A stretch of 64,000 nucleotides of DNA from an uncultured Candidatus Saccharibacteria bacterium (GTDB lineage Bacteria > Patescibacteriota > Minisyncoccia > Phycocordibacterales > UBA12088). A program made the position numbers and the translations under genes. The stretch is from contig CAZMLK010000002.1 in assembly GCA_964567265.1 (NCBI GenBank), positions 138,813-202,812 of the forward strand, written 5' to 3'. Shown here piece after piece: positions 1-64,000 of the stretch; the first letter of the stretch is position 1; each line of letters opens with the position of its first letter. The notes beneath the pieces are model-generated. The model was not told the origin of the DNA. It made no database searches and worked only from the letters and a program-made list of their open reading frames with translations.

Positions 1-141
1 TGTGCTGAGGACATCGCGAAGCGCCTCAAGCACTCGCCAGGCTACTTGCCGGAAGGCATCCTCCTCGAGGATATCGTAAAACCGTCTCCGCATGCGGAGA
101 CGATCCTCAAGAATTTTTTGAGGACAGTCGCGAGCGATTAA
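1..141 (+). CDS. 3' end of an unidentified CDS (5' part outside window)
   Basis: Frame open from window edge to TAA at 139-141 (...EDIVKPSPHAETILKNFLRTVASD*); no motif recognised. Confidence 0.25.
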   Translation, partial: CAEDIAKRLKHSPGYLPEGILLEDIVKPSPHAETILKNFLRTVASD

Positions 142-1328
142 CGGCTCAAGACGTCGACCAGCGTTTTCGTAAGTTTTGGTGCAACGGCGGTGTTGAACGT
201 GCGCGCATAGGCAGCGAGATTGCTTTTAAGCAGGCTGTCGAGTGTGATGCCTGCGTTCTCGGAAAGATCCCGGTTCACATGCGCGAGCGTGATCGCGCGG
301 AGGTCGCGATCTTCCGTTTTTTCCGCGTCGGTGCTCGTGACGACGAGGCCGATCGCATCTCCGTTCGCATTGACCACGGTGCCGCCCGACGAGCCCTTCT
401 GCGCGATCACGGTGCCGCCGACCGACATGAGGTCGGCAGTGCCTTTCTGGAGATCGAACGTGTACATCTTCTTGACCGTCGAAATTGCCGAGGCGCTGTA
501 CAAATCTTTTTGGATCGTGATGCCTCCCAAGAATCCGGCAGGGTAGCCGGCGACGAGCACATTCGCGCCTTCGGCAGGCTCGTTGATTTCTGGATGGATG
601 AAGGGAACGGGGAAGGAGACGACGAGGTTCGGATCGGTGCGTCCTGTGATGCGGAGAAGCGCGTAATCATGCTCGCCGGTGCCGGTCGGATTCTGCTCGA
701 TGAGCGTCTCCTTGTTGTTCGCGATCCACTCCGGCGAGATGTACAGGAGCTCGAGCGTGTACATGTTGCGCGCGGGGCTGCCGGTCCGCGCCACGCACTC
801 GACGTAATTCGGCATGCCGTAATCCTTGAGGAGGAGATACTGGGCGACGTGCGCATTCGTGAGGATCACGCCCTCCGGGCCTATGACGAGTCCGCTCCCA
901 GAAATGGGATTCAGTGACCCGCCGCTTTTCGTCGTGCAGAGGATGTTCACGATGGCGTTCCGGACGGATGCGTTCACGTTCGTAAACGATGACGGGACAG
1001 GAGCGGTTTGAATCGGCGGCAGGAACGGTACCGTGATGGTCGTTGTTTCGGCCGGTTTTGTTTCCGTCTTTGGTTTTGTCTCTGGAAGCGCTTTTGGAAT
1101 CGGTGTCGCTTTCGTGACCTTCTTCGGAGTCGTCGTTGCTCGAATGGTCGATGACGCCACCTCCCCCACTCTTTCAGTGAGAGCGGTCACGATTGTGCTC
1201 GTTCCGGTCTGTGAAGTGCTCGTGGCCATGTTCTCGATCGGAGCCATCGGCCCAAACAAGACCATGGTCAGGGTTGTTACGACTGCCGTGAACGATGCAA
1301 GAAGTTGTAAGAGGAACGACGTAAACAT
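138..1328 (-). CDS. Membrane-anchored trypsin-like (S1/HtrA-like) serine protease, no PDZ domain seen
   Basis: 396-aa ORF; N-terminal hydrophobic anchor, Thr/Pro/Lys-rich linker, catalytic motifs LTNAHV (His), DYALLRI (Asp), KGSSGGTVV (Ser). Confidence 0.8.
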   Translation of the reverse strand: MFTSFLLQLLASFTAVVTTLTMVLFGPMAPIENMATSTSQTGTSTIVTALTERVGEVASSTIRATTTPKKVTKATPIPKALPETKPKTETKPAETTTITVPFLPPIQTAPVPSSFTNVNASVRNAIVNILCTTKSGGSLNPISGSGLVIGPEGVILTNAHVAQYLLLKDYGMPNYVECVARTGSPARNMYTLELLYISPEWIANNKETLIEQNPTGTGEHDYALLRITGRTDPNLVVSFPVPFIHPEINEPAEGANVLVAGYPAGFLGGITIQKDLYSASAISTVKKMYTFDLQKGTADLMSVGGTVIAQKGSSGGTVVNANGDAIGLVVTSTDAEKTEDRDLRAITLAHVNRDLSENAGITLDSLLKSNLAAYARTFNTAVAPKLTKTLVDVLSR

Positions 1329-1470
1329 GGACCCAGTATACCAAAGCCGGCGGGTTGCTTCCGCTTGCCGGTCATCTATGGTACAAACAGTGCACCTCTA
1401 GGTCGGAGGAGGGGTCCCTATTCGCCCGCTGTGCCCGAGCTTGTTCGGGACAGTTCTAACCACACACACC

Positions 1471-1608
1471 ATGTCTGATGTCACCACCACTCCTGCGGAT
1501 GTTGCCGCAGAGGAAGTAGCAGTCGCCCCTGAGGCGGAAGTTGCTGCTGAGGTTGAAGCGGAGGCCCCTGAGGCTGTCGTTGCCGAGGAGGCACCGGCTG
1601 CTGAGTAA
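1471..1608 (+). CDS. Candidate 45-aa hyper-acidic Ala/Glu/Val-rich small protein
   Basis: ATG 1471 to TAA 1606-1608 (MSDVTTTPADVAAEEVAVAPEAEVAAEVEAEAPEAVVAEEAPAAE); below ORF-track cutoff; possible promoter TTGCTT-N16-TATGGT upstream; strong terminator directly downstream. Confidence 0.3.
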   Translation: MSDVTTTPADVAAEEVAVAPEAEVAAEVEAEAPEAVVAEEAPAAE

Positions 1609-1622
1609 GCCGACCGACACTC

Positions 1623-1664
1623 AAAACGGAAGCGCCCCGCGATTTCGCGGGGCGCTTCCGTTTT
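1623..1664 (+). terminator. Intrinsic terminator
   Basis: 15-bp GC-rich stem CGGAAGCGCCCCGCG/CGCGGGGCGCTTCCG with ATTT loop followed by TTTT; flanked by A-run. Confidence 0.7.
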
Positions 1665-1713
1665 GGTCAGATTTTGCTAGGATAGCAAAGCGGTCGGGCA
1701 GAGACCCCAATTC

Positions 1714-1784
1714 GCGGGATTAGTTTAATGGTAGAACATCAGTTTTCCAAACTGAGAGCAGGAGTTCGATTCTCCTATCCCGCA
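1714..1784 (+). tRNA. tRNA-Gly (anticodon UCC)
   Basis: 71-nt cloverleaf folded by hand: acceptor GCGGGAT/ATCCCGC, D stem GTTT/GAAC, anticodon stem TCAGT/ACTGA with loop TTTCCAA, T arm AGGAG-TTCGATT-CTCCT, discriminator A; CCA not encoded. Confidence 0.9.
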
Positions 1785-1839
1785 CAGAAAGAGCGAAGCG
1801 ATTGAGGGGCAGGATAGGGAGCCGCCTTCGCGCCTCCCG

Positions 1840-1850
1840 TAGGAGAATCG
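1840..1850 (-). repeat. Inverted copy of the tRNA-Gly T-arm 3' segment
   Basis: TAGGAGAATCG is the reverse complement of CGATTCTCCTA at 1767-1777. Confidence 0.6.
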
Positions 1851-1970
1851 AAGACCTTTTCGATGCTTCTGAGCGACTCTGTCGCGAGGAAACCGAAAAG
1901 GTGTACTGGTCCTGTAAGGACCGATCGGGCAGAGCGTTTCAAGCAAGACAAAATGTTTAGCACCTGTGAC

Positions 1971-1982
1971 CGATTCTCCTAT
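1971..1982 (+). repeat. Direct repeat of the tRNA-Gly T-arm 3' segment (possible att remnant)
   Basis: CGATTCTCCTAT identical to 1767-1778 inside the tRNA, 204 bp downstream. Confidence 0.6.
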
Positions 1983-2034
1983 TTCTGGTATGCAGTACCA
2001 TATATAAACACCTGTAACGTTATTCCTGTTTACA

Positions 2035-2075
2035 CAAAGCCGCCGGTCGCGAAGCGACCGGCGGCTTTGCTTTGT
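2035..2075. terminator. Bidirectional intrinsic terminator
   Basis: AAAGCCGCCGGTCGC-GAA-GCGACCGGCGGCTTT hairpin with A-run before and T-rich run after; sits after stop of the minus-strand ORF at 2087. Confidence 0.6.
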
Positions 2076-2086
2076 ACCCCACCTAT

Positions 2087-2377
2087 CTACACTCCCTTTC
2101 CTCCGTCACCTTCAGTCGCAGGCCGGACCTGGATGGGACTCGGCACGCCGTCCGACGGAAGCTCCGTTTCGAGGACGCCGTGTCGTTCCTCATACTCTTT
2201 CATGTTTTTCTGGAGCAAGAGGAGGAACCGCTTCGCATGTTTCGGTGACAAGATGTAGGGCGCGATGTGGTCGCCCGAACGGAGGACGAAATAGACTTCC
2301 TCGCCGGATGGTGGCAAGAGAAGTGCGATGTTGTCGCAGTAGATCCGTTCAGGTTCCATATGTTTTTCTGGCGGCAT
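2087..2377 (-). CDS. Small hypothetical protein, DUF3467-like by recollection
   Basis: ORF 2087-2434; start placed at internal Met (MPPEKHMEPERIY...); block SPKHAKRFLLLLQKNMKEYEERHG resembles DUF3467 family; start uncertain. Confidence 0.4.
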   Translation of the reverse strand: MPPEKHMEPERIYCDNIALLLPPSGEEVYFVLRSGDHIAPYILSPKHAKRFLLLLQKNMKEYEERHGVLETELPSDGVPSPIQVRPATEGDGGKGV

Positions 2378-2488
2378 GCTGTGTGTGCTTATCGAATACC
2401 TGTTCTGTATGCGCCCATTTTGAAACGATGTCAACGGAGGATTCGTATGCTAGGATACCCCCAGCCATAGAAAGAAAGGAGTCACCCT

Positions 2489-3172
2489 ATGAGTACGGCC
2501 GAAAGACAGACCGCGTTGATTGTAGGAGGTACTTCCGGCATAGGTTTCGAGCTCGCCTTGAAGCTCGTCGGAACTCACGATGTCATCGTGACGGGACGTC
2601 ATAACCCAAACCGGCAGGATCTCGAATATCTCCCTCTGAATCTGGATGGACTGCAGGTGAATGCAGACATTGCAAAAGTCTGTGCCACTCTTCCGAAGAT
2701 AGACTGTTTCATATATGCCGCTGGGTATCAGCAACCTCAGACAATTGCCGGACTTACAGAGCGAGACATTGATTCGATGACGAGCGTCGGCTTCACCGCC
2801 TGCGCAAAAATTATTGCACGGATACTACGCGAGCAGGACCACTTGCCGGGGCTCATACTGATCAGTTCTTCTGCACAGTGGAAGCCGCTCGAGCGACATA
2901 TTCTGTATCGGGTCACGAAGCATGCGCTCGGGTATCTTGGTGAGTGCCTCTCACTCGATCCCGCTATCAGCAAGGTCCTGGTGTTCGGACCTGGTGGGGT
3001 GAACGGTACGGGATTCCGCAAAGACCACGTACCTGGATACATGGACGCGTCGGTAGTGGCAGATGCAATACTATATGCGTTCAATGAGGACATCCCCGGT
3101 GCTCCATTCAAGTACCGTGAAGTAGAGATGCCCCATGATACCGGCATTCCGCGCACACATCAGTGCCGTTAA
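2489..3172 (+). CDS. Short-chain dehydrogenase/reductase (SDR) family oxidoreductase
   Basis: 227 aa; Rossmann motif VGGTSGIGFELA, catalytic YRVTK (YxxxK); AGGAG Shine-Dalgarno 8 nt upstream. Confidence 0.85.
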   Translation: MSTAERQTALIVGGTSGIGFELALKLVGTHDVIVTGRHNPNRQDLEYLPLNLDGLQVNADIAKVCATLPKIDCFIYAAGYQQPQTIAGLTERDIDSMTSVGFTACAKIIARILREQDHLPGLILISSSAQWKPLERHILYRVTKHALGYLGECLSLDPAISKVLVFGPGGVNGTGFRKDHVPGYMDASVVADAILYAFNEDIPGAPFKYREVEMPHDTGIPRTHQCR

Positions 3173-3259
3173 GATCTCGCGCACACCTCTCTCTGGGCAA
3201 CCAGCGAGAGGTGCTTTTTTGATACTCGCCAAAATTTTTGGGAAGCGTAGACTGAATGC

Positions 3260-4429
3260 ATGCAACCGCTCGCTGCAAAGATCAGGCCGGAATCACTCGA
3301 CGACTATGTAGGGCAGGATCATTTGGTCGGGGCAGGGAAGCCGCTCCGGATCGCGATCGAGAACCAGCACCGCTTCTCATTCATCCTGTGGGGCCCGCCC
3401 GGTTCCGGAAAGACGACGCTCGCGCGCATCTATGCACGTGCGCTTGATGCACACCTCCATGAGCTCTCTGCTGTCTCTGCCGGCAAGGAAGATATCCGTC
3501 AGCTCTTGAAAGAAGATACGGGCGGCAAGCCGCGCGTGCTTTTCCTCGATGAGATCCATCGGTTCAATAAAGCGCAGCAGGATTTTCTCTTGCCGTATGT
3601 CGAGTCGGGCGAGATCACCTTGATCGGCGCAACGACCGAGAATCCGAGTTTTGAAATCATCCCTGCGCTCCTTTCGCGGGCGCGCGTGTTCGTGCTCTAC
3701 GCGGTCTCGCCGGACGGCATGCGCCGCATACTGCATCGTGCCGGATACGACATCCCCGACGAAGCGCTCGACTGGCTCGTGGAGATGGCGAATGGTGATG
3801 CGCGCGCCGCGCTCTCCGTTCTTGGAAATGCGAAGGAGCTCTACGGCGACATCACGCTGTCGTCGCTGAAGGAATCGCTGCAGTCCACCTTCCTCCGGTA
3901 CGACAAGAAGGGTGAGGAACACTACGATACCGTGAGCGCGTTCATAAAAAGCATGCGCGCCTCGCAACCCGACGCCGCGCTCTACTATCTGTCGCGCATG
4001 CTCCAGGGCGGCGAGGACCCGAAGTTCATCGCGAGGCGCATGGTCATCTTCGCGTCCGAAGACATCGGGCTCGCCCAGCCGACCGCACTCGTCGTCGCAA
4101 ACGAAGTCTTCCGCGCGTGCGAGATCATCGGCCTTCCGGAATGTGCGATCAATCTCGCGCACGGCGTCGCGTATCTCGCGCTCGCCAAGAAGGACCGGTC
4201 GGCATACGATGCGCTCCGCGAAGCGGAAGCAGATGCGAAGAAGCACGGCAATCTCCCGATTCCGCTTCCGCTCAGGAATGCGCCGACCAAGCTCATGAAA
4301 GACCTCAAGTATGGAAAGGGGTACGAGATGTACAGTGCCGAATCATTCCTGCCTGAAAAATTAAAAGGAAAGAAATATCTGAAGGACGGCGTTCCGAAAT
4401 CAAAGAAGAAGCCGGATGCTGACATATGA
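3260..4429 (+). CDS. rarA: Replication-associated recombination protein A (AAA+ ATPase RarA/MgsA)
   Basis: 389 aa; Walker [10 protein letters not shown], Walker [12 protein letters not shown], MgsA C-terminal block [27 protein letters not shown]; TAGACT -10 ends 6 nt before ATG. Confidence 0.9.
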
Positions 4430-4480
4430 ACAAGCGGCCCGCCTGGAAGGCGGGCCGCTTGTTTCGAAAAGAGATGGATG

Positions 4481-4753
4481 CTATTTGACAGCGTCCTTGA
4501 GGGCCTTTGCAGCGCGGAACTTCGGTACGCGCATCGAGGGAACCTTGATGGATTCACCGGTGCGCGGATTGCGGCCGGTGCGTGCCGGACGGACCTTCGT
4601 TGAGAAGATGCCGAGTCCTGCGATCGAGACTTCGTCGCCTGCCTTCAGGGTCTTCACGATTGATTCGATGACCATTTCGACTGCGCGCTCAGCATCCGCT
4701 TTCGTGGTGCCGATGACGCCCTGTACTTTTTCTGCGAGATCTTGTTTGTTCAT
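4481..4753 (-). CDS. hup: HU family DNA-binding protein
   Basis: 90 aa; MNKQDLAEKV...GLGIFSTKVRPARTGRNPRTGESIKVP, classic HU arm. Confidence 0.9.
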   Translation of the reverse strand: MNKQDLAEKVQGVIGTTKADAERAVEMVIESIVKTLKAGDEVSIAGLGIFSTKVRPARTGRNPRTGESIKVPSMRVPKFRAAKALKDAVK

Positions 4754-4983
4754 TGCATTTTTCTTAAAAAAGAATAAACCGTCGACCCAACCTGCACTCT
4801 TCTTGGCGGTGTGCCGGTACGGGGTGCCTTGAGGCAGTGCCCGACCCTAAAAGAATTATATAGTAGGCCATTTTTCACGCAATACATAGCCGTTTGCCGG
4901 GAAATTCATACTGCGCCTGTCAAATCGGAGCCGGCATAGCGGCGCTTGTGCCCCCTTTGACTCTCAAGGTATGCTTATTTCCT

Positions 4984-5541
4984 ATGAAACTTGGAATCTC
5001 AGGGGCAAAAGGCAGTTTTTCAGAGGAGGCGGCTGGTGAATACTGTAGAAAAGAAGGGATCGGGGACGCAGAGATCCAATACCTGGTGAGTGTCGAGAAT
5101 GTGCTCGAATCGGTAGAAAATGGCTCTATAGAGCTGGGAATTTTCCCTATCGAGAACTCGAACGGGGGCATCGTCATCGAAGCAGTCTACGCCATGGCCA
5201 AACACCGCTTCTCAGTCCTCAAGATGTTCGAGATCGACGTCCACCACATGCTCCTTGCGCTTCCGGGTACCAATCCCGACCAGATCACCCTCATTACTTC
5301 CCACGATCAGGCCTTGAAGCAGTGCCGGATGTACTTGAAACGGAAATGGCCGAGTGTGGATATCCAACCCTATCCGGACACCGCGAAGGCCGCAAAAGAC
5401 CTTTCCGAAGGAAATCTGCCGAAAACGGCCGCGGTCATCGCCCCCAAGTCTTGCGCTGCACTCTACAAACTCGACATTCTTGAAGAAAGCATCCAGGATC
5501 TCAAATTCAACTTCACGACGTTCGTCGCGGCGGCTAAATAG
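4984..5541 (+). CDS. Prephenate dehydratase-like protein (PDT domain only, no ACT domain)
   Basis: Start set at MKLGISGAKGSFSEEAA, typical PDT N-terminus; about 185 aa; ends before any regulatory ACT domain. Confidence 0.5.
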   Translation: MKLGISGAKGSFSEEAAGEYCRKEGIGDAEIQYLVSVENVLESVENGSIELGIFPIENSNGGIVIEAVYAMAKHRFSVLKMFEIDVHHMLLALPGTNPDQITLITSHDQALKQCRMYLKRKWPSVDIQPYPDTAKAAKDLSEGNLPKTAAVIAPKSCAALYKLDILEESIQDLKFNFTTFVAAAK

Positions 5542-5587
5542 TGTGTGTTTCTCATAAAAAAGTCGCGGGCGCCCAGGGCGCCCGCTT

Positions 5588-6037
5588 CTACTTTTTCGTC
5601 TTGTTGAACCTGAGAGTAGTTGGCGTCATTCTGCCTCTGACGTAGATGTCCATCTCTGCGTACTCTAAAACATGAGGGTCAGCGTTCGTCATATCCATGT
5701 GGATCGCGCACATGCGTGTGAATATCCCAGTCTCCTCGAGGTGTGTGATCACGATCACGTGGGGAAGTGGGAGCACCTTCTCTCGAAATAGGACTGTCGA
5801 TTCAGCCCAATTTGTGTCTATACGCCAGAGTTTGCGTATGTCCAACCCCCCAAAGACCCTGGAAACGATTTCGGCGGTCTCAATACCGCGACCCCATTCG
5901 GAGCAGATGATGACCGGATTTGTTTCGAGAAAGAATCGACGTGCGAATCGTGCTGAAAACAGTATCTCGTTCCTGCCGTATGGAGTGACCGCGTCATCCC
6001 AGTCCTGACCATGCCGCAGGATAGCAGCGATTTCCAT
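5588..6037 (-). CDS. Histidine phosphatase superfamily protein (SixA/PGAM-like)
   Basis: Start set at MEIAAILRHGQ (RHG catalytic motif); later VIVITHLE His; short, about 149 aa. Confidence 0.45.
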   Translation of the reverse strand: MEIAAILRHGQDWDDAVTPYGRNEILFSARFARRFFLETNPVIICSEWGRGIETAEIVSRVFGGLDIRKLWRIDTNWAESTVLFREKVLPLPHVIVITHLEETGIFTRMCAIHMDMTNADPHVLEYAEMDIYVRGRMTPTTLRFNKTKK

Positions 6038-6154
6038 GTGCCTGTCCTCCTTGGTGCTCGGACAAAGATGCCATTTCATGCGAAGGAAGTCAATTCATTG
6101 ACAACATACAAAGCCCCGCCAGCGCAAAGCGCTGGCGGGGCTTTGGTACGGTCA

Positions 6155-7684
6155 CTATCTTGCCATCTCGAGCACGCGCTGTTCGCGGATGACCAAGACG
6201 CGGATTTCTCCTGGGTATTTGAGCTCCTGTTCAATCTTGAGCGCGATATTGCGCGCGAGATCGCGTGCTTCAAGGTCAGAGATCGCATCAGGACGTACAA
6301 ACACGCGGATTTCGCGGCCCGCCTGGATCGCATACGCTTTATCGATCCCATTGAATGAGTTCGCGATCGCTTCGAGGTCAGCAAGGCGCTTGATGTAGTT
6401 CTCGACGGAATCGCGGCGCGCGCCCGGGCGCCCGCCCGAAATCGCGTCCGCAACCTGCACGATCACCGATTCGATGGTGTCATACGGATATTCCTCGTGA
6501 TGGGCGCGCATCGCGTGGATGATGGCCTCGCTCGCGCCGAATTTCTGGAGGATGCGGATGCCGATCTCGACATGCGAGCCCTGGACCTCATGGTCGACCG
6601 CCTTCCCGAGATCATGGACGAGCGCGCCTGCCCGCGCGACCGCTGGGTCAGCGCCGAGCTCTGAGGCCAGCATGCCTGAGATGTGCGCCATTTCAACCGA
6701 GTGCTGGAGGACATTCTGGCCGTAGCTGGTACGGAAGTAGAGGCGGCCGAGGACCGCGAGAATGCGCGGGTCGAGGTTGAGGACTCCGGCTTCGTACGCT
6801 GCCTGCTCGCCTTTTTCCTTGATAATGCGGCCAATCTCTTCTTCAGCTTTCCGTACCATCTCCTCGATCTTCGCAGGCTGGATGCGTCCATCGAGTATGA
6901 GGTTCTCGAGCGCGATCCGCGCGATCTGCCGGCGGACCGGGTCGAAGGATGAAAGGGTGATGGTACCTGGGGTATCGTCGATGATGACTTCGACGCCGGT
7001 CGCACGCTCGAAGGCCTTGATGTTGCGGCCCTCCTTGCCGATGATCTTTCCCTTGATCTCATCGTTCGGGATGGTGATGGTGGTCGTGAGCACGTCCGAA
7101 TTCACTGAATTCCCGAGCCGGTGGATGATCGAGGTCAGGATTTCCTGCGCCTTCTTTTCCAACTTCTCCCGTCCGACGCCTTCGAGCTTGCGCATGCGGA
7201 TGCCGAGGTCTTCCTCTTCCTCGCGCTCGATGCGCTTCATGAGCTCGTTCTTCGCTTCTTCGGTCGTGAGCTTCGCAACGCGCTCAAGTGCTGCATGCTG
7301 CTCCTCTTCCGCCTTCGCGATCTTCTCGCGGATGACCTTGATCTCCTCGATCTTCGATTTCACATGCTCGACTTCGCGCGTCACATCATTCTGGCGCTGC
7401 TCGAGGGTCTCCTCCTTCTTGATGAGGCGCTGCTCGCTCTTCTTGATCTCGTCTTCCTTTTCTTTCAATTCCGCGAGCTTCGCCTTCGCGGCGATCTCGC
7501 CCTTCCGCTCGCCTTCGTCGGTCAGCCGCTTCGCCTCCTCCTTGGCTTCGAGCATCATCTTCTTGATCTCGAGCTCGACCGAACCCTTCTTCCCGAGGGA
7601 GACGATCAGGCGGAGGAAGTAGCCGAACCCTATGCCGAAGAGGCCAGCGAGGCCGAGGAGCATCAGTATTAATTTTAGGGACAT
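6155..7684 (-). CDS. rny: Ribonuclease Y
   Basis: 509 aa; N-terminal TM helix, long Glu/Lys coiled coil, KH domain (GKIIGKEGRNIK), HD domain (LVHDLGKA). Confidence 0.9.
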   Translation of the reverse strand: MSLKLILMLLGLAGLFGIGFGYFLRLIVSLGKKGSVELEIKKMMLEAKEEAKRLTDEGERKGEIAAKAKLAELKEKEDEIKKSEQRLIKKEETLEQRQNDVTREVEHVKSKIEEIKVIREKIAKAEEEQHAALERVAKLTTEEAKNELMKRIEREEEEDLGIRMRKLEGVGREKLEKKAQEILTSIIHRLGNSVNSDVLTTTITIPNDEIKGKIIGKEGRNIKAFERATGVEVIIDDTPGTITLSSFDPVRRQIARIALENLILDGRIQPAKIEEMVRKAEEEIGRIIKEKGEQAAYEAGVLNLDPRILAVLGRLYFRTSYGQNVLQHSVEMAHISGMLASELGADPAVARAGALVHDLGKAVDHEVQGSHVEIGIRILQKFGASEAIIHAMRAHHEEYPYDTIESVIVQVADAISGGRPGARRDSVENYIKRLADLEAIANSFNGIDKAYAIQAGREIRVFVRPDAISDLEARDLARNIALKIEQELKYPGEIRVLVIREQRVLEMAR

Positions 7685-8019
7685 AGTGCGTCAGAACTTG
7701 CCGACACAGAGCATCCACTTTCAAACGTATCGCAAAATTTCCACGCGCGGTGAAGCAAGAAAAACCATATGTGGAGCGTTCATTTGAAGCATAGGCTAGA
7801 GGTAAGCAAGTTTGAGATTACAATATTTCAAATAAGGACAGCATCCTCGTTGGCGGTCAGGAGAGAGGGAGTCCGGGTGATACCGGCCGTCCATCACTTC
7901 GTCGGAGACATCAAGGATACATTCACACTGTACCAGTTTTTCCGGCTTTTTCAACAAACCCCCGCCCATAGCCTCGAGGGCTAAGGGCGGGGGTTTCGGC
8001 GACTCCCTGAAAGGAAACC

Positions 8020-8607
8020 CTATTTCTTCGACTTGTGGATCTCGTCGATGATGCCGTATTTCTTTGCCTCGTCCGCGTCCATGAAGTAGTCACGGTCGAC
8101 GTCCTTCTCGATCTTCGAGAGCGGCTGGCCGGTAGCCTTCGAAAGCATCTTGTTGAGGCGGTCCTTGGTCTTCAGGATCTGCTTCGCGGTGATCTCGATG
8201 TCAGTCGCCTGGCCCTGCGCGCCGCCCCATGGCTGGTGGATCATGATTTCGGCGTTCGGGAGCGCGTAGCGCTTGCCCTTGGCACCGCCGGCAAGGAGGA
8301 TGGCCCCGCCTGAAGCCGCGATGCCGACGCAAACCGTCGCGACATCCGGTTTCACGTAGTTCATGGTGTCGAGCATGGCCAGGGTCGCGGTCACCGAGCC
8401 GCCCGGAGAGTTGATATAGAGGAAGATGTCTTTCTTCGCATCCTCGCTCTCAAGGAAGAGAAGTTGGGCGATCACGAGGTTGGCGGTCGTATCCTCAATC
8501 GGGCCGCCCATGAAGATGATGCGGTCGCGGAGCAGGCGGGAGTAAATGTCGTATGCGCGCTCGCCAAATGGCGACTTCTCGATGACGGTGGGTACCAGAT
8601 AGCTCAT
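8020..8607 (-). CDS. clpP: ATP-dependent Clp protease proteolytic subunit
   Basis: 195 aa; [21 protein letters not shown], active-site region [16 protein letters not shown]. Confidence 0.95.
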
Positions 8608-8732
8608 ATATTGAATGATTAGGTGGCTAGTCGTGTCGTTCGTGTGGGCAGTGTATCAAATTCCGCTAATTTCGGGAATCCAAAAGAAGAATGCCCGGGC
8701 GCTGACGCGCCGGGGCACACATGCCGACATAT

Positions 8733-9392
8733 TTAGAATTCCGCCGTTCTCACCGAGCTCCGGGGACCAATGCTCGGAACCTCCTCGATCGTAGAGTACA
8801 GACAATCGATGCGGCGGATTACTTCCGCAGTGCCGACTGCCCACTGGTGAGTGACCCACCCGTCTCCTTCCCAAATCTGCATATTGCTTCCGAAGAAAGT
8901 GGGGAGGATGCGCATGTACAAAAGTGGGAGACGAGCATGATCGTGCTCTTCAGCGTACGGATTCCGCGTCCGTAGATCAAGGAAGACCACGATGCCTTCG
9001 GCGACCACCCACTTTCCGTCCACGCGCGTGTGGACCGGAGAACCCTCGATTTCCCAGGACACCGTTTGCCCGCGCTGCCTTATGCGCACGCTTGCTCGCC
9101 GCTCGAGGTTGTCGAGCGAGGCTAAGAGCGTTCCTTTGAGAATTTCAGCAGACCGGGTGGCGGTTCTCTTGAGAAGCCAGAATTTGAACCGATTTTGTAC
9201 CTGCTGTATGCCTCCGAATCGTATAGCCGCACCAATGGCCGTGGAAAATATCCCGAGAAAAAAAGCATAGTACGAGAATATGCCCCCTCCGTAGCCGATT
9301 CCGTCCCGATAGAGGGGAAAGCCGAGCAGCACGGCACCAAGAAATAAGGGTCCATAGCCAAAATCTCGTGTTTGCATCGGAAAGTCCTCCAA
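8733..9392 (-). CDS. Hypothetical 2-TM membrane protein (paralog of 12646-13326)
   Basis: Two N-terminal hydrophobic helices; shares KRTA...L..L....E(R/K)R and C-terminal IW(E/D)G..W...(L/I)(Y)..(I/L) blocks with the 226-aa ORF at 12646. Confidence 0.4.
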   Translation of the reverse strand: MEDFPMQTRDFGYGPLFLGAVLLGFPLYRDGIGYGGGIFSYYAFFLGIFSTAIGAAIRFGGIQQVQNRFKFWLLKRTATRSAEILKGTLLASLDNLERRASVRIRQRGQTVSWEIEGSPVHTRVDGKWVVAEGIVVFLDLRTRNPYAEEHDHARLPLLYMRILPTFFGSNMQIWEGDGWVTHQWAVGTAEVIRRIDCLYSTIEEVPSIGPRSSVRTAEF

Positions 9393-9473
9393 CCACCGCC
9401 CCCAATAGCGGGGCCGATATCTGGTCTGAGGTGACTATACCTTCAGCGCCATTAATTTCAATAGGCAAGCTAC

Positions 9474-9504
9474 TTGACTCTGACGTTGCGTGATAGTTTA
9501 TGCT
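9474..9504 (+). promoter_or_regulatory. Candidate MerR-type promoter with 19-nt spacer
   Basis: TTGACT (9474-9479), 19-nt spacer, TATGCT (9499-9504), about 57 nt upstream of the MerR-family gene. Confidence 0.35.
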
Positions 9505-9561
9505 CTGGTAGGGTGAGGTCGTCACTCAATATAGGAGTATCAGCCGGAGTCTCGCATCGAC

Positions 9562-10320
9562 ATGTACTACACCGTCCAACAACTTGCTACGCTCGCGAAT
9601 ATCAGCGTGCGCACGCTCCATCACTACGATGCGATCGGGCTTTTGCGGCCCTCGCGCGAGGAGAAGAACGGCTACCGCCGCTATGGGGAGGCAGAACTCC
9701 TTCGGCTCCAGCAGATACTCTTCTTCCGAGAGCTCGATTTTCCGCTTCCGGAGATAAAAGTAATCCTTGCTTCACCCACCTTCGACATGCGGGCAGCGCT
9801 CCGGGACCAGCGGAATCTCATCGAGATCAAGAGGAAACGTCTCACCGACCTCATGCAGACGATCGACGAGACGATTACCAGACTCAATACCAACAGCAAT
9901 ATGGACGACAAGAAACTCTATGACGGGTTCGATACCGGGGAGCAGGATCAATATGCGGACGAGGTGAAAGCGCGCTGGGGCAACACCGAAGCATACAAGC
10001 AGTCCAAGGAACGGACCAAGAACTGGACCAAGGCCGACTACGATCGGCTGAAGCAGGATGCTGACACCTGGATGAAAGCATTCGTGCTTGAGGTGCCGAA
10101 AGGCGCGAAGAGCCCGGAGGTGCAGAAGATGATCGCCGAGCATTACAACGCGCTCCGCAAATTCTACGAGCCGAACCTCAAGATGTACCGCGGCCTCGCC
10201 GACATGTACGTCGATGATCCGCGTTTCAGTGCCTACTATGAGAAGTACATGCCCGGGCTCGCGCTCTTCATGCAGGAGGCGATGCATTTCTACGCGGATA
10301 CTGAGGAGGCGAAGCAATAA
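9562..10320 (+). CDS. MerR family transcriptional regulator with TipAS-like C-terminal domain
   Basis: 252 aa; N-terminal HTH YTVQQLATLANISVRTLHHYDAIGLL; C-terminal antibiotic-recognition-like helical domain of TipA/Mta/SkgA type. Confidence 0.85.
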   Translation: MYYTVQQLATLANISVRTLHHYDAIGLLRPSREEKNGYRRYGEAELLRLQQILFFRELDFPLPEIKVILASPTFDMRAALRDQRNLIEIKRKRLTDLMQTIDETITRLNTNSNMDDKKLYDGFDTGEQDQYADEVKARWGNTEAYKQSKERTKNWTKADYDRLKQDADTWMKAFVLEVPKGAKSPEVQKMIAEHYNALRKFYEPNLKMYRGLADMYVDDPRFSAYYEKYMPGLALFMQEAMHFYADTEEAKQ

Positions 10321-10382
10321 GCCGAAGACCCCGGCAAAACAAAAAGCCCTTCAGGGCTTTTTGTTTTGCCGGGGTCTTCGGC
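10321..10382. terminator. 62-bp perfect palindrome acting as bidirectional terminator
   Basis: 29-nt arm GCCGAAGACCCCGGCAAAACAAAAAGCCC, loop TTCA, exact reverse-complement arm; fills whole gap between two convergent genes. Confidence 0.7.
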
Positions 10383-10774
10383 TACCGATAGTACGCCGCC
10401 TTCTCGTCTTCCGGCTCTTCGAGCGAGTTGTAGTCGATCAGGATTTCCTCGTCAGCCGCGATGTCGCGTGCAGCGAAATAGAGGAAGTCCGTATGGATCG
10501 CATTCGGCTCTTTCGAATGGTTCAGATACCAGCCGATCTGCATCTTGCCGAAATCCATCGGGCAGTGGAGCTCATTACCTTCGATGATGCAGTGCTGGAT
10601 GAATGATTCCGGGATATCGCTCCGCTTCAAGATGCGTACTTCCTCGCCCGCGTCGGCATGATCGCCGAAGAGTCGGAGCGGAGCGCCCTTTGCGATTGCA
10701 TGGGTCGCGAAGACGCCGACGCCGTGAGCGCCGGGCCTGAGGACGAATGAGAATTCAGTGGTCGTTGTTTCCAT
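10382..10774 (-). CDS. SET domain-containing protein (putative protein lysine methyltransferase)
   Basis: 130 aa; GVGVFATHAIAKGAPL, NHSKEPN (NHSxxPN), ARDIAADEEILIDY, hallmark SET motifs. Confidence 0.75.
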   Translation of the reverse strand: METTTTEFSFVLRPGAHGVGVFATHAIAKGAPLRLFGDHADAGEEVRILKRSDIPESFIQHCIIEGNELHCPMDFGKMQIGWYLNHSKEPNAIHTDFLYFAARDIAADEEILIDYNSLEEPEDEKAAYYR

Positions 10775-10843
10775 GAGGTCAGTATATACAATCCCCCGCC
10801 GTTTTTGCTTCGCAAAAACGGCGGGGGATTGTATTTCCTCTAA

Positions 10844-11410
10844 CTATCGAATCCCGCTGTCACACGAGATATGCGCCTCGGTCGCTTGTCCTGCGGTGAC
10901 GGTTATCATCACATCCATGCAACTCGGAAGCACTTCAGCAGCTATGGGGTGGAGCGTGTATGCGCCTGGGGCGAGCGATACCATGAACCTGCCGGACTTG
11001 TCGCTTTTCACGGTCCCTGCGAGTACCATCGACTCCTGCCGATATATCTCAATTGTGGTGGAGTACGGCCGCGGCGCGCAGCCTGGCTCCGGCGGCACCC
11101 TCTCGACAGGGCATGTCGGCGAGACATCGACAAGACCGGTCACATCGCCCTTGGCGACGGTGCTGCCGATGCGGCCGGTAGTGCCTGCGGAGGTGCCAGG
11201 GCACTCAGCAAAGCTGCAGTTCGGGCCCGTGCGTCCAACGGAGCTTCCATCGGGGCATATCTTCGCATCAGCATCGCAGACCTGGCCGCCGATTACGTCC
11301 GGTCCGGGTGCCATCGCGTGACGGACGCTCGCACCATAGAGGGCGAAGATGCCGACACAGAAGAGAAGGAGTCCCGATACGATGATGCCGAATAAATGCT
11401 TGTGGTTCAT
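10844..11410 (-). CDS. Membrane-anchored secreted protein with 4-Cys module and Ig/carboxypeptidase-regulatory-like C-terminal domain
   Basis: 188 aa; N-terminal TM; C-x6-C-x12-C-x4-C motif VCDADAKICPDGSSVGRTGPNCSFAECPG; C-terminal KSDKSGRFMVSLAPGAYTL beta-sandwich-like pattern. Confidence 0.6.
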   Translation of the reverse strand: MNHKHLFGIIVSGLLLFCVGIFALYGASVRHAMAPGPDVIGGQVCDADAKICPDGSSVGRTGPNCSFAECPGTSAGTTGRIGSTVAKGDVTGLVDVSPTCPVERVPPEPGCAPRPYSTTIEIYRQESMVLAGTVKSDKSGRFMVSLAPGAYTLHPIAAEVLPSCMDVMITVTAGQATEAHISCDSGIR

Positions 11411-11682
11411 TGGATTTCGATTGATCCTTCAACGGCGGCGCCAGCTCCCGGACACTCAGCAAAGCTGCAGTTCGGGCCCGTGCGGCTTACATAACTTCCA
11501 TCCGGGCACTGCTTCGCGTCCTGTGTACAGATCTGACCGCCCGTGAATTCCTCGGGACCATTTCCTATCCCGCGATTTACCTTTGCCGCATAGAGCGCGA
11601 GGACGCCGACCCCGAAGAGAAGGAGGCCGACCACGATCATGATAAAGAGTGAATGAGGCTTCATGCGGGTCATACGATTCAA
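11407..11682 (-). CDS. Small membrane-anchored protein with the same 4-Cys module
   Basis: 91 aa; TM then ICTQDAKQCPDGSYVSRTGPNCSFAECPG; 32-nt DNA identity with downstream paralog; 4-nt overlap with next gene. Confidence 0.55.
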   Translation of the reverse strand: MNRMTRMKPHSLFIMIVVGLLLFGVGVLALYAAKVNRGIGNGPEEFTGGQICTQDAKQCPDGSYVSRTGPNCSFAECPGAGAAVEGSIEIQ

Positions 11683-11684
11683 GA

Positions 11685-12074
11685 TTACGAAATAAGGGTA
11701 CTAAAATATCCCTGCGAGAAATATGCACCTGCGAGGCCGACAATGACCGCGACGACGAAGTACGCGAAACTCTTGAGAGTCCGGACCGACGACAGCTGCC
11801 TGACGACCATGCCCCCCAAGGGAGCAAGGATGATGTACGGGGCCGCCATTGTCGCGAATCCGTATGCCGCCATCTGTCCGCCATTATAGCCTGAGAGCTT
11901 GATAATTTCCCCGGCCAGCTTCGATCCATACTCGAGGACCTCCTTCGGGCCGAAGAAGAGCATGAGACCGGCAACGAATCCGAACGCGATATTGATAATG
12001 ATGCTGAGCAGGTTAGTTTCATCCGGAGACGCGAACGCATTCGGCATCATGGGGTTCATCTGGAACGGGTCCAT
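11685..12074 (-). CDS. Hypothetical integral membrane protein
   Basis: 129 aa with four hydrophobic segments; tightly packed upstream of the two 4-Cys genes (probable operon). Confidence 0.5.
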   Translation of the reverse strand: MDPFQMNPMMPNAFASPDETNLLSIIINIAFGFVAGLMLFFGPKEVLEYGSKLAGEIIKLSGYNGGQMAAYGFATMAAPYIILAPLGGMVVRQLSSVRTLKSFAYFVVAVIVGLAGAYFSQGYFSTLIS

Positions 12075-12175
12075 ATAGGTAGAGTATATTGGCGAACCAC
12101 TGTTTCAGGAACAGGCGTTATGCACCGAGAGGGGGAGCATTGCATGCGCACCCGTTCGGCATATACTGTCGGCAT

Positions 12176-12526
12176 ATGGAAACAAACACACAGATGGTGC
12201 CGCACAACATGGTGACGACAGGCTTCGAGCTCCCGGAGCACAAGGTCATTAAGAACCTCGGGATGACGCGGGGGATTGTCGTCCGCTCGCGCTCGATCAT
12301 CGGCTCGATCGGTGCCGGCCTCCAGACCATCCTCGGCGGAGACATCACCCTCTTTACCAGTCTCTGCGAGAAGACGCGCGAGGATGCGTACAATCTCATG
12401 CTCCAGCATGCTGCTGCAATGGGCGCGAACGCGGTCATCGCGGCCCGCTATGACGCCACCGAGCTCGGCGGCGGCATCACCGAAGTCCTCGCGTACGGCA
12501 CGGCAGTTGTTGTGGAGTCGAAATAG
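12176..12526 (+). CDS. ybjQ: YbjQ/UPF0145 family protein
   Basis: Start at METNTQ; [13 protein letters not shown]...[22 protein letters not shown]...NAVIAARYD matches the UPF0145 pattern; TATACT ends 8 nt before ATG. Confidence 0.8.
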
Positions 12527-12539
12527 TTTCCGTACGTTT

Positions 12540-12583
12540 GAAACGGCAGAAGCCCGCGCGTGAGCACGGGCTTCTGCCGTTTC
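12540..12583. terminator. Intrinsic terminator
   Basis: GAAACGGCAGAAGCCCG ... CGGGCTTCTGCCGTTTC 17-bp stem. Confidence 0.7.
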
Positions 12584-12645
12584 AACACATCCAAAATAGA
12601 AAGCCCCGGATGCGTGCGCATCCGGGGCCACTTCACGATCTCGAT

Positions 12646-13326
12646 TCAGCTTCCAGTGCGGACGGTTCTCCCGCCATCGATCACTTGAAGTTGAGTGGAA
12701 CTATTCGGCGCGAGTAGTTGGTTATAGAGACTCTCCAGAGCCGCAATCGCCTTCGGGTAGGTGGGATACTCGCTCCAGCTCTTCCCGTCCCAGATCCACC
12801 ACGTACGTCTTTCCGAAATGGTGCTCGAGTTAAGCGGGAGCACTTGCACCCGGATCAATTCCTGCGCCCTCTGAAGAGGATCGCCGTTGCTGTTTCCGGG
12901 GTCCGGCACCTTGTAGGTGAGGGAGATACGGAACTCTTCACCTTGGAGCCACTGCCTGGTACTGCTCCGGCGGTCGAGTAGTGCGACGGGGATGCCGACG
13001 CACTTCAAGTGGATTGATGTCGAATGGGGGAAGTTGGCCTCCCATCGTTTCTCGACTCCCCTGGAGAAATCGACCAAGGCTTCCTCAAGAAGTACCGCGG
13101 TCCGTTTCGCCGCATATGATCGTTTGAAATACCCGAAGGTGTTTCGGAACATCCGGGCCCACTTGGGGTACGTGGCACTAGCGAGCGACATGCCAGCCAA
13201 TGTCCAGGTGTGCCAAGTAAAGCCACCTGACCAGGTCCACTTGGCGGTAGAGGCGAAGAGAAACCCAAGCAGGATTGAACCCATGATGTAGGCATTCTGC
13301 TCAACCCAGTCACGCAGAGCGTCCAT
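12646..13326 (-). CDS. Hypothetical 2-TM membrane protein (paralog of 8733-9392)
   Basis: 226 aa; two N-terminal helices and shared sequence blocks with 8733-9392. Confidence 0.45.
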   Translation of the reverse strand: MDALRDWVEQNAYIMGSILLGFLFASTAKWTWSGGFTWHTWTLAGMSLASATYPKWARMFRNTFGYFKRSYAAKRTAVLLEEALVDFSRGVEKRWEANFPHSTSIHLKCVGIPVALLDRRSSTRQWLQGEEFRISLTYKVPDPGNSNGDPLQRAQELIRVQVLPLNSSTISERRTWWIWDGKSWSEYPTYPKAIAALESLYNQLLAPNSSTQLQVIDGGRTVRTGS

Positions 13327-13422
13327 TCACATTCCTCCAGTCGGGCCGACCTCACCACGAGGTGGCGTCTGAATCTGTCAGGATTTTGACATATTCCTAA
13401 GAAATGTCAAATAGTCGGAGCT

Positions 13423-13950
13423 TTACGGCACGTAGATTTCCTCGATCTTCGTCACGATGTTCCCTTGGACCGTGAGGTGGTAGGGAAGGGTGTTCCAGTG
13501 GAGGGACTTGTCGTCGATGAGCTTGGCGAATGCCGCAATGTCGATCTCGTGCGGAGCGACACCCTTGGTCTCCATGTCCAAGGTCTGCATGATGACTTTC
13601 GCAGACGGGCTGGTCTCATAGAGAAGCGGGGTCGAGGTCGACGGGTTGTCGATGAAGTAGTCATTCGGGAGGCATTCATCGCGTGTTTCCTCGGTACAGA
13701 CGCCGGCCCGGATCGCCGCATCCTCGCCCGCCTTGCCCGAAAGCCACTCGGCTTCATCAAACGCGATCCGGACATCCTTCGAGGTATCAACGTAGCGGAT
13801 GAATCCGAGCGTCGTGGTCGCGCTCTCAGTGTCCTCAGGAGTCGGCACCTCAGCCTGCTGCTTGAGAGTGTTCGCATACCAAAACCCAGCTCCAGCGATG
13901 CAGAGGATGAAAAGCGAAGCAGATAGAAAAAAGCGTTTAGACATGTACAA
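13423..13950 (-). CDS. Hypothetical signal-anchored secreted protein
   Basis: 175 aa; N-terminal hydrophobic helix FFLSASLFILCIAGAGFW; no recognised domain. Confidence 0.5.
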   Translation of the reverse strand: MYMSKRFFLSASLFILCIAGAGFWYANTLKQQAEVPTPEDTESATTTLGFIRYVDTSKDVRIAFDEAEWLSGKAGEDAAIRAGVCTEETRDECLPNDYFIDNPSTSTPLLYETSPSAKVIMQTLDMETKGVAPHEIDIAAFAKLIDDKSLHWNTLPYHLTVQGNIVTKIEEIYVP

Positions 13951-13985
13951 AGTCTAAACGCTTTTCCAAAGACTGGCTATAGATT

Positions 13986-14624
13986 CTAATCAAGCAATTT
14001 GAAGCTTTTCCAGATCCGATCAAGATCTGCCATCGGAATTCCGCGTGTCGTTATGCGGTAAAAATATCCTTTCCAAATGAAAAGTGTTGTGCGCTCCTCA
14101 TCTTGCTCAGCCACGGTATGTACGGGATCTTTGGACATGTCGAACTTCCTCGTCAACGCAGGAACGCCAGAAACGGTCGTCTGCCCGATAAGATAATTTT
14201 CTTCATTGCCAACCCAGTGGTGGTATTCATCCGACAGTGATCCAGTCGCTGCTTGGGAGTTTACGGTAAGGATCCTCTCCTTCCCGGTCATATCATTTGC
14301 AATGAGCGCATAGGATGTATATTGATTCGGGTCGCCTTCGCCTACTAACATGCCGGAGGGGCGAAATTCCATATCGGAAGGCGCGTCAACGGAAAAGTGA
14401 AGAAAGTCATTTTTGTAGCGAACCCATTCACTAGAGAGCTGGGTGGATGACCCAGTGAATGATGTCGGAAGTTCATCTGCGCGTAATGTCCGACTTCCTT
14501 GCATACTCACACTCTGTGGAGCCTTACCAGAGTTCATTTTTGCAGCGAAATAAATAATACCCCCTGCGATAACGAGGGCCCCGAGAAAAATAAATGTAGC
14601 GACGCTGAGGTTTGATTTTTTCAT
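13986..14624 (-). CDS. Hypothetical signal-anchored secreted protein (AT-rich gene)
   Basis: 212 aa; N-terminal TM VATFIFLGALVIAGGIIYF; visibly lower GC than flanking genes. Confidence 0.5.
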   Translation of the reverse strand: MKKSNLSVATFIFLGALVIAGGIIYFAAKMNSGKAPQSVSMQGSRTLRADELPTSFTGSSTQLSSEWVRYKNDFLHFSVDAPSDMEFRPSGMLVGEGDPNQYTSYALIANDMTGKERILTVNSQAATGSLSDEYHHWVGNEENYLIGQTTVSGVPALTRKFDMSKDPVHTVAEQDEERTTLFIWKGYFYRITTRGIPMADLDRIWKSFKLLD

Positions 14625-14692
14625 GTGGATGCAATGATAGCAATAAGAAATTTTGGATTTAAAAAAAGTAGTTGCCCTATCTTACATGGAAC

Positions 14693-15553
14693 TTAATGCA
14701 ATTCGACATGTCCAAATGGTGATTTTTCCACTCTAACGCAAGGCAATGTCTGGGCAATTTCGTTGATCGTTTCCAATTGCGCTTGGCTCTTGGATGGGGG
14801 CCATGCTCCCTCAATCGACAATGCCCATTCACCCACATCCTCCAAAACATAAGTGTAAGTCACTATTTTTGCACCTCGTTTCTCGTGGATGATGATGGTT
14901 TGCGTCGTAACCTCTTTGATGGAGTCAACCAACTGCTGAACGACCTCACTGCGTGCATCTGGTGGAATTTCAAAAATAATGCTTGGCGCGTCAGCAGTTG
15001 TTGCTCGGTCGTAGTAGGAAGTCACTACTGCAATATTCCTTGAGTCAATTTTCTTACTGGTGATTGATTTCCAGATTGCAATAATTATTCCGTCTCGCAC
15101 TATTTCCCACATTGCTGAATCTATATCAGCTTGAATGTGAGCAATGGCCCAGTCTTTTATAGGAATGAGTATTGTTATGGCGTGGGAAGCGAAGTCCACC
15201 AGACCTATCATTTCTGCGCTCACCCCTCCTCCATATCCATGGGTATGCCAATTTAGCTCGTATTGATACTTCCCATCTATGTGTTCTTTGGCATGCTCAA
15301 CAGCCGCATCATCCACAATTGTCACCTCCAACCCCGTTTGTTTTGAGGTCAATTCAGAGACTAAGGGTGTAAGTAGGGAGTTCTCGATTTTTATGCGAAG
15401 TTTCAAGTCCCCGTTGCCAATAATGTTCTGGGCCGATTCTCTTGCCGCCTCAAGTTCTGCGTAATATTTTTGTGAAAAATCAAACACTCTAGCAGATTTT
15501 CGCTGTTCTAGGATACGGAGTAAAAAATTTTCGAGTTGTTCAAAAATTCGCAT
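14693..15553 (-). CDS. Hypothetical cytoplasmic protein (AT-rich gene)
   Basis: 286 aa, no TM, no motif recognised; visibly lower GC and weak GC3 bias. Confidence 0.5.
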   Translation of the reverse strand: MRIFEQLENFLLRILEQRKSARVFDFSQKYYAELEAARESAQNIIGNGDLKLRIKIENSLLTPLVSELTSKQTGLEVTIVDDAAVEHAKEHIDGKYQYELNWHTHGYGGGVSAEMIGLVDFASHAITILIPIKDWAIAHIQADIDSAMWEIVRDGIIIAIWKSITSKKIDSRNIAVVTSYYDRATTADAPSIIFEIPPDARSEVVQQLVDSIKEVTTQTIIIHEKRGAKIVTYTYVLEDVGEWALSIEGAWPPSKSQAQLETINEIAQTLPCVRVEKSPFGHVELH

Positions 15554-15594
15554 ATATTCGTAAACAGGCCTCCTTGCGGAAGCCTGTTTCTTTT

Positions 15595-16746
15595 CTACTC
15601 TTCTTTTTTGTCAGCTTTGCCTTCGAGGATTTCAAACACTTTCTCGTTACGCATGATGGTTTCGACGTACATGCGGACCGAGTCGGGGTTTGCTTCCTTG
15701 TAGTGCTCGAGGACGTGGTTCACGTCGCGGGCGACCTTGTCCTCAGGGAGGAGGATGGTCTCCTTCTCGCTGATCGCGTTCAGGATGAGCTGGAGCTTGG
15801 CGCGCTTCTCGGCTTCTGGCTCCCATTCCTTGCGGATGTCCTCAGGCGATTTGCCGAGGTGCTGGAAGTAGGTTTCCGGCTCGACGCCCATGCGCTCGAT
15901 CTCGGAGCGGAACTCGCCCATCATCTTGTCGAGCTCTGAGTCCTTGAGGATCTTCGGGAGGGCGATCGTTGCTTTCTCGACGAGCGCTTCGACGATGGCG
16001 AGGCGACGCTTCTCCTTTTCCTTCATTTCTTTCTCGGATTTGATGTTCTCACCAATCTTGGTGCGGAACTCGGCGACGGTGCCGAATGAGCCGAGCTTCT
16101 GGACGAACGCGTCGTCGAGCGCAGGAAGGTCCTCGTCCTTGATGTCGCTGCCGTCGTGCGCGCCGTGTTCGCCGGCTTCGTGACCTTCTTCGTCCTCATG
16201 CGCGTGATGCTGCTCGTAGTGCGCCATGCGGCGGCGGATGGCGAGAATGGCCTCATCCACTTCTGCTTCGGTTGGGTCGGCGACCGTGCTCTCCATCTTC
16301 TTCACGATCTTCTCGGAGATTGCCTTGTAGTCGGGGAGCTCGAAGGTCGGGACGACCGCCGTTTTCGCGACGAAGGAGACGGGGTTGCCGCGCGCGAGCT
16401 TGGTGATCGAGATATGCGGCCGGCCGATCACATCGAGCTCGTTGTCGATGATGATCGCGGGATACACGTCGGCGAGCGCTCGCTCGGCCATTTCTTCCAT
16501 GATCGCCATCTCGCCCACCTGCTTCACGAGCACCTCCTCAGGAACATGTCCTTTGCGGAAGCCGTCGATCTCTACCCGCTCGCTGACATACTTCACGGCC
16601 GCCTTCCGGTAGCTGTTGATGACTTCGACCGGGATATCGCCGCGGATTTCAAGCTCTGACTGCTCGAGCTTGATGATCTCGAGGTTGGTATATGGCTGAT
16701 TTCCTGGCTTCTTTACTTCGTTTGTTTCCTCGTGTGAGTCTTGCAT
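15595..16746 (-). CDS. tig: Trigger factor lacking the FKBP/PPIase domain
   Basis: 383 aa; ribosome-binding signature GFRKGHVP; C-terminal TF arm region; PPIase position occupied by about 30 aa His/Glu-rich linker HYEQHHAHEDEEGHEAGEHGAHDG. Confidence 0.8.
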   Translation of the reverse strand: MQDSHEETNEVKKPGNQPYTNLEIIKLEQSELEIRGDIPVEVINSYRKAAVKYVSERVEIDGFRKGHVPEEVLVKQVGEMAIMEEMAERALADVYPAIIIDNELDVIGRPHISITKLARGNPVSFVAKTAVVPTFELPDYKAISEKIVKKMESTVADPTEAEVDEAILAIRRRMAHYEQHHAHEDEEGHEAGEHGAHDGSDIKDEDLPALDDAFVQKLGSFGTVAEFRTKIGENIKSEKEMKEKEKRRLAIVEALVEKATIALPKILKDSELDKMMGEFRSEIERMGVEPETYFQHLGKSPEDIRKEWEPEAEKRAKLQLILNAISEKETILLPEDKVARDVNHVLEHYKEANPDSVRMYVETIMRNEKVFEILEGKADKKEE

Positions 16747-16828
16747 AGGCCCGACTATAGCAGAAAAACCACGCGCCCGTCCATGTGTGGACGGGCGCGT
16801 GGTTTTCGTCTATTTCAGGTCGTGGACA

Positions 16829-17269
16829 CTAGTTCCCGGACGTAGTATTGACTCCCTGCATGTCGCCATCGAGCGATTCGACATTGGTTGCGTTCAAGTC
16901 TGCTTCGATCGATGAGGTCTCGTCTGACGAGCTCTGCGTTTGAAGGGCTTTCACTGCCGGATCCTCTGAAGCGCCATTGCTGGTGCTGGTCGGCGGCGTC
17001 TGCGCCTTCTGATCTGGGACCGCACTGTTCTGCTCGTCGGAGAGCATCTGCTGGTTGAGGCGCATGCCCCAATAGTAGAGGCCTCCGATCGCGACCAGTG
17101 CGACGATGATGATCGCGCCGATCATCTGGCCGACGCTCGAGGAACCTTTCGGTGCCTCTGGAGGGGCGGCAGGCGGGACCATCATGTTCGGCACGCTGGT
17201 CGCCGGGGCAGGGGTTGGCGCTGCGGGAGCCGGAGCTACTCCTGGGGCGGAAGGCGTTTGTTCGTCCAT
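16829..17269 (-). CDS. Hypothetical single-pass membrane protein, Pro/Ala-rich N-terminus
   Basis: 146 aa; central TM MIGAIIIVALVAIGGLYYW; low-complexity flanks. Confidence 0.45.
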   Translation of the reverse strand: MDEQTPSAPGVAPAPAAPTPAPATSVPNMMVPPAAPPEAPKGSSSVGQMIGAIIIVALVAIGGLYYWGMRLNQQMLSDEQNSAVPDQKAQTPPTSTSNGASEDPAVKALQTQSSSDETSSIEADLNATNVESLDGDMQGVNTTSGN

Positions 17270-17295
17270 AGCGGATGTTTTACGGATTTTTAATA

Positions 17296-18285
17296 CTATT
17301 CACCGGCATGCTCACCCTCATTGCTCTCCCTAGTCGTCGTCGCGGTCGGAGCTTTTTTCTTCGGTTCGAACGTTTTGAGGAGTCGGACGGCAGCTTCGAG
17401 CTCGCTCTGCGCTGTCTTCAGGTTCCCCTTGATGCTCTCGACAAGGTCGCGCACCTTCGAGAACTCGCCTTCAGGATCATCGGATGCAATCACGGTGGCG
17501 AAAGTCGTCTTGATGTTCCCGATGCTCGACTGTGCTGCCGCAAGCGCTGCGCGGGCAGTGATGACATGGGACTTCGCTTCCCCGACATCCTTGCCGTCGG
17601 CTTCAAGCTTCGCGATCCGTGAATCGATACGGTCTGCGATCTTGAGGAGGCGGCCGTACGCGACATCGAGGCGCGCGGCGACATGGCTCACTTCATCGGC
17701 AACCTTCGCCTTTATGCGCTCCCTTGTCGACGACGCGATCTTCTGCCACATCTCCTGGCGCTTCTCGCGAAGCTCATCGAGCGGTCCGCCGTTCCCCTTC
17801 ATCTGGCCAGGGAATACTGCTGGCCGCGTGCCGGTCGCCATGCCCGGCTTGGTCGTTGAGGCCATGCGCATGCGCATCTCCTTCTCGCGCATTTCCATCA
17901 TATTTGAAGCCGTCGTTGATGCTTGGATCTTCTTCAACATCTCTGGGGTCGGCTTCTGGAGCGGACGATTCGTCGTTGACCCTTCTGATCCCCTTGCCGG
18001 CGGCATCGGAGGCGGGGGTACGTCGCCCTCAACATGGTCTCCGCCAGTCCGTGCTCCCGTCGGAGGCTTCGCGGTGGCCGCTCCCGGACACTTCGCGAAT
18101 TCGCAGTGCGGGCCGGTGCGTCCGACGGCGCTGCCGTCTGGACACATCTTCGCTTCCGCGGTACAGATTACGCCGGCACTCGCGTCGGCGTCCGCCGTCT
18201 CGTCAGCAAGCGCGAACGATACGCCGAACAAAAAAACAAATCCAATGGACAGGAAAGTACTGCCCAGTACGCGCATTCTCGTCAT
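17296..18285 (-). CDS. Secreted protein with 4-Cys module and C-terminal coiled coil
   Basis: 329 aa; signal/anchor; ICTAEAKMCPDGSAVGRTGPHCEFAKCPG (third copy of the module); helical C-terminal half. Confidence 0.55.
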   Translation of the reverse strand: MTRMRVLGSTFLSIGFVFLFGVSFALADETADADASAGVICTAEAKMCPDGSAVGRTGPHCEFAKCPGAATAKPPTGARTGGDHVEGDVPPPPMPPARGSEGSTTNRPLQKPTPEMLKKIQASTTASNMMEMREKEMRMRMASTTKPGMATGTRPAVFPGQMKGNGGPLDELREKRQEMWQKIASSTRERIKAKVADEVSHVAARLDVAYGRLLKIADRIDSRIAKLEADGKDVGEAKSHVITARAALAAAQSSIGNIKTTFATVIASDDPEGEFSKVRDLVESIKGNLKTAQSELEAAVRLLKTFEPKKKAPTATTTRESNEGEHAGE

Positions 18286-18414
18286 AGCTATTACCTTAGT
18301 AGTAAGAATCTTCTCAGAGATTGAAAAGATCGGGAACCAGTGGTGTTGTATGTAGTATACAAACGAGCGCTCGCATATGCGAGCGCTCGTTTGTTGATAA
18401 CTCAGGGGTTTCGC

Positions 18415-18939
18415 CTACTTCGCGAACTTCTCGTTGTAAAGCTCGAGGCTCTTCTCGAAGTCCTTCTTTGCGTCAGCGGCGCCGCGGAAGCCCTTTACCT
18501 CCACTTCCTTGTTCTGGAGCTTCTTGTAGGTCGAGAAGAAGTGCTCGATTTCCTTGAGGGTGTGCTTGTTGATGTCGGAAAGGTCCTTCACATCGCTCCA
18601 CCGTGGGTCTTTGACCGGCACGGCGATTATCTTGTTGTCGGATTCGCCGTCATCCACCATGTCCATGACTGCGACTGGCCGGACGCGGACCAGGATGCCG
18701 GGCGCGAGCGGGTAGGTCGTGAGGACGAGCGCGTCGAGCGCATCCTCGTCGTACCAGTACGACTGCGGAATGAAGCCATAATCGAACGGATAGTCCTGGG
18801 AAGTATGCATCGCGCGGTCGAGGGCGATCAAGCCCGTTTCCTTGTCGATCTCGTACTTGTTCTTCGAGCCCTTCGGGATCTCGATGATGACATTCATCTC
18901 GTCAGCCGTTCCCGGCTTCACATCGTGCCAATAGTTCAT
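18415..18939 (-). CDS. ppa: Inorganic pyrophosphatase (family I)
   Basis: 174 aa; IIEIPKGSKNKYE, YPFDYGFIP, DEDALDALVL, DDGESDNKIIAV. Confidence 0.9.
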   Translation of the reverse strand: MNYWHDVKPGTADEMNVIIEIPKGSKNKYEIDKETGLIALDRAMHTSQDYPFDYGFIPQSYWYDEDALDALVLTTYPLAPGILVRVRPVAVMDMVDDGESDNKIIAVPVKDPRWSDVKDLSDINKHTLKEIEHFFSTYKKLQNKEVEVKGFRGAADAKKDFEKSLELYNEKFAK

Positions 18940-19002
18940 AGTTCTAGTCTTTAAGTGCTTAGTCTGTAGTCTATAACCAGTCCTTTGGAGGAGAAAGGGG
19001 GA

Positions 19003-20193
19003 TTACTCCTCGGTTTTCTCTGCTGCTGCCTCCTCAGTCGCGGCTTCTGCCGGCGCTTCCGGGGCGGCTTCCTCTTCCGAAGCTTCATCTGCGGCTACGG
19101 TCGGCGCTTTTGCGGAGTGGATGTCGATCTTCCAGCCGGTCAGCTTTGCGGCGAGGCGGACATTCTGTCCGGCCTTGCCGATCGCGAGAGACTGCTGGTC
19201 TTCCGCGACCTCGACGAGCGCGCGGTGCGCGCCGTCGTCGATGACGACATTCATGACCTTTGCAGGGGAGAGTGCGTCCTCGACGAACTGCTTCTGGTTC
19301 TCAGACCACTCGATGATGTCGATCTTCTCGCCACCGAGCTCGCTCATGACGGTCGAGACGCGCACTCCGCGCTGGCCGACGAGGGAACCGACTGGGTCGA
19401 TGTGGGTATCGGTCGACGCGACGGCGATCTTGGAGCGGCTTCCCGGCTCGCGGGCGATCGCCTTCACGACGACGGTGCCGGAAACGAGCTCAGGCGCCTC
19501 GAATTCGAAGAGCTTCTCGAGGAATTTCGGGTGTGAGCGTGAAAGGCGGAGGAAGACGCCGCGTGGTCCTTCCTCGACATTGTAGAGGTAAGCGCGGAGG
19601 CGCTCTCCCTGGCGGAATCGCTCGCCGGGGATCTGTTCGTCATACGGGAGGATGCCGGTCGCGCGGCCAAGGTCGATGTAGATGTTGCCGCGCTCGATGC
19701 GCTGGACCGAACCGCTCACGATATCGCCTTCGCGCTCGCCGAATTCGTTGAGCACGGAGACCTTTTCCGCTTCGCGGATCTTCTGGATGATGACCTGCTT
19801 GGCAGTCTGGGCGGCGATGCGTCCAAAATCATCCTGCGGCTCGAGCGGGAAGACGATCTCGTCGTCGAGCTCGGCGCCTTTCTTGATGCGGCGTGCATCC
19901 TCGAGGAGGATGTGGTGTTCCGGGTTGAAGCGGACGCGCTCGTCGTCTTCCGGAGCGTCTTCCTCGTCCATGCGGACCTGGGTATCATCAACGACCAGCT
20001 TTACCTGGTAGAACTCGGTCGAACCGGTGCCAATGTCGAACTTGGCACGCACGATCTGGCCGCGCTTGCCGAATTCCTTGCGGTACGCGGTCGCGAGCGA
20101 CTGCTCGATCGCCTCGATGACTTTCGCGCGGGGGATGCCGCGCTCTTCCTCGAGCTGGTCGAGGACGGAATTGATTACTTTGAGATCAAACAT
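19003..20193 (-). CDS. nusA: Transcription termination/antitermination factor NusA
   Basis: 396 aa; N-terminal domain, S1 (GDIVSGSVQRIERGNIYIDLG), two KH domains (VGQRGVRV, IGKAGQNVRLAAKLTGWKIDI); acidic C tail. Confidence 0.9.
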   Translation of the reverse strand: MFDLKVINSVLDQLEEERGIPRAKVIEAIEQSLATAYRKEFGKRGQIVRAKFDIGTGSTEFYQVKLVVDDTQVRMDEEDAPEDDERVRFNPEHHILLEDARRIKKGAELDDEIVFPLEPQDDFGRIAAQTAKQVIIQKIREAEKVSVLNEFGEREGDIVSGSVQRIERGNIYIDLGRATGILPYDEQIPGERFRQGERLRAYLYNVEEGPRGVFLRLSRSHPKFLEKLFEFEAPELVSGTVVVKAIAREPGSRSKIAVASTDTHIDPVGSLVGQRGVRVSTVMSELGGEKIDIIEWSENQKQFVEDALSPAKVMNVVIDDGAHRALVEVAEDQQSLAIGKAGQNVRLAAKLTGWKIDIHSAKAPTVAADEASEEEAAPEAPAEAATEEAAAEKTEE

Positions 20194-20360
20194 GGTTGTG
20201 TTGGTTATGAATTGGGTGGGCTCTTAAAAAAACGTGCCCGCCAAAGGCGGACAGGTCAGATAGCAAAACTATAGGCTTGCATCCGGCTTCTGTCAAGTCT
20301 GTCTGTGTTCCCCGATATCCGCATTGTAAGCCTGCTGTACACAAAAGAGAATCAACACCC

Positions 20361-20371
20361 TTTGCTATACT
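20361..20371 (+). promoter_or_regulatory. Candidate extended -10 promoter element TTTGCTATACT
   Basis: TGcTATACT 22 nt upstream of the pilB GTG; identical 11-mer recurs at 34952-34962 upstream of rnhA. Confidence 0.4.
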
Positions 20372-20393
20372 AATGAACGAATAGAAACTTGCT

Positions 20394-22145
20394 GTGTACG
20401 TTAATACAGAACAACTGAAGGAGTTTGTCCTCGATTCGGGCCTGGTGTCCCGGAAAGACTTTGAGGCTGCGGAAAAGGCGGCTGAAGAGAAGGGGGTGAC
20501 GGTCGAGCAGGCGCTCATGAATGCGGGCAAGGCGAGCGAGGACGACATCCGCCGTGTCCAAGCCTACGTGCTCGGGATCCCGTTCATCAACCTCAAGAAG
20601 CAGAAGATCGATTTCGATATCCTCTCCCTGATCCCCGAGCCGATCGCCCGGAAGCACAACATCGTCGCCTTCAAGAAGGCGGAAGGGGCGCTCGAGGTCG
20701 CGATGCTCGACATCGACAACCTCCAGGCGATCGAGTTCGTGAAGAAGAAGGTGGGTCTCAAGATCTTGCCACGCCTCACCGACGCGGATTCCATCAAGGA
20801 ACTCCTCCTGCAGTACCAGAAGACACTCAAGGACGAATTCGGCGACCTCATCAAGAAAGAATCTGCAACACTCGACGTGCTGCCGGAAGGGGAGGACGCG
20901 TCCGTCTCCGAGAAGGACCTCAAGAAGATCGCGGAGGACCTGCCGGTGGTGCGCATCGTGAATTCGCTCCTCAAGCATGCGATCATCCAGGACGCATCCG
21001 ACATCCACATCGAGCCCATGGAGAACGAGGTGCTGGTGCGGTACCGCATCGACGGCCTCCTCCATGACGCGATGACGCTTCCGAAGAACGCAGGCGCGTC
21101 GATCACCGCGCGCATCAAGGTGCTTTCGAACCTGAAATTGGATGAGAAGCGCCTCCCGCAGGACGGCCGCTTCAAGATGCGCATCGACAACGACAAGGTG
21201 TCATTCCGCGTCTCGATCCTCCCGACGTATTTCGGCGAGAAGACCGTGATGCGCCTCCTTCGCGAGTCGGGCGGCGGCTTCACACTCGAAAGTCTCGGCT
21301 TCCACGGCGAAGGACTGGAACGCATCCATGCAGCGACCAAGCTCGCCACCGGCATGATCCTCACGACCGGACCGACCGGAAGCGGCAAGACGACGACGCT
21401 CTATACCGTGCTTGATATCTTGAATACGCCGGATGTGAACATTTCTACTATCGAGGACCCGATCGAGTACCAGATGGCGCGTGTCAACCAGACGCAGGTC
21501 AAGCCGGAGATCGGATTCACGTTCACGAACGGCCTCCGCTCGCTGGTGCGCCAGGACCCGGACATCATCATGGTGGGAGAAATTCGCGACGGAGAGACGG
21601 CGTCGCTCGCCATCAATGCGTCTTTGACCGGCCACTTGGTGCTTTCGACGCTCCACACCAACAGCGCTACGGGAACCATGCCGCGCCTCATCGACATGGG
21701 CTGCGAGCCGTTCCTGATCGTTTCCACCTTGAATGTGGTCATTGGCCAGCGCCTCGTGCGCAAGCTGACCGGGGGGAAGGAGGAATACAATCTCTCGTCC
21801 GCGGAAATCAAATCATTGTCCGAGCATGCCGATCTCGACCTAGTCTTGAAGACATTGAAGGATGAGAGCATCGTCCCCAAGAACGCCACCTTCGACAAGA
21901 TCCCGTTCTACAGGCCGGTCGCCTCTCCCGAAGCAGGGGATGGCTACAAGGGTCGTATCGGCATCCACGAGGTGTTCAAGATGACGCCGACCATCCGCGA
22001 GATGGTGATGCAGGGAAAGACCGCGGCTGATATCGAGGTGCAGGCGAAGAAAGAAGGTATGCTCACGATGCTCGAGGACGGCATCTTCAAGGCTGTCGAG
22101 GGCGTGACGACGATCGAGGAGGTCTTGCGCGTCGTCAGCGAATAA
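20394..22145 (+). CDS. pilB: Type IV pilus / type II secretion assembly ATPase (PilB/GspE family)
   Basis: 583 aa; GTG start; N-terminal GSPII domain; Walker A GPTGSGKTTT, Asp box, Walker B IIMVGEIRD, His box TGHLVLSTLHTN. Confidence 0.9.
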   Translation: MYVNTEQLKEFVLDSGLVSRKDFEAAEKAAEEKGVTVEQALMNAGKASEDDIRRVQAYVLGIPFINLKKQKIDFDILSLIPEPIARKHNIVAFKKAEGALEVAMLDIDNLQAIEFVKKKVGLKILPRLTDADSIKELLLQYQKTLKDEFGDLIKKESATLDVLPEGEDASVSEKDLKKIAEDLPVVRIVNSLLKHAIIQDASDIHIEPMENEVLVRYRIDGLLHDAMTLPKNAGASITARIKVLSNLKLDEKRLPQDGRFKMRIDNDKVSFRVSILPTYFGEKTVMRLLRESGGGFTLESLGFHGEGLERIHAATKLATGMILTTGPTGSGKTTTLYTVLDILNTPDVNISTIEDPIEYQMARVNQTQVKPEIGFTFTNGLRSLVRQDPDIIMVGEIRDGETASLAINASLTGHLVLSTLHTNSATGTMPRLIDMGCEPFLIVSTLNVVIGQRLVRKLTGGKEEYNLSSAEIKSLSEHADLDLVLKTLKDESIVPKNATFDKIPFYRPVASPEAGDGYKGRIGIHEVFKMTPTIREMVMQGKTAADIEVQAKKEGMLTMLEDGIFKAVEGVTTIEEVLRVVSE

Positions 22146-22292
22146 CTCACCATACTAAAAAGATTCGCCGCGGGCCCCTTTGGGGCCCGCGGCGTTTCGC
22201 TACGATACAGGTTCTTCCATATCGAACTCTATCTGGCGCACGGGGATACTAGTGCCCGGTATTCGCTCGCAAGCAGCGAAGAAGTCGCGATT

Positions 22293-22325
22293 ATCCGCAT
22301 TTCTCGCGTAGCGAGAAATGCGGAT
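22293..22325. repeat. Perfect 15-bp inverted repeat directly upstream of pilC
   Basis: ATCCGCATTTCTCGC-GTA-GCGAGAAATGCGGAT, 21 nt before the pilC ATG; not followed by a T-run. Confidence 0.6.
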
Positions 22326-22346
22326 TGCTCTTACAATTGAAATGCA

Positions 22347-23567
22347 ATGGCGATCTTTACGTACAAGGCGACGAACAAGGAAGGGGAAGAGTATGAAGGG
22401 ACCGCGACCGTCGCCGACCGATTCGAGCTCTACTCGCATATCCAGAAGGAAGGCGGCACGATCATTTCCTATGCCGAGGGTAGTGCGGGCGGCGGTTTCA
22501 CGCTCGATGCGCTCATTAGCAAGATTTTCGGCCGCGTGAAGGAAACGGACAAGATCGTTCTTACAAGGAATCTCTCCGCGATGCTTACGGCAGGACTCTC
22601 GCTCACGCGCGCGATGGCCGTGATGAACCGCCAGACCAAGAACAAGAAGCTCAAAACCATCCTTGGGATGGTCGAGGGCTCGATCGAGAAGGGCGGCACC
22701 TTCCATGAGGCGCTGATCCCGTACCCGAACGTATTCAGTCCGCTCATGGTCGCCATGGTGAAGGCGGGCGAGGAAGGCGGCCGCCTCGCGGAATCGCTCT
22801 CGACGATCTCGAACCAGCTCGACCGCTCGTACAACCTCAAGAAGAAGATCCGCGGCGCGCTCATCTATCCCTCGATCGTCATCTTCGCGCTCGTGGTCGT
22901 CGGCATCCTGATGCTCATCTTCATCGTGCCGACCTTGACGAAGACCTTCACCGAGCTCCATGTTGAGCTCCCGGCCAGCACGAAGTTCGTCATCGCGTCG
23001 AGCAATTTCCTCACGCACCATACAGCCACCGCCGTCGCGATCGCCCTCCTCATCGCGGGCGGGGTCTGGATGGCGCTGCGGACCAAGAACGGCCGGCGCA
23101 CGTTCGAGTGGCTCCTTCTCCGCATCCCGATCATCGGCACGCTGGTCCGCGAGACGAATGCCGCCCGCACTGCGCGCACGCTCTCCTCGCTGCTTTCGTC
23201 GGGCGTCGAGATCGTCCGCTCGCTCGAGATCACCGTCGAGGTGGTGCAGAACTCGTACTACAAGGAAGTGATCGTCGAGGCGGGGGAGCGCATCCAGAAA
23301 GGACTCCCGCTCTTCGAGGTGTTCAACAAGTACGAGTCGTTGTACCCGCCCTTGGTCGCGGAACTGATCGCGGTCGGCGAGGAGACTGGAAAGCTCCCGG
23401 ACATGCTGCTCCAGATCGCGGATTTCTACGAGCGCGAAGTCGAGCAGAAGACGAAGGATATGTCGACCATCATCGAGCCGTTCCTCATGATCATCGTGGG
23501 CTCGGTCGTCGGCTTCTTCGCGGTCTCGATGATCACGCCGATCTACTCCATCACGGAGAATATTTAA
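22347..23567 (+). CDS. pilC: Type IV pilus platform protein (PilC/GspF family)
   Basis: 406 aa; duplicated GspF domains, three TM segments, LSRAMAVM / LSSLLSSG repeats. Confidence 0.9.
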   Translation: MAIFTYKATNKEGEEYEGTATVADRFELYSHIQKEGGTIISYAEGSAGGGFTLDALISKIFGRVKETDKIVLTRNLSAMLTAGLSLTRAMAVMNRQTKNKKLKTILGMVEGSIEKGGTFHEALIPYPNVFSPLMVAMVKAGEEGGRLAESLSTISNQLDRSYNLKKKIRGALIYPSIVIFALVVVGILMLIFIVPTLTKTFTELHVELPASTKFVIASSNFLTHHTATAVAIALLIAGGVWMALRTKNGRRTFEWLLLRIPIIGTLVRETNAARTARTLSSLLSSGVEIVRSLEITVEVVQNSYYKEVIVEAGERIQKGLPLFEVFNKYESLYPPLVAELIAVGEETGKLPDMLLQIADFYEREVEQKTKDMSTIIEPFLMIIVGSVVGFFAVSMITPIYSITENI

Positions 23568-23596
23568 TGCAGGCGTAATCCTGGCATTCTGCCGCA

Positions 23597-25357
23597 ATGA
23601 CTTTTCGCACCACACATTCGGCCGCGCGCGGCTTCTCACTCATCGATACCATCATCGGCATCGCGCTCATGACCATCGTCTTCTTCGCGCTCTTCGGCGC
23701 GTTCCGCTTCAGCTTGATCCTACTCGGCATCGCGAAGGCAAAGATCAGCGCGATCGCGCTCGCGAACGAGCAGATGGAATACATCCGCTCCATCGATTAC
23801 GACTCGGTCGGTACCGTGTCCGGCATCCCGGCAGGCGCGATCCCTCAGATAGAGAATTTCACCTACAACAATATCGCCTACACGCGGCGCGTGCTGGTGC
23901 AGTACGAGGATGCGCCGCAGGACGGGCTCGGCGCCGCCGACTCGAACAGTCTCACCGCCGACTACAAGCGCATCAAGGTCACGGTCTCGTGGACGGCGCG
24001 CGGCCGCGCGTTCGAGTACTCGCTCATCTCGACCATGGTGCCGCGCGGCGTCGAGAGCGTCGCGGGCGGCGGTACGCTCCGCATTTATGCGCTCTCAGCG
24101 CTCGGCGCGCCGCTCGATGATGCGACCGTACGAATCCAGAACCCGTCAACAACGCCCGCGATCGACGTCACGGTGAATACGAACAGCGCCGGCAAGGTCG
24201 AATTTCCGGGCGGCACGCCGGCCGCGAGCGGCTACCAGATCACCGTCTCGAAGAGCGGATACAGCACGGCGAAGACGTATTCGGTCACGGCCGCGAACCC
24301 GAGCCCAAGCCCTGGCCATCTCACGGTGGTCGCCGGCGGCACCACGAGCTCGACCTTCTCGATCGATCAGACGGCGACGAATACCATCCGCACCTTCATC
24401 CCGCTCCAGGCAGGCAGCTTCTCGGATTCGTTCCCGAACAGCGCGCAGACATCGCTCCTCGCCTCGACGACGGTTGCGGGAGGCGAGGTGGATCTCGTGA
24501 TTGATCCAGATACCAGCGATTATGCGCCGCAGGGGGAGGTGCGCTCGACGACTGTGAATCCGTCATACCTGTACTCGTGGGAATCGTTCTCCTGGACCGA
24601 CGACCGGCCAGCGGGCACGGATATCCGTTATCGCGTGTACTACGATACCGGTTCTGGATACGCGCTCGTGCCGGATAGCGCCCTGCCGGGAAATGCGCTC
24701 GGCGCGACGACTTCACCGATTGTGCTCACGACGCTTGCAACGACCACCTATCCGCGCCTCCGGCTCTCGGCAACACTTGCGGCCTCTGTGGGATCAACTA
24801 CGCCGAGCGTCCATGACTGGGATCTCTCATACAAAGGCGGCCCGACGCCGCTTCCGAATATCGCATTCACGCTCCAGGGTGCGAAGACTATCGGCACCAA
24901 TGGCGTCGGCACGCCTATATATAAGTACTCGCAGAGCCTGAATACGGGCGCGAGCTCCGTGGTTGCGGTTCCCGGCCTCGAGTGGGACAACTACACCATC
25001 ACGCTTTCAGGCGGCACCTATGACATCGCGGAATCCTGCAAGCCGCAGCCGGTCGGCGTGACGCCCGGGAGCATGATCACGACTGATCTCACACTTGCGG
25101 CGCATACCACGAACTCGCTCCTGGTCGCGGTCCGTGACAATGCCGGCGCACTCGCTTCTGGCGCGACGGTGCGCCTCTATGGCGGCGCGACCGACATCAC
25201 GAAGACAAGTTCCGAATGCGGGCAGGCCTTCTTCAGCAGCCTCTCTTCAAGCCTTCCGTACACGCTCGAGGTGTCGAAGTCTGGCTTCCAGACGACCACC
25301 ATCACGCCGGTCAATGTGGGCGGGAACCAGAGTATGAGCGCGACCATCAATCCGTAA
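23597..25357 (+). CDS. Large prepilin-type N-terminal domain protein with carboxypeptidase-regulatory-like repeats
   Basis: 586 aa; class III signal-like RG/FSLIDTIIGIALMTIVFF (Asp instead of Glu at +5); two segments TVRIQN...VSKSGYSTAKT and TVRLYG...VSKSGFQTTTI resemble CarboxypepD_reg folds. Confidence 0.65.
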   Translation: MTFRTTHSAARGFSLIDTIIGIALMTIVFFALFGAFRFSLILLGIAKAKISAIALANEQMEYIRSIDYDSVGTVSGIPAGAIPQIENFTYNNIAYTRRVLVQYEDAPQDGLGAADSNSLTADYKRIKVTVSWTARGRAFEYSLISTMVPRGVESVAGGGTLRIYALSALGAPLDDATVRIQNPSTTPAIDVTVNTNSAGKVEFPGGTPAASGYQITVSKSGYSTAKTYSVTAANPSPSPGHLTVVAGGTTSSTFSIDQTATNTIRTFIPLQAGSFSDSFPNSAQTSLLASTTVAGGEVDLVIDPDTSDYAPQGEVRSTTVNPSYLYSWESFSWTDDRPAGTDIRYRVYYDTGSGYALVPDSALPGNALGATTSPIVLTTLATTTYPRLRLSATLAASVGSTTPSVHDWDLSYKGGPTPLPNIAFTLQGAKTIGTNGVGTPIYKYSQSLNTGASSVVAVPGLEWDNYTITLSGGTYDIAESCKPQPVGVTPGSMITTDLTLAAHTTNSLLVAVRDNAGALASGATVRLYGGATDITKTSSECGQAFFSSLSSSLPYTLEVSKSGFQTTTITPVNVGGNQSMSATINP

Positions 25358-25364
25358 GAGCGAT

Positions 25365-25988
25365 ATGAACCCTTTTTTCAAACATGAGGATACCGGCGGG
25401 GTGCGCGGCATGACGCTCATCGAGATGCTCGTCGTGATCGCGGTCGGTACCGCCGCGTCTCTCGTCCTCAGCGCGAACATCATCTATCTCTACAAGATCA
25501 ACCAGATCAGCTACGAGCAGGGCTTCGCCCTCGAGAGCGCGCGCCGCGGCATCGAGCTTTTGGTGCGCGATATCCGCGAGGCGACCTATTCCGACGACGG
25601 CTCGTTCCCGATCGTCGCCATGAGCCCGTACTCCTTGATCGTCTACAGCGACACCGACCGCGATTCGAGCGTCGAGCGCATACGCTATTTCATTTCAGGA
25701 ACCAACCTGAAGCGCGGTATTGTAGATGCGACGGGCACGCCGCTCACGTATCCGACTGCAAATGAGAAGGTGACGCTCGTTTCCGACTACGTGCGCAATT
25801 CCGAGCAGAGCATTCCTTCGTTCACGTACTACAACGCGGCAGGGGCGGAGATCACCGATTTCACCGATGTCTCCGACGTGACCTTCGTGAAAGTGAATCT
25901 CATCGTCAACATCAGCCCGACGCACCTGCCTGACGAATTCCTACTCCGCTCGAGCGCGGCGGTGAGAAACCTTCGCCCAAACCCTTAA
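25365..25988 (+). CDS. Prepilin-type minor pilin/pseudopilin
   Basis: 207 aa; canonical G/MTLIEMLVVIAVG prepilin cleavage-methylation motif. Confidence 0.7.
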   Translation: MNPFFKHEDTGGVRGMTLIEMLVVIAVGTAASLVLSANIIYLYKINQISYEQGFALESARRGIELLVRDIREATYSDDGSFPIVAMSPYSLIVYSDTDRDSSVERIRYFISGTNLKRGIVDATGTPLTYPTANEKVTLVSDYVRNSEQSIPSFTYYNAAGAEITDFTDVSDVTFVKVNLIVNISPTHLPDEFLLRSSAAVRNLRPNP

Positions 25989-25993
25989 CAGGT

Positions 25994-27421
25994 ATGCACT
26001 TCTTCCCAAAAGCAGGACGCGAGAAGGGGAGTCTCATCCTCCTCACCTTGGTATTCGCGGGCATCTTCACCATGATCGTCGCGTCCTTGGCATCATTCCT
26101 CATCGTCCAGCAGAAGGTGGAGCGCGGGAAGGAAGCGCGCGAGCAGGCGATCCAGATCGCAGAAGGCGGGCTCGACTATTACAAATGGTTCCTCGCGCAT
26201 TACCCGAACGACCTCAAGGACGGCACAGGCGTCGCAGGACCGTATGTTCACGACTATACCGATCCGGAGGGCGGCTCGATCGGCAAGTTCTCGCTCTCGG
26301 TGTCAGGAAATTCTCAGTGCGGGTCGGTCGCGTCTATCGACATCACTTCGACCGGCTGGACCAATGACCGGGCCGAGCTGAAGCGTACGGTCTACGGACG
26401 CTATGCGCGGCCATCAGTCGCGGAATTCTCACATATATTGAACAGCAGTGTCTGGGCCGGAAGCGACCGTGAGATCTACGGGCCCTACCACTCGAACGGC
26501 GGCATCCGCATGGATGGCACCAACTATTCGAAGGTCACGAGCGCCGTCTCGACCTGGTCGTGCACCGCGAGCTTCGGCTGCTCGCCGACGGCGACCAAGA
26601 ACGGCGTATTCGGGAGCGGGCCGAACGCGAGCCTTTGGCAGTTCCCGGTCGCGCCGGTCGATTTCAACGGGCTCACGGTGGACCTGGTCGCGATGAAGAA
26701 TCTCGCGCAGACCCAGGGCGGCGTCTATTATCCGCCGGCAGGAAAGGGATATCACATCATCTTCAACGCGAATGGCACCATGACGGTGTACCGCGTGAAT
26801 AACACTTCCACGGTCTGGAGCTATTCCACTGAGGATGGGTGGGTACAAGACCCGCAGATCATCACGAACCAGACAAATCTCGGGACCATTGCCGTTCCGG
26901 CGAACTGCAAGGTCATCTTCGTCGAGGACAATCTGTGGCTTGAAGGGATCGTTTCTGGGAAAGTTGCGATCGCTGCCGCGAACGTGATCAACGCGACCAT
27001 CTCGCCGCGCATCCTCCTTTCGGGAAATATCACGTACGTGACCGGCGGCACGACGGATGGCCTTACCGCGATCGCCGAGGATTCCGTGTTGATCCCGCTC
27101 CAATCGCCGACGAACATGGAGCTCCACGGCGTATTCATTGCCCAGAATGGACGGTTCGCGCGCGACCACTATGTGACCTCGGGTACCAACCAAGTGCCGA
27201 GCGCCTACGATTCCTACGTGCAGCAGAATGACCTCATCATGTACGGCACCATCGTCTCGAATGGCCGCGTCGGGACCCAGTGGACCTGCGGCGGCACCTT
27301 CTGCTCCGGCTATGCGAACCGTGAGAATTACTACGACCGCAATCTCGCGACCTCGCCGCCGCCCCTTACCCCGCACACGAGCGAGGACTACCGGTTTATC
27401 GAGTGGCGGGAGAATGACTAA
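25994..27421 (+). CDS. Pilus-associated protein with N-terminal hydrophobic helix (PilX-like position)
   Basis: 475 aa; KGSLILLTLVFAGIFTMIVASLASF anchor; last gene of pilus cluster; no other motif recognised. Confidence 0.5.
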   Translation: MHFFPKAGREKGSLILLTLVFAGIFTMIVASLASFLIVQQKVERGKEAREQAIQIAEGGLDYYKWFLAHYPNDLKDGTGVAGPYVHDYTDPEGGSIGKFSLSVSGNSQCGSVASIDITSTGWTNDRAELKRTVYGRYARPSVAEFSHILNSSVWAGSDREIYGPYHSNGGIRMDGTNYSKVTSAVSTWSCTASFGCSPTATKNGVFGSGPNASLWQFPVAPVDFNGLTVDLVAMKNLAQTQGGVYYPPAGKGYHIIFNANGTMTVYRVNNTSTVWSYSTEDGWVQDPQIITNQTNLGTIAVPANCKVIFVEDNLWLEGIVSGKVAIAAANVINATISPRILLSGNITYVTGGTTDGLTAIAEDSVLIPLQSPTNMELHGVFIAQNGRFARDHYVTSGTNQVPSAYDSYVQQNDLIMYGTIVSNGRVGTQWTCGGTFCSGYANRENYYDRNLATSPPPLTPHTSEDYRFIEWREND

Positions 27422-27486
27422 GAGTGCGCGCTGCCTCGCAAGGCCAGCCGGACCCTTCGGGTCCGGCTGGCCTTTTCTAAACATGG

Positions 27487-27492
27487 TATTAT
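27487..27492 (+). promoter_or_regulatory. Candidate extended -10 (TGgTATTAT) giving leaderless tpiA mRNA
   Basis: TATTAT ends 7 nt before the tpiA ATG; preceded by terminator hairpin GGCCAGCCGGACCC-TTCG-GGTCCGGCTGGCC. Confidence 0.45.
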
Positions 27493-27499
27493 AGGCCGG

Positions 27500-28270
27500 A
27501 TGAAAAAGCCGAAACGGATCGTCGCCGCCAACTGGAAAATGAACCCGGACACCCTGTTCCGGGCCAAGAAGATATTCGAGCCCTTGAAGCGGAACGCCTC
27601 CAAACTCCGGAATGTGAATCTCCTCCTCCTGCCGCCCTTCCCGTACCTGGCACCGCTCCGCGAATCCTACAAAGGGAAGAGTGTCGCGTTCGGGGCGCAG
27701 GACGTCTTCCCTGAGCTCCGCGGTTCGTTTACCGGCGAAGTCTCGCCGCTCATGCTCCAGAGCGTCGGTGCGTCTCATATATTGGTAGGCCATTCCGAGC
27801 GCCGGGCGCTCGGCGATACCGACGAGAAGGTCCACAAGAAGCTCCGCGGCGCGCTTGATAACAAGTTCGCAGTCATTCTTTGCATTGGGGAACATGAGCG
27901 CGACCATGGCGGCCACTATCTCGGCTTCCTGCGCGACCAGATCGTGGCTGCCCTCAAAGGTGTCACCGTGAAAGAATTGAAGGACATCACGATCGCGTAC
28001 GAGCCGATCTTCGCGATCGGCAAATCCGCCGACAACGCGATGAAGCCGTTCGAGATCCACGAGACCGTCCTCTTCATCCGTCGCGTCCTCACCGAGATCT
28101 ATGATCGGGACAGCGCGTTCCGCCTTCCGATTCTGTATGGTGGTTCTGTCGAGGTGTCGAATGCTGAAGGGATTCTCCGCGACGGGGAAGTGCAAGGATT
28201 TCTCGTCGGCCACGCGTCGCTCGTCCCGGACGAATTCCTGGAAATCCTCCGCATCGCGGACCGAACATGA
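27500..28270 (+). CDS. tpiA: Triosephosphate isomerase
   Basis: 256 aa; AANWKMN, VGHSERR, YEPIFAIG, GGSV. Confidence 0.9.
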   Translation: MKKPKRIVAANWKMNPDTLFRAKKIFEPLKRNASKLRNVNLLLLPPFPYLAPLRESYKGKSVAFGAQDVFPELRGSFTGEVSPLMLQSVGASHILVGHSERRALGDTDEKVHKKLRGALDNKFAVILCIGEHERDHGGHYLGFLRDQIVAALKGVTVKELKDITIAYEPIFAIGKSADNAMKPFEIHETVLFIRRVLTEIYDRDSAFRLPILYGGSVEVSNAEGILRDGEVQGFLVGHASLVPDEFLEILRIADRT

Positions 28271-29409
28271 ATCTTCCAACACTTGAAAGTCTGGGTGATC
28301 TCTCCGGCAAGCGTGTCCTCCTGCGTACGTCTTTGAATGTGCCCCTCGATGAAGGCGATGTCCGCAACGACTACCGGCTCCAGAAAGCACTTCCGACCAT
28401 CGACTATTTGAGAAACGCCGGGGCGAAAGTGCTGATCCTCGCGCACCTCGGCCGCGACGGCAACTCGCTCCTCCCGATTTTCGAGGCGCTCACAAAGACG
28501 CACCCGATGCTGTTCGCCCATGATTTTGAGAGCGATGAGACGAAAGTGCGGGTCGGTGGCATGAAGAATGGCGACGTGCTCCTCTTCGAGAATGTCCGCC
28601 GCGACCCCCGTGAGGAAGCGAACGATCCCGCATTTGCGGCGATGCTCGCGCACTTCGGCGATGCGTACGTGAACGACGCCTTCGCGGATTCGCATCGCGC
28701 GCATGCGTCGATCGTCGGCATCCCCCCGCTCCTTCCGTCTGCTGCAGGACTCCTCATGATCGAGGAAGTGCAGCATCTTTCGCGCGCGCTCAGCCCCGTC
28801 CACCCATCCCTCTTCATCCTCGGAGGCGCCAAGTTCGAGACGAAACGGCCGCTCCTCGAGAAATGCCTCCCGCTGTATGACCATGTCTTCACCGGCGGCG
28901 CGATCGCGAACGATTTCTTCAAGGCAATGGGCTACGAAACGGGTACCTCGCTCGTGTCTCCGAACATCGCGGGCGCCTTCGACACCTTGCGCGCGCATGG
29001 CAATCTTCTCCTCCCGCTCGACGTCACCGTCACGAAAGATGGAGCCGCACGCACCGCGACTCCGGAGACCGTGGCGCGCGATGAGATGATCGTCGATGCC
29101 GGCCCGGCGACCTTGGAAGCCCTAACCCATCACATTAACGAAGGGAAGTTCATCCTCTGGAACGGCCCCTTAGGGAACTACGAGCTCGGATTCAATACCA
29201 ACACCGAAGCGGTGGCGCACGCGATTGCAGGATCGAGCGCGACCTCGATCGTCGGCGGCGGCGACACCGTCGCAGCGATCGCGAAACTCGGCCTCTCTGA
29301 CAAATTCACCTTCCTCTCGACCGGTGGCGGCGCGATGCTCGACTTCCTCGCGACGGGTACGTCACCCGCGATCGATGCGCTCCTTGCTCCAAAAACTTCT
29401 GCCGCCTAG
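28267..29409 (+). CDS. pgk: Phosphoglycerate kinase
   Basis: 380 aa; RTSLNVPL, ILAHLGR, NVRRDPREE, WNGPLG, STGGGA; 4-nt overlap with tpiA. Confidence 0.95.
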   Translation: MNLPTLESLGDLSGKRVLLRTSLNVPLDEGDVRNDYRLQKALPTIDYLRNAGAKVLILAHLGRDGNSLLPIFEALTKTHPMLFAHDFESDETKVRVGGMKNGDVLLFENVRRDPREEANDPAFAAMLAHFGDAYVNDAFADSHRAHASIVGIPPLLPSAAGLLMIEEVQHLSRALSPVHPSLFILGGAKFETKRPLLEKCLPLYDHVFTGGAIANDFFKAMGYETGTSLVSPNIAGAFDTLRAHGNLLLPLDVTVTKDGAARTATPETVARDEMIVDAGPATLEALTHHINEGKFILWNGPLGNYELGFNTNTEAVAHAIAGSSATSIVGGGDTVAAIAKLGLSDKFTFLSTGGGAMLDFLATGTSPAIDALLAPKTSAA

Positions 29410-29430
29410 TCATTTTCCATACCAAGCAAT

Positions 29431-29991
29431 ATGTTTCTCGATATCGGCGTCGGCATCCTGGTCGCTCTCTTCGTCGGAAAAGTGTTCGCGCTCCCGGTAA
29501 GTGCAGCGCTTGTACTCGTCGGCATCTTATTCTCGCTCCTCGTTGACGCTGATTTCATCATCCACAAGCTGAATCCGCACATCATCGGCAAGGACCACCA
29601 GCACCGCGACCTCTTCCACTACCCACTCCTCTACATCTCGATCGGCGCCGTCCTTCTCTCGGTGATCGCGAGTCCGGCGATCGTCCTCATCTTCGTACTC
29701 TCTTCCTTCCTCCACTTCGTCCACGACAGCATCGGGATCGGCTGGGGCGTGCAGTGGCTGTACCCATTCGACACCCGGCACTTCTCATTCCTGTACATCT
29801 ACCAGCCGCGCCACAAGGAGCCGCACCCGAAACAGCTCGTCTATATCTGGAAGCATGAGGAGATCAATGAGATCAACCACAAGTTCGGCGATCCGGAGTG
29901 GGTCAAGAATGTCTACTTCAAGCTCCATCCGTATGCGCTCGTCGAATTCCTCGTGTTCGTCGTGGCGCTCATCGCGCTTTTGTCCTCATAA
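29431..29991 (+). CDS. Integral membrane protein, possibly DUF457/YdjM-like metal-dependent hydrolase
   Basis: 186 aa; multiple TM helices with conserved-looking His/Asp (LVDADFIIH, HQHRDLFHYP, HFVHDSIG). Confidence 0.4.
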   Translation: MFLDIGVGILVALFVGKVFALPVSAALVLVGILFSLLVDADFIIHKLNPHIIGKDHQHRDLFHYPLLYISIGAVLLSVIASPAIVLIFVLSSFLHFVHDSIGIGWGVQWLYPFDTRHFSFLYIYQPRHKEPHPKQLVYIWKHEEINEINHKFGDPEWVKNVYFKLHPYALVEFLVFVVALIALLSS

Positions 29992-30217
29992 TTTTTTCAT
30001 CGGCGTTTTGCTTTCATACGCGTAGGGTGTACCAAATCCCTAAGGATGCTTCCCATGTATCCAACACGGGAGAGCGCTGGCAAGCTTTTGAGCATAGGAG
30101 GTCTGCGAAATCGGTCGCTGCATGACCGCCGAGTGTTAAGGCCGACACACGGACTCGAAAGAAGCGTCAGCGCTTCTTCTTGCCTCACTCCGGAAAACAG
30201 AAGATACTGGGCGGTAC

Positions 30218-30706
30218 ATGCAAGATCCTCATCCAACGGTCGCAAAGATAGAAGCGCTCCTCACGGAGCGCGGCGTCGCGTATGAGAAGTTTGAGCACGA
30301 GCCGGTTCGCACGAGCGAGGAGGCGGCTGCGATCCGTCCCGGCTTCACGCTTCAGGAAGGGGCGAAGGCACTCATCATCCGCGTGAAGAAGGGCGGCGAG
30401 AAGTCGTTCGCGATGGTCGTCGTCCCCGGCGACAAGAAGTTCGACTCCGGGAAGGTGAAAGCGATCCTCAGCGCCTCGGACATCCGCTTCGCGACTCCTG
30501 AAGAAGTCGGAGCCATCACTGACGGCGTCCAGCCTGGCGGAGTGCCTCCGTTCGGGAATCTCTGGAATCTCCCGGTTCTCGCTGACGAATCACTGTTCAA
30601 GAACGACCGCATCATCTTCAATGCGGGCGACCGCGGCGTTTCGATCACCATTCCGTCCGAAGTGTATCGAGCAGTCGTCGCGCCCAGAACGGCAGATATT
30701 TGCTAA
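30218..30706 (+). CDS. YbaK/ProX-type aminoacyl-tRNA deacylase domain protein
   Basis: 162 aa; KALIIRVKKGGEKSFAMVVVPGDKKFDSGKV...PGGVPPFG pattern typical of YbaK/EbsC family. Confidence 0.65.
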   Translation: MQDPHPTVAKIEALLTERGVAYEKFEHEPVRTSEEAAAIRPGFTLQEGAKALIIRVKKGGEKSFAMVVVPGDKKFDSGKVKAILSASDIRFATPEEVGAITDGVQPGGVPPFGNLWNLPVLADESLFKNDRIIFNAGDRGVSITIPSEVYRAVVAPRTADIC

Positions 30707-30720
30707 CCAGACAACAATCC

Positions 30721-31287
30721 ATGAATAAAAATCAGGTCATCGCGTTCGCAGTTTTTGCTGTCTTCCTCAATCTTGGCGTATTTTTCCTTTTGAATAGGTC
30801 AGAAGAGGTGGTTCCAACTCCGAATCCGGAGAACAACCCACCTGTAACATCGGCAACGACCACGTCGCCGATCGGAACAACGTCTGTGAAGATCGCGCTT
30901 CTCGATACCACCGGGAACGGAACCGGCAAATCACGAGGCTGCGACACGGTGACCGTGGTCACGCGTACCGTGGCGACTACAACCGCGCCCCTCACTGCAG
31001 CGCTCAAGGAATTGTTCGCATACCCCGAAGGAATGCAGCCAAGCACAACGTACAATTTCATTGCCCGGACGAAGGGAACACTCAAATTCGATCATGCGAC
31101 CGTAGAGAATGGAGCCGCGAATATCTATCTCACGGGCTCGCTCTCAGGTCTCGCAGGCGTCTGCGATGACCCGCGTGCCGCCATCCAGCTCGAAGAAACC
31201 GCGCTCCAGTTTCCAACCGTCGAGAAAGTGCAGCTCTATCTGAACGGAACGGCGACCACGCTCACACCGAACGAAAAAGGGGAATAG
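30721..31287 (+). CDS. Signal-anchored protein, GerMN-like domain suspected
   Basis: Start at MNKNQVIAFAVFAVFLNLGVFF; C-terminal LTAALKELFA...ANIYLTG...VQLYLNG resembles GerMN pattern. Confidence 0.4.
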   Translation: MNKNQVIAFAVFAVFLNLGVFFLLNRSEEVVPTPNPENNPPVTSATTTSPIGTTSVKIALLDTTGNGTGKSRGCDTVTVVTRTVATTTAPLTAALKELFAYPEGMQPSTTYNFIARTKGTLKFDHATVENGAANIYLTGSLSGLAGVCDDPRAAIQLEETALQFPTVEKVQLYLNGTATTLTPNEKGE

Positions 31288-31342
31288 GCGCCGTAGGAGG
31301 GATCCACACTTTGAAGATTATCGCTTTTGTTATACTTACCGC

Positions 31343-31795
31343 ATGCAAAAGATACACCTTACAACGTTTATCAATGCCCCGCGGGAGAAGGTTTGGAACA
31401 CGATGCTTGAGGATGCGACGTACCGGGAATGGACGAGCGTGTTTAGCCCGGGCGGGTATTACAAAGGTAGCTGGGAAACGGGCTCGAAAATACTTTTTGT
31501 CGGCACTGACCCGGTAACCGGACTCGAGGGCGGCATGGTGAGCCGCATTGCGGAAAATCGGTTACACGAATTTGTCTCGATTGAGCATCTGGGTATTGTT
31601 GCAAACGGTGTCGAGGACACCACCAGCGAGTTGGCAAAAAAGTGGACCCCTGCATTTGAAAACTATACCTTCGCCCACAAAGACGGCGGTACGGAGCTGA
31701 CCATCGACATGGATATTACAGAGGAAGAGAAAGAACCGATGGAAGAGATGTGGAAGAAAGGACTCGAGAAGCTCAAAGAGATTTCGGAACAATAG
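31343..31795 (+). CDS. SRPBCC/AHSA1 (Aha1-like) domain protein
   Basis: 150 aa; INAPREKVWNTMLEDATYREWTS start typical of AHSA1/SRPBCC; TGtTATACT ends 6 nt before ATG. Confidence 0.7.
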   Translation: MQKIHLTTFINAPREKVWNTMLEDATYREWTSVFSPGGYYKGSWETGSKILFVGTDPVTGLEGGMVSRIAENRLHEFVSIEHLGIVANGVEDTTSELAKKWTPAFENYTFAHKDGGTELTIDMDITEEEKEPMEEMWKKGLEKLKEISEQ

Positions 31796-31863
31796 CGGAC
31801 AAAGCAAGAAAACGCCTAGGCGTTTTCTTGCTTTGTAATCGAGTTATTCTCAGCAGCATTCAG

Positions 31864-32271
31864 CTATTCGAATGCGTGGCGGATTTGCTCGGCAAGTTGT
31901 TCGAGTTCAACATCGTCGGCCATCGCGCCGGGGTGCGGATCGAGTGGCTCGCCTGCGGGGACAGGGTAGAGGCGGATGTGGGTATGGGGCACCTGGAATC
32001 CTTCGATGACGACGCAGACGCGCTTCGGCTTGAAAGCGGCGTCGAGCGCCTTTGCGATCTTCTTTGATACTTCGAAAAGATGTGAGTATAGGGGATCGGG
32101 GATGTCGAAGATATAGTCTATCTGTTCCTTCGGGATCACCAGCACCTGACCCTTCGTGGAAGGGAACTTGTCCATGAGGACGATGACGGACTCATCCTCG
32201 AAGACACGGACGCCGGGGATTTCGCCCTTGATGATCTTGGTGAAAATGGATGGCTCGGGGGTGTTTTCCAT
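31864..32271 (-). CDS. HIT family (histidine triad) protein
   Basis: Start at MENTPEPSIFTKIIKGEIP; histidine triad VPHTHIRLYP. Confidence 0.8.
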   Translation of the reverse strand: MENTPEPSIFTKIIKGEIPGVRVFEDESVIVLMDKFPSTKGQVLVIPKEQIDYIFDIPDPLYSHLFEVSKKIAKALDAAFKPKRVCVVIEGFQVPHTHIRLYPVPAGEPLDPHPGAMADDVELEQLAEQIRHAFE

Positions 32272-32342
32272 CGCTCCAGTATACCGAGTTTTAGAGAGTG
32301 GAAAAGAAAACCGGCGCGCCACACTGAGGTGGCGCGCCGAGT

Positions 32343-32621
32343 TCAGGGAGCGACTGCATCCGAGGGTTGGACTTTGAACGCTGCTTGGAGTGCTTCAAAG
32401 AGATGGGCACTTTTCCGCTCTTCGCGGAGGATTCCCATTACGTATTCGATGTACCGCACCGGCACTCGGATTCCTTGGGTCCCATAGAGCGTGAATTGAA
32501 AAAGACGCGTGTCCATCAGCTCGAGGAGAAGATAGACCAGCTGCTTCCGCTCTGCGGGGTCAATGACCAGAAGGTCGACTTCTTGCCCGACGATGACGAC
32601 TTGGTTCTGCACGTTCTGCAT
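32343..32621 (-). CDS. Hypothetical protein
   Basis: 92-aa ORF, natural-looking composition, no motif. Confidence 0.35.
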   Translation of the reverse strand: MQNVQNQVVIVGQEVDLLVIDPAERKQLVYLLLELMDTRLFQFTLYGTQGIRVPVRYIEYVMGILREERKSAHLFEALQAAFKVQPSDAVAP

Positions 32622-32701
32622 GAGTGGTCTCCAGTTGCTGGCTTCATACTAGCGGAAGCGCGCATTTCTGCAAGGATTTATATTTCAGGTACAATACCCC
32701 G

Positions 32702-34399
32702 ATGAGTTACACCGTCCGCGAGGCAGTTCCTGAAAGCGTGAGTACCGAACTCTCCGCGTACGACCCCTTGCTGCAATCCCTCCTCTACGGACGCGGTATC
32801 GAGACGGCAACTGATGCCGCTTTCTTCCTCAATCCCGACTACGAGCTCCATACCCATGATCCGTACCTCTTCCTCGACATGGAGAAAGCGGTTCAGCGTA
32901 TCGTGACTGCAATTAAAAAAGACGAGCGTATCGTCATTTGGAGCGACTATGACACCGACGGCATCCCGGGCGCGGTCATCCTCCATGACTTCTTCAAGAA
33001 GATCGGCTATGACAATTTCGAGAATTACATCCCGCACCGGACGCTCGAAGGCTTCGGGCTCAATATCGCGGGCATCGAGGAACTCAAAGAGCGCGGCGCG
33101 AACGTAATCATCTCGATCGACTGCGGCATCACCGATGTCGCTCCGGTCGCCCGCGCCCGCGTGCTCGGCATCGACGTCATCATCACCGACCACCACCTTC
33201 CGCATGGCGTGATCCCGGATGCCTTCGCGATCGTGAACCCGAAGCAGGAAGCGTGCGCGTATCCGGAGAAGATGCTCTGCGGTGCGGGCGTCGTCTACAA
33301 GCTGGTGCAAGGGCTCGTGAAGAGCGGCGCATTTGATGTGCCCGTCGGCTGGGAAAAATGGCTTCTCGATATGGCTGGCCTCGCGACGCTCTCCGACATG
33401 GTGCCGCTCCGGGGCGAGAACCGCGTCTTCGCACGCTACGGCATGCAGGTGCTTCGGAAGTCACGTCGGCCAGGACTCCAGACCTTGCTTCGGAAACTCA
33501 AGATCGACCAGCGGACCCTCTCAGAAGACGACATCGGATTCATGATCGCGCCGCGCATCAATGCGGCGTCGCGCATGGGCGTGCCGCAGGATGCGTTCCG
33601 CCTGCTCGCGACGAGCGATACAGGCGAAGCAAGTGTCCTCGCCGCGCACCTCGACCAGATCAACAACGAGCGGAAAGGCCATGTTGCTGCGATGGTGAAG
33701 GAAGCGAAGCATCGACTTGAGGAACTCGGCGAGCCGCGTGCGGTCATTGTGCTCGGGAGCATCGATTGGAAGCCTTCCTTGCTTGGGTTGGTCGCGAACA
33801 CGCTCGTCGAAGCCTACGGCCGGCCGGTGTTCCTTTGGGGCCGCGAGACGGGTACCGTCATCAAGGGCTCATGCCGCTCAGATGGTTCGGTGAACTTGGT
33901 CACGCTCATGGACGGCGCACGCGAGATATTCATCGACGCGGGCGGCCATGCGTTCTCCGGCGGATTCTCGATCACCTCGGAAATGCTGCATCTTCTTGAA
34001 GATCGGCTCGTCGAGGCATATCCGAAAGCCCGCGACGCAGACGGCGGGCTCCAGGTACTCCGCGCGGATGCGGAGGTGACGCTCGGCATCGTGAACGAGA
34101 AGACCTGCAAGGTCTTGGATCAGCTTGCGCCGTTTGGGGAAGGGAATCCGAAGCCGATCTTTCTGTTCAAGGGTTCGCGCATTGCGTCCATGCGACAGTT
34201 CGGGAAGGAGGCGAATCATTTGGAATTGATGCTTGAGGACGGCGGCCCCGCGAAAAAGGCGATCGCCTTTTTCGCGGGGCCCGCGAGCTTCGCGAAGCCC
34301 GCCGAAAAAGGAACGGTTGCCGACATCCTCGGCACCATTGAGCGCTCCAGTTTCGGCGGCAAGACCGAGGTCCGGCTCCGACTTCTTGGCATCTTTTGA
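32702..34399 (+). CDS. recJ: Single-stranded-DNA-specific exonuclease RecJ
   Basis: Start at MSYTVRE; DHH motifs IWSDYDTDG, ISIDCG, IITDHH; DHHA1 GGHAFSGG; TACAAT ends 6 nt before ATG. Confidence 0.85.
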   Translation: MSYTVREAVPESVSTELSAYDPLLQSLLYGRGIETATDAAFFLNPDYELHTHDPYLFLDMEKAVQRIVTAIKKDERIVIWSDYDTDGIPGAVILHDFFKKIGYDNFENYIPHRTLEGFGLNIAGIEELKERGANVIISIDCGITDVAPVARARVLGIDVIITDHHLPHGVIPDAFAIVNPKQEACAYPEKMLCGAGVVYKLVQGLVKSGAFDVPVGWEKWLLDMAGLATLSDMVPLRGENRVFARYGMQVLRKSRRPGLQTLLRKLKIDQRTLSEDDIGFMIAPRINAASRMGVPQDAFRLLATSDTGEASVLAAHLDQINNERKGHVAAMVKEAKHRLEELGEPRAVIVLGSIDWKPSLLGLVANTLVEAYGRPVFLWGRETGTVIKGSCRSDGSVNLVTLMDGAREIFIDAGGHAFSGGFSITSEMLHLLEDRLVEAYPKARDADGGLQVLRADAEVTLGIVNEKTCKVLDQLAPFGEGNPKPIFLFKGSRIASMRQFGKEANHLELMLEDGGPAKKAIAFFAGPASFAKPAEKGTVADILGTIERSSFGGKTEVRLRLLGIF

Positions 34400-34951
34400 A
34401 ATATTCTCGGACTCTGTTCTGTAAGAAAGGGGAGAGGAGTGCGTCACCCCAAATAGGACCACTCTATAAATGGCTAAGTTGAGCCATAACTGGGAGCTAC
34501 ACAATGCTTGCCACCGTTCTTTCTCGAATCGTCGCCGTTACTGGTTTGACCACGAAAAGTCCCCCCACCACCACTGATTTCACTATGAGCATCAAATCTC
34601 ATGTGGGAGCGCCTTTCGACGCCAAACTCATTGAACGCCGCCGCAATCGCCGACCGCGCATAGGAAGCACTCGCCACCTCATCGCCGTCTGGTGTCATGA
34701 GACGAAGCAGCAGTACCGCATCATCGTCCGCCGTTCGTTGATCGAAAAATTGGCTCGCGGCAAGTCGGTCATCGCCAACGTCTATCATCCTGATCTTGGA
34801 CGTGCAGGCGCGCTTCCCGCCGAGCTTATACTCCGCTTCAACCACGCCGAGCCCGGTCTCGGCGCGACTACCGCGCAGCTCTTACATCTGCTTCACTAAC
34901 CTGAAGCATTCCCACATCCCGTGGCCGCATCCTGCGGCCACGGGATTCCTT

Positions 34952-34962
34952 TTTGCTATACT
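34952..34962 (+). promoter_or_regulatory. Candidate extended -10 promoter TTTGCTATACT (leaderless rnhA)
   Basis: TATACT ends 7 nt before rnhA ATG; preceded by plus-strand terminator hairpin CCCGTGGCCGCA-TCC-TGCGGCCACGGG plus T-run. Confidence 0.45.
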
Positions 34963-34969
34963 GCTCAGC

Positions 34970-35404
34970 ATGGAATCACCAAAACAGACAATCACGGTCT
35001 ACACTGACGGCGGCGCGAGAGGAAATCCGGGTCCCTCCGGCATCGGCGTCTTCATCGTCGGTGCAGACGGGAAGCCGCTCAAGGCCGTTTCAAAATATCT
35101 CGGCAAGCAGACCAACAACTTCGCTGAATACGAGGGCGTTGCGCTCGGACTCGAGACCTTGAAGAAAATGTTCGGTACAAAAACGAAGTCGATCCACGTT
35201 TCCGTGAAGCTCGACAGCGAGCTCATAAAGAAGCAGCTTACGAACGAATACCAAATCAAAGAAGAGACGCTCTGGCCGCAGTACATCAAGGTGCACAACC
35301 TCATCGTCTCCTCGTTCCCGCACATCTCATTCACCCATATCCCGCGCGCGGAGAACGCGAAAGCAGATGCGCTCGCGAACGAAGCGATGGACAGGGCTGC
35401 GTAG
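34970..35404 (+). CDS. rnhA: Ribonuclease HI
   Basis: Start at MESPKQTITVYTDGGARGNPGPSG; NNFAEYEG, ADALANEA (DEDD residues). Confidence 0.85.
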   Translation: MESPKQTITVYTDGGARGNPGPSGIGVFIVGADGKPLKAVSKYLGKQTNNFAEYEGVALGLETLKKMFGTKTKSIHVSVKLDSELIKKQLTNEYQIKEETLWPQYIKVHNLIVSSFPHISFTHIPRAENAKADALANEAMDRAA

Positions 35405-35470
35405 GAAAGCAACGCAGGAATGCACACGCCGCCGGGCATACTTGCCCGGCGGCTTTGTATAATGATTCCC

Positions 35471-36925
35471 ATGTTTCTCTATCCACTCATCGGTGGATTC
35501 GCAACAGGCGTCCTCCTCCGGTCCTTCCTCGTGATCGGGCTTCCGGGAGTCGGTTTCGGTGCCGTGATCGCGGCTGCACTCCTCGCGCTCGGTTTCCGCC
35601 GGGGCGAGCGATCGCTCACCCTCGCGGCGATTGTCTGTTTCGGTATCGTGCTCGGCATCTGCCGCTACACGCTTGCAGAGGATGCGCTCCCGTACGCGCT
35701 CGTCGATTCTCTTGGCGAAGGGCGCATGGTCGGGGCGGGCGTCATTGTCGCCGACCCGGATCTCCGCGAAGGGAACACCAAGCTCACCATCGATCTCGAT
35801 ACCATGAACAGCGCGACGACGACGCTCCGCATCCTCGCAACCGTGGATCGTTTCCCTCGCTTTGCATACGGGGATCGTGTGCAGTTGAATGGCATCCTCA
35901 AAAAACCCACAGCATTTTCCGGCGACACGGAGCGCGTCTTCGATTATCCCGCATGGCTCAAGAAAGATGGCATTGTCGCCGTCATGTCATATCCGCGCAT
36001 CGAACGCATCGAGGACGGAGGAGGCAACATCATTTTTCGATACCTGTTCCGCATCAAGCACGCCTTCCTCTCGAATATCGAGGAGCGCATTCCGGAACCG
36101 GAATCGGGACTCCTCGCGGGGCTCTTGGTTGGCTCGAAGCAGTCCTTGGGGAAGGAGCTCCAGGATACGTTCCGCGTCGCGGGTGTCATCCATATCGTCG
36201 TCCTCTCAGGCTACAACGTGACCATTGTCGCGGAAGCCATCATGCGGGCGCTCGCATTCCTGCCGCGCATGCTCTCCTATGCCGCAGGAGGGGTAAGTAT
36301 CATCCTCTTCGCGATCATGGCGGGCGGCTCGGCGACGGTGGTCCGTGCGAGCATCATGGCGGTCCTTGTCCTCATCGCGCGTGCGACGGGACGCACCAAT
36401 GATCTCCTTCGCGCGCTCCTTGTGACCGGCTTCGTGATGCTGATCCACAACCCCTTCATCTTGGCGTTCGATCCCTCGTTCCAACTCTCGTTCCTCGCGA
36501 CCTTCGGCCTCATATTGATCGCCCCGAAGCTTGAGACGCGGGTCACGTGGATTCCGGCAAGATTCGGCATTCGCGAGATTGTCGTCGCGACGCTCTCGAC
36601 GCAGCTCATCGTCTTGCCGCTCCTCCTCTGGATGACCGGTATCTTCTCGGTCGTCGCGCTTCCGGCGAACCTCCTTATCCTCGGCGCGGTGCCGCCCGCG
36701 ATGCTGTTCGGCTTCCTCGCCGGAATGCTCGGGTTCGTGAGTACCTGGCTCGCGCTCCCGTTTGCGCTCATCGCGGATGCGATCCTCCGTTACCAGCTTT
36801 TCGTCGTCCACGTGCTTGCTGGGCTTCCGTTCGCGGCCTTCACGCTCCCTGCCTTTCCGTTCTCAGTATCGCTGGTTGCGTACGTGCTCTTGGCGCTCGT
36901 CTATGTGCGCGTGTCGAAAAAATAA
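35471..36925 (+). CDS. comEC: ComEC/Rec2 DNA internalisation channel protein (DUF4131 + competence domains, no MBL domain)
   Basis: Start at MFLYPLIGG (TATAAT ends 7 nt upstream); OB-like N-domain; competence-domain block GLLAGLLVGSKQSL...FRVAGVIHIVVLSGYNV; many TM helices. Confidence 0.8.
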   Translation: MFLYPLIGGFATGVLLRSFLVIGLPGVGFGAVIAAALLALGFRRGERSLTLAAIVCFGIVLGICRYTLAEDALPYALVDSLGEGRMVGAGVIVADPDLREGNTKLTIDLDTMNSATTTLRILATVDRFPRFAYGDRVQLNGILKKPTAFSGDTERVFDYPAWLKKDGIVAVMSYPRIERIEDGGGNIIFRYLFRIKHAFLSNIEERIPEPESGLLAGLLVGSKQSLGKELQDTFRVAGVIHIVVLSGYNVTIVAEAIMRALAFLPRMLSYAAGGVSIILFAIMAGGSATVVRASIMAVLVLIARATGRTNDLLRALLVTGFVMLIHNPFILAFDPSFQLSFLATFGLILIAPKLETRVTWIPARFGIREIVVATLSTQLIVLPLLLWMTGIFSVVALPANLLILGAVPPAMLFGFLAGMLGFVSTWLALPFALIADAILRYQLFVVHVLAGLPFAAFTLPAFPFSVSLVAYVLLALVYVRVSKK

Positions 36926-36963
36926 GAACGGCCGCGCGAAGCGCGGCCGTTCTTATTTTTTTT
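36917..36963. terminator. Bidirectional intrinsic terminator
   Basis: 21-bp arms AAAAAATAAGAACGGCCGCGC / GCGCGGCCGTTCTTATTTTTT between convergent comEC and sod. Confidence 0.75.
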
Positions 36964-36971
36964 AGAAAGTA

Positions 36972-37556
36972 TTACGCAATCTTCTCGAACCTTGCGGCGA
37001 TCGTCTCCATATTGAGCGCCGCGAGATACGCGTCGACATACTTCATCTTGTCGCCAGGAAGATAGTCGACCATATAGGCGTGCTCCCACACATCGAGGGC
37101 GACGACGACGGGAAGCGTGGCGAGCTGACCCTCGTCGTGATTGGTAACCCAGTTCATGTGGAGGCACTTCGCGATCGGATCGTAATTGAGGAGCGCCCAG
37201 CCGCTGCCGCGCGCGACGATCTTCTTGAATGACTCCTTCCAGGCATCCACCGATCCGTATTCGGCGATGAGGAGGTTCGAGAGCGGGCTTGCGGGTAGTA
37301 CTTTCGGGCCGCCTTCCAAATCCCCGAAATAGTATTCGTGGAGGCGCATGCCGTTGAACTCGAATCCGAGCCGGCGGCGGAGTTCCTGCATCAGGTGGCC
37401 GTTCTTCGCGGCATCCGCTCCGAGTTCCTTGAGTTCGTCATCGATCAGGTTCACGTGCTTCACGTAGCCCTGGTACAGCTTCACATGTTCCTCGATCTGC
37501 TTTGCGGAGACGCCGGGCACTTCGGGAAGTGTGAATATTTTGGCTTCGTATTTCAT
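36972..37556 (-). CDS. sod: Fe/Mn superoxide dismutase family protein (divergent N-terminus)
   Basis: 194 aa; C-terminal metal-ligand motif DVWEHAY, GWALL; N-terminal domain lacks the usual HHxKHH block. Confidence 0.8.
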   Translation of the reverse strand: MKYEAKIFTLPEVPGVSAKQIEEHVKLYQGYVKHVNLIDDELKELGADAAKNGHLMQELRRRLGFEFNGMRLHEYYFGDLEGGPKVLPASPLSNLLIAEYGSVDAWKESFKKIVARGSGWALLNYDPIAKCLHMNWVTNHDEGQLATLPVVVALDVWEHAYMVDYLPGDKMKYVDAYLAALNMETIAARFEKIA

Positions 37557-37596
37557 GGACGGGTTTGGTTAGCTGGTCTCGAAAAGTATACACCAA

Positions 37597-37628
37597 AGAA
37601 AAAAGCCAGGGTCCGGGTGGACCCTGGC
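37597..37628 (-). terminator. Intrinsic terminator (minus strand), copy 1
   Basis: GCCAGGGTCC-N4-GGACCCTGGC followed on the minus strand by TTTTTTCT; 41 nt upstream of the sod start codon. Confidence 0.75.
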
Positions 37629-37742
37629 AAGTAAGATCAGGGAGGCTAAACGTCTGGGAGGAGATAAGCACGCGGCAATGCGTGTGCCCCAAGTCATGTG
37701 AATGACCAGGTGGGCTTGAAGCCCAGGAACCGCAAGTCCACT
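37597..37742 (-). ncRNA. Candidate ~145-nt structured small RNA or sod leader/attenuator
   Basis: Minus-strand TTGACA (37772-37777), 17-nt spacer, TACAAA (37749-37754); several hairpins; ends at terminator copy 1; no ORF. Confidence 0.35.
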
Positions 37743-37808
37743 GACACCTTTGTACCAGTGTCTTGGAATGCTGTCAATGCCGCGTGAGTGAGGGGTGCGG
37801 GGGAAATG

Positions 37809-37837
37809 AAAAAGCCAGGGTCCGGAGGGACCCTGGC
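37809..37837 (-). terminator. Intrinsic terminator (minus strand), copy 2
   Basis: Same 10-bp stem GCCAGGGTCC/GGACCCTGGC, loop differs, TTTTT on minus strand. Confidence 0.7.
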
Positions 37838-37860
37838 AGTCAGTCGAGGAACTGGGAGGC
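37809..37860 (-). ncRNA. Candidate ~50-nt small RNA
   Basis: Minus-strand TTGACA (37891-37896), 18-nt spacer, TATGGT (37867-37872); transcript would run only about 50 nt into terminator copy 2; contains GCCUCCCAG. Confidence 0.3.
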
Positions 37861-37981
37861 ACGATTACCATAGCAGTCTTCATGATATTTTGTCAATTAA
37901 CCAGGCGTTTTTACAGGTAATCCACATGACAGGCCAAGCGATTCCTAGAGCGGAAACGGGGCCATGGTACCATTTCCAGAT

Positions 37982-38185
37982 ATGCGTACCGCCCTTTTCT
38001 TCATTACTATCCTTGCGGTCGTCGTCGGCGCCTTTCTCTATCTGAACCGGACGCCGTGCGAGGGGAAGTGCCCTGAATCAGCGGGCAAGGAATACTGCCG
38101 AAGCCTCGACAAACGCCGCAAGAATACAGAATTCAACCTCTCATATGGCGACCGTGTCCGCATGGTCATAAACGGCTGCTACTAG
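37982..38185 (+). CDS. Small membrane protein, Cys-rich tail
   Basis: Start at MRTALFFITILAVVVGAFLYL; 67 aa; CEGKCPESAGKEYC; directly upstream of MBL gene. Confidence 0.4.
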   Translation: MRTALFFITILAVVVGAFLYLNRTPCEGKCPESAGKEYCRSLDKRRKNTEFNLSYGDRVRMVINGCY

Positions 38186-38191
38186 GCTTTC

Positions 38192-39049
38192 ATGACATTC
38201 TCTCCGCTCCGGATTCGGATCGGCACACTCGCGCTCCTCGCCGGCGTGACCATTTTCATCTGGTACCTCGCGCTCCAGGCGACGTCCTCTCAGCTCACGG
38301 TCGCATTCCTCGATATCGGACAAGGAGATGCGATTTATATCGAGGGGCCGAACGGGAATCAGATTCTCATCGACGGCGGTGCGGACACCAAGGTGCTTGC
38401 CCGCCTCGGGGAGGTGATGCCGCTCGGCGACCGCTCGATCGATGTCGTCATCGGGACGCATCCAGACAAGGATCATATCGGCGGACTGCCTGACGTCTTG
38501 AAACGCTACGATGTTTCCTATGTATTCGAGCCCGGCATGGCGAATGATACGGCCGCATGGGACGCGTTCCTTCAGGCGATCGCGGACGAACACGCCGGGC
38601 ACATCATCGCGCGCCGGGGAATGGAGATCGATCTCGGACAGGGTGTCATGCTTTCGATATTGTTCCCGGACAAGCAGATCGCCGGCAAGGAGACGAACGC
38701 GGCTTCGATCGTCGCGAAGCTCTCGTATGGCGCCGTCGGCGTGATGCTGACTGGCGATGCGCCGCAGTCAGTCGAAGATCATCTTGTTACCTTGGATGGC
38801 GGGAATCTGAAAAGCGACATCCTCAAGGCAGGGCACCATGGATCGAAAACCTCAAGCGCTCCGCAGTTTCTCGATGCGGTCCGCCCGGCGTACGGGATCA
38901 TTTCCGCAGGGAAGGGAAATTCCTATGGCCATCCGCACAAGGAGGTCGTGAGCGCGCTCACGGAACGGAATGTGCGCACTCTGAGCACCATCGACAGGGG
39001 GACCATCATCTTTACTTCGGATGGGACGGCCGTCGCCTTACAGGAGTAG
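38192..39049 (+). CDS. Membrane-anchored MBL-fold hydrolase, ComEC C-terminal-domain-like
   Basis: 285 aa; N-terminal TM; FLDIGQGDAIYIE, GTHPDKDHIGG, GHHGS, typical of the ComEC beta-lactamase-like nuclease domain. Confidence 0.8.
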   Translation: MTFSPLRIRIGTLALLAGVTIFIWYLALQATSSQLTVAFLDIGQGDAIYIEGPNGNQILIDGGADTKVLARLGEVMPLGDRSIDVVIGTHPDKDHIGGLPDVLKRYDVSYVFEPGMANDTAAWDAFLQAIADEHAGHIIARRGMEIDLGQGVMLSILFPDKQIAGKETNAASIVAKLSYGAVGVMLTGDAPQSVEDHLVTLDGGNLKSDILKAGHHGSKTSSAPQFLDAVRPAYGIISAGKGNSYGHPHKEVVSALTERNVRTLSTIDRGTIIFTSDGTAVALQE

Positions 39050-39108
39050 GGCTCCAAAACAAAACCCCGCCGCAAGCACTCGTGCTTGCGGCGGGGTTTT
39101 GTTTTGGC

Positions 39109-39351
39109 CTAGATAACCCCTGCGTCCTTGAGCGCCTTGAACGGGCCCTTCTTGGTGATGGTCCGGAGACCCTTCGTGGAGACGGTGATCGTCACAAACT
39201 TCTTGAGTTCAGGGACGTAGAAGCGCTTCTTCATAAGGTTGGAGTGGCGCGTGACCTTTCCAGTCGGGTTGAACTGGGTAGCGCGAACACGGTTGGAGTA
39301 GCGGCCTCCGACCTGGGTTCCTTTATTGGTGATTGCGCAGACACGTGCCAT
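39109..39351 (-). CDS. rpmB: 50S ribosomal protein L28
   Basis: Start at MARVCAITNKGTQVGGRYSNRVRATQ; 80 aa. Confidence 0.85.
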   Translation of the reverse strand: MARVCAITNKGTQVGGRYSNRVRATQFNPTGKVTRHSNLMKKRFYVPELKKFVTITVSTKGLRTITKKGPFKALKDAGVI

Positions 39352-39457
39352 AGCCAGAAGACTGTACCACAGCCCTAAAAAAGAGACAAATCGAGAGGGT
39401 GGTCGGCAATCCTCTTCGATTCGGGGCAAAGGGGTTTCGTGCTACAAATAGTGGTGC

Positions 39458-40087
39458 ATGGATCCGTTCGTCATATTCCATCTCCTGGTGCTCATCCTCT
39501 CCATCGTCATCCACGAGGTGTCGCACGGCTATGCCGCGCTCGCGCTTGGGGACGCGACAGCCAAGTATCAGGGCCGCCTGACCCTGAATCCGTTGAAGCA
39601 CATTGACCCGGTCGGCTCTGTCGCTATCCCCGCCATTCTCATCCTCACGCATTCTTCCTTCCTCTTTGGATGGGCGAAGCCAGTACCCTATAATCCATAT
39701 AATCTCCGCAATCAGCGCTGGGGCGAGGCCTTTGTTGCTGCTGCCGGCCCCCTGGTAAACCTCACGATCGCGCTCTGTTTCGGGCTCCTCATCAAGTTCG
39801 GGGGAGGGGCACTCTCTTCGTCATTTGTGGATCTCGCCGCCCAGATCGTCTACATCAACCTCCTTCTCGGGATCTTCAACCTCATGCCGATCCCGCCCAT
39901 GGATGGGTCAAAGATCCTTCGCGCCGCGCTTCCATTCCGCCTGGCATTGTCCTTCCAGCGCCTCGAGGATCGCCTGTTCATGTTCGGCCCGGTCGCGGGA
40001 TTCATCCTCGTCTTCCTGGTCGTCTCCTTCCTCTGGCCGATCTTTTCGCCTCTCGTCGGTGCCCTATTCACCCTGCTTGTCGGGTAG
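39458..40087 (+). CDS. Site-2 protease (M50) family zinc metalloprotease
   Basis: 209 aa; HEVSHG (HExxH) in first TM region, multi-[15 protein letters not shown]. Confidence 0.75.
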
Positions 40088-40200
40088 ATTGCGACTCTCT
40101 GGCATTTGCCTGCAACAAAGCGTCTTGCCTTTTTAGAGCGCACATAGTAGAGTATTCGGCGTGGGCATTTGGCCCTTTTCTTTTATCGAAGCCAGGCGAA

Positions 40201-40614
40201 ATGACAACAATCAACCAGCTCATCCGCAAGAATCGCAAGACCCCGGTCAGGAAATCCAAGACCGTGGTGCTTCGCCGTGGTTTCAACACTCTCGAGAACC
40301 GTCCAACCTTCTACCCATCGCCTTTCAAACGCGGTGTCTGTACGAAGGTCACGACCAAGACTCCTCGTAAGCCGAACTCAGCTATCCGTAAGATCGCCCG
40401 CGTCCGCCTCACGAACGGCATGGAAGTGACTGCATACATCCCGGGTATGGGCCACAACCTCCAGGAGCACTCTGTGGTGCTTCTCCGCGGCGGCCGCGTT
40501 AAGGACATTGGCGTCCGCTACACTGTGGTTCGTGGCAAGCTCGATGCAACCGGCGTTGCCAACCGTAAGACCTCACGCTCAAGCTATGGCGCAAAGCGTG
40601 CTAAGAAAGCATAA
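40201..40614 (+). CDS. rpsL: 30S ribosomal protein S12
   Basis: 137 aa; [31 protein letters not shown]. Confidence 0.97.
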
Positions 40615-40619
40615 TCACC

Positions 40620-41087
40620 ATGCGACGCCCACTCAAGAAAAAACTGACCGTAGCTCCGGATGTCATCTACCAGTCTGAAAAGGTAGCGAAATTCGTAAAC
40701 TCGATCATGCAGGACGGCAAGAAGGTTGCTGCCCGCAAGATCGTGTACGGCGCGCTCGACATCATCAAGGAAACGGATGGACTCGATCCTCTCGAAGTCT
40801 TCGAGACGGCGCTCCGCAATGTCGGTCCGTCTGTCGAAGTCCGCTCACGCCGCGTCGGCGGTGCCAACTACCAGGTGCCCCGCGAAGTCCGTCCTGAGCG
40901 CCGTTCAGCACTCGCGATGCGCTGGATCATCACCGCGGTCCGCGCAAAGAAGGGCGTGAAGACCGCAAAGTCCCTGGCCGAAGAACTCATCGCCGCATCG
41001 AAGAACGAAGGAACGGCCGTGAAGAAGAAGGAGGATACGCACAAGATGGCAGAATCGAACCGCGCGTTCGCTCACTTCGCCTGGTAA
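40620..41087 (+). CDS. rpsG: 30S ribosomal protein S7
   Basis: 155 aa; [22 protein letters not shown]-terminus. Confidence 0.97.
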
Positions 41088-41099
41088 TTTCACAAAATC

Positions 41100-41140
41100 A
41101 AAACAAAACCACGCCGGCTCCGCCGGCGGGGTTTTGTTTT
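41100..41140. terminator. Bidirectional intrinsic terminator
   Basis: AAAACAAAACCACGCCGGC-TC-GCCGGCGGGGTTTTGTTTT between rpsG and convergent orphan gene. Confidence 0.7.
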
Positions 41141-41154
41141 GAGACGCCAATCAA

Positions 41155-41994
41155 TTACTCTGCCTCCGCATGCACCTCGTGGATGCGCTCGACGTCATCA
41201 TGGAGCCGTGAGAGCCGCGGCCCGATCCGATCGACGAGCTCGCTTCCAAATACCACAAAGGGGACGAGATCCTTGCTCTGGAACAGTGTTCCGTTCTCGA
41301 TCACGTACATGCGCTTGTCGCGCATCTCGATCGAGTAGGCGCTCCCGCGATCGATGAGGAATTCCATGATCTCCGGCGTGAGGATTTCGAGTGCCTCGAT
41401 CTCCAGATCTTCAGCGACGTACAGGTTGAACCGCTTCGCGAATCCCGCATCCAGGGTCAGCGATTTGTGATAGGTGTCTGCAAGCGCCTCTCCCTCAAAA
41501 AACCGATTTTCCTCGAGGATGAGATCAGGCAGGGGACCACTGAAATCGAAGCAGCAGACGGTATAGAAATGGCTCTGGCTGTTCTTCCCGCTCCCGGTGG
41601 TGTACTGGAAATGGAACAGCTCGAAGGCAGTCGCCCCGTATTCACCGCTCACCACGTTCGCGATTGCACGGGAGTGACCCTTCTTAAAGAGCATGCTCGC
41701 GTAGGAATCGTCGAGGTCAGAGTACGACGCGTACTCAAAGCCGCACGCGTCGGCAAAACGGCGCATGGACTCTGCCTGGTACCGGCTCGCCCGGTAGCTC
41801 GCGTAGAGGAAGAGGGGAAGGAGGACTCCGTACAGGAACACGTTCAGCGGCTGGCCAAGCCCGAACAGCGAAAGGAAGAGTGCAATGACTCCGAGCACGA
41901 TCCCGATAAGCGCGATCTTCCGGAGTTCTCCGACCACCATGGCACGTGTCATATTCGCGGGGAATGATGCGCCGGGTTTGGGGCCGATTGGCAT
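41155..41994 (-). CDS. Hypothetical 2-TM membrane protein inserted between rpsG and fusA
   Basis: 279 aa; two N-terminal TM helices then soluble domain; TATACT -10 ends 10 nt before ATG. Confidence 0.5.
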   Translation of the reverse strand: MPIGPKPGASFPANMTRAMVVGELRKIALIGIVLGVIALFLSLFGLGQPLNVFLYGVLLPLFLYASYRASRYQAESMRRFADACGFEYASYSDLDDSYASMLFKKGHSRAIANVVSGEYGATAFELFHFQYTTGSGKNSQSHFYTVCCFDFSGPLPDLILEENRFFEGEALADTYHKSLTLDAGFAKRFNLYVAEDLEIEALEILTPEIMEFLIDRGSAYSIEMRDKRMYVIENGTLFQSKDLVPFVVFGSELVDRIGPRLSRLHDDVERIHEVHAEAE

Positions 41995-42073
41995 AGATAG
42001 CGTCAGTATAGGCTAATTGCGGATTTGGTAAATAAAGAAAGCGCCGGCCCGAATTTTCGGGCCGGCGCGGCGG

Positions 42074-42544
42074 CTAGCAGGTGCCAGAACAGATGTACAT
42101 GGCCATAAGTCTGTGGGACGTGCGCAAGGCGCGCTCACCGATTGCTGTCCCAGGATAGCGCTCGGAAAGATCCTTATAATACTTTGCCAGCTTCCAGAGC
42201 GACCTTCGCGCTTCTCCAAGGTGAACATAGAGGTCGATCTCAGGGAGACCGGCGTCGCCATTTCTCCCGTGTGGATCCCTCCAGGTTGTCGTTCTCAGGT
42301 GGATCGGTTTCGGCATCCCCCCGCGCCAAAAATAGAAATCGATGCGACGGCGGAGCAGGCTTTGGAGTGGACTTACGATGACCACTGTTTCCGGGGGTGC
42401 CGCCACCTTCGCGAGGAGGTCTTTGCAGAGAGCGATTCCCAAGCCGTCCATTTTGTCTAAGGATGCGGACTGGGCCCTCCATGTAATCAAATCGAGCTTG
42501 GGGCGATGATATCCCCTGAGGGAGGTGGTTGAGTTCGATGACAC
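42074..42544 (-). CDS. Hypothetical protein inserted between rpsG and fusA
   Basis: 156 aa, Trp/Arg-rich, no motif; minus-strand terminator hairpin (GCGCCGGCCCGAA/TTCGGGCCGGCGC) directly after its stop supports orientation. Confidence 0.4.
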   Translation of the reverse strand: MSSNSTTSLRGYHRPKLDLITWRAQSASLDKMDGLGIALCKDLLAKVAAPPETVVIVSPLQSLLRRRIDFYFWRGGMPKPIHLRTTTWRDPHGRNGDAGLPEIDLYVHLGEARRSLWKLAKYYKDLSERYPGTAIGERALRTSHRLMAMYICSGTC

Positions 42545-42699
42545 GCATGCGGCCTTCTCCTGATGCTCTGAGGTCTGTGAAGCAATCTCTCACAGCTCCT
42601 CTATATTGTCTATTTCCCGAATTTGATTTATAGTCCTCCTACAAGCGCAAAGCGCCTTTTTGTTTCTTATAAGCCGCCGCCTCATCATTTAGCACCACT

Positions 42700-44853
42700 A
42701 TGGAAGGAAGAGATTATCCGCTCGAGAGAGTACGAAACTTCGGGATCATCGCCCACATCGACGCCGGAAAGACCACCACGTCCGAGCGTATTCTGTATTA
42801 CACCGGCGAATCCCATAAGATCGGCGAGGTGCACGAGGGCGAGACGGTCACCGACTGGATGGAACAGGAGCGCGAGCGCGGCATCACCATCACTGCAGCG
42901 GCCATCACCTGCTTCTGGACCAAGACGGATGAGGATCCAGCAGACAAGGCCAAGAAGCAGCGCTTCAACATCATCGACACCCCGGGACACATCGACTTCA
43001 CCGTCGAGGTGAAGCGCTCACTCCGTGTGCTCGACGGCGCGGTCGTCGTCTTCGACGGCGTTGCCGGCGTCGAACCGCAGTCTGAGACCAACTGGCGCTA
43101 CGCAGACGAGGCAAAGGTGCCGCGTATCTGCTTCATCAACAAGCTCGACCGCACCGGCGCATCATTCGAGCGCTCGTACCAATCCATCCTCGACCGCCTC
43201 AACAAGAAGGCGGTCCGCATGCAGCTCCCGATTGGCGACGAGGATGCCTTCTCAGGCGTCATCGACCTCCTCAAGATGAAGGCATTCACCTTCACCGGCG
43301 AGCTCGGCAAGATCGTCGTCGAAGGCGAGATCCCTGCAAACATGATGGCCGAAGCGGAGAAGTACCGCGCAGAACTCATCGAGCGCATCGTCGAACACGA
43401 TGACGAGCTCATGAGCGGCTACCTCGAAGGGAAGATCCCGACGATGGAAGAACTCAAGAAGACGCTCCGGAAGGCAGTGATCGCGAACGATATCTTCCCG
43501 GTCTACACCGGCTCAGCGCTCAAGAACAAGGGCGTCCAGCTCGTCCTCGACGCGGTCGTCGACTATCTCCCGTCTCCCTTGGACATGCCGCCGGTCACAG
43601 GCATCAACCCGAACAACGGCGAGGCGATCGAGCGCCATGCGGATGATTCCGAGCCGTTCTCAGCGCTCGCCTTCAAGCTCCAGGCAGACCCGTTCGTGGG
43701 CCAGCTCACCTTCTTCCGTGTCTACTCAGGTACGATCGAAGCGGGTTCATATATCTACAATTCAACCACCGGCGACAAGGAGCGCCTCGGCCGCATCGTC
43801 CGCCTCCAGGCGAACGACCGCGAAGAAGTAAAGAAGGTCTACGCCGGCGAGATCGCCGCAGCCGTCGGGCTCAAGAACACCCGTACCTCGCACACGCTCT
43901 GCGACGAGAATGATCCGATCATCCTCGAAGAGATCGTCTTCCCGGAGCCAGTCGTGTCGCTTCGCATCGAACCGAAGACAAAGGCTGACCAGGAGAAAAT
44001 GGGCATCGCGCTCAAGAAGCTTTCCGATGAGGATCCAACCTTCCGCGTCACCTCTGATGCTGAGACCATGGAAACCATCATCGCGGGCATGGGCGAGCTC
44101 CATCTCGAGATCCTCGTCGACCGCATGAAGCGCGAATTCAACGTCGAAGCGAATGTCGGCAAGCCGCAGGTCGCGTACCGCGAGACCATCCAGCGCGAAG
44201 CCGAGGCAGAACACAAGTACATAAAGCAGACCGGCGGTCGCGGCCAGTACGGTCACGTGAAGATCCGCGTGAAGCCGATGGAAGCATGGCCGGAAGACAA
44301 GAAGATGCCAAACAACGTGAAGCGCGAAGATCACTTCGAGTGGATCAACAACATCAAGGGAGGCGTCATTCCGCAGGAATACATCCCGGCTGTCGAGAAG
44401 GGCGTGAAGGAAGCAATGGAGCGCGGTATCGTCGCCGGCTACAAGCTCGAGGATGTCTCATGCGAACTCTACGATGGCTCGTACCACGATGTGGACTCAT
44501 CCGAAATTGCCTTCAAGATCGCAGGATCCCAGGCGTTCCAGGAGGCAGCCAAGAAGGCGGGCGCCGTCATCCTCGAACCGATCATGCGCGTCGAAGTCGT
44601 CATCCCGGAGAAATTCATGGGCGACATCAACGGCAACCTTTCCTCGAAGCGCGGTCAGATCGAAGGCATGGAAGATCGCGGCATGCTCCGCGTCGTGAAG
44701 GCCAAGGTCCCGCTCTCCGAAATGTTCGGATACACGACGGCGCTTCGCTCCATGACGGAGGGTCGCGGTTCCATGACCATGGAATTCGACCACTACGAAG
44801 TGGTTCCGAAGAACGTCTCCGACACCATCGTCGCGGCACGCGGAGGGAAGTAA
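42700..44853 (+). CDS. fusA: Elongation factor G
   Basis: 717 aa; [21 protein letters not shown], full domain set. Confidence 0.97.
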
Positions 44854-44869
44854 CTCTGAATCAAACAAC

Positions 44870-44909
44870 ACAAAGCCGGCGCGAGCTTTGCTCGCGCCGG
44901 CTTTGTTTT
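44870..44909 (+). terminator. Intrinsic terminator of fusA
   Basis: AAAGCCGGCGCGAGC-TTTG-CTCGCGCCGGCTTT plus TTTT. Confidence 0.75.
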
Positions 44910-44920
44910 CACCCTCCATA

Positions 44921-44964
44921 CAAAAAACACCCCGGAAATTGGCTGAAAGCCAATTTCCGGGGTG
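44921..44964 (-). terminator. Intrinsic terminator of the minus-strand orphan gene
   Basis: CACCCCGGAAATTGGC-loop-GCCAATTTCCGGGGTG followed on minus strand by TTTTTTG. Confidence 0.7.
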
Positions 44965-44971
44965 CAAAGAC

Positions 44972-45406
44972 TCAAGCAATAATCCGCTTCCGCACCCTCT
45001 CAAAGTAGAGAAGAGAGGCGAGGAAAGTGGCGATGGTGGGGAGCATTGTTGCACCGATTATAAATCCAATCGGATCCTGTATTGCTTCTGTCCGAGTAGC
45101 CACGTTTACCCAGCTCAGGTGAAGCATTATGGATCCCACCGCAGCCACCAGCAAACTTAAGGCGATCTGCAGGAGAAAGGAGTCGCCCTCAACGACATAG
45201 TCAGCGATGACCAATGACGCGAAGACCAAGATCGTCACAATGAGGACTGTCGAGATAGCCCCTCCGCCGAGCTGCCACCCGGGCCGGTCCAAGACCACGG
45301 CCATGGTTTCTGGGGCACTGTTTCTGAGAAAGAGCACCAGCATCGTCAAGCAGGTGAGTATGCTGGCGATTAACGAGCGCACAAAAGCACCTCTCATTTT
45401 CGGCAT
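44972..45406 (-). CDS. Hypothetical 4-TM membrane protein inserted between fusA and tuf
   Basis: 144 aa, four hydrophobic helices, no motif. Confidence 0.5.
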   Translation of the reverse strand: MPKMRGAFVRSLIASILTCLTMLVLFLRNSAPETMAVVLDRPGWQLGGGAISTVLIVTILVFASLVIADYVVEGDSFLLQIALSLLVAAVGSIMLHLSWVNVATRTEAIQDPIGFIIGATMLPTIATFLASLLYFERVRKRIIA

Positions 45407-45506
45407 CCTTCCGTCGGTTCAGTACTCGTGCCAGCATGCCGGCGTCTCCGCGACGAATCAAGCCGTCCTCCGGGAGGGTACCGAAGCCTTCACCCCTGCC
45501 CGTTTA

Positions 45507-45535
45507 TTGACGTACCCCTTGCTTTCCGCTATTAT
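45507..45535 (+). promoter_or_regulatory. Candidate tuf promoter
   Basis: TTGACG, 17-nt spacer, TATTAT; implies about 170-nt leader. Confidence 0.5.
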
Positions 45536-45709
45536 CTCGCTACCGCAGTTGTTGCGTCCTTTTTTGTCATTGGACCTTGTCATTTGGAGGGCCTTGGGAG
45601 AAAGGGAGGTAGAAAAGGTGGTAGGTGTTCATTATAAATCGCTACCGTCTCGAATTGAGCCCTGGTTCTCGCGCGCTCATACGGGACAGTAGCCAAACAA
45701 GAAAATCAT

Positions 45710-46909
45710 ATGGCAGGTACATTCGATCGCTCGAAGCCCCATGTCAACGTCGGCACCATCGGCCACGTCGACCACGGCAAGACGACCCTCACAGCCGGCA
45801 TCCTCCACGTGCTCCACATGGCGGGGAATGGCTTTGGCGCATCCGAGAAGGGTGTTGACCAGATTGACAACGCGCCTGAAGAAAAGGCACGTGGTATTAC
45901 GATTTCGCTCTCGCACTCTGAGTACGAGACCCCGAACCGTCACTACGCGCACATCGACGCGCCAGGTCACGCTGACTACATCAAGAACATGATCACGGGC
46001 GCAGCCCAGATGGACGGTGCGATCCTCGTGGTCGCAGCGACCGACGGCATGATGCCCCAGACGCGCGAACACGTCCTCCTTGCAAAGCAGGTTGGCGTGC
46101 CTCGCATGATCGTCTTCATCAACAAGGTGGACATGGTCGAAGACCAGGACCTCGTTGACCTCGTCGAAGAGGAAATCCGCGACCTTCTCACGAAGCAGGG
46201 TTTTGATGGCGCAAACGCACCGATCATTCGCGGTTCAGGCCTCAAGGCCCTCGAATCGAAGTCGGTTGACGATCCGTACGCTCAGAAGATCATCGAACTC
46301 GCAAAGGCACTCGATGAATACATCCCGATGCCGGTTCGCGAGACTGAGAAGCCGTTCCTCATGCCGATCGAAGACATCTTCTCGATCGAAGGACGCGGTA
46401 CCGTCGTTACCGGACGCATCGAGCGCGGCCAGGTGAAGGTGGGCGAGGATGTTGAAATCATTGGCCTCCAGCCAACCGCGAAGACGACCATCACGGGTAT
46501 CGAAATGTTCAACAAGCAGCTTGATAGCGGTATGGCAGGCGACAACGCCGGCATCCTCCTCCGCGGAACCAAGAAGGAAGACGTGCACCGCGGACAGGTC
46601 CTCGCAAAGACGGGATCAGTTACGCCGCACACTGAATTCGAGGCAGAAGCATACATCCTCAAGAAGGAGGAAGGAGGCCGCCACACGCCGTTCTTCACCG
46701 GTTACAAGCCGCAGTTCTATGTCCGCACCACGGACGTGACGGGCGACGTGACCCTCCCAGAAGGTGTTGAAATGGTCATGCCAGGCGACACCACGAAGTT
46801 CAAGGTGAAGCTCGTCGCACCAATCGCGCTCGAAGAGCAGACCCGTTTCGCCATCCGCGAGGGCGGCAAGACGGTCGGTGCAGGCGTCGTCACCAAGGTG
46901 ATCGCCTAA
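45710..46909 (+). CDS. tuf: Elongation factor Tu
   Basis: 399 aa; [25 protein letters not shown]. Confidence 0.98.
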
Positions 46910-46958
46910 CCCACAAAGTACTTACCAAAACCACTACTAGGACCTTTGACAACACGAT

Positions 46959-47339
46959 ATGGCAACGAAAGAAACTACAGAAGCTCCGAAGCGCGCCAAG
47001 CGCGCGGCGAAAGCTGTCAAAGGAGTTGAAGCCGTCTCCAAGCTCCGCATTCGCGTGCGCGCCTATGAGCACAAGCTCCTCGACGCATCCGTAAAGCAGA
47101 TCATGGACACCGCGCTTCGCTTCGATGCCACCATCGTCGGTCCGATCCCGCTTCCGACGGAAATCAAGAAGTACACGGTGAACCGCGCCGCATTCGTCTA
47201 CAAAGACGCGCGAGAACAATTTGAAATGCGAGTGCACAAGCGCCTCATCGACATCCTGAATCCGTCCGCGAAAGTCATCGAGTCCCTGACCAACCTCACC
47301 CTCCCATCCGGCGTCAACATCGACGTCAAGATGGTTTAG
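46959..47339 (+). CDS. rpsJ: 30S ribosomal protein S10 with Lys/Ala-rich N-terminal extension
   Basis: 126 aa; core KLRIRVRAYEHKLLD...GPIPLPT; about 25 extra N-terminal residues. Confidence 0.95.
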   Translation: MATKETTEAPKRAKRAAKAVKGVEAVSKLRIRVRAYEHKLLDASVKQIMDTALRFDATIVGPIPLPTEIKKYTVNRAAFVYKDAREQFEMRVHKRLIDILNPSAKVIESLTNLTLPSGVNIDVKMV

Positions 47340-47384
47340 GTAAAAGGAGTCAAACAAAAAATCCCCTCACGGGGATTTTTTGTT
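47319..47384 (+). repeat. rpsJ 3' end plus terminator, repeat copy 1 (native)
   Basis: ATCGACGTCAAGATGGTTTAGGTAAAAGGAGTCAAACAAAAAATCCCC-TCAC-GGGGATTTTTTGTT. Confidence 0.85.
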
Positions 47385-47426
47385 ACACTATGGAGGATTT
47401 CTTTTACATACTAACCGTTCAATCTC

Positions 47427-48131
47427 ATGTCAGAAGGATTCCACGAGGCGAGTGCAGAAAAATCACCCAAGGAGGCATTTACAGAAAAATTCCTTGATCA
47501 GCCTTACGGGAACCTGACAGAAGAACAGCAGGCGATGCTTCGTACGCATGTTGAGGGGCGGGAGGGTCCATGGACAACGGTGCCGAACATATTCGATGTA
47601 ACTTGGGATGATGAAGCGAAACGGATTGTCATCGAGCTGTCTGAGGGAGGAAGCCAAACGTTTATATACGACCCCTTCGTGCCGAAGGTGCCACAAGCTG
47701 CACCACCTGTAGAATCAAGAGGAGACTCCGAGCCGAGTGGCGCAGTAAAAGTCGGGGAAGAACCCGTCTCAGTTGTGACTCAGAGCAACGAGGCGTTGCG
47801 CACCGTGATCCCTGGCGGGGAATGGATCGATTTGTCTGGGAAAAAGATCGTAACCGATCAGGCTGGCTTGTATTCAGGCAAAGAACTGGTCATGAAAACG
47901 GGTGCCGCGAACACGATGAATTTTGTCGGCAAATATAATTTCCACGAGGGAACGATGATCGTTGGAGGGCCCGATGGCTCACTGCACGCGGCTCCGTACT
48001 CGGCAGAGAGAGAGGAGGCGCTCAAAAGCGCAGGGTACAAGCAAGAGTTCGAGCTGGTGCCGAGTTTAACAGGTCATCAAAGGTTCGAAGACGAGGAGAC
48101 CCAGAGGGTATTTGAAGCGCTAAAAAACTAG
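47427..48131 (+). CDS. Hypothetical protein (cassette 1 of rpsJ-rplC island)
   Basis: 234 aa, acidic, no TM, no motif; flanked by repeat copies 1 and 2. Confidence 0.45.
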   Translation: MSEGFHEASAEKSPKEAFTEKFLDQPYGNLTEEQQAMLRTHVEGREGPWTTVPNIFDVTWDDEAKRIVIELSEGGSQTFIYDPFVPKVPQAAPPVESRGDSEPSGAVKVGEEPVSVVTQSNEALRTVIPGGEWIDLSGKKIVTDQAGLYSGKELVMKTGAANTMNFVGKYNFHEGTMIVGGPDGSLHAAPYSAEREEALKSAGYKQEFELVPSLTGHQRFEDEETQRVFEALKN

Positions 48132-48191
48132 CTTCACTCTTCCTAGAAGTCAGGCGCTTCACGTGCGGGTGTTCTGTGTCACGGTACCGGA

Positions 48192-48272
48192 ATCGACGTC
48201 AAGATGGTCTAGGCGAAGGAGTCAAACAAAGAATCCCCCCAAGATAATTTCTCTAGGGGATTTTTTGTTTTT
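48192..48272 (+). repeat. rpsJ 3' end plus terminator, repeat copy 2
   Basis: ATCGACGTCAAGATGGTCTAGGCGAAGGAGTCAAACAAAGAATCCCC...GGGGATTTTTTGTTTTTT; by eye 4 substitutions and one 1-nt indel over 48 nt versus copy 1. Confidence 0.85.
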
Positions 48273-48401
48273 TAAGAAAATAGAGATTCCGCAGAAAGGG
48301 AGGATCGGATCAAATAGAGACATTGACAAATCTATTATATGTGGTATATAATACCGCCAGATAAAGTCCTTCAATCATCGCGCTTCGGACGGAGAAAACC
48401 C

Positions 48402-48866
48402 ATGCGCCTTTCCTTGATTCTGGCCTTCGTACTCGGTCTCCAGAGCGGTTTTGTCGGCAATTCTGCTCACGCAGAGATTGCGACACCCGCCGATCTGCCC
48501 GCAGACTATGCTACCTGGCAAACGTTGCATGAACTCTCTTGTGAACCGCTGTCGATCAAAGTGTATTCGACAATCACGCCGGATGCCGAGATGGAGCTTC
48601 TGACCTACACCCTCGGCAAGAATCTGGTCGCGTACTCGATGTCATCATCCACAAATGCTGGCAAGGTAATCACCGACCATGGCCTCTACAAAGGGGAATG
48701 GAAATCGGTCGATGGCACCGATGCCAATAAGGAGAAATCGGAGCGTCTCGTGAATGCCGCCCTTCTCGATAACGGTGGACAGCCTGCTCTCGTTGCGTTC
48801 GGCCAGTGTAAGCAGGAGCTTGTGCGTAAAATCATAAAGGCTTTCTTTGCACCACTTGGCAGGTAA
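48402..48866 (+). CDS. Hypothetical secreted protein (cassette 2)
   Basis: Start at MRLSLILAFVLGLQSGFVGNSAHA (signal peptide, AHA-E cleavage site likely); own terminator CCCCCAGTCCA-CGC-ATGGACTGGGGG plus T-run. Confidence 0.5.
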   Translation: MRLSLILAFVLGLQSGFVGNSAHAEIATPADLPADYATWQTLHELSCEPLSIKVYSTITPDAEMELLTYTLGKNLVAYSMSSSTNAGKVITDHGLYKGEWKSVDGTDANKEKSERLVNAALLDNGGQPALVAFGQCKQELVRKIIKAFFAPLGR

Positions 48867-48951
48867 AACGGAGCCCATTGCATCAGTGTGTGTTCCTCGC
48901 CGTTGATACCCGCCCCCAGTCCACGCATGGACTGGGGGCTTCATTTTTTTG

Positions 48952-48969
48952 CCTCATGGGGATTTTTTG
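48952..48969 (+). repeat. Partial third copy of the rpsJ terminator right half
   Basis: CCTCATGGGGATTTTTTG versus CCTCACGGGGATTTTTTG at 47365-47382 (17 of 18). Confidence 0.6.
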
Positions 48970-49155
48970 ATTTTTGTTGAAAATAGAAAAAGCCGAAATG
49001 CGCTGTTTCGGCTTTCTTCCTCGTGCATGAGGGTCACGGGTTCGGTGGTTAGTATAGTCTGCCACGAACAGGCATTGGTACAGCTTCTCATTGGACGTAG
49101 CGTTGCTAAAGCAAAAGAAAATCGCTGCGGGCCCGATGGTCCGCAGCGACATCCG

Positions 49156-49767
49156 TCATGCGCTCTGAGGGAATGAGGGCGTCAGAGTGGTGCGACGTCC
49201 CCAGAGATACATACAGAGGAGGATAAGTCCCGAAACGACGAGCAGGATCCCGCCAATTGCAGGGATGAGCCATGCTTGGCGCGTTCCGTCCGAATAGAAA
49301 TCGAACGTGAGATTTTCTCGGTCAACGCGCACTTTCCCCACGTAGGTGAAAAAAGTGTAGTCAGGAAGTGGCACTGCCGCGCTGATGTAGGTCGATAGGC
49401 CGTTCTCCAGCCTGACCAATGCGGTATATTCGACCACCCCATGGAGACCTTTGCCGTCCATGCTCCCGTCGTCCCGCCACCCATTCTGGATTACCACGAA
49501 TGTTGGAACGCTATTCCCCGTTCGTTGCTGAAAATCCTGCATTGGCAATTCTGCCGAAGGCGTACCGTTCTCGAAGGAAAGCACGCTGAGGGTCGTTGAA
49601 TTGTTCGGCTTCCACAACTCGACGTGTATCGGATCAGGCATAGGACTTGCAGTCCATCCAATCAGCATCCATGCACCGAGGGCAAAAATGCCCAGAGGCC
49701 ATCGATAGGTTTTCCACGCACATTTCAGTATCTTTCGAAACGGCTTTCTCTTCGAATTACCAGTCAT
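49156..49767 (-). CDS. Hypothetical membrane protein with N- and C-terminal TM helices (cassette 3)
   Basis: ORF 49156-49803; start tentatively at MTGNSKRK; TM1 WPLGIFALGAWMLIGW, TM2 LIPAIGGILLVVSGLILLCMYLW. Confidence 0.45.
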   Translation of the reverse strand: MTGNSKRKPFRKILKCAWKTYRWPLGIFALGAWMLIGWTASPMPDPIHVELWKPNNSTTLSVLSFENGTPSAELPMQDFQQRTGNSVPTFVVIQNGWRDDGSMDGKGLHGVVEYTALVRLENGLSTYISAAVPLPDYTFFTYVGKVRVDRENLTFDFYSDGTRQAWLIPAIGGILLVVSGLILLCMYLWGRRTTLTPSFPQSA

Positions 49768-49915
49768 CTTCCATGCTCCATGGATAGAGTGAACCCACGC
49801 CACCGTACCATCCGATCTTCAAAATGTAAATAAATATCTTCGCCCTCTGTGCGTAGACCGAGGGCTCCGTCGTTCCATGGTTCCTGAAAGCCGTTTGGTG
49901 CTATGCTACGGAGTC

Positions 49916-50377
49916 ATGAAGCAGAAGCTGAAAGCGCTATTCAAGTTCGCCTCCCCGGCCATCCTGCTGGTATTCCGGACGTACTACTTCATCTTCCGCC
50001 CGAAGGGGGAGAGCGTGAAGTGCGTGATCCGGAACGGTGGCAACATCCTCCTCATCCGCAATTCGTACGGCGCGAAGTTCTGGACGCTTCCCGGTGGCGG
50101 CGTGAAGTCGAGCGAGACCCTGGAACAGGCGGCCGTCCGCGAAGCACATGAGGAAGTCGGCATCGAGATCCGCGAGCAGGACCTCACCAAGCACGGCAAG
50201 GTGCGCTACCTCCTCGACTTCCGCCGCTCCACGGTCTGGGTGTTCAGCGTCACGGTGCCGTCTCCCGCATTCCACCTTCATGGCGTCGAGATCGAGGAAG
50301 CGAAGTGGTTTCCCGAGAACGCAATCCCCGGCATGCGCTCGCATCTCCTGGAACGTTTCCTCGATTTGGCGAAATAA
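49916..50377 (+). CDS. NUDIX hydrolase (cassette 4)
   Basis: Start at MKQKLKAL (TGcTATGCT ends 8 nt upstream); Nudix box GGGVKSSETLEQAAVREAHEEVGI. Confidence 0.8.
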   Translation: MKQKLKALFKFASPAILLVFRTYYFIFRPKGESVKCVIRNGGNILLIRNSYGAKFWTLPGGGVKSSETLEQAAVREAHEEVGIEIREQDLTKHGKVRYLLDFRRSTVWVFSVTVPSPAFHLHGVEIEEAKWFPENAIPGMRSHLLERFLDLAK

Positions 50378-50433
50378 CCGACCGATTTTAGAGTCGGTAT
50401 TGACTATGAAATTAAATTCGTCATGCTGGCACA

Positions 50434-51069
50434 ATGACTAGGTCCACAGAGGAATCACTTGAAATCATCTCAAACCAATTTGTCGTGAAGCGTCGGTTTA
50501 CCACGGGTACATTCAACCTTATATTGGGTGCGGTACTAGGCGCCACTTTGACTTTTTTAGTAGGAGCTATTAATTCTTACATCTCCAACCAAACCTTACG
50601 TCAAGCGGTTGCAAAGAGCATCTACATTGAAATTGAGCATAATAAAATTTTTTTAAATAGCTCTGTATCTGATTTAAACAGCGCAGTTTTAGATTGGAAA
50701 GGCAACAAAGGAAATAAATTAAATATGCAAGTATTCGCCCTGCATAGAGAAGACTTCTACCAAATTTATCTCCAAGATTTAACTCTATTAGATAAAAACA
50801 CTCTAGATGAAACCTACGAATTTTACGGAAGACTTAGGACCATTGATTACCTAACAAAATTAATCACTGATGATTTTGATCTCTATTACAGAAATGAAAA
50901 TCTAATTTCTAGAGCTGATATCTTGTCCCGACTAATGGAATTACAGCAGGATGTGGATGAGGCGCTTCGGAATGCTGACAAAATCCAAAGAGATTTAATT
51001 ACTAAATATGATGTTAACAGTGTTCAGAGTTCCTGTAATCCAACCAATTGTCTAACAAACTCTTGGTAA
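50434..51069 (+). CDS. Hypothetical single-TM protein, strongly AT-rich gene (cassette 5)
   Basis: 211 aa; TM FNLILGAVLGATLTFLVGAI then Asn/Leu/Asp-rich helical region; composition clearly unlike flanking genes. Confidence 0.45.
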   Translation: MTRSTEESLEIISNQFVVKRRFTTGTFNLILGAVLGATLTFLVGAINSYISNQTLRQAVAKSIYIEIEHNKIFLNSSVSDLNSAVLDWKGNKGNKLNMQVFALHREDFYQIYLQDLTLLDKNTLDETYEFYGRLRTIDYLTKLITDDFDLYYRNENLISRADILSRLMELQQDVDEALRNADKIQRDLITKYDVNSVQSSCNPTNCLTNSW

Positions 51070-51075
51070 AGAGAG

Positions 51076-51104
51076 TTGCATCCTTTCAGACCTTCCTGTA
51101 TAGT
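51076..51104 (+). promoter_or_regulatory. Candidate rplC operon promoter
   Basis: TTGCAT, 17-nt spacer, TATAGT. Confidence 0.45.
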
Positions 51105-51110
51105 CCATTT

Positions 51111-51249
51111 ACTCTCGTTCTGAGAGATTCTATGTCCCAATAGGGACCAATGGACTGAAATCCGCAAGGGATTCGTCCTTGGCGGTATTTTTAATACCAA
51201 AAACGATCAAAAGACGGTAGAAATCTTCAAAAAACCTATAAAACTCAAC
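51111..51249 (+). promoter_or_regulatory. Structured 5' leader of rplC-rplD-rplW-rplB (possible r-protein autoregulatory leader)
   Basis: Four consecutive hairpins: CTCTC/GAGAG, GTCCC-AATA-GGGAC, AATCC-GCAA(G)-GGATT, GGTATT-TTTA-ATACC. Confidence 0.3.
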
Positions 51250-51861
51250 GTGAAATTCATCCTCGGCACAAAAGAAGAAATGACGCAGGTCTTCGATGAG
51301 AAGGGCGTCGTCCACGCAGGAACCATCCTCAATGCAGGTCCTTTGACCGTCACCAAGGTCCTCACCAAGGACTCTGACGGATATGAGGCAGTCCAGGTCG
51401 GATACGGCGTCCGCAAGGAAAAGCATGCATCGAAGCCAGTCATGGGCCAGACCAAGGCGTTCGGTATCTTCCGGACCCTCAAGGAGTTCCGCGATGTCGA
51501 GGGCATGACCGCAGGCGACAAGATCGATGTCTCGGTCTTTGCCCCAGGCGACACCATCCAGGTCTCAGCGATCTCGAAGGGTAAGGGCTTCCAGGGCGTC
51601 GTGAAGCGTCATGGTTTCCATGGCGGTCCGCGTTCGCACGGCCAGAAGCACTCCGAGCGCTCCCCGGGTTCTATCGGCGGCGGCGCGCGTGCCGGAGGCC
51701 GTGTCGCGAAGGGCATGAAAATGGGTGGCCGCATGGGTACTGACCGCGTCACGGTCAAGAATCTCAAGGTGCTCGTTGTCGATGCTGCCGCGAACACCAT
51801 CATCGTGTCAGGAGCCGTTCCGGGTCGTCGCGGAACGCTCGTTGAAGTAGTTTCAAAATAA
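51250..51861 (+). CDS. rplC: 50S ribosomal protein L3
   Basis: 203 aa; GTG start; KGKGFQGVVKRHGFHGGPRSHG. Confidence 0.96.
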   Translation: MKFILGTKEEMTQVFDEKGVVHAGTILNAGPLTVTKVLTKDSDGYEAVQVGYGVRKEKHASKPVMGQTKAFGIFRTLKEFRDVEGMTAGDKIDVSVFAPGDTIQVSAISKGKGFQGVVKRHGFHGGPRSHGQKHSERSPGSIGGGARAGGRVAKGMKMGGRMGTDRVTVKNLKVLVVDAAANTIIVSGAVPGRRGTLVEVVSK

Positions 51862-51865
51862 AATC

Positions 51866-52642
51866 ATGGAAGCGACAATTTACAGCATGGACGGAAAGAA
51901 GACGGGCGCTCTCACGCTCCCGGAGAGCCTCTTCGCGCTTCCGTGGAACGCAGACCTCGTGCACCAGGTGACCGTCTCTGAGGCGGCAAACCTCCGCACG
52001 CCGGTTGCAGACACCAAGGGACGCGGCGAAGTACGCGGCGGCGGCAAGAAGCCGTGGCAGCAGAAGGGTACGGGCCGCGCACGCGCAGGTTCCCGTCGTT
52101 CACCAATCTGGAAGGGAGGTGGTGTTTCTCATGGTCCAAAGGCTGAGAAGGTCTTCGCACAGAAGATCAACAAGAAGATGAAGTCGAAGGCGCTCTTCAC
52201 CGTCCTCTCGAAGAAGTTCAAGGATGGCGAGGTTCTCTTCGTCGACCAGCTTTCATTCTCAGCACCAAAGGCGAAGCTCGCCAAGGAGACGCTGTTTGCA
52301 CTCGCAAAGGTCTCTGGTTTCGAGAAGCTCGCAACCAAGCGGAAGAATGCAGCACTCATCGGCCTCGGTACGCATGATTTGAATGCAAAGAAGAGCTTCC
52401 GCAACTTCGGCAATGTCGAACTCGGCGAGATCCGCAACTGGACCGCGTCTGACCTCCTCAAGTACAAGTTCCTCATCGTCGGGACTCCGGACGCGTCGAT
52501 CGCGCTCCTCCAGTCACGTGCAGAGGGTGGTGCCGCACCGGCAGCAGCTGTGGTTGCACCGAAGAAGTACGCTCCGAAGAAGGTTGCGGCAAAGAAGCCG
52601 GCAGCCAAGAAAGCGGTAAAGCCTGCAAAGGCCGCAAAATAA
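51866..52642 (+). CDS. rplD: 50S ribosomal protein L4 with Ala/Lys/Pro-rich C-terminal tail
   Basis: 258 aa; GGGKKPWQQKGTGRARAGS; tail AAPAAAVVAPKKYAPKKVAAKKPAAKKAVKPAKAAK. Confidence 0.96.
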   Translation: MEATIYSMDGKKTGALTLPESLFALPWNADLVHQVTVSEAANLRTPVADTKGRGEVRGGGKKPWQQKGTGRARAGSRRSPIWKGGGVSHGPKAEKVFAQKINKKMKSKALFTVLSKKFKDGEVLFVDQLSFSAPKAKLAKETLFALAKVSGFEKLATKRKNAALIGLGTHDLNAKKSFRNFGNVELGEIRNWTASDLLKYKFLIVGTPDASIALLQSRAEGGAAPAAAVVAPKKYAPKKVAAKKPAAKKAVKPAKAAK

Positions 52643-52646
52643 ACAT

Positions 52647-52994
52647 ATGGCACTCTTCAGCAAGAAAAAGGAATCAGGAGCAGCACCGAAAACGACAACC
52701 GGCACCATTCGTGATATCGGCAGCGCGATCATCCGCCCGCACATCACGGAGAAGGCGGCTATCCAGACCGGCAACGATGTCTATGTCTTCGAGGTGACCT
52801 CGAAGGCGACCAAGATGGAGATCGCGAAGGCAATCGTCGCCCTCTACAAGGTCGTTCCGGTGAAGGTCAACATCGTCACCAAGTCGCCACGCCGCGTCGC
52901 ATCACGCACGCGCCGCGGGATCATGGGCACAAAGACGGGCATGAAGAAGGCCTACGTCTACCTGAAGAAGGGCGACAAGATCGAATTTGTATAA
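52647..52994 (+). CDS. rplW: 50S ribosomal protein L23
   Basis: 115 aa; IIRPHITEKA...VFEV...ATKMEIAKAI..LYKV.PVKVN. Confidence 0.93.
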   Translation: MALFSKKKESGAAPKTTTGTIRDIGSAIIRPHITEKAAIQTGNDVYVFEVTSKATKMEIAKAIVALYKVVPVKVNIVTKSPRRVASRTRRGIMGTKTGMKKAYVYLKKGDKIEFV

Positions 52995-52998
52995 ACAT

Positions 52999-53841
52999 AT
53001 GAAGACCTACAAGCCAACAACACCGTCGCGCCGCCACATCTCGAATCCGAACTACAAGGAGCTTTTGTCTGCGACGACTCCGCACAAGGCGCTCACGAAG
53101 GGACGGAAGCGGAACATGGGCCGCAACAAGGACGGACGCATCACCACCCGCCACAAGGGAGGAGGCAGCAAGCGCCGTTTCCGCGATGTGGATTTCCTCT
53201 ACTCCAAGAAGGACATCGTCGCGAAGATCGAGAGCATCGAATACGATCCGAACCGTACTGGCTTCATCGCGCTCGCGCTCTATGCTGACGGAACCCGCTC
53301 GTACGTCCTCGCACCGAAGTCTCTCAAGGCCGGCTCAACCTTCCTCGTTTCAGAGAAGGCCAAGATCCAGCCGGGGAACCGCCTCCCGCTCGCGAATATC
53401 CCGGTTGGTACCTTTGTGTACAACCTCGAGATCAAGCCGGGAAATGGCTCGAAGATGGTCCGCTCAGCAGGAAACTACGCTGAGGTCATTGCGCAGGACG
53501 GCATTTATGCCCTCGTGAAGATGCCATCGACCGAAGTTCGCAAGTTCCTCGGAAGCGCATGGGCATCGGTTGGTGAGGTCTCAAACGATGAGCACCACCT
53601 CGCGAATGTCGGAAAGGCAGGACGCTCACGCAACAAGGGTATCCGCCCAACGGTTCGCGGTACTGCCATGAACCCAGTCGACCACCCACACGGAGGCGGC
53701 GAAGGAAAGTCTGGACGCGGTCACCGCCGCGCACGCTCTCTCTGGGGCAAGCCGACCGGCAAGGGTCACAAGACTCGCACGCCGAAGAAGTACTCGAACC
53801 ACCTCGTCGTTTCTCGCCGCAAGGTTGGAAAGAAGAAATAA
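52999..53841 (+). CDS. rplB: 50S ribosomal protein L2
   Basis: Start at MKTYKPTTPSRR; RGTAMNPVDHPHGGGEGK. Confidence 0.96.
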   Translation: MKTYKPTTPSRRHISNPNYKELLSATTPHKALTKGRKRNMGRNKDGRITTRHKGGGSKRRFRDVDFLYSKKDIVAKIESIEYDPNRTGFIALALYADGTRSYVLAPKSLKAGSTFLVSEKAKIQPGNRLPLANIPVGTFVYNLEIKPGNGSKMVRSAGNYAEVIAQDGIYALVKMPSTEVRKFLGSAWASVGEVSNDEHHLANVGKAGRSRNKGIRPTVRGTAMNPVDHPHGGGEGKSGRGHRRARSLWGKPTGKGHKTRTPKKYSNHLVVSRRKVGKKK

Positions 53842-53859
53842 GATCAAGACACGGGAAGA

Positions 53860-53898
53860 AACAAAAGGGCCGCGCGAACGCGCGGCCCTTTTGTTTTT
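53860..53898 (+). terminator. Intrinsic terminator after rplB
   Basis: AAAAGGGCCGCGCG-AA-CGCGCGGCCCTTTT plus GTTTTT. Confidence 0.75.
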
Positions 53899-53913
53899 GA
53901 TTGGAAATGATCA

Positions 53914-53957
53914 TAAAAAGATGAAGCCGCCGGCGTGCGTACGTGCGCCGGCGGCTC
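53914..53957 (-). terminator. Intrinsic terminator of the minus-strand cassette
   Basis: GCCGCCGGCG...CGCCGGCGGC hairpin, followed on minus strand by TTCATCTTTTTA. Confidence 0.65.
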
Positions 53958-53980
53958 TTCAATTACACCCGGAAGGGGAG

Positions 53981-54262
53981 CTATCTTTTGCCGTTCTCGG
54001 CCGATAGCAGAAACGCCGTCTTGTCGTTGCGGACGGGACGCGCAGTCATCCTGTTGCCTGTAAGGGCTGCTAGGAGACGCGCAATCTGCTGGAGCTGGCC
54101 TTCGTCGGCGATCGTCACATCAGAACGCATTCCATCCACCAAAAGGTAGATTTGATTATTGCCCCTCATGATGAGCAGGGTGCCGCCGGGAGCCGAGACA
54201 ACGTCCCCCTCTTGGGGTGCTGTGGATCCGAGCTCACCATTGCATCTCAGTTCACATGCCAC
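53981..54262 (-). CDS. Hypothetical protein inserted between rplB and rpsS (gene B)
   Basis: ORF 53981-54289 begins at TTG; start tentatively at GTG 54262, 8 nt after AGGAAGG; no motif. Confidence 0.4.
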   Translation of the reverse strand: MACELRCNGELGSTAPQEGDVVSAPGGTLLIMRGNNQIYLLVDGMRSDVTIADEGQLQQIARLLAALTGNRMTARPVRNDKTAFLLSAENGKR

Positions 54263-54343
54263 AATTAGTACCTTCCTGCAGTTTTCCAAGTGACATTAAG
54301 AAGCAATCTGACGATTTGTCAAATTTCTTCTTTAGGGAAGCCC

Positions 54344-54381
54344 TAAAAAGATACGCCCCCGAGCTGCTCTGCAGCTCGGGG
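54344..54381 (-). terminator. Intrinsic terminator between the two cassette genes
   Basis: CCCCGAGCTGC-AGA-GCAGCTCGGGG followed on minus strand by GCGTATCTTTTT; a TTGACA box follows. Confidence 0.6.
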
Positions 54382-54390
54382 TACGTGTGT

Positions 54391-54765
54391 TCAGTAGGGG
54401 AGGGTCATTTCTCCCTGACGCGGCATCTGTGGTTCAAGAGGGACGGAGGACTTGAGCTCCTTCAGCTTGCAAACAAGCCTGAACGCCCTACCTATTTCCT
54501 GCGCCATGCGGTACTTCTGCTTGCCCTTCAGCAATATCGGCGTTTCCAAATAGAAGCTTGCTTCTGCCCTGGACCAGAAACAACGTCGTACCCGTTTCCG
54601 GCCAAGTATCCTGATGGCAACCGCAATTGCCACGGCTTCGAAGTAAGGACGCTCGACAACATAAAGCCCTTTGCACCGGATGAGGAGAAACTCGCAATTG
54701 GTCGTGGCATCTCGGCACCCAAAGTCGCGAACGCTCACGCGCTTGGGGGAAAACGCCTTGGTCAT
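54391..54765 (-). CDS. Hypothetical basic protein inserted between rplB and rpsS (gene A)
   Basis: 124 aa, Arg/Lys/Cys-rich, no motif securely recognised. Confidence 0.45.
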   Translation of the reverse strand: MTKAFSPKRVSVRDFGCRDATTNCEFLLIRCKGLYVVERPYFEAVAIAVAIRILGRKRVRRCFWSRAEASFYLETPILLKGKQKYRMAQEIGRAFRLVCKLKELKSSVPLEPQMPRQGEMTLPY

Positions 54766-54861
54766 CCACTTTCCTCCAGAAAAGGCGGTAAAGAACAGCC
54801 GATATTAAAAACTCTATACGCCAATCTGTCAAGGGTAAGGAAAGAGGAAAGCGCCTTTTGT

Positions 54862-54890
54862 TTGACAGAAACCCCCGTTTTGCGTACTAT
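54862..54890 (+). promoter_or_regulatory. Candidate promoter restarting the S10-operon remainder at rpsS
   Basis: CCTTTTGTTTGACA context; TTGACA, 17-nt spacer, TACTAT; 39 nt before rpsS ATG. Confidence 0.5.
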
Positions 54891-54929
54891 GCTTCCCAAG
54901 CTCTCTCGCGAGCTATTTTCTTTACAGAA

Positions 54930-55280
54930 ATGACACGATCACTCAAAAAAGGCCCATACGTCGACGAAAAGCTCCTCAAGAAGATCGAGGGGAAGAAGGC
55001 TGGCACCACCGGCCCGATTAAGACGTGGGCACGCCGCTCGCAGATCGCCCCAGAGATGGTCGGCTTCACGTTTGGCGTTCACAATGGCAAAGACCATGTC
55101 CCGGTCCTTGTGAGCGAAGAAATGGTCGGCCATCGCCTTGGAGAGTTCTCTCCGACAACCAAGTTCGTCCGCCACGGCGGTAAGATGCAGAAGGAGCTTG
55201 AATCCAAGCGCAAGGAGGCAGAAGTCGCAGCAGCAAAGGCCGCAAAGGCTCCCGCAGCCGCGCCTGCTAAGAAGAAATAA
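54930..55280 (+). CDS. rpsS: 30S ribosomal protein S19 with Ala/Lys-rich C-terminal tail
   Basis: Start at [11 protein letters not shown]; [10 protein letters not shown]; tail [22 protein letters not shown]. Confidence 0.95.
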
Positions 55281-55285
55281 GGCAT

Positions 55286-55720
55286 ATGAAGGCTTCCCTC
55301 AACAACTACCGCCAGGCACCTCGCAAGGTCCGCCTCATCACCGATTCCGTCAAAGGGAAGCGCGTTGAGGTCGCACTTGTCGAACTGACCCATGCCCAGA
55401 AGAAGGGAGCCGACCAGATCAAGAAGCTCGTCGCCTCAGCCGTCGCGAACGCGAAGGTCCAGGACAGTGGCCTCAATGTCGCCGAGCTCGTCATCAAGAA
55501 CATCACCGTCGACCAGGGCGTCACTCTCCGCCGCTTCCGTCCGCGCGCCCGCGGACGCGCAGCGCCGATCAATCACGAATCCAGCCATGTCCGCGTGGTC
55601 CTGATGAAGGCAGCGGTCAAGGAAAAGGTCCGTGAGGTCTCTGGAAAGGAGGAGGCAGCAGCGCCAAAGGCAGCCAAGAAATCTGCCAAGATGGCTCCAA
55701 AGGCGGAGACCACCGAGTAA
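55286..55720 (+). CDS. rplV: 50S ribosomal protein L22 with C-terminal extension
   Basis: 144 aa; RQAPRKVRLITDSVKGK, RFRPRARGRA. Confidence 0.95.
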   Translation: MKASLNNYRQAPRKVRLITDSVKGKRVEVALVELTHAQKKGADQIKKLVASAVANAKVQDSGLNVAELVIKNITVDQGVTLRRFRPRARGRAAPINHESSHVRVVLMKAAVKEKVREVSGKEEAAAPKAAKKSAKMAPKAETTE

Positions 55721-55741
55721 TTTTCCTATACACCAGACACC

Positions 55742-56515
55742 ATGACACACATTGTCCATCCATATGCACACCGCCTCGGAATCCTTCGCGAATGGAAGTC
55801 GCGCTGGTTTGCCGGCAATCCGAAGATGTTCGCGGAATATTTGAAGTGCGACACCATGCTCCGTGAGTACCTCACGAAGCGCCTTCGTACCATGTACATT
55901 GGCGGACTCGAGTTCGAACGGAATGGTAATACGCTCCGCATCATCATCAAGACATCCCGCCCGGGCATGATCATCGGACGCTCAGGCGAGGGTGCAACCA
56001 AGCTGAAGAGCGACATCGAGAAGGTCCTCTCGAAGCTCAAGCTCTCTGAGAAGCCGGAGCTCAAGATCGACGTCGAGGAAATCCGCAATCCGGAGGCAAA
56101 TGCTGCCATCGTCGCCTACATGGTCGCTGAAGGACTCGAGAAGCGCCTCCCATTCCGCCGCGTGATGAAGCAGACCATGGAGAAGGTTATGGCGAGCCGT
56201 GATGTGCTCGGCTGCCGCATCGTTCTCTCTGGCCGCCTCGGCGGTGCTGAAATGGGTCGCCGCGAAGAGCTCAAGAAGGGACGCATTCCTCTTCAGACCC
56301 TGCGCGCGGACATCGACTTCAAGCGTGAGAAAGCCTACCTTCCGTACGGCGTCGTCGGCGCGAAGGTGTGGATCTACCGCGGCGATGTCTTTGATGCATC
56401 TTCGAAGGACACCCAGGCCCCAAGCAATGACCGCCGCCCGTCATCATCTGACCGCCGCGATTCAGCTCCTCGGAGCGACCGCCCGCGTTCAAGCGCCCCA
56501 GTAAAGCGCTCATAA
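55742..56515 (+). CDS. rpsC: 30S ribosomal protein S3 with Ser/Arg/Asp-rich C-terminal tail
   Basis: 257 aa; HIVHPYAHRLG, KH domain GMIIGRSGEG, GRLGGAEMGR. Confidence 0.96.
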   Translation: MTHIVHPYAHRLGILREWKSRWFAGNPKMFAEYLKCDTMLREYLTKRLRTMYIGGLEFERNGNTLRIIIKTSRPGMIIGRSGEGATKLKSDIEKVLSKLKLSEKPELKIDVEEIRNPEANAAIVAYMVAEGLEKRLPFRRVMKQTMEKVMASRDVLGCRIVLSGRLGGAEMGRREELKKGRIPLQTLRADIDFKREKAYLPYGVVGAKVWIYRGDVFDASSKDTQAPSNDRRPSSSDRRDSAPRSDRPRSSAPVKRS

Positions 56516-56522
56516 AAACACC

Positions 56523-56948
56523 ATGCTTTTCCCAAAGAAAGTAAAATTCAGGAAGTGGCAGCGCCAGCGGAAGAACCCGCTCAAGGATACTTCGGCGTCC
56601 CGCGGCACCAAGCTCGCATTCGGCTCGTTCGGCATGAAGGCGATCACCCCTGCGCGCATACGCTCGAATCAGATCGAGGCTGCTCGCAAGGTCCTCGCCC
56701 GCCACATGGGCAAGACCGGCCGCACCTGGATCCGTATCTTCCCGGACCGCCCATGGACCCAGAAGGCCGCGGAAGTGGGCATGGGCAAGGGAAAGGGTGA
56801 TGTGCAGGGCTTCGAGTTCGAAGTCTGGCCAGGACGCCTTCTCTTCGAAATCGATGGCGTGCCCGAGAAGGTCGCCATGGAAGCCCTCATATCGGCATCG
56901 TCGAAACTGCCGGTGAAGACAAAGATTGTGCGTAGAACCGAAGCATAG
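56523..56948 (+). CDS. rplP: 50S ribosomal protein L16
   Basis: 141 aa; MLFPKKVKFRKWQR, RMGKGKG. Confidence 0.96.
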   Translation: MLFPKKVKFRKWQRQRKNPLKDTSASRGTKLAFGSFGMKAITPARIRSNQIEAARKVLARHMGKTGRTWIRIFPDRPWTQKAAEVGMGKGKGDVQGFEFEVWPGRLLFEIDGVPEKVAMEALISASSKLPVKTKIVRRTEA

Positions 56949-56952
56949 TAGT

Positions 56953-57138
56953 ATGGCCGACACTCAGAACAAAACAGTCGAAGAGCTCCAGAAGCTCCTG
57001 GCAGAGAAGCGCGAAGGCCTTCGAAGCTTCCGCTTCGGGATTACCGGCTCAGGAACGAGGAACGTCAAGGACGGACGGAACTCGAAGCGGGACATCGCAC
57101 GCATCCTGACCGAGCTCCGGAAGCGCGAGCAGGCATAA
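56953..57138 (+). CDS. rpmC: 50S ribosomal protein L29
   Basis: Start at [28 protein letters not shown]. Confidence 0.9.
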
Positions 57139-57158
57139 GACGGAAGAAACCAAACACC

Positions 57159-57419
57159 ATGGCAACCAAAACCACAACAGAACAGGTAGAAAAGGCGGGC
57201 AAGCGCTTCAGTGGCGTTGTCGTGTCGACCAAGATGAAGGACACGGTTGTGGTGTCTGTGGAGCGCTACGTGAAGCACCCGAAGTACCAGAAGTACATCA
57301 AGCGCGCGAAGAAGCTCCATGCGCATGATCCAGGGAACACCAAGGCGCTTGGCGACAAGGTGACCATCAAGGAGACTCGCCCGATTTCGAAGACGAAGAA
57401 TTTCATCGTCGTAAACTAA
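57159..57419 (+). CDS. rpsQ: 30S ribosomal protein S17
   Basis: 86 aa; [29 protein letters not shown]. Confidence 0.95.
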
Positions 57420-57420
57420 T

Positions 57421-57792
57421 ATGATCCAGCCACAATCACTCGTGAAGATCGCAGATAACTCCGGCGCCAAGATCGGACGCGTCTTCAAGATTCTTGGCGG
57501 CTCGAAGAAGCGCTACGCGGAGATCGGCGAGATCGTGGTCTTTTCAGTACAGACGGCAGAGCCGCGCAAGATGGTCAAGAAGAAGGACATCCTTTATGGC
57601 CTCGTCGTCCGCCAGACCAAGCCGCTTCGCCGAAAGGATGGCTCGTACATTCGCTTCGACGAGAATGCGGTCGTCGTGATGGAAAAGGGAAAGCCAGAGC
57701 CACGCGCAGGACGCATTTTCGGCCCGATCCCACGCGAGATCGCAGAACTCGGCTACCAGACCATCGTGTCTCGGGCCCCGGAAATCGTGTAG
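57421..57792 (+). CDS. rplN: 50S ribosomal protein L14
   Basis: 123 aa; MIQPQSLVKIADNSGAK. Confidence 0.97.
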   Translation: MIQPQSLVKIADNSGAKIGRVFKILGGSKKRYAEIGEIVVFSVQTAEPRKMVKKKDILYGLVVRQTKPLRRKDGSYIRFDENAVVVMEKGKPEPRAGRIFGPIPREIAELGYQTIVSRAPEIV

Positions 57793-57808
57793 TCGATTCT
57801 ATAAATAT

Positions 57809-58117
57809 ATGAAGATCAAGAAAGGCGACAAAGTAATCGTTTCAACCGGCAAGGACAAGGGCAAGACAGGCTCTGTGCTCAAGGTCTTTCCTCGTGAGGA
57901 TCTCGTCCTCGTTGAAGGGGTGAATATTCGCAAGCGCCATCAGAAGGGCACCCGCACCGGACAGAAGGGCCAGATCGTCGAGAAGGCGATGCCGATCCAC
58001 ATTTCAAACGTGATGGTGAAGGACGACAAGACCGGCAAGGGAACCCGCGTCCAGTACAAGATGGAAGGAGACAAGAAAATCCGCGTCGCTCAGAAGAGCG
58101 CTGCTAAGATCGGCTAA
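57809..58117 (+). CDS. rplX: 50S ribosomal protein L24
   Basis: 102 aa; KIKKGDKVIVSTGKDKGKTG KOW motif. Confidence 0.95.
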   Translation: MKIKKGDKVIVSTGKDKGKTGSVLKVFPREDLVLVEGVNIRKRHQKGTRTGQKGQIVEKAMPIHISNVMVKDDKTGKGTRVQYKMEGDKKIRVAQKSAAKIG

Positions 58118-58126
58118 TCTACCACT

Positions 58127-58660
58127 ATGGAAATGGTTCAGGAAAAACAGAATAGCGCCTTCGCAACCCTCAAGGGAGATTTCGGATACACGAACAAGAT
58201 GCAGTCACCGAAGCTCGTGAAGGTGGTCATCTCGGTCGGAACCGGCTCAAACAAGGATAAGGAGAAGATCAAGGTCATCGAGAACCGCCTGCCGAAGATT
58301 ACAGGCCAGAAGGCTGCACAGCGGACGGCGAAGAAGGCTATCGCCTCATTCAAGACACGCACCGGCATGGTGATCGGCTACCAGGTGACGCTCCGCGGCC
58401 AGCGCATGATGGACTTCCTCAACAAGCTCATCCACGTCGCCCTCCCGCGTACGCGCGACTTCCGCGGCCTCTCCGCAAAGTCTATCGATGACATGGGCAA
58501 CTACACCCTCGGCATCAAGGAGAACACCATTTTCCCAGAGACATCGGACGAAGACTTGAAGGATGTGTTTGGTCTCGCGATCACGATTGTGACGACTGCG
58601 AAGTCGAAGCCGGAAGCAGAAGCCTTCCTCCGCCACATCGGCATGCCGCTTCAGAAATAG
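58127..58660 (+). CDS. rplE: 50S ribosomal protein L5
   Basis: 177 aa; YTNKMQSPKLVKVVISVG, ALPRTRDFRG. Confidence 0.96.
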   Translation: MEMVQEKQNSAFATLKGDFGYTNKMQSPKLVKVVISVGTGSNKDKEKIKVIENRLPKITGQKAAQRTAKKAIASFKTRTGMVIGYQVTLRGQRMMDFLNKLIHVALPRTRDFRGLSAKSIDDMGNYTLGIKENTIFPETSDEDLKDVFGLAITIVTTAKSKPEAEAFLRHIGMPLQK

Positions 58661-58679
58661 ACCCAGAAATTTTAAAGAA

Positions 58680-58720
58680 ACAAAAGGCCCCCGGCGCTTC
58701 GCGCCGGGGGCCTTTTGTTT
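58680..58720 (+). terminator. Intrinsic terminator after rplE
   Basis: ACAAAAGGCCCCCGGCGC-TTC-GCGCCGGGGGCCTTTTGT plus TT, fused to a TTGACA box. Confidence 0.75.
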
Positions 58721-58747
58721 GACAAGCCGCCAAATCATCAGTACCAT
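58719..58747 (+). promoter_or_regulatory. Candidate promoter of small basic ORF
   Basis: TTGACA, 17-nt spacer, TACCAT. Confidence 0.4.
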
Positions 58748-58803
58748 CGATTTTTGGAACGATAGCCGGGCAATTCCGCCCCTATCCATCCGGAGAGTTT
58801 CAG

Positions 58804-58986
58804 ATGCCGACCAAGGGTTCGCCGATGAAGCGGTTCCGTCCGAATCGGGGCCAGCAAACACCAGGACAGCGTGCTTCAGCGCTCCGAAAACTGCGGCAAC
58901 GAGGGCACAAAGTAGCAACCCGGACCATCGAGGACGCGAGACGCGCGGCATATGGCGCTCGAAAGGCAAATTTGACTGCCGACTGA
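58804..58986 (+). CDS. Candidate 60-aa highly basic protein inserted between rplE and rpsN
   Basis: MPTKGSPMKRFRPNRGQQTPGQRASALRKLRQRGHK...; GGAGAG 8 nt upstream of ATG; own promoter and terminator; overlapping alternative frames exist. Confidence 0.35.
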   Translation: MPTKGSPMKRFRPNRGQQTPGQRASALRKLRQRGHKVATRTIEDARRAAYGARKANLTAD

Positions 58987-59012
58987 TCATTCACGCTAGG
59001 AGCTGGTAACGT

Positions 59013-59049
59013 ACACCGGCCGAGGTTCCCTCGGCCGGTGTTTGCTTTT
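59013..59049 (+). terminator. Intrinsic terminator
   Basis: ACACCGGCCGAGG-TTC-CCTCGGCCGGTGT plus TTGCTTTT. Confidence 0.7.
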
Positions 59050-59075
59050 GACAATGGCTGAGAAGGTCGTACTAT
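59048..59075 (+). promoter_or_regulatory. Candidate promoter of 59109 ORF
   Basis: TTGACA, 16-nt spacer, TACTAT. Confidence 0.45.
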
Positions 59076-59108
59076 CGTCAGTAGTGTGCTCTGTGCGGAG
59101 GGGATGAG

Positions 59109-59516
59109 ATGACACAGGTAAGCATGTTCGGGTTGCCGACGCTCGCAGTCGAGATCGTGGGTGACCATGTCCACAGCCTTACGCACTACTTGTTCGAGAC
59201 GAGTCGGATGGTCGGGGAGGATGGGGCCGTTTCCCATTACGCAGCAGTCGTGTACGCCAGGCTTCCGTTCGGATTAGATGCGGTGTATCGGAATGAGGGA
59301 GCTGCCAGCGTTCCAACCAGCAGGCTGATCGAATCCGGCTCCCGTGACCCCATTTTGGCGGCGGTACCAGGGCTTTTCAAGTATCAGGCCGATACGAAAG
59401 CATCCTGGGACGCATTTCTCCGGGAAAAGCTCCTGCCGTATGTGCCTGCCGGCAGAATTCTAGTCCTTTGGATCAGTGAAGACGGCGCCACTGAGACCTC
59501 GTTTGTCGTATCGTAG
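59109..59516 (+). CDS. Hypothetical protein inserted between rplE and rpsN
   Basis: 135 aa, soluble, no motif; GGAGGGG upstream of ATG; own promoter and terminator. Confidence 0.45.
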   Translation: MTQVSMFGLPTLAVEIVGDHVHSLTHYLFETSRMVGEDGAVSHYAAVVYARLPFGLDAVYRNEGAASVPTSRLIESGSRDPILAAVPGLFKYQADTKASWDAFLREKLLPYVPAGRILVLWISEDGATETSFVVS

Positions 59517-59533
59517 CCGCCCCTTGAGACTAC

Positions 59534-59570
59534 GCCGCCGGCCAGGTTTCCTGGCCGGCGGCTCTCTTTT
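59534..59570 (+). terminator. Intrinsic terminator
   Basis: GCCGCCGGCCAGG-TTTC-CTGGCCGGCGGC plus TCTCTTTT. Confidence 0.7.
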
Positions 59571-59580
59571 CCGCCTTTGT

Positions 59581-59609
59581 TTGACAATGTATATTCAGGC
59601 TGTTAGTAT
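59581..59609 (+). promoter_or_regulatory. Candidate promoter restarting the spc-operon remainder at rpsN
   Basis: TTGACA, 17-nt spacer, TAGTAT. Confidence 0.5.
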
Positions 59610-59666
59610 AGCCGGAAGCTCGTTTAGGGCTTTCTTTTTTAGTTAGGCCTCGAAGAAGCACGCCAC

Positions 59667-59852
59667 ATGGCAAAGACATCAGTAAAGGTCCGGGCAGCCC
59701 GGACACCGAAGTTCGCAAGCCGCGTCGTACGACGCTGTTTCCGTTGTGGCCGCAAGCATGCGTTCATGCGCGATTTCGGACTTTGCCGCATCTGCTTCCG
59801 CGAACAGGCTAACGAAGGAAATATCCCAGGAATCAAGAAATCATCATGGTAA
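59667..59852 (+). CDS. rpsN: 30S ribosomal protein S14, short zinc-ribbon type (S14Z)
   Basis: 61 aa; [20 protein letters not shown]. Confidence 0.95.
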
Positions 59853-60241
59853 CCGACCCGGTAGCAGACCTGATCACGCAGATCAACAATGCGAGCCGCG
59901 CCAAGAAGGCGCTGGTGTCGGTTCCGTACTCTGCCCTCAAGTTCGCGATCGCGCTCAAGCTCGTCGAGACAGGGTACGTGAAGACTGCCGTGAAGCACGG
60001 CAAGAAGGCGCGCAAGAATCTCGACATCGAGCTCAGCTACGATGCTGCAGGTGTTCCTCGCATCGAAAAGATGATTCGCGTCTCGAAGCCAGGAAAGCGC
60101 GCATACAAGAAGGTCGCTGACATGCAGCCGGTCAAGGGTGGTATGGGGTCTCTTTTCCTCACCACGCCGAAAGGAATCCTCACGAATGACGAAGCCCGCA
60201 AGGAAAAAGTCGGCGGCGAAGCCCTCTTCACTGTTTGGTAA
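59846..60241 (+). CDS. rpsH: 30S ribosomal protein S8
   Basis: 131 aa; [13 protein letters not shown]; start overlaps rpsN stop (ATGGTAA). Confidence 0.96.
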
Positions 60242-60247
60242 AAACAT

Positions 60248-60793
60248 ATGAGCCGCGTAGGAAAACAACACATCCAAATCCCAGCACAGACAACCGTGAC
60301 CCTCGCGGACGGCGTGCTTTCGGTGAAGGGTCCACTGGGCGCGCTCTCGAAGCCGGTCAAGGATACGATCGTCATCACCATTGCTGAGAAGGAAGTCACC
60401 TTCATGCCGAAGGGCGGAGAAGAAGCAAAGAAGGCAGACCGCTCCCTCTGGGGCACCTACGCCTCGCACCTCGACAACATGATCGAGGGTGTCACGAAGG
60501 GATTCTCGAAGAAGCTCATCCTCGAAGGCATCGGCTACCGCGCCGAAGTGCAGGGCAGCACCATGGTGTTCGCGCTCGGCCTCTCGCATCCGGTCCGCCT
60601 CCCGATCCCGGAAGGCATCAAGGTCCTCGTCGAGAAGACGGCGATCACGATCTCAGGAATCAACAAGGAGCAGGTCGGCCAGTTCGCCGCGACCGTCCGC
60701 GACCTGAAGCCGCCAGAGCCGTACAAGGGCAAGGGCATGCGCTATGACGGAGAAATCATCCGCCGCAAGCAGGGCAAGAAGTCCACCGCATAG
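60248..60793 (+). CDS. rplF: 50S ribosomal protein L6
   Basis: 181 aa; MSRVGKQHIQIP, PEPYKGKGMRY. Confidence 0.96.
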   Translation: MSRVGKQHIQIPAQTTVTLADGVLSVKGPLGALSKPVKDTIVITIAEKEVTFMPKGGEEAKKADRSLWGTYASHLDNMIEGVTKGFSKKLILEGIGYRAEVQGSTMVFALGLSHPVRLPIPEGIKVLVEKTAITISGINKEQVGQFAATVRDLKPPEPYKGKGMRYDGEIIRRKQGKKSTA

Positions 60794-60827
60794 GCAACAC
60801 CTCCAACGCGTTTCAAACCAACCGACC

Positions 60828-61181
60828 ATGAACCACAAAGCAACGACAAAGAAAGAGAAGCGAGACATGCGCCACAACCGCATCCGGGCGCGTGTGTCTG
60901 GTACGGCTGACAAGCCGCGCCTCGCGCTCTACAAGTCGAACAAGGCGGTATACGTCCAGCTTATCGACGACACGGTCGGCAAGACCATCGCGGCGGCTTC
61001 AAGCATGAACGAGAAGAAGGGTACGATGACCGAGAAGGGAACCGCAGTCGGCGTCGCGATCGCGAAGGCTGCTGCTGAAAAGAAAATCACCACCGCAGTA
61101 TTCGATCGCGGCGGCTTCCTCTATACGGGAGTCGTAAAGGCGGTCGCTGACGGCGCGCGCGCCGGCGGACTCAACTTTTAA
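60828..61181 (+). CDS. rplR: 50S ribosomal protein L18
   Basis: Start at MNHKATTKKEKRDMRHNRIRARVSG; FDRGGFLYTGVVKAVADGAR. Confidence 0.93.
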   Translation: MNHKATTKKEKRDMRHNRIRARVSGTADKPRLALYKSNKAVYVQLIDDTVGKTIAAASSMNEKKGTMTEKGTAVGVAIAKAAAEKKITTAVFDRGGFLYTGVVKAVADGARAGGLNF

Positions 61182-61184
61182 TAT

Positions 61185-61817
61185 ATGGCAGAGGAACCCA
61201 TGACAACAGAAGACACACTCGTGACCCCGACAGAAACGGATGCGGTTCCGGCCGTGGACGGTGTTGCCGATGAAGTTGCCGCTCCTGAGGCTGCTCCCGC
61301 AGAAGCTGTACGCGCACCACGCGCTGCATTTTCGAAGAACCGCCGCGAGCCGAGCCGCTCACGCCGCACTCCGCGCGAGCGCGTCCGTCCTGAATTCGAT
61401 CAGAAGATGATCTCGATCCGTCGCGTTGCCCGAGTGGTCGCCGGAGGCCGCCGCTTCAGCTTCTCCGTCGCGCTCGTCGCGGGAGATCGCCGCGGACGCG
61501 TCGGTGTCGGACTCGGGAAGGCGGGCGATACGTCGCTCGCGATCGAGAAGGCGCTTCGCGCCGCAAAGAAGGCGATGATCACTGTTTCTCTCACTGAAAA
61601 CAAGTCTATTCCGCATGATGTCGACGCCAAGTATGCGAGCGCGCGCATCATGATGCGCCCGGCTCCAGGTCGCGGTCTCGTCGCCGGCAGTGCCGCTCGT
61701 ACGGTCCTTGAACTCGCAGGCATCACCGATGTCTCCGCAAAGATCCTCTCCGGCAGCAAGAACCGCCTCTCGAATGCGATGGTTGCGATCGAAGCGCTTA
61801 AGAAATTCAGCGCGTAA
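61185..61817 (+). CDS. rpsE: 30S ribosomal protein S5 with acidic/Ala-rich N-terminal extension
   Basis: 210 aa; VARVVAGGRRFSFSVALVAGD, GVGLGKAGD; about 60 extra N-terminal residues. Confidence 0.95.
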   Translation: MAEEPMTTEDTLVTPTETDAVPAVDGVADEVAAPEAAPAEAVRAPRAAFSKNRREPSRSRRTPRERVRPEFDQKMISIRRVARVVAGGRRFSFSVALVAGDRRGRVGVGLGKAGDTSLAIEKALRAAKKAMITVSLTENKSIPHDVDAKYASARIMMRPAPGRGLVAGSAARTVLELAGITDVSAKILSGSKNRLSNAMVAIEALKKFSA

Positions 61818-61826
61818 CCTACTATC

Positions 61827-62276
61827 ATGCAAAGCAACACACTCAAGCGTCATACACCGAACGAGGGATCGCGCCGCGTTGGACGTGGCGGCAAGCGCGG
61901 AAAGACCTCGGGTCGCGGCGGCAAGGGCCAGACCGCGCGCGCAGGCTCACGCCTCCGCCCGGAAATGCGAGATACGATCAAGCGCCTTCCGAAGCTCCGC
62001 GGTCACGGCAAGAACCGTTCGCACACCGTGAAGAGCGAGATGGCGCGCATCGTCCCGGTGAATCTCCGCGTGCTTGAGACCCATGTCTCAGTCGGCGACA
62101 CCGTGAACCCGGCATACCTCGTCCAGAAGGGTATCGTGAATGCAGCCCGCGGCCGCGCGCCGAAGGTGAAGATCCTCGGTGTCGGCGAGCTCACGAAGAA
62201 GATCACGATCTCCGGATGCGCAGTCTCCGAGTCCGCGAAGGCGGCAGTCGAGAAGGCAGGCGGTACGGTACTCTAG
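61827..62276 (+). CDS. rplO: 50S ribosomal protein L15
   Basis: 149 aa; GRGGKRGKTSGRGGKGQTAR; only 9 nt after rpsE, so no L30 gene. Confidence 0.95.
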   Translation: MQSNTLKRHTPNEGSRRVGRGGKRGKTSGRGGKGQTARAGSRLRPEMRDTIKRLPKLRGHGKNRSHTVKSEMARIVPVNLRVLETHVSVGDTVNPAYLVQKGIVNAARGRAPKVKILGVGELTKKITISGCAVSESAKAAVEKAGGTVL

Positions 62277-62298
62277 ACCAACACTCCCCAGAAACCCC

Positions 62299-63570
62299 AT
62301 GTCGGTTTTCATACAGAAACTCAAACTCATTTTCTCAGACCGGGTGCTCCGCTCCCGGGTTCTGTTCGTGGTCGCGATGCTCGGCCTTTTCCGCCTCTTG
62401 GCAGCCATCCCAGTTCCAGGCATTGATGCGGCGCAGCTGAAGGCCCTCCTCGAAGGCAACCAGTTCCTCGGCCTCCTCAATATTTTCTCGGGAGGCGGCC
62501 TTTCGACCCTCTCGATCATGATGCTCGGCGTCTCGCCGTACATCACCGCGTCGATCATCATGCAGCTCTCGACCATCATGGTCCCGCAGCTCAAATCGAT
62601 GTACCAGGAAGAAGGGGAAGCGGGCCGCGCGCGCTTTGCGCAGTACACACGCCTCCTCTCGGTCCCGATGGCGCTCCTCCAGGGCTTCGGCTATGCGGTC
62701 CTGCTTTCACGCCAGGGCGTCCTCGTCGGGCTTGATACCTTCGGCTTCGCGACGGTCATCATCGTCATGACTGCCGCTTCCGTCCTCCTCATGTGGATCG
62801 GCGAGCTGATCACTGAATTCGGCATCGGCAACGGCGTTTCCCTCATCATCTTCGCCGGTATCGTCGCGCACCTCCCGACCGTGGCTGGCCAGGCGCTCTT
62901 CAGCTTCGATGTCTCCCAGATACCGCTCTACATCGGCTTCCTCGTCGCCGCACTCCTTGTCGTGACTGCAGTCGTTGTCATTACCGAAGCAGAACGCCCG
63001 ATCCCGATCACCTACGCGAAGAGCGTCCGCGGCGCAAAGAGCTTCGGCGGCTCCTCGACGTACCTGCCGCTCCGCGTGAACCAGGCCGGCGTGATCCCGA
63101 TTATCTTCGCGCTCTCGATCCTCCTCTTCCCGCAGATGATCCTCAACCTCGCGATTCGATTCATGACCGGCCCCGCTGCGGGGTACGCCACGGAGGCGCT
63201 CCAGTTCCTCTCGAATCAGTACGTCTACGGCATCCTCTACTTCATCCTCGTCTTCTTCTTCACGTACTTCTACACCGCCGTCACCTTTGATCCGGATTCC
63301 ATCGCCAAGAACCTCCAGCAGACGGGCGCGTTTGTGCCGGGTGTCCGCCCAGGTGCTCCGACGTCCGAATACATTGCCAACATCCTGACCCGCATCACGC
63401 TCGTCGGCGCGGTCTTCCTCGGACTCATCGCGATCCTCCCGCTCGTCATGCAGGCCATCACCGGCCTCCAGTCGCTCGCTATCGGCGGCACGGCGCTCTT
63501 GATCGCGGTCTCCGTGATCCTCGACCTCGTTCGAAAGATTGACGCGCAAATCTCAATGCGCGAGTATTAG
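62299..63570 (+). CDS. secY: Preprotein translocase subunit SecY
   Basis: Start at MSVFIQKLKLIF; 10 TM pattern; GVSPYITASII, GELITEFGIGNG. Confidence 0.95.
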   Translation: MSVFIQKLKLIFSDRVLRSRVLFVVAMLGLFRLLAAIPVPGIDAAQLKALLEGNQFLGLLNIFSGGGLSTLSIMMLGVSPYITASIIMQLSTIMVPQLKSMYQEEGEAGRARFAQYTRLLSVPMALLQGFGYAVLLSRQGVLVGLDTFGFATVIIVMTAASVLLMWIGELITEFGIGNGVSLIIFAGIVAHLPTVAGQALFSFDVSQIPLYIGFLVAALLVVTAVVVITEAERPIPITYAKSVRGAKSFGGSSTYLPLRVNQAGVIPIIFALSILLFPQMILNLAIRFMTGPAAGYATEALQFLSNQYVYGILYFILVFFFTYFYTAVTFDPDSIAKNLQQTGAFVPGVRPGAPTSEYIANILTRITLVGAVFLGLIAILPLVMQAITGLQSLAIGGTALLIAVSVILDLVRKIDAQISMREY

Positions 63571-63574
63571 AAGA

Positions 63575-64000
63575 ATGGATACCAACACTATCGTTTTCAT
63601 GGGGCGGCCCGGTTCTGGCAAGGGCACGCAGGCAAAGCGCATTGCTGCGCATTTCGGCTACGACTACTTCGGCACGGGCGCGCTCTTCCGCGAACTCAAG
63701 GCGGAAGACTCCATGCTCGGGCGTAAAGTCGCCTCGACCATCGATGAGGGACACCTCATGCCCCATTGGTTCGCGTCCCATCTCGTCGTCGACAAGCTTG
63801 TCACGACGCCGCTTGAGACCGGCATCGTCTTCGATGGTTCCAACCGAACGCTCGCGGAAGCGGAACTCTTCTTCGAGGTCGCGACCTGGCTCGGGCGTCC
63901 GTACCGCGTCATCTGCCTCGCGGTAAGCGAGGAGACGATCGCGAAGCGGATCCAGATCCGTGGAGAGCAAAGCGGCCGCCCAGAGGACGCGCTCGCGATC
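63575..64000 (+). CDS. adk: Adenylate kinase (3' end outside window)
   Basis: MDTNTIVFMGRPGSGKGTQAKRIA P-loop; open to window end. Confidence 0.9.
   Translation, partial: MDTNTIVFMGRPGSGKGTQAKRIAAHFGYDYFGTGALFRELKAEDSMLGRKVASTIDEGHLMPHWFASHLVVDKLVTTPLETGIVFDGSNRTLAEAELFFEVATWLGRPYRVICLAVSEETIAKRIQIRGEQSGRPEDALAI

Follow-up and report, generated by a model that had tools for sequence, protein, structure and literature searches.

A four-cysteine mini-domain shared by three proteins of an uncultured Saccharibacterium belongs to a very large, uncurated family of exported proteins

Three genes in a 64-kb window, the whole stretch of DNA that was analyzed, encode paralogous surface proteins (A, B, and C) with one copy apiece of a four-cysteine module. 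The module is a real, conserved mini-domain of ~30 residues found in exported proteins, and its family is very large, extends across domains of life, and is uncurated. Our overall best explanation, which we regard as reasonably probable, is a widespread extracytoplasmic mini-domain that forms a disulfide-stapled β-hairpin and serves as a pedestal or interaction knob. The structural identity and the assignment as an exported disulfide domain can be made with good confidence. The role as a pedestal or building block is put forward tentatively. All coordinates given below are positions in the window, and all features lie on its minus strand.

Gene A (10844–11410) encodes a protein of 188 residues, which consists of an N-terminal transmembrane (TM) anchor, the four-cysteine module, and a C-terminal β-sandwich-like domain. 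The TM anchor (11324–11392) spans residues ~7–29, as judged from a hydropathy scan and the sequence, and the basic N-terminus implies a predicted N-in, C-out topology. The module (11201–11278) contains Cys45, Cys52, Cys65, and Cys70 and reads CDADAKICPDGSSVGRTGPNCSFAEC. The C-terminal domain (10847–11128) is of a transthyretin/CarboxypepD_reg-like type. In a Pfam-A scan, A itself matches CarboxypepD_reg (PF13620) weakly, with an E-value of 0.0045, and the same family is present in several of its orthologues. These orthologues, of 170–190 residues, are found in Kaiserbacteria and other Patescibacteria, and the closest named ones place the source genome as Kaiserbacteria-like within Patescibacteria. 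The ectodomain of A contains two extra cysteine pairs, Cys100/Cys111 and Cys164/Cys183, which are kept in proteins P0122 and P0126.

Gene B (11407–11682) encodes a TM anchor and the module (11452–11529; CTQDAKQCPDGSYVSRTGPNCSFAEC), with no domain after it. The product has 91 residues if translation starts at the TTG at 11682. The ATG at 11673, which gives 88 residues, is the more likely start because B begins there in a separate gene call, made on an almost identical metagenome contig. The stop codon of B and the start codon of A overlap in the sequence ATGA. A co-oriented gene for a protein with three to four TM segments (11685–12074) lies upstream, 11 nt from the start of B.

Gene C (17296–18285) encodes 329 residues that comprise a signal peptide, the module (18088–18165; CTAEAKMCPDGSAVGRTGPHCEFAKC), a Pro/Gly-rich linker, and a long helical region. 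The helix-prone, heptad-periodic region (17350–17790) covers residues ~166–312. Hydrophobic residues in this region recur with a period of ~3.5 residues (p = 0.007), and an NCBIfam scan returns weak matches to long-helix proteins. A coiled coil in residues 166–312 fits these features as a prediction. The sequence-only reading had assigned a β-sandwich to A, nothing to B, and a coiled coil to C after the module. The assignment for B stands, that for C fits, and that for A is weak in the protein itself and appears as PF13620 in its orthologues.

In all three proteins, a basic N-terminus is followed by a hydrophobic segment; by the hydropathy scan, the distance from its end to the first cysteine is 15 residues in A, 16 in B, and 12 in C. 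The N-termini of A and B look like signal anchors. The N-terminus of C resembles a cleavable signal peptide (FALA|DE), with no obvious permanent anchor. The earlier description of the three as membrane-anchored proteins thus fits A and B and is doubtful for C.

Retranslation reproduces the three open reading frames and the motif coordinates of the sequence-only reading exactly, and the C-x6-C-x12-C-x4-C spacing that it described is common to A, B, and C. A six-frame scan of the 64-kb window with strict and loose patterns finds no fourth copy. The modules are 57–70% identical in pairwise comparisons over ~40 residues. A run of 32 nt that had been noted as identical between A and B is real, and it coincides with the 11 most conserved codons (RTGPNCSFAEC). 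Overall, A and B share 65% nucleotide identity across 243 aligned nucleotides. The alignment extends through the TM helices, which identifies the two genes as tandem paralogues. A chance origin of the shared motif is excluded, because of the pairwise identity of the modules and because the motif is kept in thousands of homologues.

A profile built from the three copies retrieves 164 proteins, all 33–74 residues long and all annotated as 'hypothetical'. Those with a named source come mostly from Patescibacteria MAGs. The cysteine spacing is exact in 117 of the 120 best matches, and stand-alone homologues of 50–75 residues that resemble B number more than 100. A trimmed profile of 31 positions was then used in an exhaustive search of 1.84 billion cluster representatives. 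It retrieves 9,349 representatives at E ≤ 1e-3, including 5,918 at E ≤ 1e-10 and 145 at E ≤ 1e-30. The module had been described as an N-terminal element shared by three proteins. The sharing is real and not specific to these three, since the family is very large. The N-terminal placement is not intrinsic to it: the module is a mobile repeat that occurs at any position in a protein and in up to 11 tandem copies in one protein.

Conservation was assessed in 750 unique module instances. The four cysteines, the C-x6-C ... C-x4-C spacing, and an acidic residue (E/D) at position 7 are each kept in 100% of them. Other positions are nearly as constant, including D13 (94%), G14 (98%), S/T15 (96%), V17 (96%), R19 (99%), F26 (98%), and P30 (91%). 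The consensus is x-x-A-C-T-x-[ED]-A-K-x-C-P-D-G-S-x-V-G-R-T-G-P-N-C-E-F-A-x-C-P. Correlated loss of cysteines could have indicated their pairing, and no instance among the 750 lacks a cysteine.

The module was modeled with AF2 from an alignment of 80–101 sequences. In two independent runs, the model forms a β-hairpin with a turn at P-D-G-S and a short third strand at E-F, and the core has a pLDDT of ~75–80. The confidence of the model is moderate by this measure. R19 lies inside strand 2 of the prediction. In the model, A8, I/L10, V17, and F26, together with the side chain of R19, may constitute one face of the hairpin as a mini-core, with the D-G pair forming the turn.

Architectures were drawn from the best 150 of the 9,349 representatives, and the sequence context was also analyzed at genome loci. 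A hydrophobic segment is present within 80 residues upstream of the module in 76 of 86 module ORFs at these loci. It is separated from the first cysteine by a median of 12.5 residues (interquartile range 9–17), in agreement with the earlier placement of the module close to the membrane surface in A, B, and C. The upstream sequences are TM segments, lipoboxes, or signals, and the Myxococcota versions are carried by lipoprotein signals. The part of the protein that follows the module has a median length of 121 residues and is at most 26 residues long in one quarter of cases, which are stand-alone proteins like B. Many homologues of 50–75 residues end exactly at ...CPGE. By these signal sequences and the positive-inside N-termini, the module is predicted to be exported in every context examined.

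Fusion partners of the module include CarboxypepD_reg, Hint, PG_binding_1, PKD, TIG, Gmad2, META, SIMPL, DUF333, and Ricin_B. A second group consists of domains of the protease-inhibitor type, namely Kunitz, Kazal, pacifastin-like, and, once, antistasin. Such fusions take at least three distinct forms: P0157, P0164, and P0211 combine a pacifastin-like domain, Kunitz, and modules; P0378 contains three Kunitz domains and seven modules; and P0273 contains DUF5667, Kazal, Hint, and modules. Protease-inhibitor domains are present in about one-third of the multi-copy proteins that have any Pfam partner.

A strict peptide pattern was compared with the GTDB species representatives and gave at least 587 confirmed sites, of which the best 80 loci were analyzed. 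Among these 80 loci, CPR bacteria are represented by Paceibacteria, Saccharibacteria, Microgenomates, and SR1, as well as by Andersen-, Magasanik-, Uhr-, Doudna-, and Komeili-bacteria; overall, the family reaches every major lineage of Patescibacteria. Myxococcota are represented by the cultured Nannocystis exedens DSM 71, Polyangiaceae, and Nannocystaceae. The other loci in this set belong to Gamma- and Alphaproteobacteria MAGs, a Bacillota MAG, and an 'archaeon' MAG. The range is extended by cluster look-ups to a Nanoarchaeota MAG protein (MEK6946090.1) with TIG and modules and to the foraminiferan Rosalina. Three proteins of the diatom Seminavis robusta (CAB9523274.1, CAB9514042.1, and CAB9509094.1) contain 5–10 copies each. 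The genomic span of two diatom gene models exceeds their coding length, which indicates introns and makes contamination unlikely. Viral contigs yield one module locus in 2.9 million, and a reading of the module as a phage element is ruled out by this count.

Much of microbial diversity belongs to Patescibacteria and DPANN, whose members attach to other cells and whose surface proteins are for the most part unannotated. The module is often the sole recognizable element of small membrane proteins in the family. Its definition would provide an annotation handle for thousands of 'hypothetical' proteins and would mark exported, membrane-proximal regions. That the sequence barely changes between CPR bacteria and diatoms points to strong constraint. 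The repeated inhibitor fusions give a concrete biochemical hypothesis that would be inexpensive to test, and experiments are feasible because the module is present in the cultured N. exedens DSM 71 and in a diatom with a sequenced genome.

The sequence-only reading did not recognize the module as a named domain, and searches of Pfam-A, NCBIfam, and the PDB agree. Neither of the two findings that would have overturned that reading, an already described family or cysteines that vary among homologues, emerged from the libraries and homologues searched. The modules of A, B, and C have no match among 24,736 Pfam-A models at E ≤ 1, and P0241, with ten copies, matches no Pfam-A family. All Pfam matches in 145 multi-copy proteins are to other named domains, none of them a four-cysteine module. 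NCBIfam 20.0 (June 2026) contains no match over the module, whether in single-copy A, B, and C or in proteins with 3–10 copies. Among PDB sequences, the only matches of the module profile are CPDGS strings of an antibody CDR and of manganese peroxidase, which occur by chance. Two fold searches return no match, and no description of the module was found in the literature. Many multi-module proteins are without any Pfam match in a precomputed annotation that reaches PF27300, so a later Pfam release probably also has no dedicated model.

Several known families were considered and rejected as a home for the module. Escherichia coli YdcA (PF27300), a periplasmic protein of 57 residues, is likewise small and exported and contains the string C-T-x3-K-x(1-2)-C-x-D-G-S. 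However, its cysteine pattern is C-x9-C-x7-C-x11-C, and it has no R19, F26, or final C-x4-C. The module HMM scores YdcA at 6.7 bits over positions 3–16 only, and precomputed PF27300 matches to 5-module proteins are only 'faint'. PF27023 ('6BHPP') likewise gives only a 'faint' precomputed match, in proteins with three or more modules such as P0159. The match is missing from single-module proteins and from many multi-module ones, and PF27023 is therefore unlikely to be a dedicated model of the module. No literature on this family was found. Pacifastin (PF05375) requires six cysteines in the pattern C-x(9-12)-C-N-x-C-x-C-x(2-3)-G-x(3-6)-C-T-x3-C, whereas the module has four with another spacing. 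The weak Pacifastin_I matches in P0157 and its relatives fall on a separate N-terminal domain (residues ~80–116). Kunitz/BPTI (PF00014) and Kazal (PF00050) are also six-cysteine patterns, and their strong matches lie on neighboring segments, for example residues 145–196 of P0157, and never on the module. The Myxococcus cysteine-rich repeat (TIGR02232/PF13948) matches neither A, B, and C nor the multi-copy proteins.

Compared with known systems, the module is a new family in the familiar class of small cysteine-stabilized extracellular modules, not a new biological principle. Like cysteine-stabilized β-hairpin modules of 30–40 residues of the EGF-like type, the module has ~30 residues, invariant cysteines, a predicted hairpin core, and an exported location. 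It too is strung as tandem beads with Pro-rich linkers and is freely combined with extracellular domains. In contrast to the EGF-like type, it has four cysteines rather than six, a spacing of its own, and no HMM or fold match; its conservation outside the cysteines is far above the usual, and it is mostly prokaryotic. The inhibitor domains Kunitz (PF00014), Kazal (PF00050/PF07648), pacifastin (PF05375), and antistasin (PF02822) are similarly small, cysteine-rich, and exported and occur in the same polypeptides. They differ in that the module shows no sequence similarity to them, has another number and pattern of cysteines, and has a putative loop that is conserved, not hypervariable. Peribacteria encode exported cysteine-rich proteins that are large, ~1,655 residues on average, and roles in rigidity or attachment have been proposed for them (PMC4736985). 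These proteins and the Myxococcus repeat share with the module an exported, cysteine-rich context in CPR bacteria and myxobacteria, but the Peribacteria proteins are larger and contain a different repeat.

The disulfides of the module and their pairing are putative. The choice between two disulfides and a metal site is guided by context, which makes disulfides much more likely. First, the four invariant cysteines do not form CxxC knuckles. Second, Kunitz and Kazal domains are found on polypeptides that also carry the module. Third, it occurs in eukaryotic secretory proteins, including those of intron-containing diatom genes. Finally, the ectodomain of A has the two further conserved cysteine pairs. 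Kunitz and Kazal domains depend on disulfides. Many exported cysteine-rich proteins and a disulfide-forming protein have been documented in CPR genomes (PMC4736985). The window itself encodes no Dsb- or VKOR-like CxxC protein, and 64 kb says nothing for the whole genome.

A working model of the module can be proposed from these features. The protein would be exported by a Sec-type route, with the N-terminal helix retained in the membrane or the lipobox or signal processed. The 26-residue core would fold such that strand 1 ends at Cys2, followed by the P-D-G-S turn and by strand 2 (x-V-G-R-T), and the short E-F strand would pack on top of the hairpin. Two disulfides between the four invariant cysteines would lock the fold, supported by the mini-core of A8, I/L10, V17, and F26 and by the invariant R19. 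In Patescibacteria, the module would be positioned ~12 residues above the membrane, most likely as a pedestal or interaction knob that is compact and resists proteases. The ectodomain that it carries would vary between proteins, from a β-sandwich in A and a coiled coil in C to none in B, and other organisms would string the unit into tandem arrays.

An autonomous, generic building block fits the diversity of partners, the lack of a conserved neighbor, and the distance of ~12 residues from the membrane. Three observations speak against a plain pedestal. First, E/D7, K9, D13, S/T15, and R19 are near-invariant across domains of life. Disulfide domains that serve as pure spacers are usually little conserved except for their cysteines, and the near-invariant polar and charged residues hint at a conserved ligand or partner. 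Second, stand-alone proteins of a TM segment and a module, such as B, hold up nothing, so in these proteins the module itself must be functional. Third, a neutral spacer leaves the repeated protease-inhibitor fusions unexplained.

The module could instead be a small protease-inhibitor head of the canonical type, displayed on the surface of CPR bacteria and multi-headed elsewhere, which we consider unlikely but still a serious rival. The exposed V-G-R-T-G-P segment would then be the reactive loop, and the invariant arginine the P1 residue for trypsin-like enzymes. The module has the expected small size and cysteine content as well as the 99% invariant R19, and R-T-G-P has what we take to be a loose resemblance to the P1-P1'-P2'-P3' sequence K/R-S-x-P of the Bowman–Birk loop. 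The module is found in single polypeptides together with domains from a total of four or five unrelated inhibitor families, across at least three architectures, and a membrane-anchored stand-alone form would make sense as a surface shield. However, canonical reactive loops are typically hypervariable, above all at P1, whereas the corresponding loop is among the most conserved parts of the module. AF2 places R19 within strand 2, the majority of fusion partners are unconnected with proteolysis, and the inhibitor families searched show no sequence or fold match.

Somewhat less likely again is a module that acts as a ligand- or partner-binding knob in which the disulfides are only a scaffold. Candidate ligands would be an envelope glycan, peptidoglycan, a host-surface component, or a cation, for example Ca2+, bound through acidic and serine residues. 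The exceptional conservation of polar residues other than cysteine from CPR bacteria to diatoms would fit such binding, but it is also explicable structurally by the D-G turn, the mini-core, and the arginine stacked on phenylalanine. Stand-alone anchored copies are abundant, tandem arrays are typical for avidity-based binding modules, and the fusions include PG_binding_1, Ricin_B, PKD, and TIG. Attachment has also been proposed for cysteine-rich CPR surface proteins (PMC4736985). Yet the module bears no likeness to the known carbohydrate- or metal-binding modules searched, and CPR bacteria, DPANN, myxobacteria, and diatoms have no obvious ligand in common.

A broader statement would be that the modules are unrecognized mini protease inhibitors or conserved-ligand knobs, exchanged horizontally between domains of life; we regard it as doubtful. 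If true, they would be displayed on the membranes of CPR bacteria and DPANN and form multi-headed secreted proteins in myxobacteria, diatoms, and foraminifera. They would then rank among the commonest surface modules of episymbiotic microbes that have no assigned function.

It is very unlikely that the four cysteines are reduced and coordinate Zn, Fe, or Cu or form a redox center at the membrane surface. Four invariant cysteines do lie within ~26 residues, and the anaerobic life of many CPR bacteria could keep exported thiols reduced. But neither C-x6-C nor C-x4-C is a CxxC-type knuckle, the two CxxC/CPxCG knuckles of a zinc-ribbon or rubredoxin-like site are absent, and the zinc-ribbon and rubredoxin families in Pfam are unmatched. 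The module also stands beside obligately disulfide-bonded Kunitz and Kazal domains and in eukaryotic secretory proteins. The idea that the small TM-plus-module genes are precursors of a cysteine-rich (SCIFF-like) RiPP or an antimicrobial peptide is scarcely credible: their 50–75 residues and conserved cysteine-rich C-terminal core, often ending exactly at ...CPGE, are as expected, but no maturase or other neighbor family recurs in 80 loci, the proteins begin with a true TM segment, lipobox, or signal sequence, and the module is also embedded in large multidomain and eukaryotic proteins.

The mini-domain is not tied to a particular neighbor. The gene at 11685–12074, described as encoding a 4-TM protein and considered a possible partner, has a homologue near none of the 80 loci. 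The same is true of the other window neighbors of the module genes within ±5 kb. Small multi-TM genes are not enriched upstream, with 2 of 64 upstream neighbors, and de novo clustering of neighbors at the 80 loci gives no recurrent family, the best being an ABC ATPase at 10 of 80. The linkage of the module and the 4-TM gene is local to the source genome. Tandem paralogues such as A and B are fairly common, with two to three module genes per locus at 8 of 77 loci.

Three genes of the window, A (10844-11410), B (11407-11682) and C (17296-18285), all on the minus strand, encode the exported four-cysteine module. An independent gene call places the start of B at ATG 11673 rather than TTG 11682, 11 nt from the end of the upstream 4-TM gene (11685-12074, minus strand), which encodes a multi-TM protein. 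The start of A shares nucleotides with the stop of B in an ATGA overlap, and this arrangement of the sequence suggests translational coupling of the two genes.

Five consecutive minus-strand genes without a Pfam match lie between B/A and C (12646-13326, 13423-13950, 13986-14624, 14693-15553, and 16829-17269). The cluster (12646-17269) is interrupted only by a trigger factor gene (15595-16746). At least three of the five genes encode a hydrophobic, TM-like segment, and the cluster probably encodes surface proteins. The anchored product of 13423-13950 contains a two-cysteine string, GVCTEETRDECLPNDYF, that bears a loose resemblance (C-T-x-E...C-x-P-N-D) to the module's first half, although its spacing is different. 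The GC content is 0.47 at 14001-16000 and 0.50-0.52 at 48001-52000, compared with about 0.57 elsewhere, and these stretches may be islands of different origin.

On the other side of the locus, the gene directly downstream of A (10382-10774, minus strand) encodes a 130-residue SET-domain protein (PF00856, E = 1.1e-9). The genome itself appears to be a Patescibacteria genome. Upstream of the locus, 9562-10320 (plus strand) encodes what we take, from our own reading of its sequence, to be a MerR-type regulator. A homolog with 48% identity is found at 1901-2635 of L060, a module locus within a 1.41-Mb contig labelled Vitreimonas sp., where 2.3 kb separate it from the module gene that lies downstream. 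This proximity may be a coincidence, or the Vitreimonas sp. label may be doubtful.

The module is present in a DPANN archaeon (P0264, Nanoarchaeota MEK6946090.1), a foraminiferan (P0289, Rosalina sp.), and the diatom Seminavis robusta (P0245, P0246, and P0248), where some of the gene models encoding it contain introns. This distribution suggests inter-domain transfer. Among the 2.9 million contigs of the viral collection, only L086 (IMGVR_UViG_3300037755_000275, 61.6 kb) encodes the module (75% identity). In Nannocystis exedens DSM 71 (NZ_NETK01000001.1, locus L067, about 4950-5939), two adjacent genes encode single-module lipoproteins, both with proline-rich tails. This pair, in a cultured myxobacterium, offers a practical genetic system.

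Seven proteins (P0157, P0164, P0211, P0208, P0132, P0141, and P0250), all metagenomic, bacterial-looking lipoproteins, carry the pacifastin cysteine signature C-N-x-C-x-C-x3-G-x2-C-T-x3-C in their N-terminal domain, with Pfam E-values of 2e-5 to 6e-3, below the cutoff. Pacifastin is usually counted as an arthropod family. Some of the seven also contain a strong Kunitz domain.

What the first reader, a model, noticed from the sequence alone, without database searches (positions are those of the whole stretch)
20394..27421. Compact type IV pilus module with a 586-aa pilin-like protein carrying tandem beta-sandwich repeats
pilB and pilC are followed by three proteins with prepilin-like N-termini. 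No short major pilin, prepilin peptidase, pilM/N/O or pilT is present in the window.

The first pilin-like protein is very large. It has Asp rather than Glu at position +5 of the processed helix (G/FSLID) and contains two carboxypeptidase-regulatory-like segments, so it could be a tip adhesin.

Together with comEC, the MBL protein, recJ, rnhA, rarA and hup in the same 40 kb, this fits a DNA-uptake or attachment apparatus as proposed for episymbiotic small-genome bacteria.
Basis: partly seen in the sequence, partly recalled or inferred. Interest (0 to 1): 0.5.

Follow-up and report, generated by a model that had tools for sequence, protein, structure and literature searches.

The report
Conserved type IV pilus tip-complex operon
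This is a five-gene operon, conserved across a whole class of tiny symbiotic bacteria, that encodes the motor and platform of a type IV pilus plus three unusually large pilin-like proteins that most likely form the pilus tip, one of which resembles the DNA-binding tip protein ComZ of Thermus.

Summary
Window 20394-27421 (+) encodes PilB/GspE (583 aa), PilC/GspF (406 aa) and three proteins whose only hydrophobic segment is N-terminal (586, 207 and 475 aa). No other pilin motif, PilD, PilT or PilM/N/O was found in the 64 kb.

The order nusA | pilB-pilC-586-207-475 | tpiA-pgk is kept in all 80 related Patescibacteria (Paceibacteria-type) genome loci fetched. It is therefore a lineage-wide core operon.

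The three pilins fit the GspI/J/K (PilV/W/X) tip-complex pattern:
- The 586-aa protein is an I-class pilin module plus four beta-sandwich domains. Gly-1 is invariant and +5 is Asp in 66 of 75 relatives, Glu in 9.
- The 207-aa protein has a canonical G|xTxxE prepilin motif.

Whether the ligand is DNA or a host surface is unresolved.

This is a new variant of a known kind, of moderate interest.

The parts
20394..22145 (+). pilB/gspE-type assembly ATPase (583 aa, GTG start) with an N-terminal MshEN domain. Walker A is GPTGSGKT. It has a single Cys, so the tetracysteine Zn motif is absent.
   Evidence: PF00437 E=2.8e-121 and PF05157 E=1.9e-13. TIGR02538 PilB 529 bits and GspE 517 bits, both below their equivalog cut-offs. 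Cys count. Median 66% identity across 72 related loci.
22146..22346 (+). pilB-pilC spacer of 201 nt with two strong hairpins: a 13-bp all-GC stem at 22166-22194 and a 15-bp perfect palindrome at 22291-22323.
   Evidence: Spacer length is very variable in relatives (median 140 nt, sometimes with an inserted gene). Function not tested.
22347..23567 (+). pilC/gspF-type inner-membrane platform protein (406 aa).
   Evidence: PF00482, two stretches, E=1.6e-59. GspF 317 bits and PilC 287 bits, both below cut-off.
23597..23632 (+). Class III (prepilin) leader of the 586-aa protein: MTFRTTHSAARG, with cleavage predicted after Gly12.
   Evidence: Read from the sequence. Gly-1 is 75/75 in relatives; +5 is D in 66 and E in 9.
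23633..24046 (+). Pilin module of the 586-aa protein (residues 13-150): alpha-1 helix and a 4-stranded sheet, of the GspI/PilV/ComGE class.
   Evidence: AF2 model: helix 15-64, strands 85-147. Sub-threshold NCBIfam hits in family members: ComGE 10/15, PilV 4/15 (best 5.7e-6), GspI 4/15, XpsI 3/15. N_methyl in 7/21 members.
24071..25348 (+). Four all-beta (sandwich) domains of the 586-aa protein: residues 159-255 (CarboxypepD_reg/SpaA-like), 260-414, 423-502 and 507-584 (CarboxypepD_reg).
   Evidence: AF2 mean pLDDT 86, above 90 over most of this part. PF13620 in 21/21 members, SpaA in 15/21, Big_1 in 12/21. Foldseek finds tandem Ig/CnaB-type arrays: TIE protein E=3e-13, BcpA, RrgB. No LPXTG motif.
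25365..25988 (+). 207-aa pilin with a canonical prepilin motif (GVRG|MTLIE). Probably the GspJ/PilW/ComGF-class minor pilin.
   Evidence: TIGR02532 above cut-off; gspJ E=0.0021. +5 is E in 76/76 relatives. N_methyl in 18/20 members. gspJ in 11/20 and ComGF in 12/20, but also ComGE in 12/20. Start lies 7 nt after the 586-aa stop; median gap in relatives is -4 nt. No structure was predicted.
25994..27421 (+). 475-aa ComZ-like tip pilin. Leader ends ..EKG|S and there is no acidic +5 residue. GspK-like pilin domain at residues 13-138 (26030-26407), inserted beta-solenoid-containing region at residues 139-460 (26408-27373), and a last strand at 467-471 (27392-27406).
26414..26668 (+). Most conserved segment of the 475-aa family (residues 141-225, including ..VWAG.DR.I.G.YHSNGGIRMDG.. 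and two invariant Cys). It is poorly modelled and is a candidate ligand or active site.
   Evidence: Block conservation 0.73-0.80 and invariant residues in 75 sequences. pLDDT is about 50 here.

Best explanation
The five genes are the conserved core of a type IV filament machine of a Patescibacteria (Paceibacteria-type) bacterium.

Proposed mechanism:
1. PilB, the ATPase, drives the PilC platform.
2. The three downstream proteins are minor pilins, made in a fixed ratio from tightly packed genes.
3. A prepilin peptidase encoded elsewhere cleaves them after the conserved Gly.
4. Their N-terminal helices bundle into a GspI-J-K / PilV-W-X-type cap. This cap primes polymerisation of a short major pilin, also encoded elsewhere, and ends up at the pilus tip.
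5. The 475-aa protein is the K-type cap subunit. It needs no acidic +5 residue because no subunit sits above it. It carries a ComZ-like beta-solenoid in line with the fibre axis.
6. The 586-aa I-type subunit adds a roughly 430-residue stalk of four beta-sandwich domains.
7. Together these form the binding device of the pilus.

My best guess for the ligand is a generic, conserved one: extracellular DNA handed on to ComEC, about 0.35-0.4. A lineage-specific host receptor is the alternative.

Shown: gene identities, motifs, synteny and fold similarities.
Inferred: processing, complex formation, tip location and ligand.
For: Gene identities:
- PilB and PilC are identified by Pfam.

Conservation of the operon:
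- The operon order is invariant in 80 genomes.
- The pilin genes are tightly packed, with median gaps of -4 and +1 nt.

Class III motifs under selection:
- 586 family: Gly-1 75/75 and acidic +5 75/75.
- 207 family: E5 76/76.
- 475 family: hydrophobic +5, as in GspK.

Class hints that agree with the I-J-K gene order:
- 586 N-terminal module hits ComGE, PilV and GspI.
- 207 family hits gspJ and ComGF.
- 475 family hits PilX_N, GspK and ComGG.

Structure:
- The 586-aa model has a pilin helix and sheet plus four beta domains, pLDDT 86.
- ComZ is a GspK-like pilin with an inserted solenoid resembling an ice-binding protein. It binds DNA and the GspI-like PilA2, and is argued to sit at the tip (PMC6561018).

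Argument for a conserved ligand or machine-internal role:
- The three proteins are as conserved across the 80 genomes (48, 44 and 42% identity) as PilC (50%), pgk (48%) and tpiA (41%).

Precedent and lineage context:
- In Saccharibacteria, PilV/W/X minor pilins with large accessory domains are proposed tip proteins, and the PilX proteins lack predicted PilD sites (PMC11623550).
- PilD, PilM/N/O and short pilins exist elsewhere in Paceibacterales MAGs (PMC10936435 supplement).
- Short major-type pilins were seen in a few related loci.
Against: - No PilD, major pilin, PilM/N/O or PilT is in the window or within 10 kb of the cluster in any of the 80 relatives. The rest of this genome could not be read.
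- The I and J class assignments rest on sub-threshold, partly promiscuous HMM hits. The 207 family also hits ComGE, GspG and ComGC. No structure was predicted for the 207-aa protein.
- Residues 150-225 of the 475-aa model have low confidence.
- All three proteins are acidic, with pI about 5, so DNA binding is not suggested by charge. ComZ also lacks obvious positive patches.
- In Saccharibacteria, T4P are essential while comEC is dispensable, so pili there have a role other than DNA uptake (PMC10633639).
Confidence: 0.65

Rival explanations
1. Host-attachment pilus. The same machine and tip complex, but the solenoid and the beta-sandwich stalk bind a surface molecule such as a glycan or protein of the host cell, as for the lectin-like PilX minor pilins of Saccharibacteria. 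DNA uptake is incidental.
For: - Saccharibacterial T4P mediate host binding and are essential independently of comEC.
- Ig/CnaB-like tandem domains are typical of adhesin stalks.
- Ice-binding-protein-like solenoids occur in adhesins.
- All three proteins are acidic.
Against: Host-specific receptors usually diverge fast. These three proteins are as conserved as glycolytic enzymes across 80 diverse genomes, which presumably have different hosts. The closest solved structure is a DNA receptor.
Confidence: 0.35
2. Self-contained filament. The 207-aa protein, with its canonical G|xTLIE motif, is the major subunit. The operon then needs only a peptidase to build a fibre capped by the two large proteins.
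For: - It is the only canonical pilin in the operon, with E5 in 76/76 relatives.
- Some members hit GspG and ComGC models.
- No short pilin lies near the operon in most genomes.
Against: - Its position between an I-like and a K-like gene, its size and its gspJ/ComGF hits fit a J-class minor pilin.
- Short pilins of 150-170 aa with the classical GFTLIELLVVIAI helix exist in related genomes and next to PilD in a Paceibacterales MAG.
Confidence: 0.12
3. Type II-secretion-like pseudopilus. GspE, GspF and a GspI-J-K cap act as a piston to export proteins rather than as an external pilus.
For: GspE and GspF score about as well as PilB and PilC. The minor pilins resemble T2SS pseudopilins. The literature often annotates these genes as T2SS.
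Against: - No GspC, D, L or M and no secretin is present in the window or the flanks.
- Patescibacteria are thought to lack an outer membrane (background knowledge).
- Bulky tip modules of roughly 320 and 430 residues make sense on an exposed tip.
- Pili are seen on Patescibacteria (CPR) cells.
Confidence: 0.06
4. Not pilus proteins. The large proteins are membrane-anchored surface or S-layer proteins, or sortase-type pilins, that merely share a hydrophobic N-terminus.
For: The top Foldseek hits of the 586-aa model are sortase-assembled pilins and the TIE protein. NCBI names relatives only 'carboxypeptidase-like regulatory domain-containing protein'.
Against: - There is no LPXTG motif or C-terminal anchor.
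- Gly-1 is invariant and the +5 residue is always acidic.
- Family members hit N_methyl, PilV and GspI models.
- The genes are always linked to pilB-pilC.
- The 475-aa model has a GspK-like domain.
Confidence: 0.03

Closest known systems
ComZ/PilA2 competence-pilus tip receptor of Thermus thermophilus (PDB 6QVI, 6QVF; PMC6561018)
   Same: [quoted passage not shown]
- The bulk of the insertion lies after the fourth strand, with one strand returning at the C-terminus.
- There is no Glu5.
- It is encoded beside I- and J-like minor pilins.
   Different: - No detectable sequence similarity.
- Only 222 residues superpose.
- A highly conserved 85-residue segment (141-225) has no confident model.
- The partner I-like pilin here carries four extra domains (586 aa, against about 170 aa for PilA2).
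- The host probably has no outer membrane or secretin.
- DNA binding is untested.
GspI-GspJ-GspK / PilV-PilW-PilX (FimU-PilVWXE) / ComGE-GF-GG minor-pilin priming and tip complexes
   Same: - Three adjacent genes in I-J-K order.
- The K-type member lacks the acidic +5 residue and carries an inserted domain.
- Family members give sub-threshold hits to the matching models.
   Different: - No H-type (GspH/FimU/ComGD) fourth member and no PilY1.
- Two of the three subunits are 2-5 times larger than their counterparts.
- The I-type member has Asp rather than Glu at +5 in 88% of relatives.
- None reaches a curated family cut-off.
Modular type IV pilins (S. sanguinis PilB and PilC; CofB; Raynaud et al. 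2021, PMC8179133)
   Same: A pilin module is followed by grafted functional modules, predicted to be exposed at the tip. CPR examples were already listed in that survey.
   Different: There are four tandem beta-sandwich modules, two of them CarboxypepD_reg-like, rather than a vWA or lectin module. The ligand is unknown.
Saccharibacteria T4P-1 and T4P-2 with PilV/PilW/PilX minor pilins (TM7x; PMC11623550)
   Same: It is a Patescibacterial T4P with the machinery split over several loci. Large PilX-type minor pilins lacking predicted PilD sites are proposed as tip proteins.
   Different: The accessory domains differ: jelly-roll and beta-propeller there, beta-solenoid and a beta-sandwich array here. 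The operon make-up differs: there pilM/N/O, pilT and pilD are linked, here only pilB and pilC. It is a different class of Patescibacteria.

Membership tests
Type IV filament superfamily (T4P/T2SS/Com) assembly core | GspE/PilB-family ATPase with Walker A/B, Asp and His boxes | tested here: met
   PF00437 E=2.8e-121. GPTGSGKT, DPDIIMVGEIRD and GHLVLSTLHTN are read in the translation.
Type IV filament superfamily (T4P/T2SS/Com) assembly core | GspF/PilC polytopic platform protein with two T2SSF repeats | tested here: met
   PF00482, two stretches, E=1.6e-59.
Type IV filament superfamily (T4P/T2SS/Com) assembly core | Subunits with a class III signal peptide: short basic leader, Gly-1, hydrophobic helix, acidic +5 | tested here: met
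   Met by the 586-aa (G|FSLID) and 207-aa (G|MTLIE) proteins. Conserved in 75 and 76 relatives. TIGR02532 is above cut-off for the 207-aa protein.
Type IV filament superfamily (T4P/T2SS/Com) assembly core | Prepilin peptidase (Peptidase A24) in the genome | not testable with these tools
   Absent from the window and from the +/-10 kb flanks of 80 relatives. It is present in other Paceibacterales MAGs.
Type IV filament superfamily (T4P/T2SS/Com) assembly core | A short major pilin that forms the fibre | tested here: not met
   None in the 64-kb window. Found only in a few related loci: L041, L042 and L067. It may lie elsewhere in the genome.
PilB (type IVa) versus GspE versus ComGA equivalogs | Score above the NCBIfam equivalog cut-off | tested here: not met
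   PilB 529 against a cut-off of 675.65; GspE 517 against 630.25; ComGA 247.5 against 300. The subtype cannot be assigned.
GspI/J/K-type minor-pilin tip complex | Adjacent genes for I-, J- and K-class pilins, with the K class lacking Glu5 and carrying an inserted domain | tested here: inconclusive
   The order, the +5 pattern and the K-like fold are met. The I and J classes are supported only by sub-threshold hits. There is no structure for the 207-aa protein.
GspI/J/K-type minor-pilin tip complex | The three subunits form a heterotrimer through their N-terminal helices and globular domains | not testable with these tools
   No multimer prediction or experiment is available.
ComZ-like tip pilin | GspK-like pilin domain plus a beta-solenoid of the ice-binding-protein type in one chain | tested here: met
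ComZ-like tip pilin | Solenoid inserted between the penultimate and last strands of the pilin sheet | tested here: inconclusive
   The secondary-structure order is four strands (84-138), the insertion, then a last strand at 467-471. This fits the description of ComZ. Model coordinates could not be inspected.
ComZ-like tip pilin | Detectable sequence homology to ComZ | tested here: not met
   A profile of 28 family members against PDB sequences gave no ComZ hit at E<=10.
ComZ-like tip pilin | Binds dsDNA and a GspI-like partner pilin | not testable with these tools
   This is a biochemical property. Here the protein has pI about 5.3.
Modular type IV pilin (Raynaud et al. 2021) | N-terminal pilin module followed by one or more domains not specific to T4P | tested here: met
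   For the 586-aa protein: N_methyl in 7/21 and CarboxypepD_reg in 21/21 family members. The AF2 model shows the domain layout.
Sortase-assembled (Gram-positive) pilins | Sec signal peptide, C-terminal LPXTG sorting signal and membrane anchor | tested here: not met
   No LPXTG-like motif and no C-terminal hydrophobic segment. The similarity is to the generic Ig/CnaB fold.
Pam pilus of CPR (donor-strand exchange; bioRxiv 10.64898/2026.03.03.709456) | PamA/PamB-type Ig-like pilins with PamC/D chaperones | tested here: not met
   Only one of 20 members of the 207 family gave a weak hit, E=0.0032. The window proteins gave none. The Pam system is reported in Saccharimonadia and Microgenomatia.

The most novel reading that the evidence does not exclude
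The ComZ-like 475-aa protein, capped onto a 586-aa stalk pilin, is a universal DNA-capture device (or other polymer-capture device) of Paceibacteria pili and feeds ComEC. In that case the operon would be the conserved front end of nucleotide scavenging and natural transformation in this very large, uncultivated group. The nearly invariant but unmodelled segment 141-225 (VWAG..YHSNGGIRMDG..C..C..) would be its ligand-binding site, or even a catalytic site (nuclease or glycanase) displayed at a pilus tip.
Probability: 0.2. Interest if true: 0.65.

Novelty: new variant of a known kind. Interest (0 to 1): 0.42.

Why it matters
Patescibacteria (CPR) cannot make nucleotides and live attached to other cells. 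Pili and ComEC are the usual suspects for both DNA uptake and attachment, but the parts that touch the ligand are known only for a few Saccharibacteria.

This operon gives Paceibacteria-type lineages a concrete set of three candidate tip proteins, conserved across the lineage. Two of them (207 and 475 aa) were named only 'hypothetical protein' in the sources seen, and relatives of the 586-aa protein mostly 'hypothetical' or 'carboxypeptidase-like regulatory domain-containing protein'. One of them resembles the only structurally characterised DNA-binding tip pilin.

That makes the question 'DNA receptor or host adhesin?' testable with recombinant proteins, without cultivating the organism. The unusually slow divergence of these surface proteins also bears on how host-specific these symbionts are.

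Tried and rejected
- Sequence-profile searches of all three families and of the 586-aa N-terminal module against PDB sequences gave only noise or generic N-terminal helix matches to geopilin-type pilins.
- Foldseek on the full 586-aa model returned only generic tandem beta-sandwich proteins (sortase pilins, the TIE protein, usher complexes). It says nothing about the pilin module or the ligand. The sortase-pilin reading was rejected because there is no LPXTG motif.
- PilD and PilT searches found nothing beyond pilB itself in the window or the 80 loci. I used a GxGDxK regex and tblastn with P. aeruginosa PilD and PilT sequences written from memory. The recalled queries may contain errors.
Taxonomy is inferred from homologues named Patescibacteria, Paceibacterota, Kaiserbacteria and Parcubacteria.
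- The Pam pilus was considered after a weak NCBIfam hit and rejected.
- Net charge and pI give no support for DNA binding.
- The profile search of 1.84 billion representatives showed the size of the 475-aa family (1118 clusters). It carries no names, and the listed top 150 are all close relatives, so it could not bridge to ComZ. Named distant members were only 'hypothetical protein', one of them from Kerfeldbacteria.
- Rfam and tRNA scans found nothing in the cluster.
- The third homologue search was not used, because no available query would have located PilD in this genome.

Full report
**What is there**

Window 20394-27421 carries five + strand genes:
- pilB/gspE, 20394-22145, 583 aa.
- pilC/gspF, 22347-23567, 406 aa.
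- Three genes at 23597-25357 (586 aa), 25365-25988 (207 aa) and 25994-27421 (475 aa).

Pfam identifies the first two with high confidence: T2SSE E=2.8e-121 with an MshEN domain, and T2SSF with two stretches, E=1.6e-59. NCBIfam cannot decide between PilB, GspE and ComGA, or between GspF and PilC. All scores are below the equivalog cut-offs.

Each of the three downstream proteins has a single hydrophobic segment, at the N-terminus. Their N-termini are:
- 586 aa: MTFRTTHSAARG|FSLID...
- 207 aa: ...GVRG|MTLIE...
- 475 aa: ...GREKG|SLILLTLVF...

The first two are class III (prepilin) signals. The third keeps the Gly but has no acidic +5 residue.

A six-frame scan finds no other such motif in the 64 kb. 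The 20 further ORFs scanned against Pfam gave no Peptidase_A24, PilT or PilM/N/O hit, and the remaining genes were judged by eye. tblastn with recalled PilD and PilT queries also found nothing beyond pilB.

**Not a one-off**

The 586-aa protein has more than 570 full-length homologues of 565-627 aa among those listed (42-66% identity in the top 120). They come from Patescibacteria (Paceibacterota, Yonathbacteria and others) and are mostly named 'hypothetical' or 'carboxypeptidase-like regulatory domain-containing protein'.

The 475-aa protein has more than 2300 homologues, all 'hypothetical', and 1118 clusters at 50% identity. At least one is from Kerfeldbacteria.

In 80 genome loci the order nusA(-) | pilB pilC 586 207 475 | tpiA pgk is kept without exception, as far as contig ends allow. 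These loci come from Kaiserbacteria, Parcubacteria, Paceibacterota, Nomurabacteria and Campbellbacteria, and include the complete 579-kb genome CP174360.1.

The three pilin genes are tightly packed, with median gaps of -4 and +1 nt. The pilB-pilC spacer is variable and sometimes holds an extra gene.

**The N-terminal motifs are under selection**
- 586 family: Gly-1 in 75/75; +5 is Asp in 66 and Glu in 9.
- 207 family: Glu5 in 76/76.
- 475 family: +5 is hydrophobic (mostly Leu), preceded by a conserved basic-Gly.

This is the pattern of GspI/J (acidic +5) and GspK/PilX (none).

**Structures**

586-aa protein, AF2 model with mean pLDDT 86:
- A 50-residue helix (15-64) and a four-stranded sheet (85-147), which is a pilin module.
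- Four all-beta domains follow: 159-255, 260-414, 423-502 and 507-584.
- Pfam finds CarboxypepD_reg in 21/21 family members, SpaA/prealbumin-like in 15/21 and N_methyl in 7/21.
- Foldseek returns only generic tandem Ig/CnaB arrays such as the TIE protein, BcpA and RrgB.
- There is no LPXTG motif, so it is not a sortase pilin.
- The isolated N-terminal module gives coherent sub-threshold hits to the I-class minor pilins: ComGE 10/15, PilV 4/15 (best 5.7e-6), GspI 4/15, XpsI 3/15.

475-aa protein, AF2 model with pLDDT 79:
- Helix 10-69, four strands at 84-138, a poorly modelled region at 150-225, a beta-rich body at 244-446 and a last strand at 467-471.
- The only significant Foldseek hits in the PDB are the three chains of ComZ of Thermus thermophilus, E=6.5e-8.
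- This is the domain make-up described for ComZ. ComZ is a GspK-like pseudopilin domain with a beta-solenoid resembling an ice-binding protein, inserted before the last strand. It binds dsDNA and the GspI-like PilA2, and is argued to cap the competence pilus (PMC6561018).
- There is no sequence-level link.
- PilX_N is detected in 5/28 family members.

207-aa protein:
- It is a canonical pilin: N_methyl in 18/20 members.
- Its class hints lean toward J (gspJ 11/20, ComGF 12/20) but are promiscuous.

**Interpretation**

The best-supported reading is that the operon encodes the motor and platform of a type IV filament together with an I-J-K-type minor-pilin complex. That complex primes assembly and ends at the tip. 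It carries two bulky binding modules: a ComZ-like solenoid and a four-domain stalk.

The parts missing from the window are encoded elsewhere in this kind of genome:
- A Paceibacterales MAG has PilD next to two short predicted pilins, plus several PilM copies, PilN and PilO. PilT is present in some MAGs and absent in others (PMC10936435 supplement).
- Patescibacteria MAGs generally carry PilB/C/M/O and ComEC/ComFC (PMC8672522).
- In a few related loci, short major-type pilins are visible, for example L041.
- Split T4P loci and large PilX-type tip candidates without predicted PilD sites are documented for Saccharibacteria (PMC11623550).
- Modular pilins are a recognised, widespread design that includes CPR examples (PMC8179133).

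**Ligand**

Two observations favour a generic ligand or a machine-internal role over a host-specific receptor:
- The closest solved structure is a DNA receptor.
- The three exposed proteins are as conserved across the 80 genomes (48, 44 and 42% identity) as PilC (50%), pgk (48%) and tpiA (41%).

Three observations count against DNA:
- All three proteins are acidic.
- The similarity to ComZ is fold-level only.
- In Saccharibacteria, T4P are essential although comEC is dispensable (PMC10633639).

I put DNA capture at about 0.35-0.4, host-surface binding at about 0.35, and the remainder on other roles. The proximity of comEC, recJ and rarA adds little in a small genome.

An intriguing detail is that the most conserved stretch of the 475-aa family is the part AF2 cannot model. 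This is residues 141-225, with many residues invariant in at least 97% of sequences, including Y165, N168, D174, C190 and C196.

**Novelty**

No paper in the searchable library links ComZ to CPR/Patescibacteria. The families have no curated models. The kind of system, a T4P with modular tip pilins, is well known, including in CPR. I therefore rate it a new variant of a known kind, of moderate interest.

**Limits**

- The rest of the genome could not be searched.
- Only two structures could be predicted.
- Model coordinates could not be inspected.
- The class assignments of the first two pilins are sub-threshold.
- All functional statements are inferences.

Noticed in passing
window 22146-22346: The 201-nt pilB-pilC spacer holds two strong hairpins. 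One is a 13-bp all-GC stem (22166-22194). The other is a 15-bp perfect palindrome, ATCCGCATTTCTCGC/GCGAGAAATGCGGAT (22291-22323), just upstream of pilC. They could act as an attenuator, an mRNA-stability element or an operator. Spacer length is highly variable in relatives.
   Followed up: partly
window 20394-22145: PilB has a single cysteine. The tetracysteine Zn-binding motif typical of GspE/PilB ATPases is therefore absent. By eye it is also absent in the L041 orthologue.
   Followed up: partly
window 26414-26668 (residues 141-225 of the 475-aa protein): This is the most conserved segment of the 475-aa family (VWAG.DR.I.G.YHSNGGIRMDG ... C....FGC ... GVFG.G), yet AF2 confidence there is only about 50. 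It is a candidate ligand-binding or catalytic site of unknown nature.
   Followed up: partly
window, - strand, around 11278, 11529 and 18165 (ORFs 10844-11410, 11407-11682, 17296-18285): Three predicted secreted or membrane-anchored proteins share a cysteine motif, C-x6-CPDGS-x-V/S-x-RTGP-x-C-x-FA-x-CP. No Pfam family covers the motif; the one weak Pfam hit lies elsewhere in one of the proteins. It looks like a small disulfide-knot module recurring in this genome.
   Followed up: no
window 13986-14624 (-), 14693-15553 (-), 50434-51069 (+): Three genes of unknown function have much lower G+C (regions at 0.37-0.45, against 0.57 for the window). They may be horizontally acquired. One sits directly upstream of rplC at the head of the ribosomal-protein operon.
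   Followed up: no
window 35420-36925 and 38192-39049: comEC has only the DUF4131 and Competence domains. The metallo-beta-lactamase domain usually fused to ComEC is a separate gene 1.3 kb downstream. An oppositely oriented gene that looks like sodA (by eye, not scanned) lies between them.
   Followed up: partly
L041 1-9900: In one relative a second T4P gene set lies directly upstream of pilB. It comprises a second pilC, three pilins of 147-167 aa, a PilX/ComGG-like ORF and two major-type pilins of 155/156 aa (GFTLLEILLVVAAIAILAGIV). In addition, a 729-aa polytopic membrane protein is inserted between pilB and pilC.
   Followed up: partly
80 related loci (L002-L081): The three surface-exposed pilin-like proteins diverge no faster than glycolytic enzymes in the same genomes. 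Median identity to the window is 48, 44 and 42%, against 48% for pgk, 41% for tpiA and 34% for trigger factor. This is unexpected for adhesins of host-dependent bacteria.
   Followed up: partly

Follow-up and report, generated by a model that had tools for sequence, protein, structure and literature searches.

The gap upstream of sod, the gene for an Fe/Mn superoxide dismutase (SOD) with homologs in Patescibacteria/Parcubacteria, raises the question of whether its two near-identical hairpins end small RNAs or control sod itself. The initial annotation of the window (the whole 64-kb stretch of DNA analyzed here) offered both answers, candidate sRNAs or an attenuator, for a gap given as 635 nt and described as free of convincing ORFs in the part next to sod. 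The gap indeed contains no conserved ORF, but its true non-coding length is 407 nt (37557-37963) because a 73-aa ORF at 37964-38185(+) is a real conserved gene: compared with L001, a close relative, identity is 99-100% at codon positions 1 and 2 and 70% at position 3. The genes at 37964-39049 lie on the plus strand, and no minus-strand gene lies upstream of the two hairpin units whose transcript terminators A or B could end. The reading favored here, with a probability of roughly 0.6, is that the gap holds two paralogous, independently transcribed sRNA genes, whose products are predicted to be trans-acting anti-Shine-Dalgarno regulators. The features on which this reading is built are collected in the table.

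Table. Features of the sod upstream gap, in positions of the window.
Feature	Coordinates	Strand	Remarks
sod (Fe/Mn superoxide dismutase)	36972..37556	-	Pfam Sod_Fe_C, E = 7e-19; downstream neighbor
sod -10 box TATACT	37585..37590	-	downstream of terminator B
Terminator B	37599..37628	-	stem 37605-37628, ACCC loop, T-run 37599-37604
RNA B (predicted), ~144 nt	37599..37742	-	predicted 5' end at A37742
Motif B2 (GCCTCCCTG)	37638-37646	-	RNA B linker before terminator
Motif B1 (CCTCCCAG)	37654-37661	-	RNA B linker before terminator
RNA B local hairpin CACGC-AUUGCC-GCGUG	37669..37684	-	4/5 pairs retained in L001
RNA B 5'-domain hairpin GGUCAU-UCAC-AUGACU	37692..37707	-	compensatory A-U to G-C change at one pair in L001
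RNA B 5'-domain hairpin GGGCU-UCA-AGCCC	37712..37724	-	retained in L001, U-A to U-G
Promoter B	37749..37777	-	TTGACA 37772-37777, 17-nt spacer, TACAAA 37749-37754
Inter-unit spacer	37778..37808	-	19/30 identical to L001 vs neutral 0.56; P = 0.27
Terminator A	37809..37837	-	stem 37814-37837, CTCC loop, T-run 37809-37813
RNA A (predicted), ~52-55 nt	37809..37862	-	predicted 5' end at G37860-G37862, from -10 position
Motif A1 (GCCTCCCAG)	37852..37860	-	at the predicted RNA A 5' end; unchanged in L172 and L001
Promoter A	37867..37896	-	TTGACA 37891-37896, 18-nt spacer, TG-extended TATGGT 37867-37872

The two hairpins are as first described: perfect 10-bp stems (GCCAGGGTCC/GGACCCTGGC) with 4-nt loops, spaced 209 bp apart. 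Eight of the ten pairs in each stem are G-C, and TTTTT or TTTTTT follows on the minus strand, so that both have the G+C-rich stem-loop and U-run of an intrinsic terminator. Equivalent terminators are detected in L001 and in the more distant relatives L003 and L171. The stem of terminator A is invariant and its loop variable (CTCC in the window, CCTCA in L001). The similarity between the two units reaches past the stems, over 35 nt at 89% identity plus GATCAGGGAGGC/GAACTGGGAGGC, and RNA A resembles the 3' part of RNA B, copied in 5'-truncated form.

A sigma-70 promoter is defined here by a TTGACA -35 box, a spacer of 16-18 nt, and a TATAAT-like -10 box whose second base is A and whose sixth is T. 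The promoter scan lists promoter A, a site already proposed in the initial annotation; it matches 10 of 12 consensus positions and carries a TG extension, and the scan of L001 returns the same site. The proposed promoter B is present in the sequence as described but missing from the scan's list, an omission consistent with the scan's demand for T at position 6, which this -10 box lacks. It is thus a predicted promoter with a perfect -35 box, a 17-nt spacer, and a non-canonical -10 box without the highly conserved last T. Its equivalent in L003 reads TTGACA-17-TACAAG. Across the window, TTGACA-N16-18-TA is enriched (9 occurrences, with 1.67 expected), and promoters A and B account for two of the nine. 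The sod gene has a promoter element of its own: in each of the 12 loci compared, those of five lineages without a small-RNA unit included, the sod start codon is preceded at ~6-35 nt by a TGnTATA(C/A)T or TATACT box. Both units are independent of sod's own promoter.

The predicted transcripts fold more stably than shuffles. RNA A begins with GCCUCCCAG, continues with a small CAGUU/GACUG hairpin, and ends in the terminator; its fold has an energy of -25.8 kcal/mol (z = -5.1 vs shuffles) and leaves the 5' CCUCC unpaired. In RNA B, a 5' hairpin domain is followed by two C-rich motifs and then the terminator; it folds at -53.8 kcal/mol (z = -3.4 vs shuffles). In a consensus fold of three sequences (the window, L172, and L001) the local hairpins are 99% paired. 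The pairs show one compensatory change and two shifts to wobble, a thin covariation signal, and in L172 a U to A substitution lengthens the stem at 37692..37707.

Selection on these elements was gauged against L001, whose SOD is 93% identical to that of the window, with the 4-fold sites of sod and the lactamase gene (56% identical) as the neutral yardstick. Promoter A is identical at 30/30 positions and RNA A at 52/56, which together give 82/86 (P = 2e-16). Promoter B is identical at 27/29 positions, the RNA B 5' domain at 62/73, and the whole stretch from promoter B through the terminator B stem at ~148/169 (P = 7e-19). The spacer between the units evolves about neutrally. As judged by these alignments, the comparison shows the units to be under purifying selection as two separate blocks. 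Conservation in related genomes had been proposed at the outset as a check on the locus, and from promoter to terminator both units lie far above the neutral rate. The region upstream of the divergent 73-aa gene is somewhat conserved as well (48/67 identical, P = 0.006).

This conservation is not that of a protein. One or two small protein-coding genes, namely a 104-aa ORF at 37569-37883(-) or a 17-aa ORF inside RNA B, are a highly improbable explanation of the locus. Both ORFs are present in the window, but the start of the longer one falls in the spacer of promoter A and frameshifting indels reduce it to 36 aa in L001, the ATG of the shorter one is ACG in L001, L003 has no corresponding ORF, and a Shine-Dalgarno sequence is absent. 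Compared across relatives, the ORFs of the RNA A and RNA B units lack coding potential.

A different possibility is that the units form a cis-acting leader or attenuator of sod, transcribed from promoter A or B, with conditional terminators that respond to a ligand in riboswitch fashion, to a protein, or to a metal, such that read-through sets sod expression. Position and orientation fit this idea: both units point toward sod and lie directly upstream of it, and just 8 nt separate the end of the terminator B T-run from the sod -10 box. The C-rich motifs are also predicted to pair alternatively with G-rich segments, and the window contains the long-range complementarity that the initial annotation had noticed. 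This complementarity does span 12 nt with 11/12 pairing, at coordinates 37775-37786 / 37669-37680, one base from those first given. The mutually exclusive structures that it was thought to support fare less well, as the long-range helix loses 7/12 pairs in L001, uncompensated. In relatives with a single unit the helix is impossible, and its arm at 37775-37786 overlaps the -35 box of promoter B and the neutrally evolving spacer. Moreover, the minimum free energy (MFE) and centroid folds hold no antiterminator competing with the 10-bp terminators, which are fully formed; no aptamer-like core or 5'-domain sequence is conserved across the window, L003, and L171; and sod's conserved -10 box is retained in relatives that lack the element.

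Rfam 15 points in the same direction. The whole window was scanned at the gathering threshold, and the region and four related loci at E <= 10. At gathering score no family matches the region or its relatives, in agreement with the initial failure to place the RNA in a known family, and no cis-regulatory family is among the matches; the only match in the whole window is tRNA-Gly. Sub-threshold matches are terminator-driven (mmgR, SorX, and amino-acid leaders at the sod/comEC terminator). Neither a conserved sensor, nor a competing antiterminator, nor dependence on read-through was found. The loss of the helix, the lack of aptamer-like conservation, and the lack of an Rfam match leave the attenuator or riboswitch reading unsupported, and a leader role for the units is rather unlikely.

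More distant relatives reveal which parts of the units persist. L003 (SOD 72% identical) and L171 (67%) carry one unit each, in the same gap between sod and a small ORF and in the same orientation. In both, a TTGACA-17-nt promoter precedes an RNA of ~115 nt in which a 5' hairpin domain is followed by CCUCCC and by a terminator with a different stem. The stems have been replaced by GCCGGGTC/GACCCGGC in L003, by GGCCTCGC/GCGAGGCC in L171, and by GGCCGGTCGCAC/GTGCGTCCGGCC in L085 (SOD 74%), which shares ATCTTACTT. Neither nhmmer nor blastn, run with the window gap against all loci, finds significant similarity to L003 or L171; the orthology of these units is therefore drawn from synteny, architecture, and the words GCCTCCCT, TTGCC..GGGTC, and CCTCGACTGA. 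For L171, homology to the window units is seen in synteny and architecture only. The sole sequence element common to all lineages is the C-rich CCUCCC tract directly before the terminator.

The distribution of the element is narrow and patchy. Further sod ortholog loci were gathered by exact-protein look-up, and five related lineages lack the element. In SOD-anchored scans of genome and metagenome contigs it occurs in 0/160 loci among the matches listed, where the best SOD identity is 66% for genome contigs and 51% for metagenome contigs. The module "CCTCCC, then terminator within 40 nt" occurs essentially only at the sod-locus units in the 817 kb formed by the window and the loci. This search was a regex-plus-hairpin scan, chosen over a covariance model because MAFFT misaligned seeds and stems of different lengths.

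These data also bear on whether the units have any RNA function at all. They could instead be a duplicated promoter/terminator module, for example an insulator between divergent genes, a decaying remnant, or a palindromic repeat of the REP/MITE type. The two units are a local duplication, and the element is missing from several related lineages and hence dispensable, as this explanation would have it. It is nonetheless improbable. The promoters and RNA bodies are conserved far above neutral and the spacer is not, and CCUCCC and the architecture are retained where the terminator stems have been completely replaced. No further copies exist in the 64-kb window, where the exact stem 10-mer has no other occurrence, or in 750 kb of related loci, and terminal inverted repeats and target-site duplications are absent. 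REP and MITE elements are recognized by many dispersed copies; the stems here occupy two sites in 64 kb, and the module is restricted to the sod locus across the 817 kb. The dispersed repeat that the initial annotation had named as a result that would speak against it is thus not seen in the window or the related loci. Its proposal of candidate sRNAs, in turn, is supported by the conserved units, the neutral spacer, the lack of a conserved ORF, and the recurrence of the architecture in diverged relatives.

If the units are sRNA genes, the C-rich motifs would be their seeds. The motif noticed at the outset in both predicted RNAs is present once in RNA A and twice in RNA B. The octamer CCTCCCAG lies at 37852-37859 and 37654-37661 and CCTCCCTG at 37638-37645, and these three CCTCCC(A/T)G motifs within ~220 nt make up 3/5 of such octamers in the whole window. 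The sequence CTCCCAGACGTTTAGCCTCCCTGATCT from the region of B1, B2, and their linker is invariant in L001. In the MFE and centroid folds of the window, B1 and B2 are unpaired; the three-sequence consensus fold joins both to G-rich segments in the 5' part, a pairing that may partly mask the RNA B seeds.

The mechanism proposed for the two sRNAs follows from these motifs. RNA A (~37860 to 37809) and RNA B (~37742 to 37599) would each be transcribed from its own sigma-70-type promoter and would each end at a strong intrinsic terminator. Both would act in trans as antisense regulators, with the C-rich motifs GCCUCCCAG, CUCCCAG, and GCCUCCCUG pairing with GGGAGG-like Shine-Dalgarno regions of a few mRNAs and thereby blocking translation initiation or altering mRNA stability. 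Leaderless-type starts are frequent in the window, and mRNAs led by a Shine-Dalgarno sequence accordingly appear to be a minority. With so many mRNAs of leaderless appearance in this genome, a regulator of this type could reach just the smaller share that carries a strong Shine-Dalgarno sequence. More speculatively, the adjacency to sod may point to a stress-linked role, possibly an oxidative one.

One candidate target is the gene for a conserved, uncharacterized 131-aa protein encoded 3 kb away (34504-34899), whose ribosome-binding site AACUGGGAG is a 9-nt complement of RNA A. Window-wide duplex scans with RNA A and RNA B give no match at a translation start, seed matches and longest complementary words at start regions of the window show no excess over shuffled seeds, and GGGAGGC is not enriched in the window. 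A GGGAGGC at 60597 was rejected as a target, since it precedes a spurious antisense ORF without a Pfam match.

The sod mRNA itself was considered as a target by comparing the duplex energy of each RNA with its own lineage's sod mRNA to that of shuffled seeds. RNA B of L001 reaches -43.4 kcal/mol by pairing with the DVWEH codons, and 0/60 shuffles do as well. The L171 RNA is marginal (0.05 of shuffles at least as good). For the other four RNAs, 0.10-0.32 of shuffles are at least as good, and both window RNAs stand at 0.32. The sod mRNA was rejected as a target because pairing above shuffles is inconsistent across lineages; a 15-nt complementarity between RNA A and sod codons 42-46 is likewise unsupported.

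The units might also encode real sRNAs that act otherwise, as protein-binding or sponge RNAs, or in cis on the divergent 73-aa-ORF / comEC-lactamase operon through promoter competition or antisense overlap with its 5' UTR. The window-wide scans found no target, promoter A abuts the somewhat conserved region upstream of the divergent gene, and internal pairing may occupy the seeds of RNA B, all of which suits such roles. Yet what every lineage has kept is CCUCCC before the terminator, and a C-rich tract in just this position is the classic seed layout of base-pairing sRNAs. For antisense overlap, the promoter scan found no plus-strand promoter to create it. Roles of this kind are accordingly judged unlikely.

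A comparison of the two predicted anti-Shine-Dalgarno sRNAs with known systems shows how familiar their design is. AbcR1 and AbcR2 of the Rhizobiales are encoded by homologous tandem genes in one intergenic region, each with its own promoter and Rho-independent terminator, and their single-stranded CUCCCA-type anti-Shine-Dalgarno motifs block ribosome binding on several mRNAs. They depend on Hfq and target ABC-transporter mRNAs. The predicted window pair shares the tandem siblings, the separate promoters and terminators, and C-rich motifs of a putative anti-Shine-Dalgarno kind, but belongs to another phylum, has no sequence or Rfam match to AbcR, and consists of siblings of ~55 and ~144 nt. 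In the Firmicutes, RsaE/RoxS and other UCCC-motif sRNAs use several C-rich regions to pair with G-rich Shine-Dalgarno sequences, without Hfq and with a link to redox state. RNA B resembles them in its multiple C-rich regions, yet there is no Rfam match to them even at E <= 10, and both architecture and phylogeny differ. PrrF1 and PrrF2 of Pseudomonas are tandem sRNAs that repress sodB. Here, too, there are tandem siblings and an Fe-SOD connection, which in the window is one of adjacency only; in computed pairing with their own sod mRNA the RNAs do not consistently outdo shuffled seeds, and no Fur-box was identified.

Two further families come close in motif. The CcsR sRNAs are induced by oxidative stress. 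The Cuckoo / CcsR1-4 (RSs0680) RNAs consist of 2-4 adjacent hairpins with CCUCCUCCC in each loop (PMC4615179), and this family of repeated C-rich, anti-Shine-Dalgarno-like modules has highly variable stems, the motif alone being conserved (PMC4615179, PMC8034643). The units described here likewise repeat homologous C-rich modules with variable stems, and RNA B of the window contains CUCCUCCC. The motifs lie, however, in linear 5' or linker segments and not in hairpin loops, and the Cuckoo family is alphaproteobacterial whereas the present organism is a Patescibacterium. The full Cuckoo motif is not found; CUCCUCCC is confined to the RNA B of the window, with CUCCC in its place in L001. The best sub-threshold alignment is to mmgR / suhB (Rfam RF00519, alpha-r8), which shares a single-stranded CUCCCU followed by a terminator hairpin and U-run. 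It scores 28.2 bits, short of the gathering score of 41, the first (5') hairpin of the model is not formed (non-canonical pair marks), and the units of L001, L003, and L171 give no match. The resemblance is that of a generic motif plus a terminator.

Regulation in Patescibacteria (CPR) is almost unexplored. Our literature search found no described sRNA from this group, and small RNAs go unmentioned in a 2024 perspective on Patescibacteria biology (PMC11665869). It is possible, if doubtful, that the predicted sod-linked sibling pair represents the first riboregulators recognized in the phylum, with CCUCCC seeds silencing the few Shine-Dalgarno-led mRNAs of a largely leaderless transcriptome. 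Sibling sRNAs with C-rich anti-Shine-Dalgarno motifs are a well-known kind elsewhere and only a narrow clade carries these, so that the finding takes known biology into a new phylum and introduces no new principle. A conserved pair of sRNAs defined from promoter to terminator would be a concrete object for testing riboregulation in reduced genomes, and its units supply clean natural promoter and terminator parts. If the reading is true, an ultrasmall episymbiont would possess a post-transcriptional stress circuit.

A non-coding gap upstream of sod holds two minus-strand units of the same design, each running from a promoter through an RNA body to a terminator hairpin. The probability that units A and B are independent, functional small RNA genes is put at about 0.6. 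The two-unit arrangement described in the initial annotation was confirmed, as promoter A and both terminators were detected by a promoter and terminator scan and the stems, motifs, and TTGACA boxes are present in the sequence. The exact stem 10-mer is confined to these four arms in the 64-kb window, and sequence comparison extends the likeness of the units past the stems. The window has five CCTCC(C)WG octamers, of which the gap holds three, and TTGACA-N16-18-TA is enriched five-fold in the window, with two of its nine copies belonging to these units. The gap is shorter than first drawn because the 73-aa ORF placed inside it is a real gene; its identity to the related locus L001 (99%, 100%, and 70% at codon positions 1, 2, and 3) shows strong purifying selection.

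Features of the gap between sod and the divergent 73-aa ORF, with window identity to L001
Feature	Position	Strand	Sequence or structure	Identity to L001
sod (Fe/Mn SOD), one flank	36972-37556			
Non-coding gap		-	407 nt, two units of the same design	
Terminator B	37605-37628	-	10-bp hairpin as in unit A, ACCC loop, then UUUUUU	
Unit B body		-	hairpin-rich domain of ~70 nt, then linker CUCCUCCCAGACGUUUAGCCUCCCUGAUCUUACUU	
RNA B 5' domain				62/73
Promoter B				27/29
Promoter B -10	37749-37754	-	TACAAA	
Promoter B -35	37772-37777	-	TTGACA, 17-nt spacer	
Spacer, terminator A to promoter B				19/30, not distinguishable from neutral
Terminator A	37814-37837	-	perfect 10-bp hairpin GCCAGGGUCC-CUCC-GGACCCUGGC, then UUUUU	
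Unit A body		-	~7 nt past -10, GCCUCCCAG, then small CAGUU/GACUG hairpin	
RNA A				52/56 (with promoter A, P = 2e-16)
Promoter A				30/30
Promoter A -10	37867-37872	-	TATGGT, TG-extended	
Promoter A -35	37891-37896	-	TTGACA, 18-nt spacer	
73-aa ORF, other flank	37964-38185	+	divergent	

Six contigs supplied an orthologous gap. L172, whose SOD is 98% identical to that of the window, differs by one substitution, which extends an RNA B hairpin; L001 and L002 (SOD 93%) contain both units. The neutral yardstick for the window and L001 is the identity of 4-fold sites in sod (60%) and the lactamase gene (54%), 0.56 when pooled. Conserved blocks on either side of a neutral spacer form the pattern that two separate genes, and not a single leader, would be predicted to leave.

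The initial annotation also proposed mutually exclusive structures, by which the units might serve as an attenuator or riboswitch leader of sod. The long-range helix concerned is 11/12 complementary in the window (37775-37786 with 37669-37680, the first arm having been placed one base off). In L001, seven of its 12 pairs are broken without compensating change. The upstream arm overlaps both the neutral spacer and the -35 box of promoter B, and single-unit relatives are unable to form the helix. Both the MFE and the centroid structures show complete terminators. The suggested Rfam check found no family at threshold (mmgR at 28.2 vs 41 bits, with SorX and amino-acid leaders also below), the sub-threshold matches being driven by terminator hairpins. 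Finally, sod has a -10 box of its own, TATACT or TGnTATA(C/A)T, downstream of terminator B, and this box is found in all relatives, unit-less ones included. The loss of the helix, the formed terminators, the lack of an Rfam match, and sod's own -10 box therefore make a cis-regulatory leader quite improbable; some read-through into sod may occur.

The independent units have counterparts in more diverged loci. L003 (SOD 72%) has a single unit, which occupies the equivalent gap in the same direction, with promoter TTGACA-17-TACAAG and a predicted RNA of ~116 nt comprising two 5' hairpins, an unpaired UGAUGCCUCCCUCGAUU, and terminator UUGCCGGGUC-UUCG-GACCCGGCAG, whose stem is that of the window less one base pair per side. 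The L171 promoter (SOD 67%), TTGACA-17-TATTAT, has 11/12 matches and precedes a predicted RNA of ~115 nt with a 5' hairpin, CCUCGUCCUCCCCAGGAC, and a terminator stem, GGCCUCGC/GCGAGGCC, unrelated to the window's. The L085 contig (SOD 74%) starts within the unit; it holds ATCTTACTT, identical to the window linker, and a terminator stem that differs again from the others. The sole element common to every lineage is a CCUCCC tract that precedes the terminator by a few to about 25 nt; in RNA A the tract lies at the predicted 5' end. Across the window and related loci (817 kb), CCTCCC with a terminator <=40 nt downstream is essentially confined to these sites. Five related lineages (SOD 65-71%), in which the gap is short or gene order changed, have no unit. 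Neither nhmmer nor blastn links the window gap to L003 or L171 with significant similarity, so we infer the orthology of these distant units from synteny, common architecture, and short words that they share.

Several details recur among these loci. The promoter A spacer AAATATCATGAAGAC (37873-37890) resembles the single-promoter spacer of L171, AAAATTCATGTTGGAC (L171 1776-1792), and the odd promoter B -10 resembles that of L003 (L003 2802-2807). Such shared details could be operator or alternative-sigma features and hint at an old origin for both promoter types. An exact 10-mer, CCTCGACTGA, is common to RNA A (37840-37849, -) and the L003 small RNA (2851-2860, +), and CUCGA-like words recur in the L171 RNA; these may constitute a second conserved motif beside CCUCCC.

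The predicted RNAs fold significantly better than shuffles (z -3.4 to -5.1) and have a common layout of 5' hairpin(s), C-rich tract, and terminator. When the window is aligned with L172 and L001, pairing reaches 99% in six local hairpins. One pair, within GGUCAU/AUGACU, shows a compensatory A-U to G-C change and two show wobble changes; with one informative relative, this covariation evidence is thin. Because the three-sequence consensus fold pairs 5'-domain CUGGG with CCCAG of C-rich motif B1, and GUGGA with UCCCU of motif B2, these RNA B seeds may be partly masked, and covariation decides neither way.

Other readings of the gap were also disfavoured. As for coding, a 104-aa ORF begins inside the spacer of promoter A, and in L001 a frameshift cuts it to 36 aa. 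A 17-aa ORF in RNA B has its ATG changed to ACG there, and L003 has no counterpart. A dispersed repeat, which the initial annotation held would refute it, finds no support, with zero further copies in the 64-kb window and related loci (817 kb in all). As for terminators that serve some other gene, L28 (39109-39429) is the closest minus-strand gene upstream, and two plus-strand genes separate it from the units.

The C-rich tracts of the AbcR1/2, mmgR, and RsaE/RoxS sRNAs are anti-Shine-Dalgarno seeds. The same holds for those of the alphaproteobacterial cuckoo/CcsR family (PMC4615179). Because the shared CCUCCC tract resembles such seeds, we tentatively propose that the units act through anti-Shine-Dalgarno pairing, in which RNAs A and B would pair with GGGAGG-type ribosome-binding sites and repress translation in trans. 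In many window genes, a TATACT/TATAAT box, frequently with a TGn extension, ends 6-8 nt ahead of the ATG (for example, starts 1328(-), 10774(-), 16746(-), 31343(+), 32271(-), 34970(+), and 35471(+)), which suggests a genome in which leaderless mRNAs are common. Shine-Dalgarno-led genes look like a minority in the window, and a CCUCCC seed would therefore be selective.

Duplex scans of the window yielded no target at a translation start, and seed words are no commoner at start regions than with shuffled seeds. Among the few Shine-Dalgarno-type leaders in this neighbourhood is that of a 131-aa ORF (34504-34899(+)), where AACUGGGAG, located 8 nt upstream of the ATG and unchanged in L001, is complementary to RNA A over 9 nt. 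The L003 orthologue of this ORF has the ribosome-binding site GGAGGC, the complement of GCCUCC in the L003 sRNA. The 129-131-aa protein is conserved (L001 5660-6052(-), L003 5615-6004(-)) and has no Pfam match. Its mRNA is a possible target of RNA A within chance expectation, as a complement of this length arises by chance in most shuffled-seed trials. The sod mRNA was rejected as a target, its pairing being inconsistent across lineages. In L001, the RNA B motif CUCCCAGACGUU could pair without a mismatch over 12 nt, one G-U pair included, with GACGUCUGGGAG inside the sod coding sequence of that locus (about 3485-3515, codons for DVWEH), a site mismatched in the window; because only L001 shows this match, it is probably a coincidence of W-E codons.

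The SOD has homologues in Patescibacteria/Parcubacteria, the best species-representative genome match being a Candidatus Kaiserbacteria MAG (66%). Relatives keep the gene order RecJ, 130-aa ORF, RNase H, ComEC (DUF4131 + Competence), sod, small Cys-rich ORF, lactamase gene (ComEC-type metallo-beta-lactamase), L28, and M50 peptidase. The comEC gene appears split in two, DUF4131 + Competence at 35420-36925(+) and metallo-beta-lactamase at 38192-39049(+), with sod, the small-RNA units, and the 73-aa ORF between them; L001, L003, L171, and L174 have the same layout. Conserved at a length of 65-73 aa, this ORF always sits just before the lactamase-domain gene. It combines a hydrophobic segment at the N terminus with a Cys-rich tail and has no Pfam match. 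Between convergent comEC and sod, a bidirectional terminator (36924-36955), GAACGGCCGCGCGAAGCGCGGCCGTTC flanked by A- and T-runs, explains several sub-threshold Rfam 'leader' and sRNA matches. The sod 5' UTRs of the window (37563-37572, -) and L171 (about 1971-1980, +) share ACCAGCTAAC/ACCAGCTGAC in leaders otherwise diverged.

In layout and presumed function, the units are likest to tandem sibling anti-Shine-Dalgarno sRNAs such as AbcR1/2 and CcsR1-4 of the cuckoo family. The cuckoo motif lies in hairpin loops (PMC4615179), whereas the window motifs lie outside loops, which sets the units apart from that family. At 28.2 vs 41 bits they also fall outside RF00519 (suhB/mmgR), and scans of the window and its relatives placed them in no other Rfam family. 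The literature searched yielded no described sRNA in Patescibacteria. Units A and B are probably a real, narrowly distributed new sRNA family of a well-known kind.
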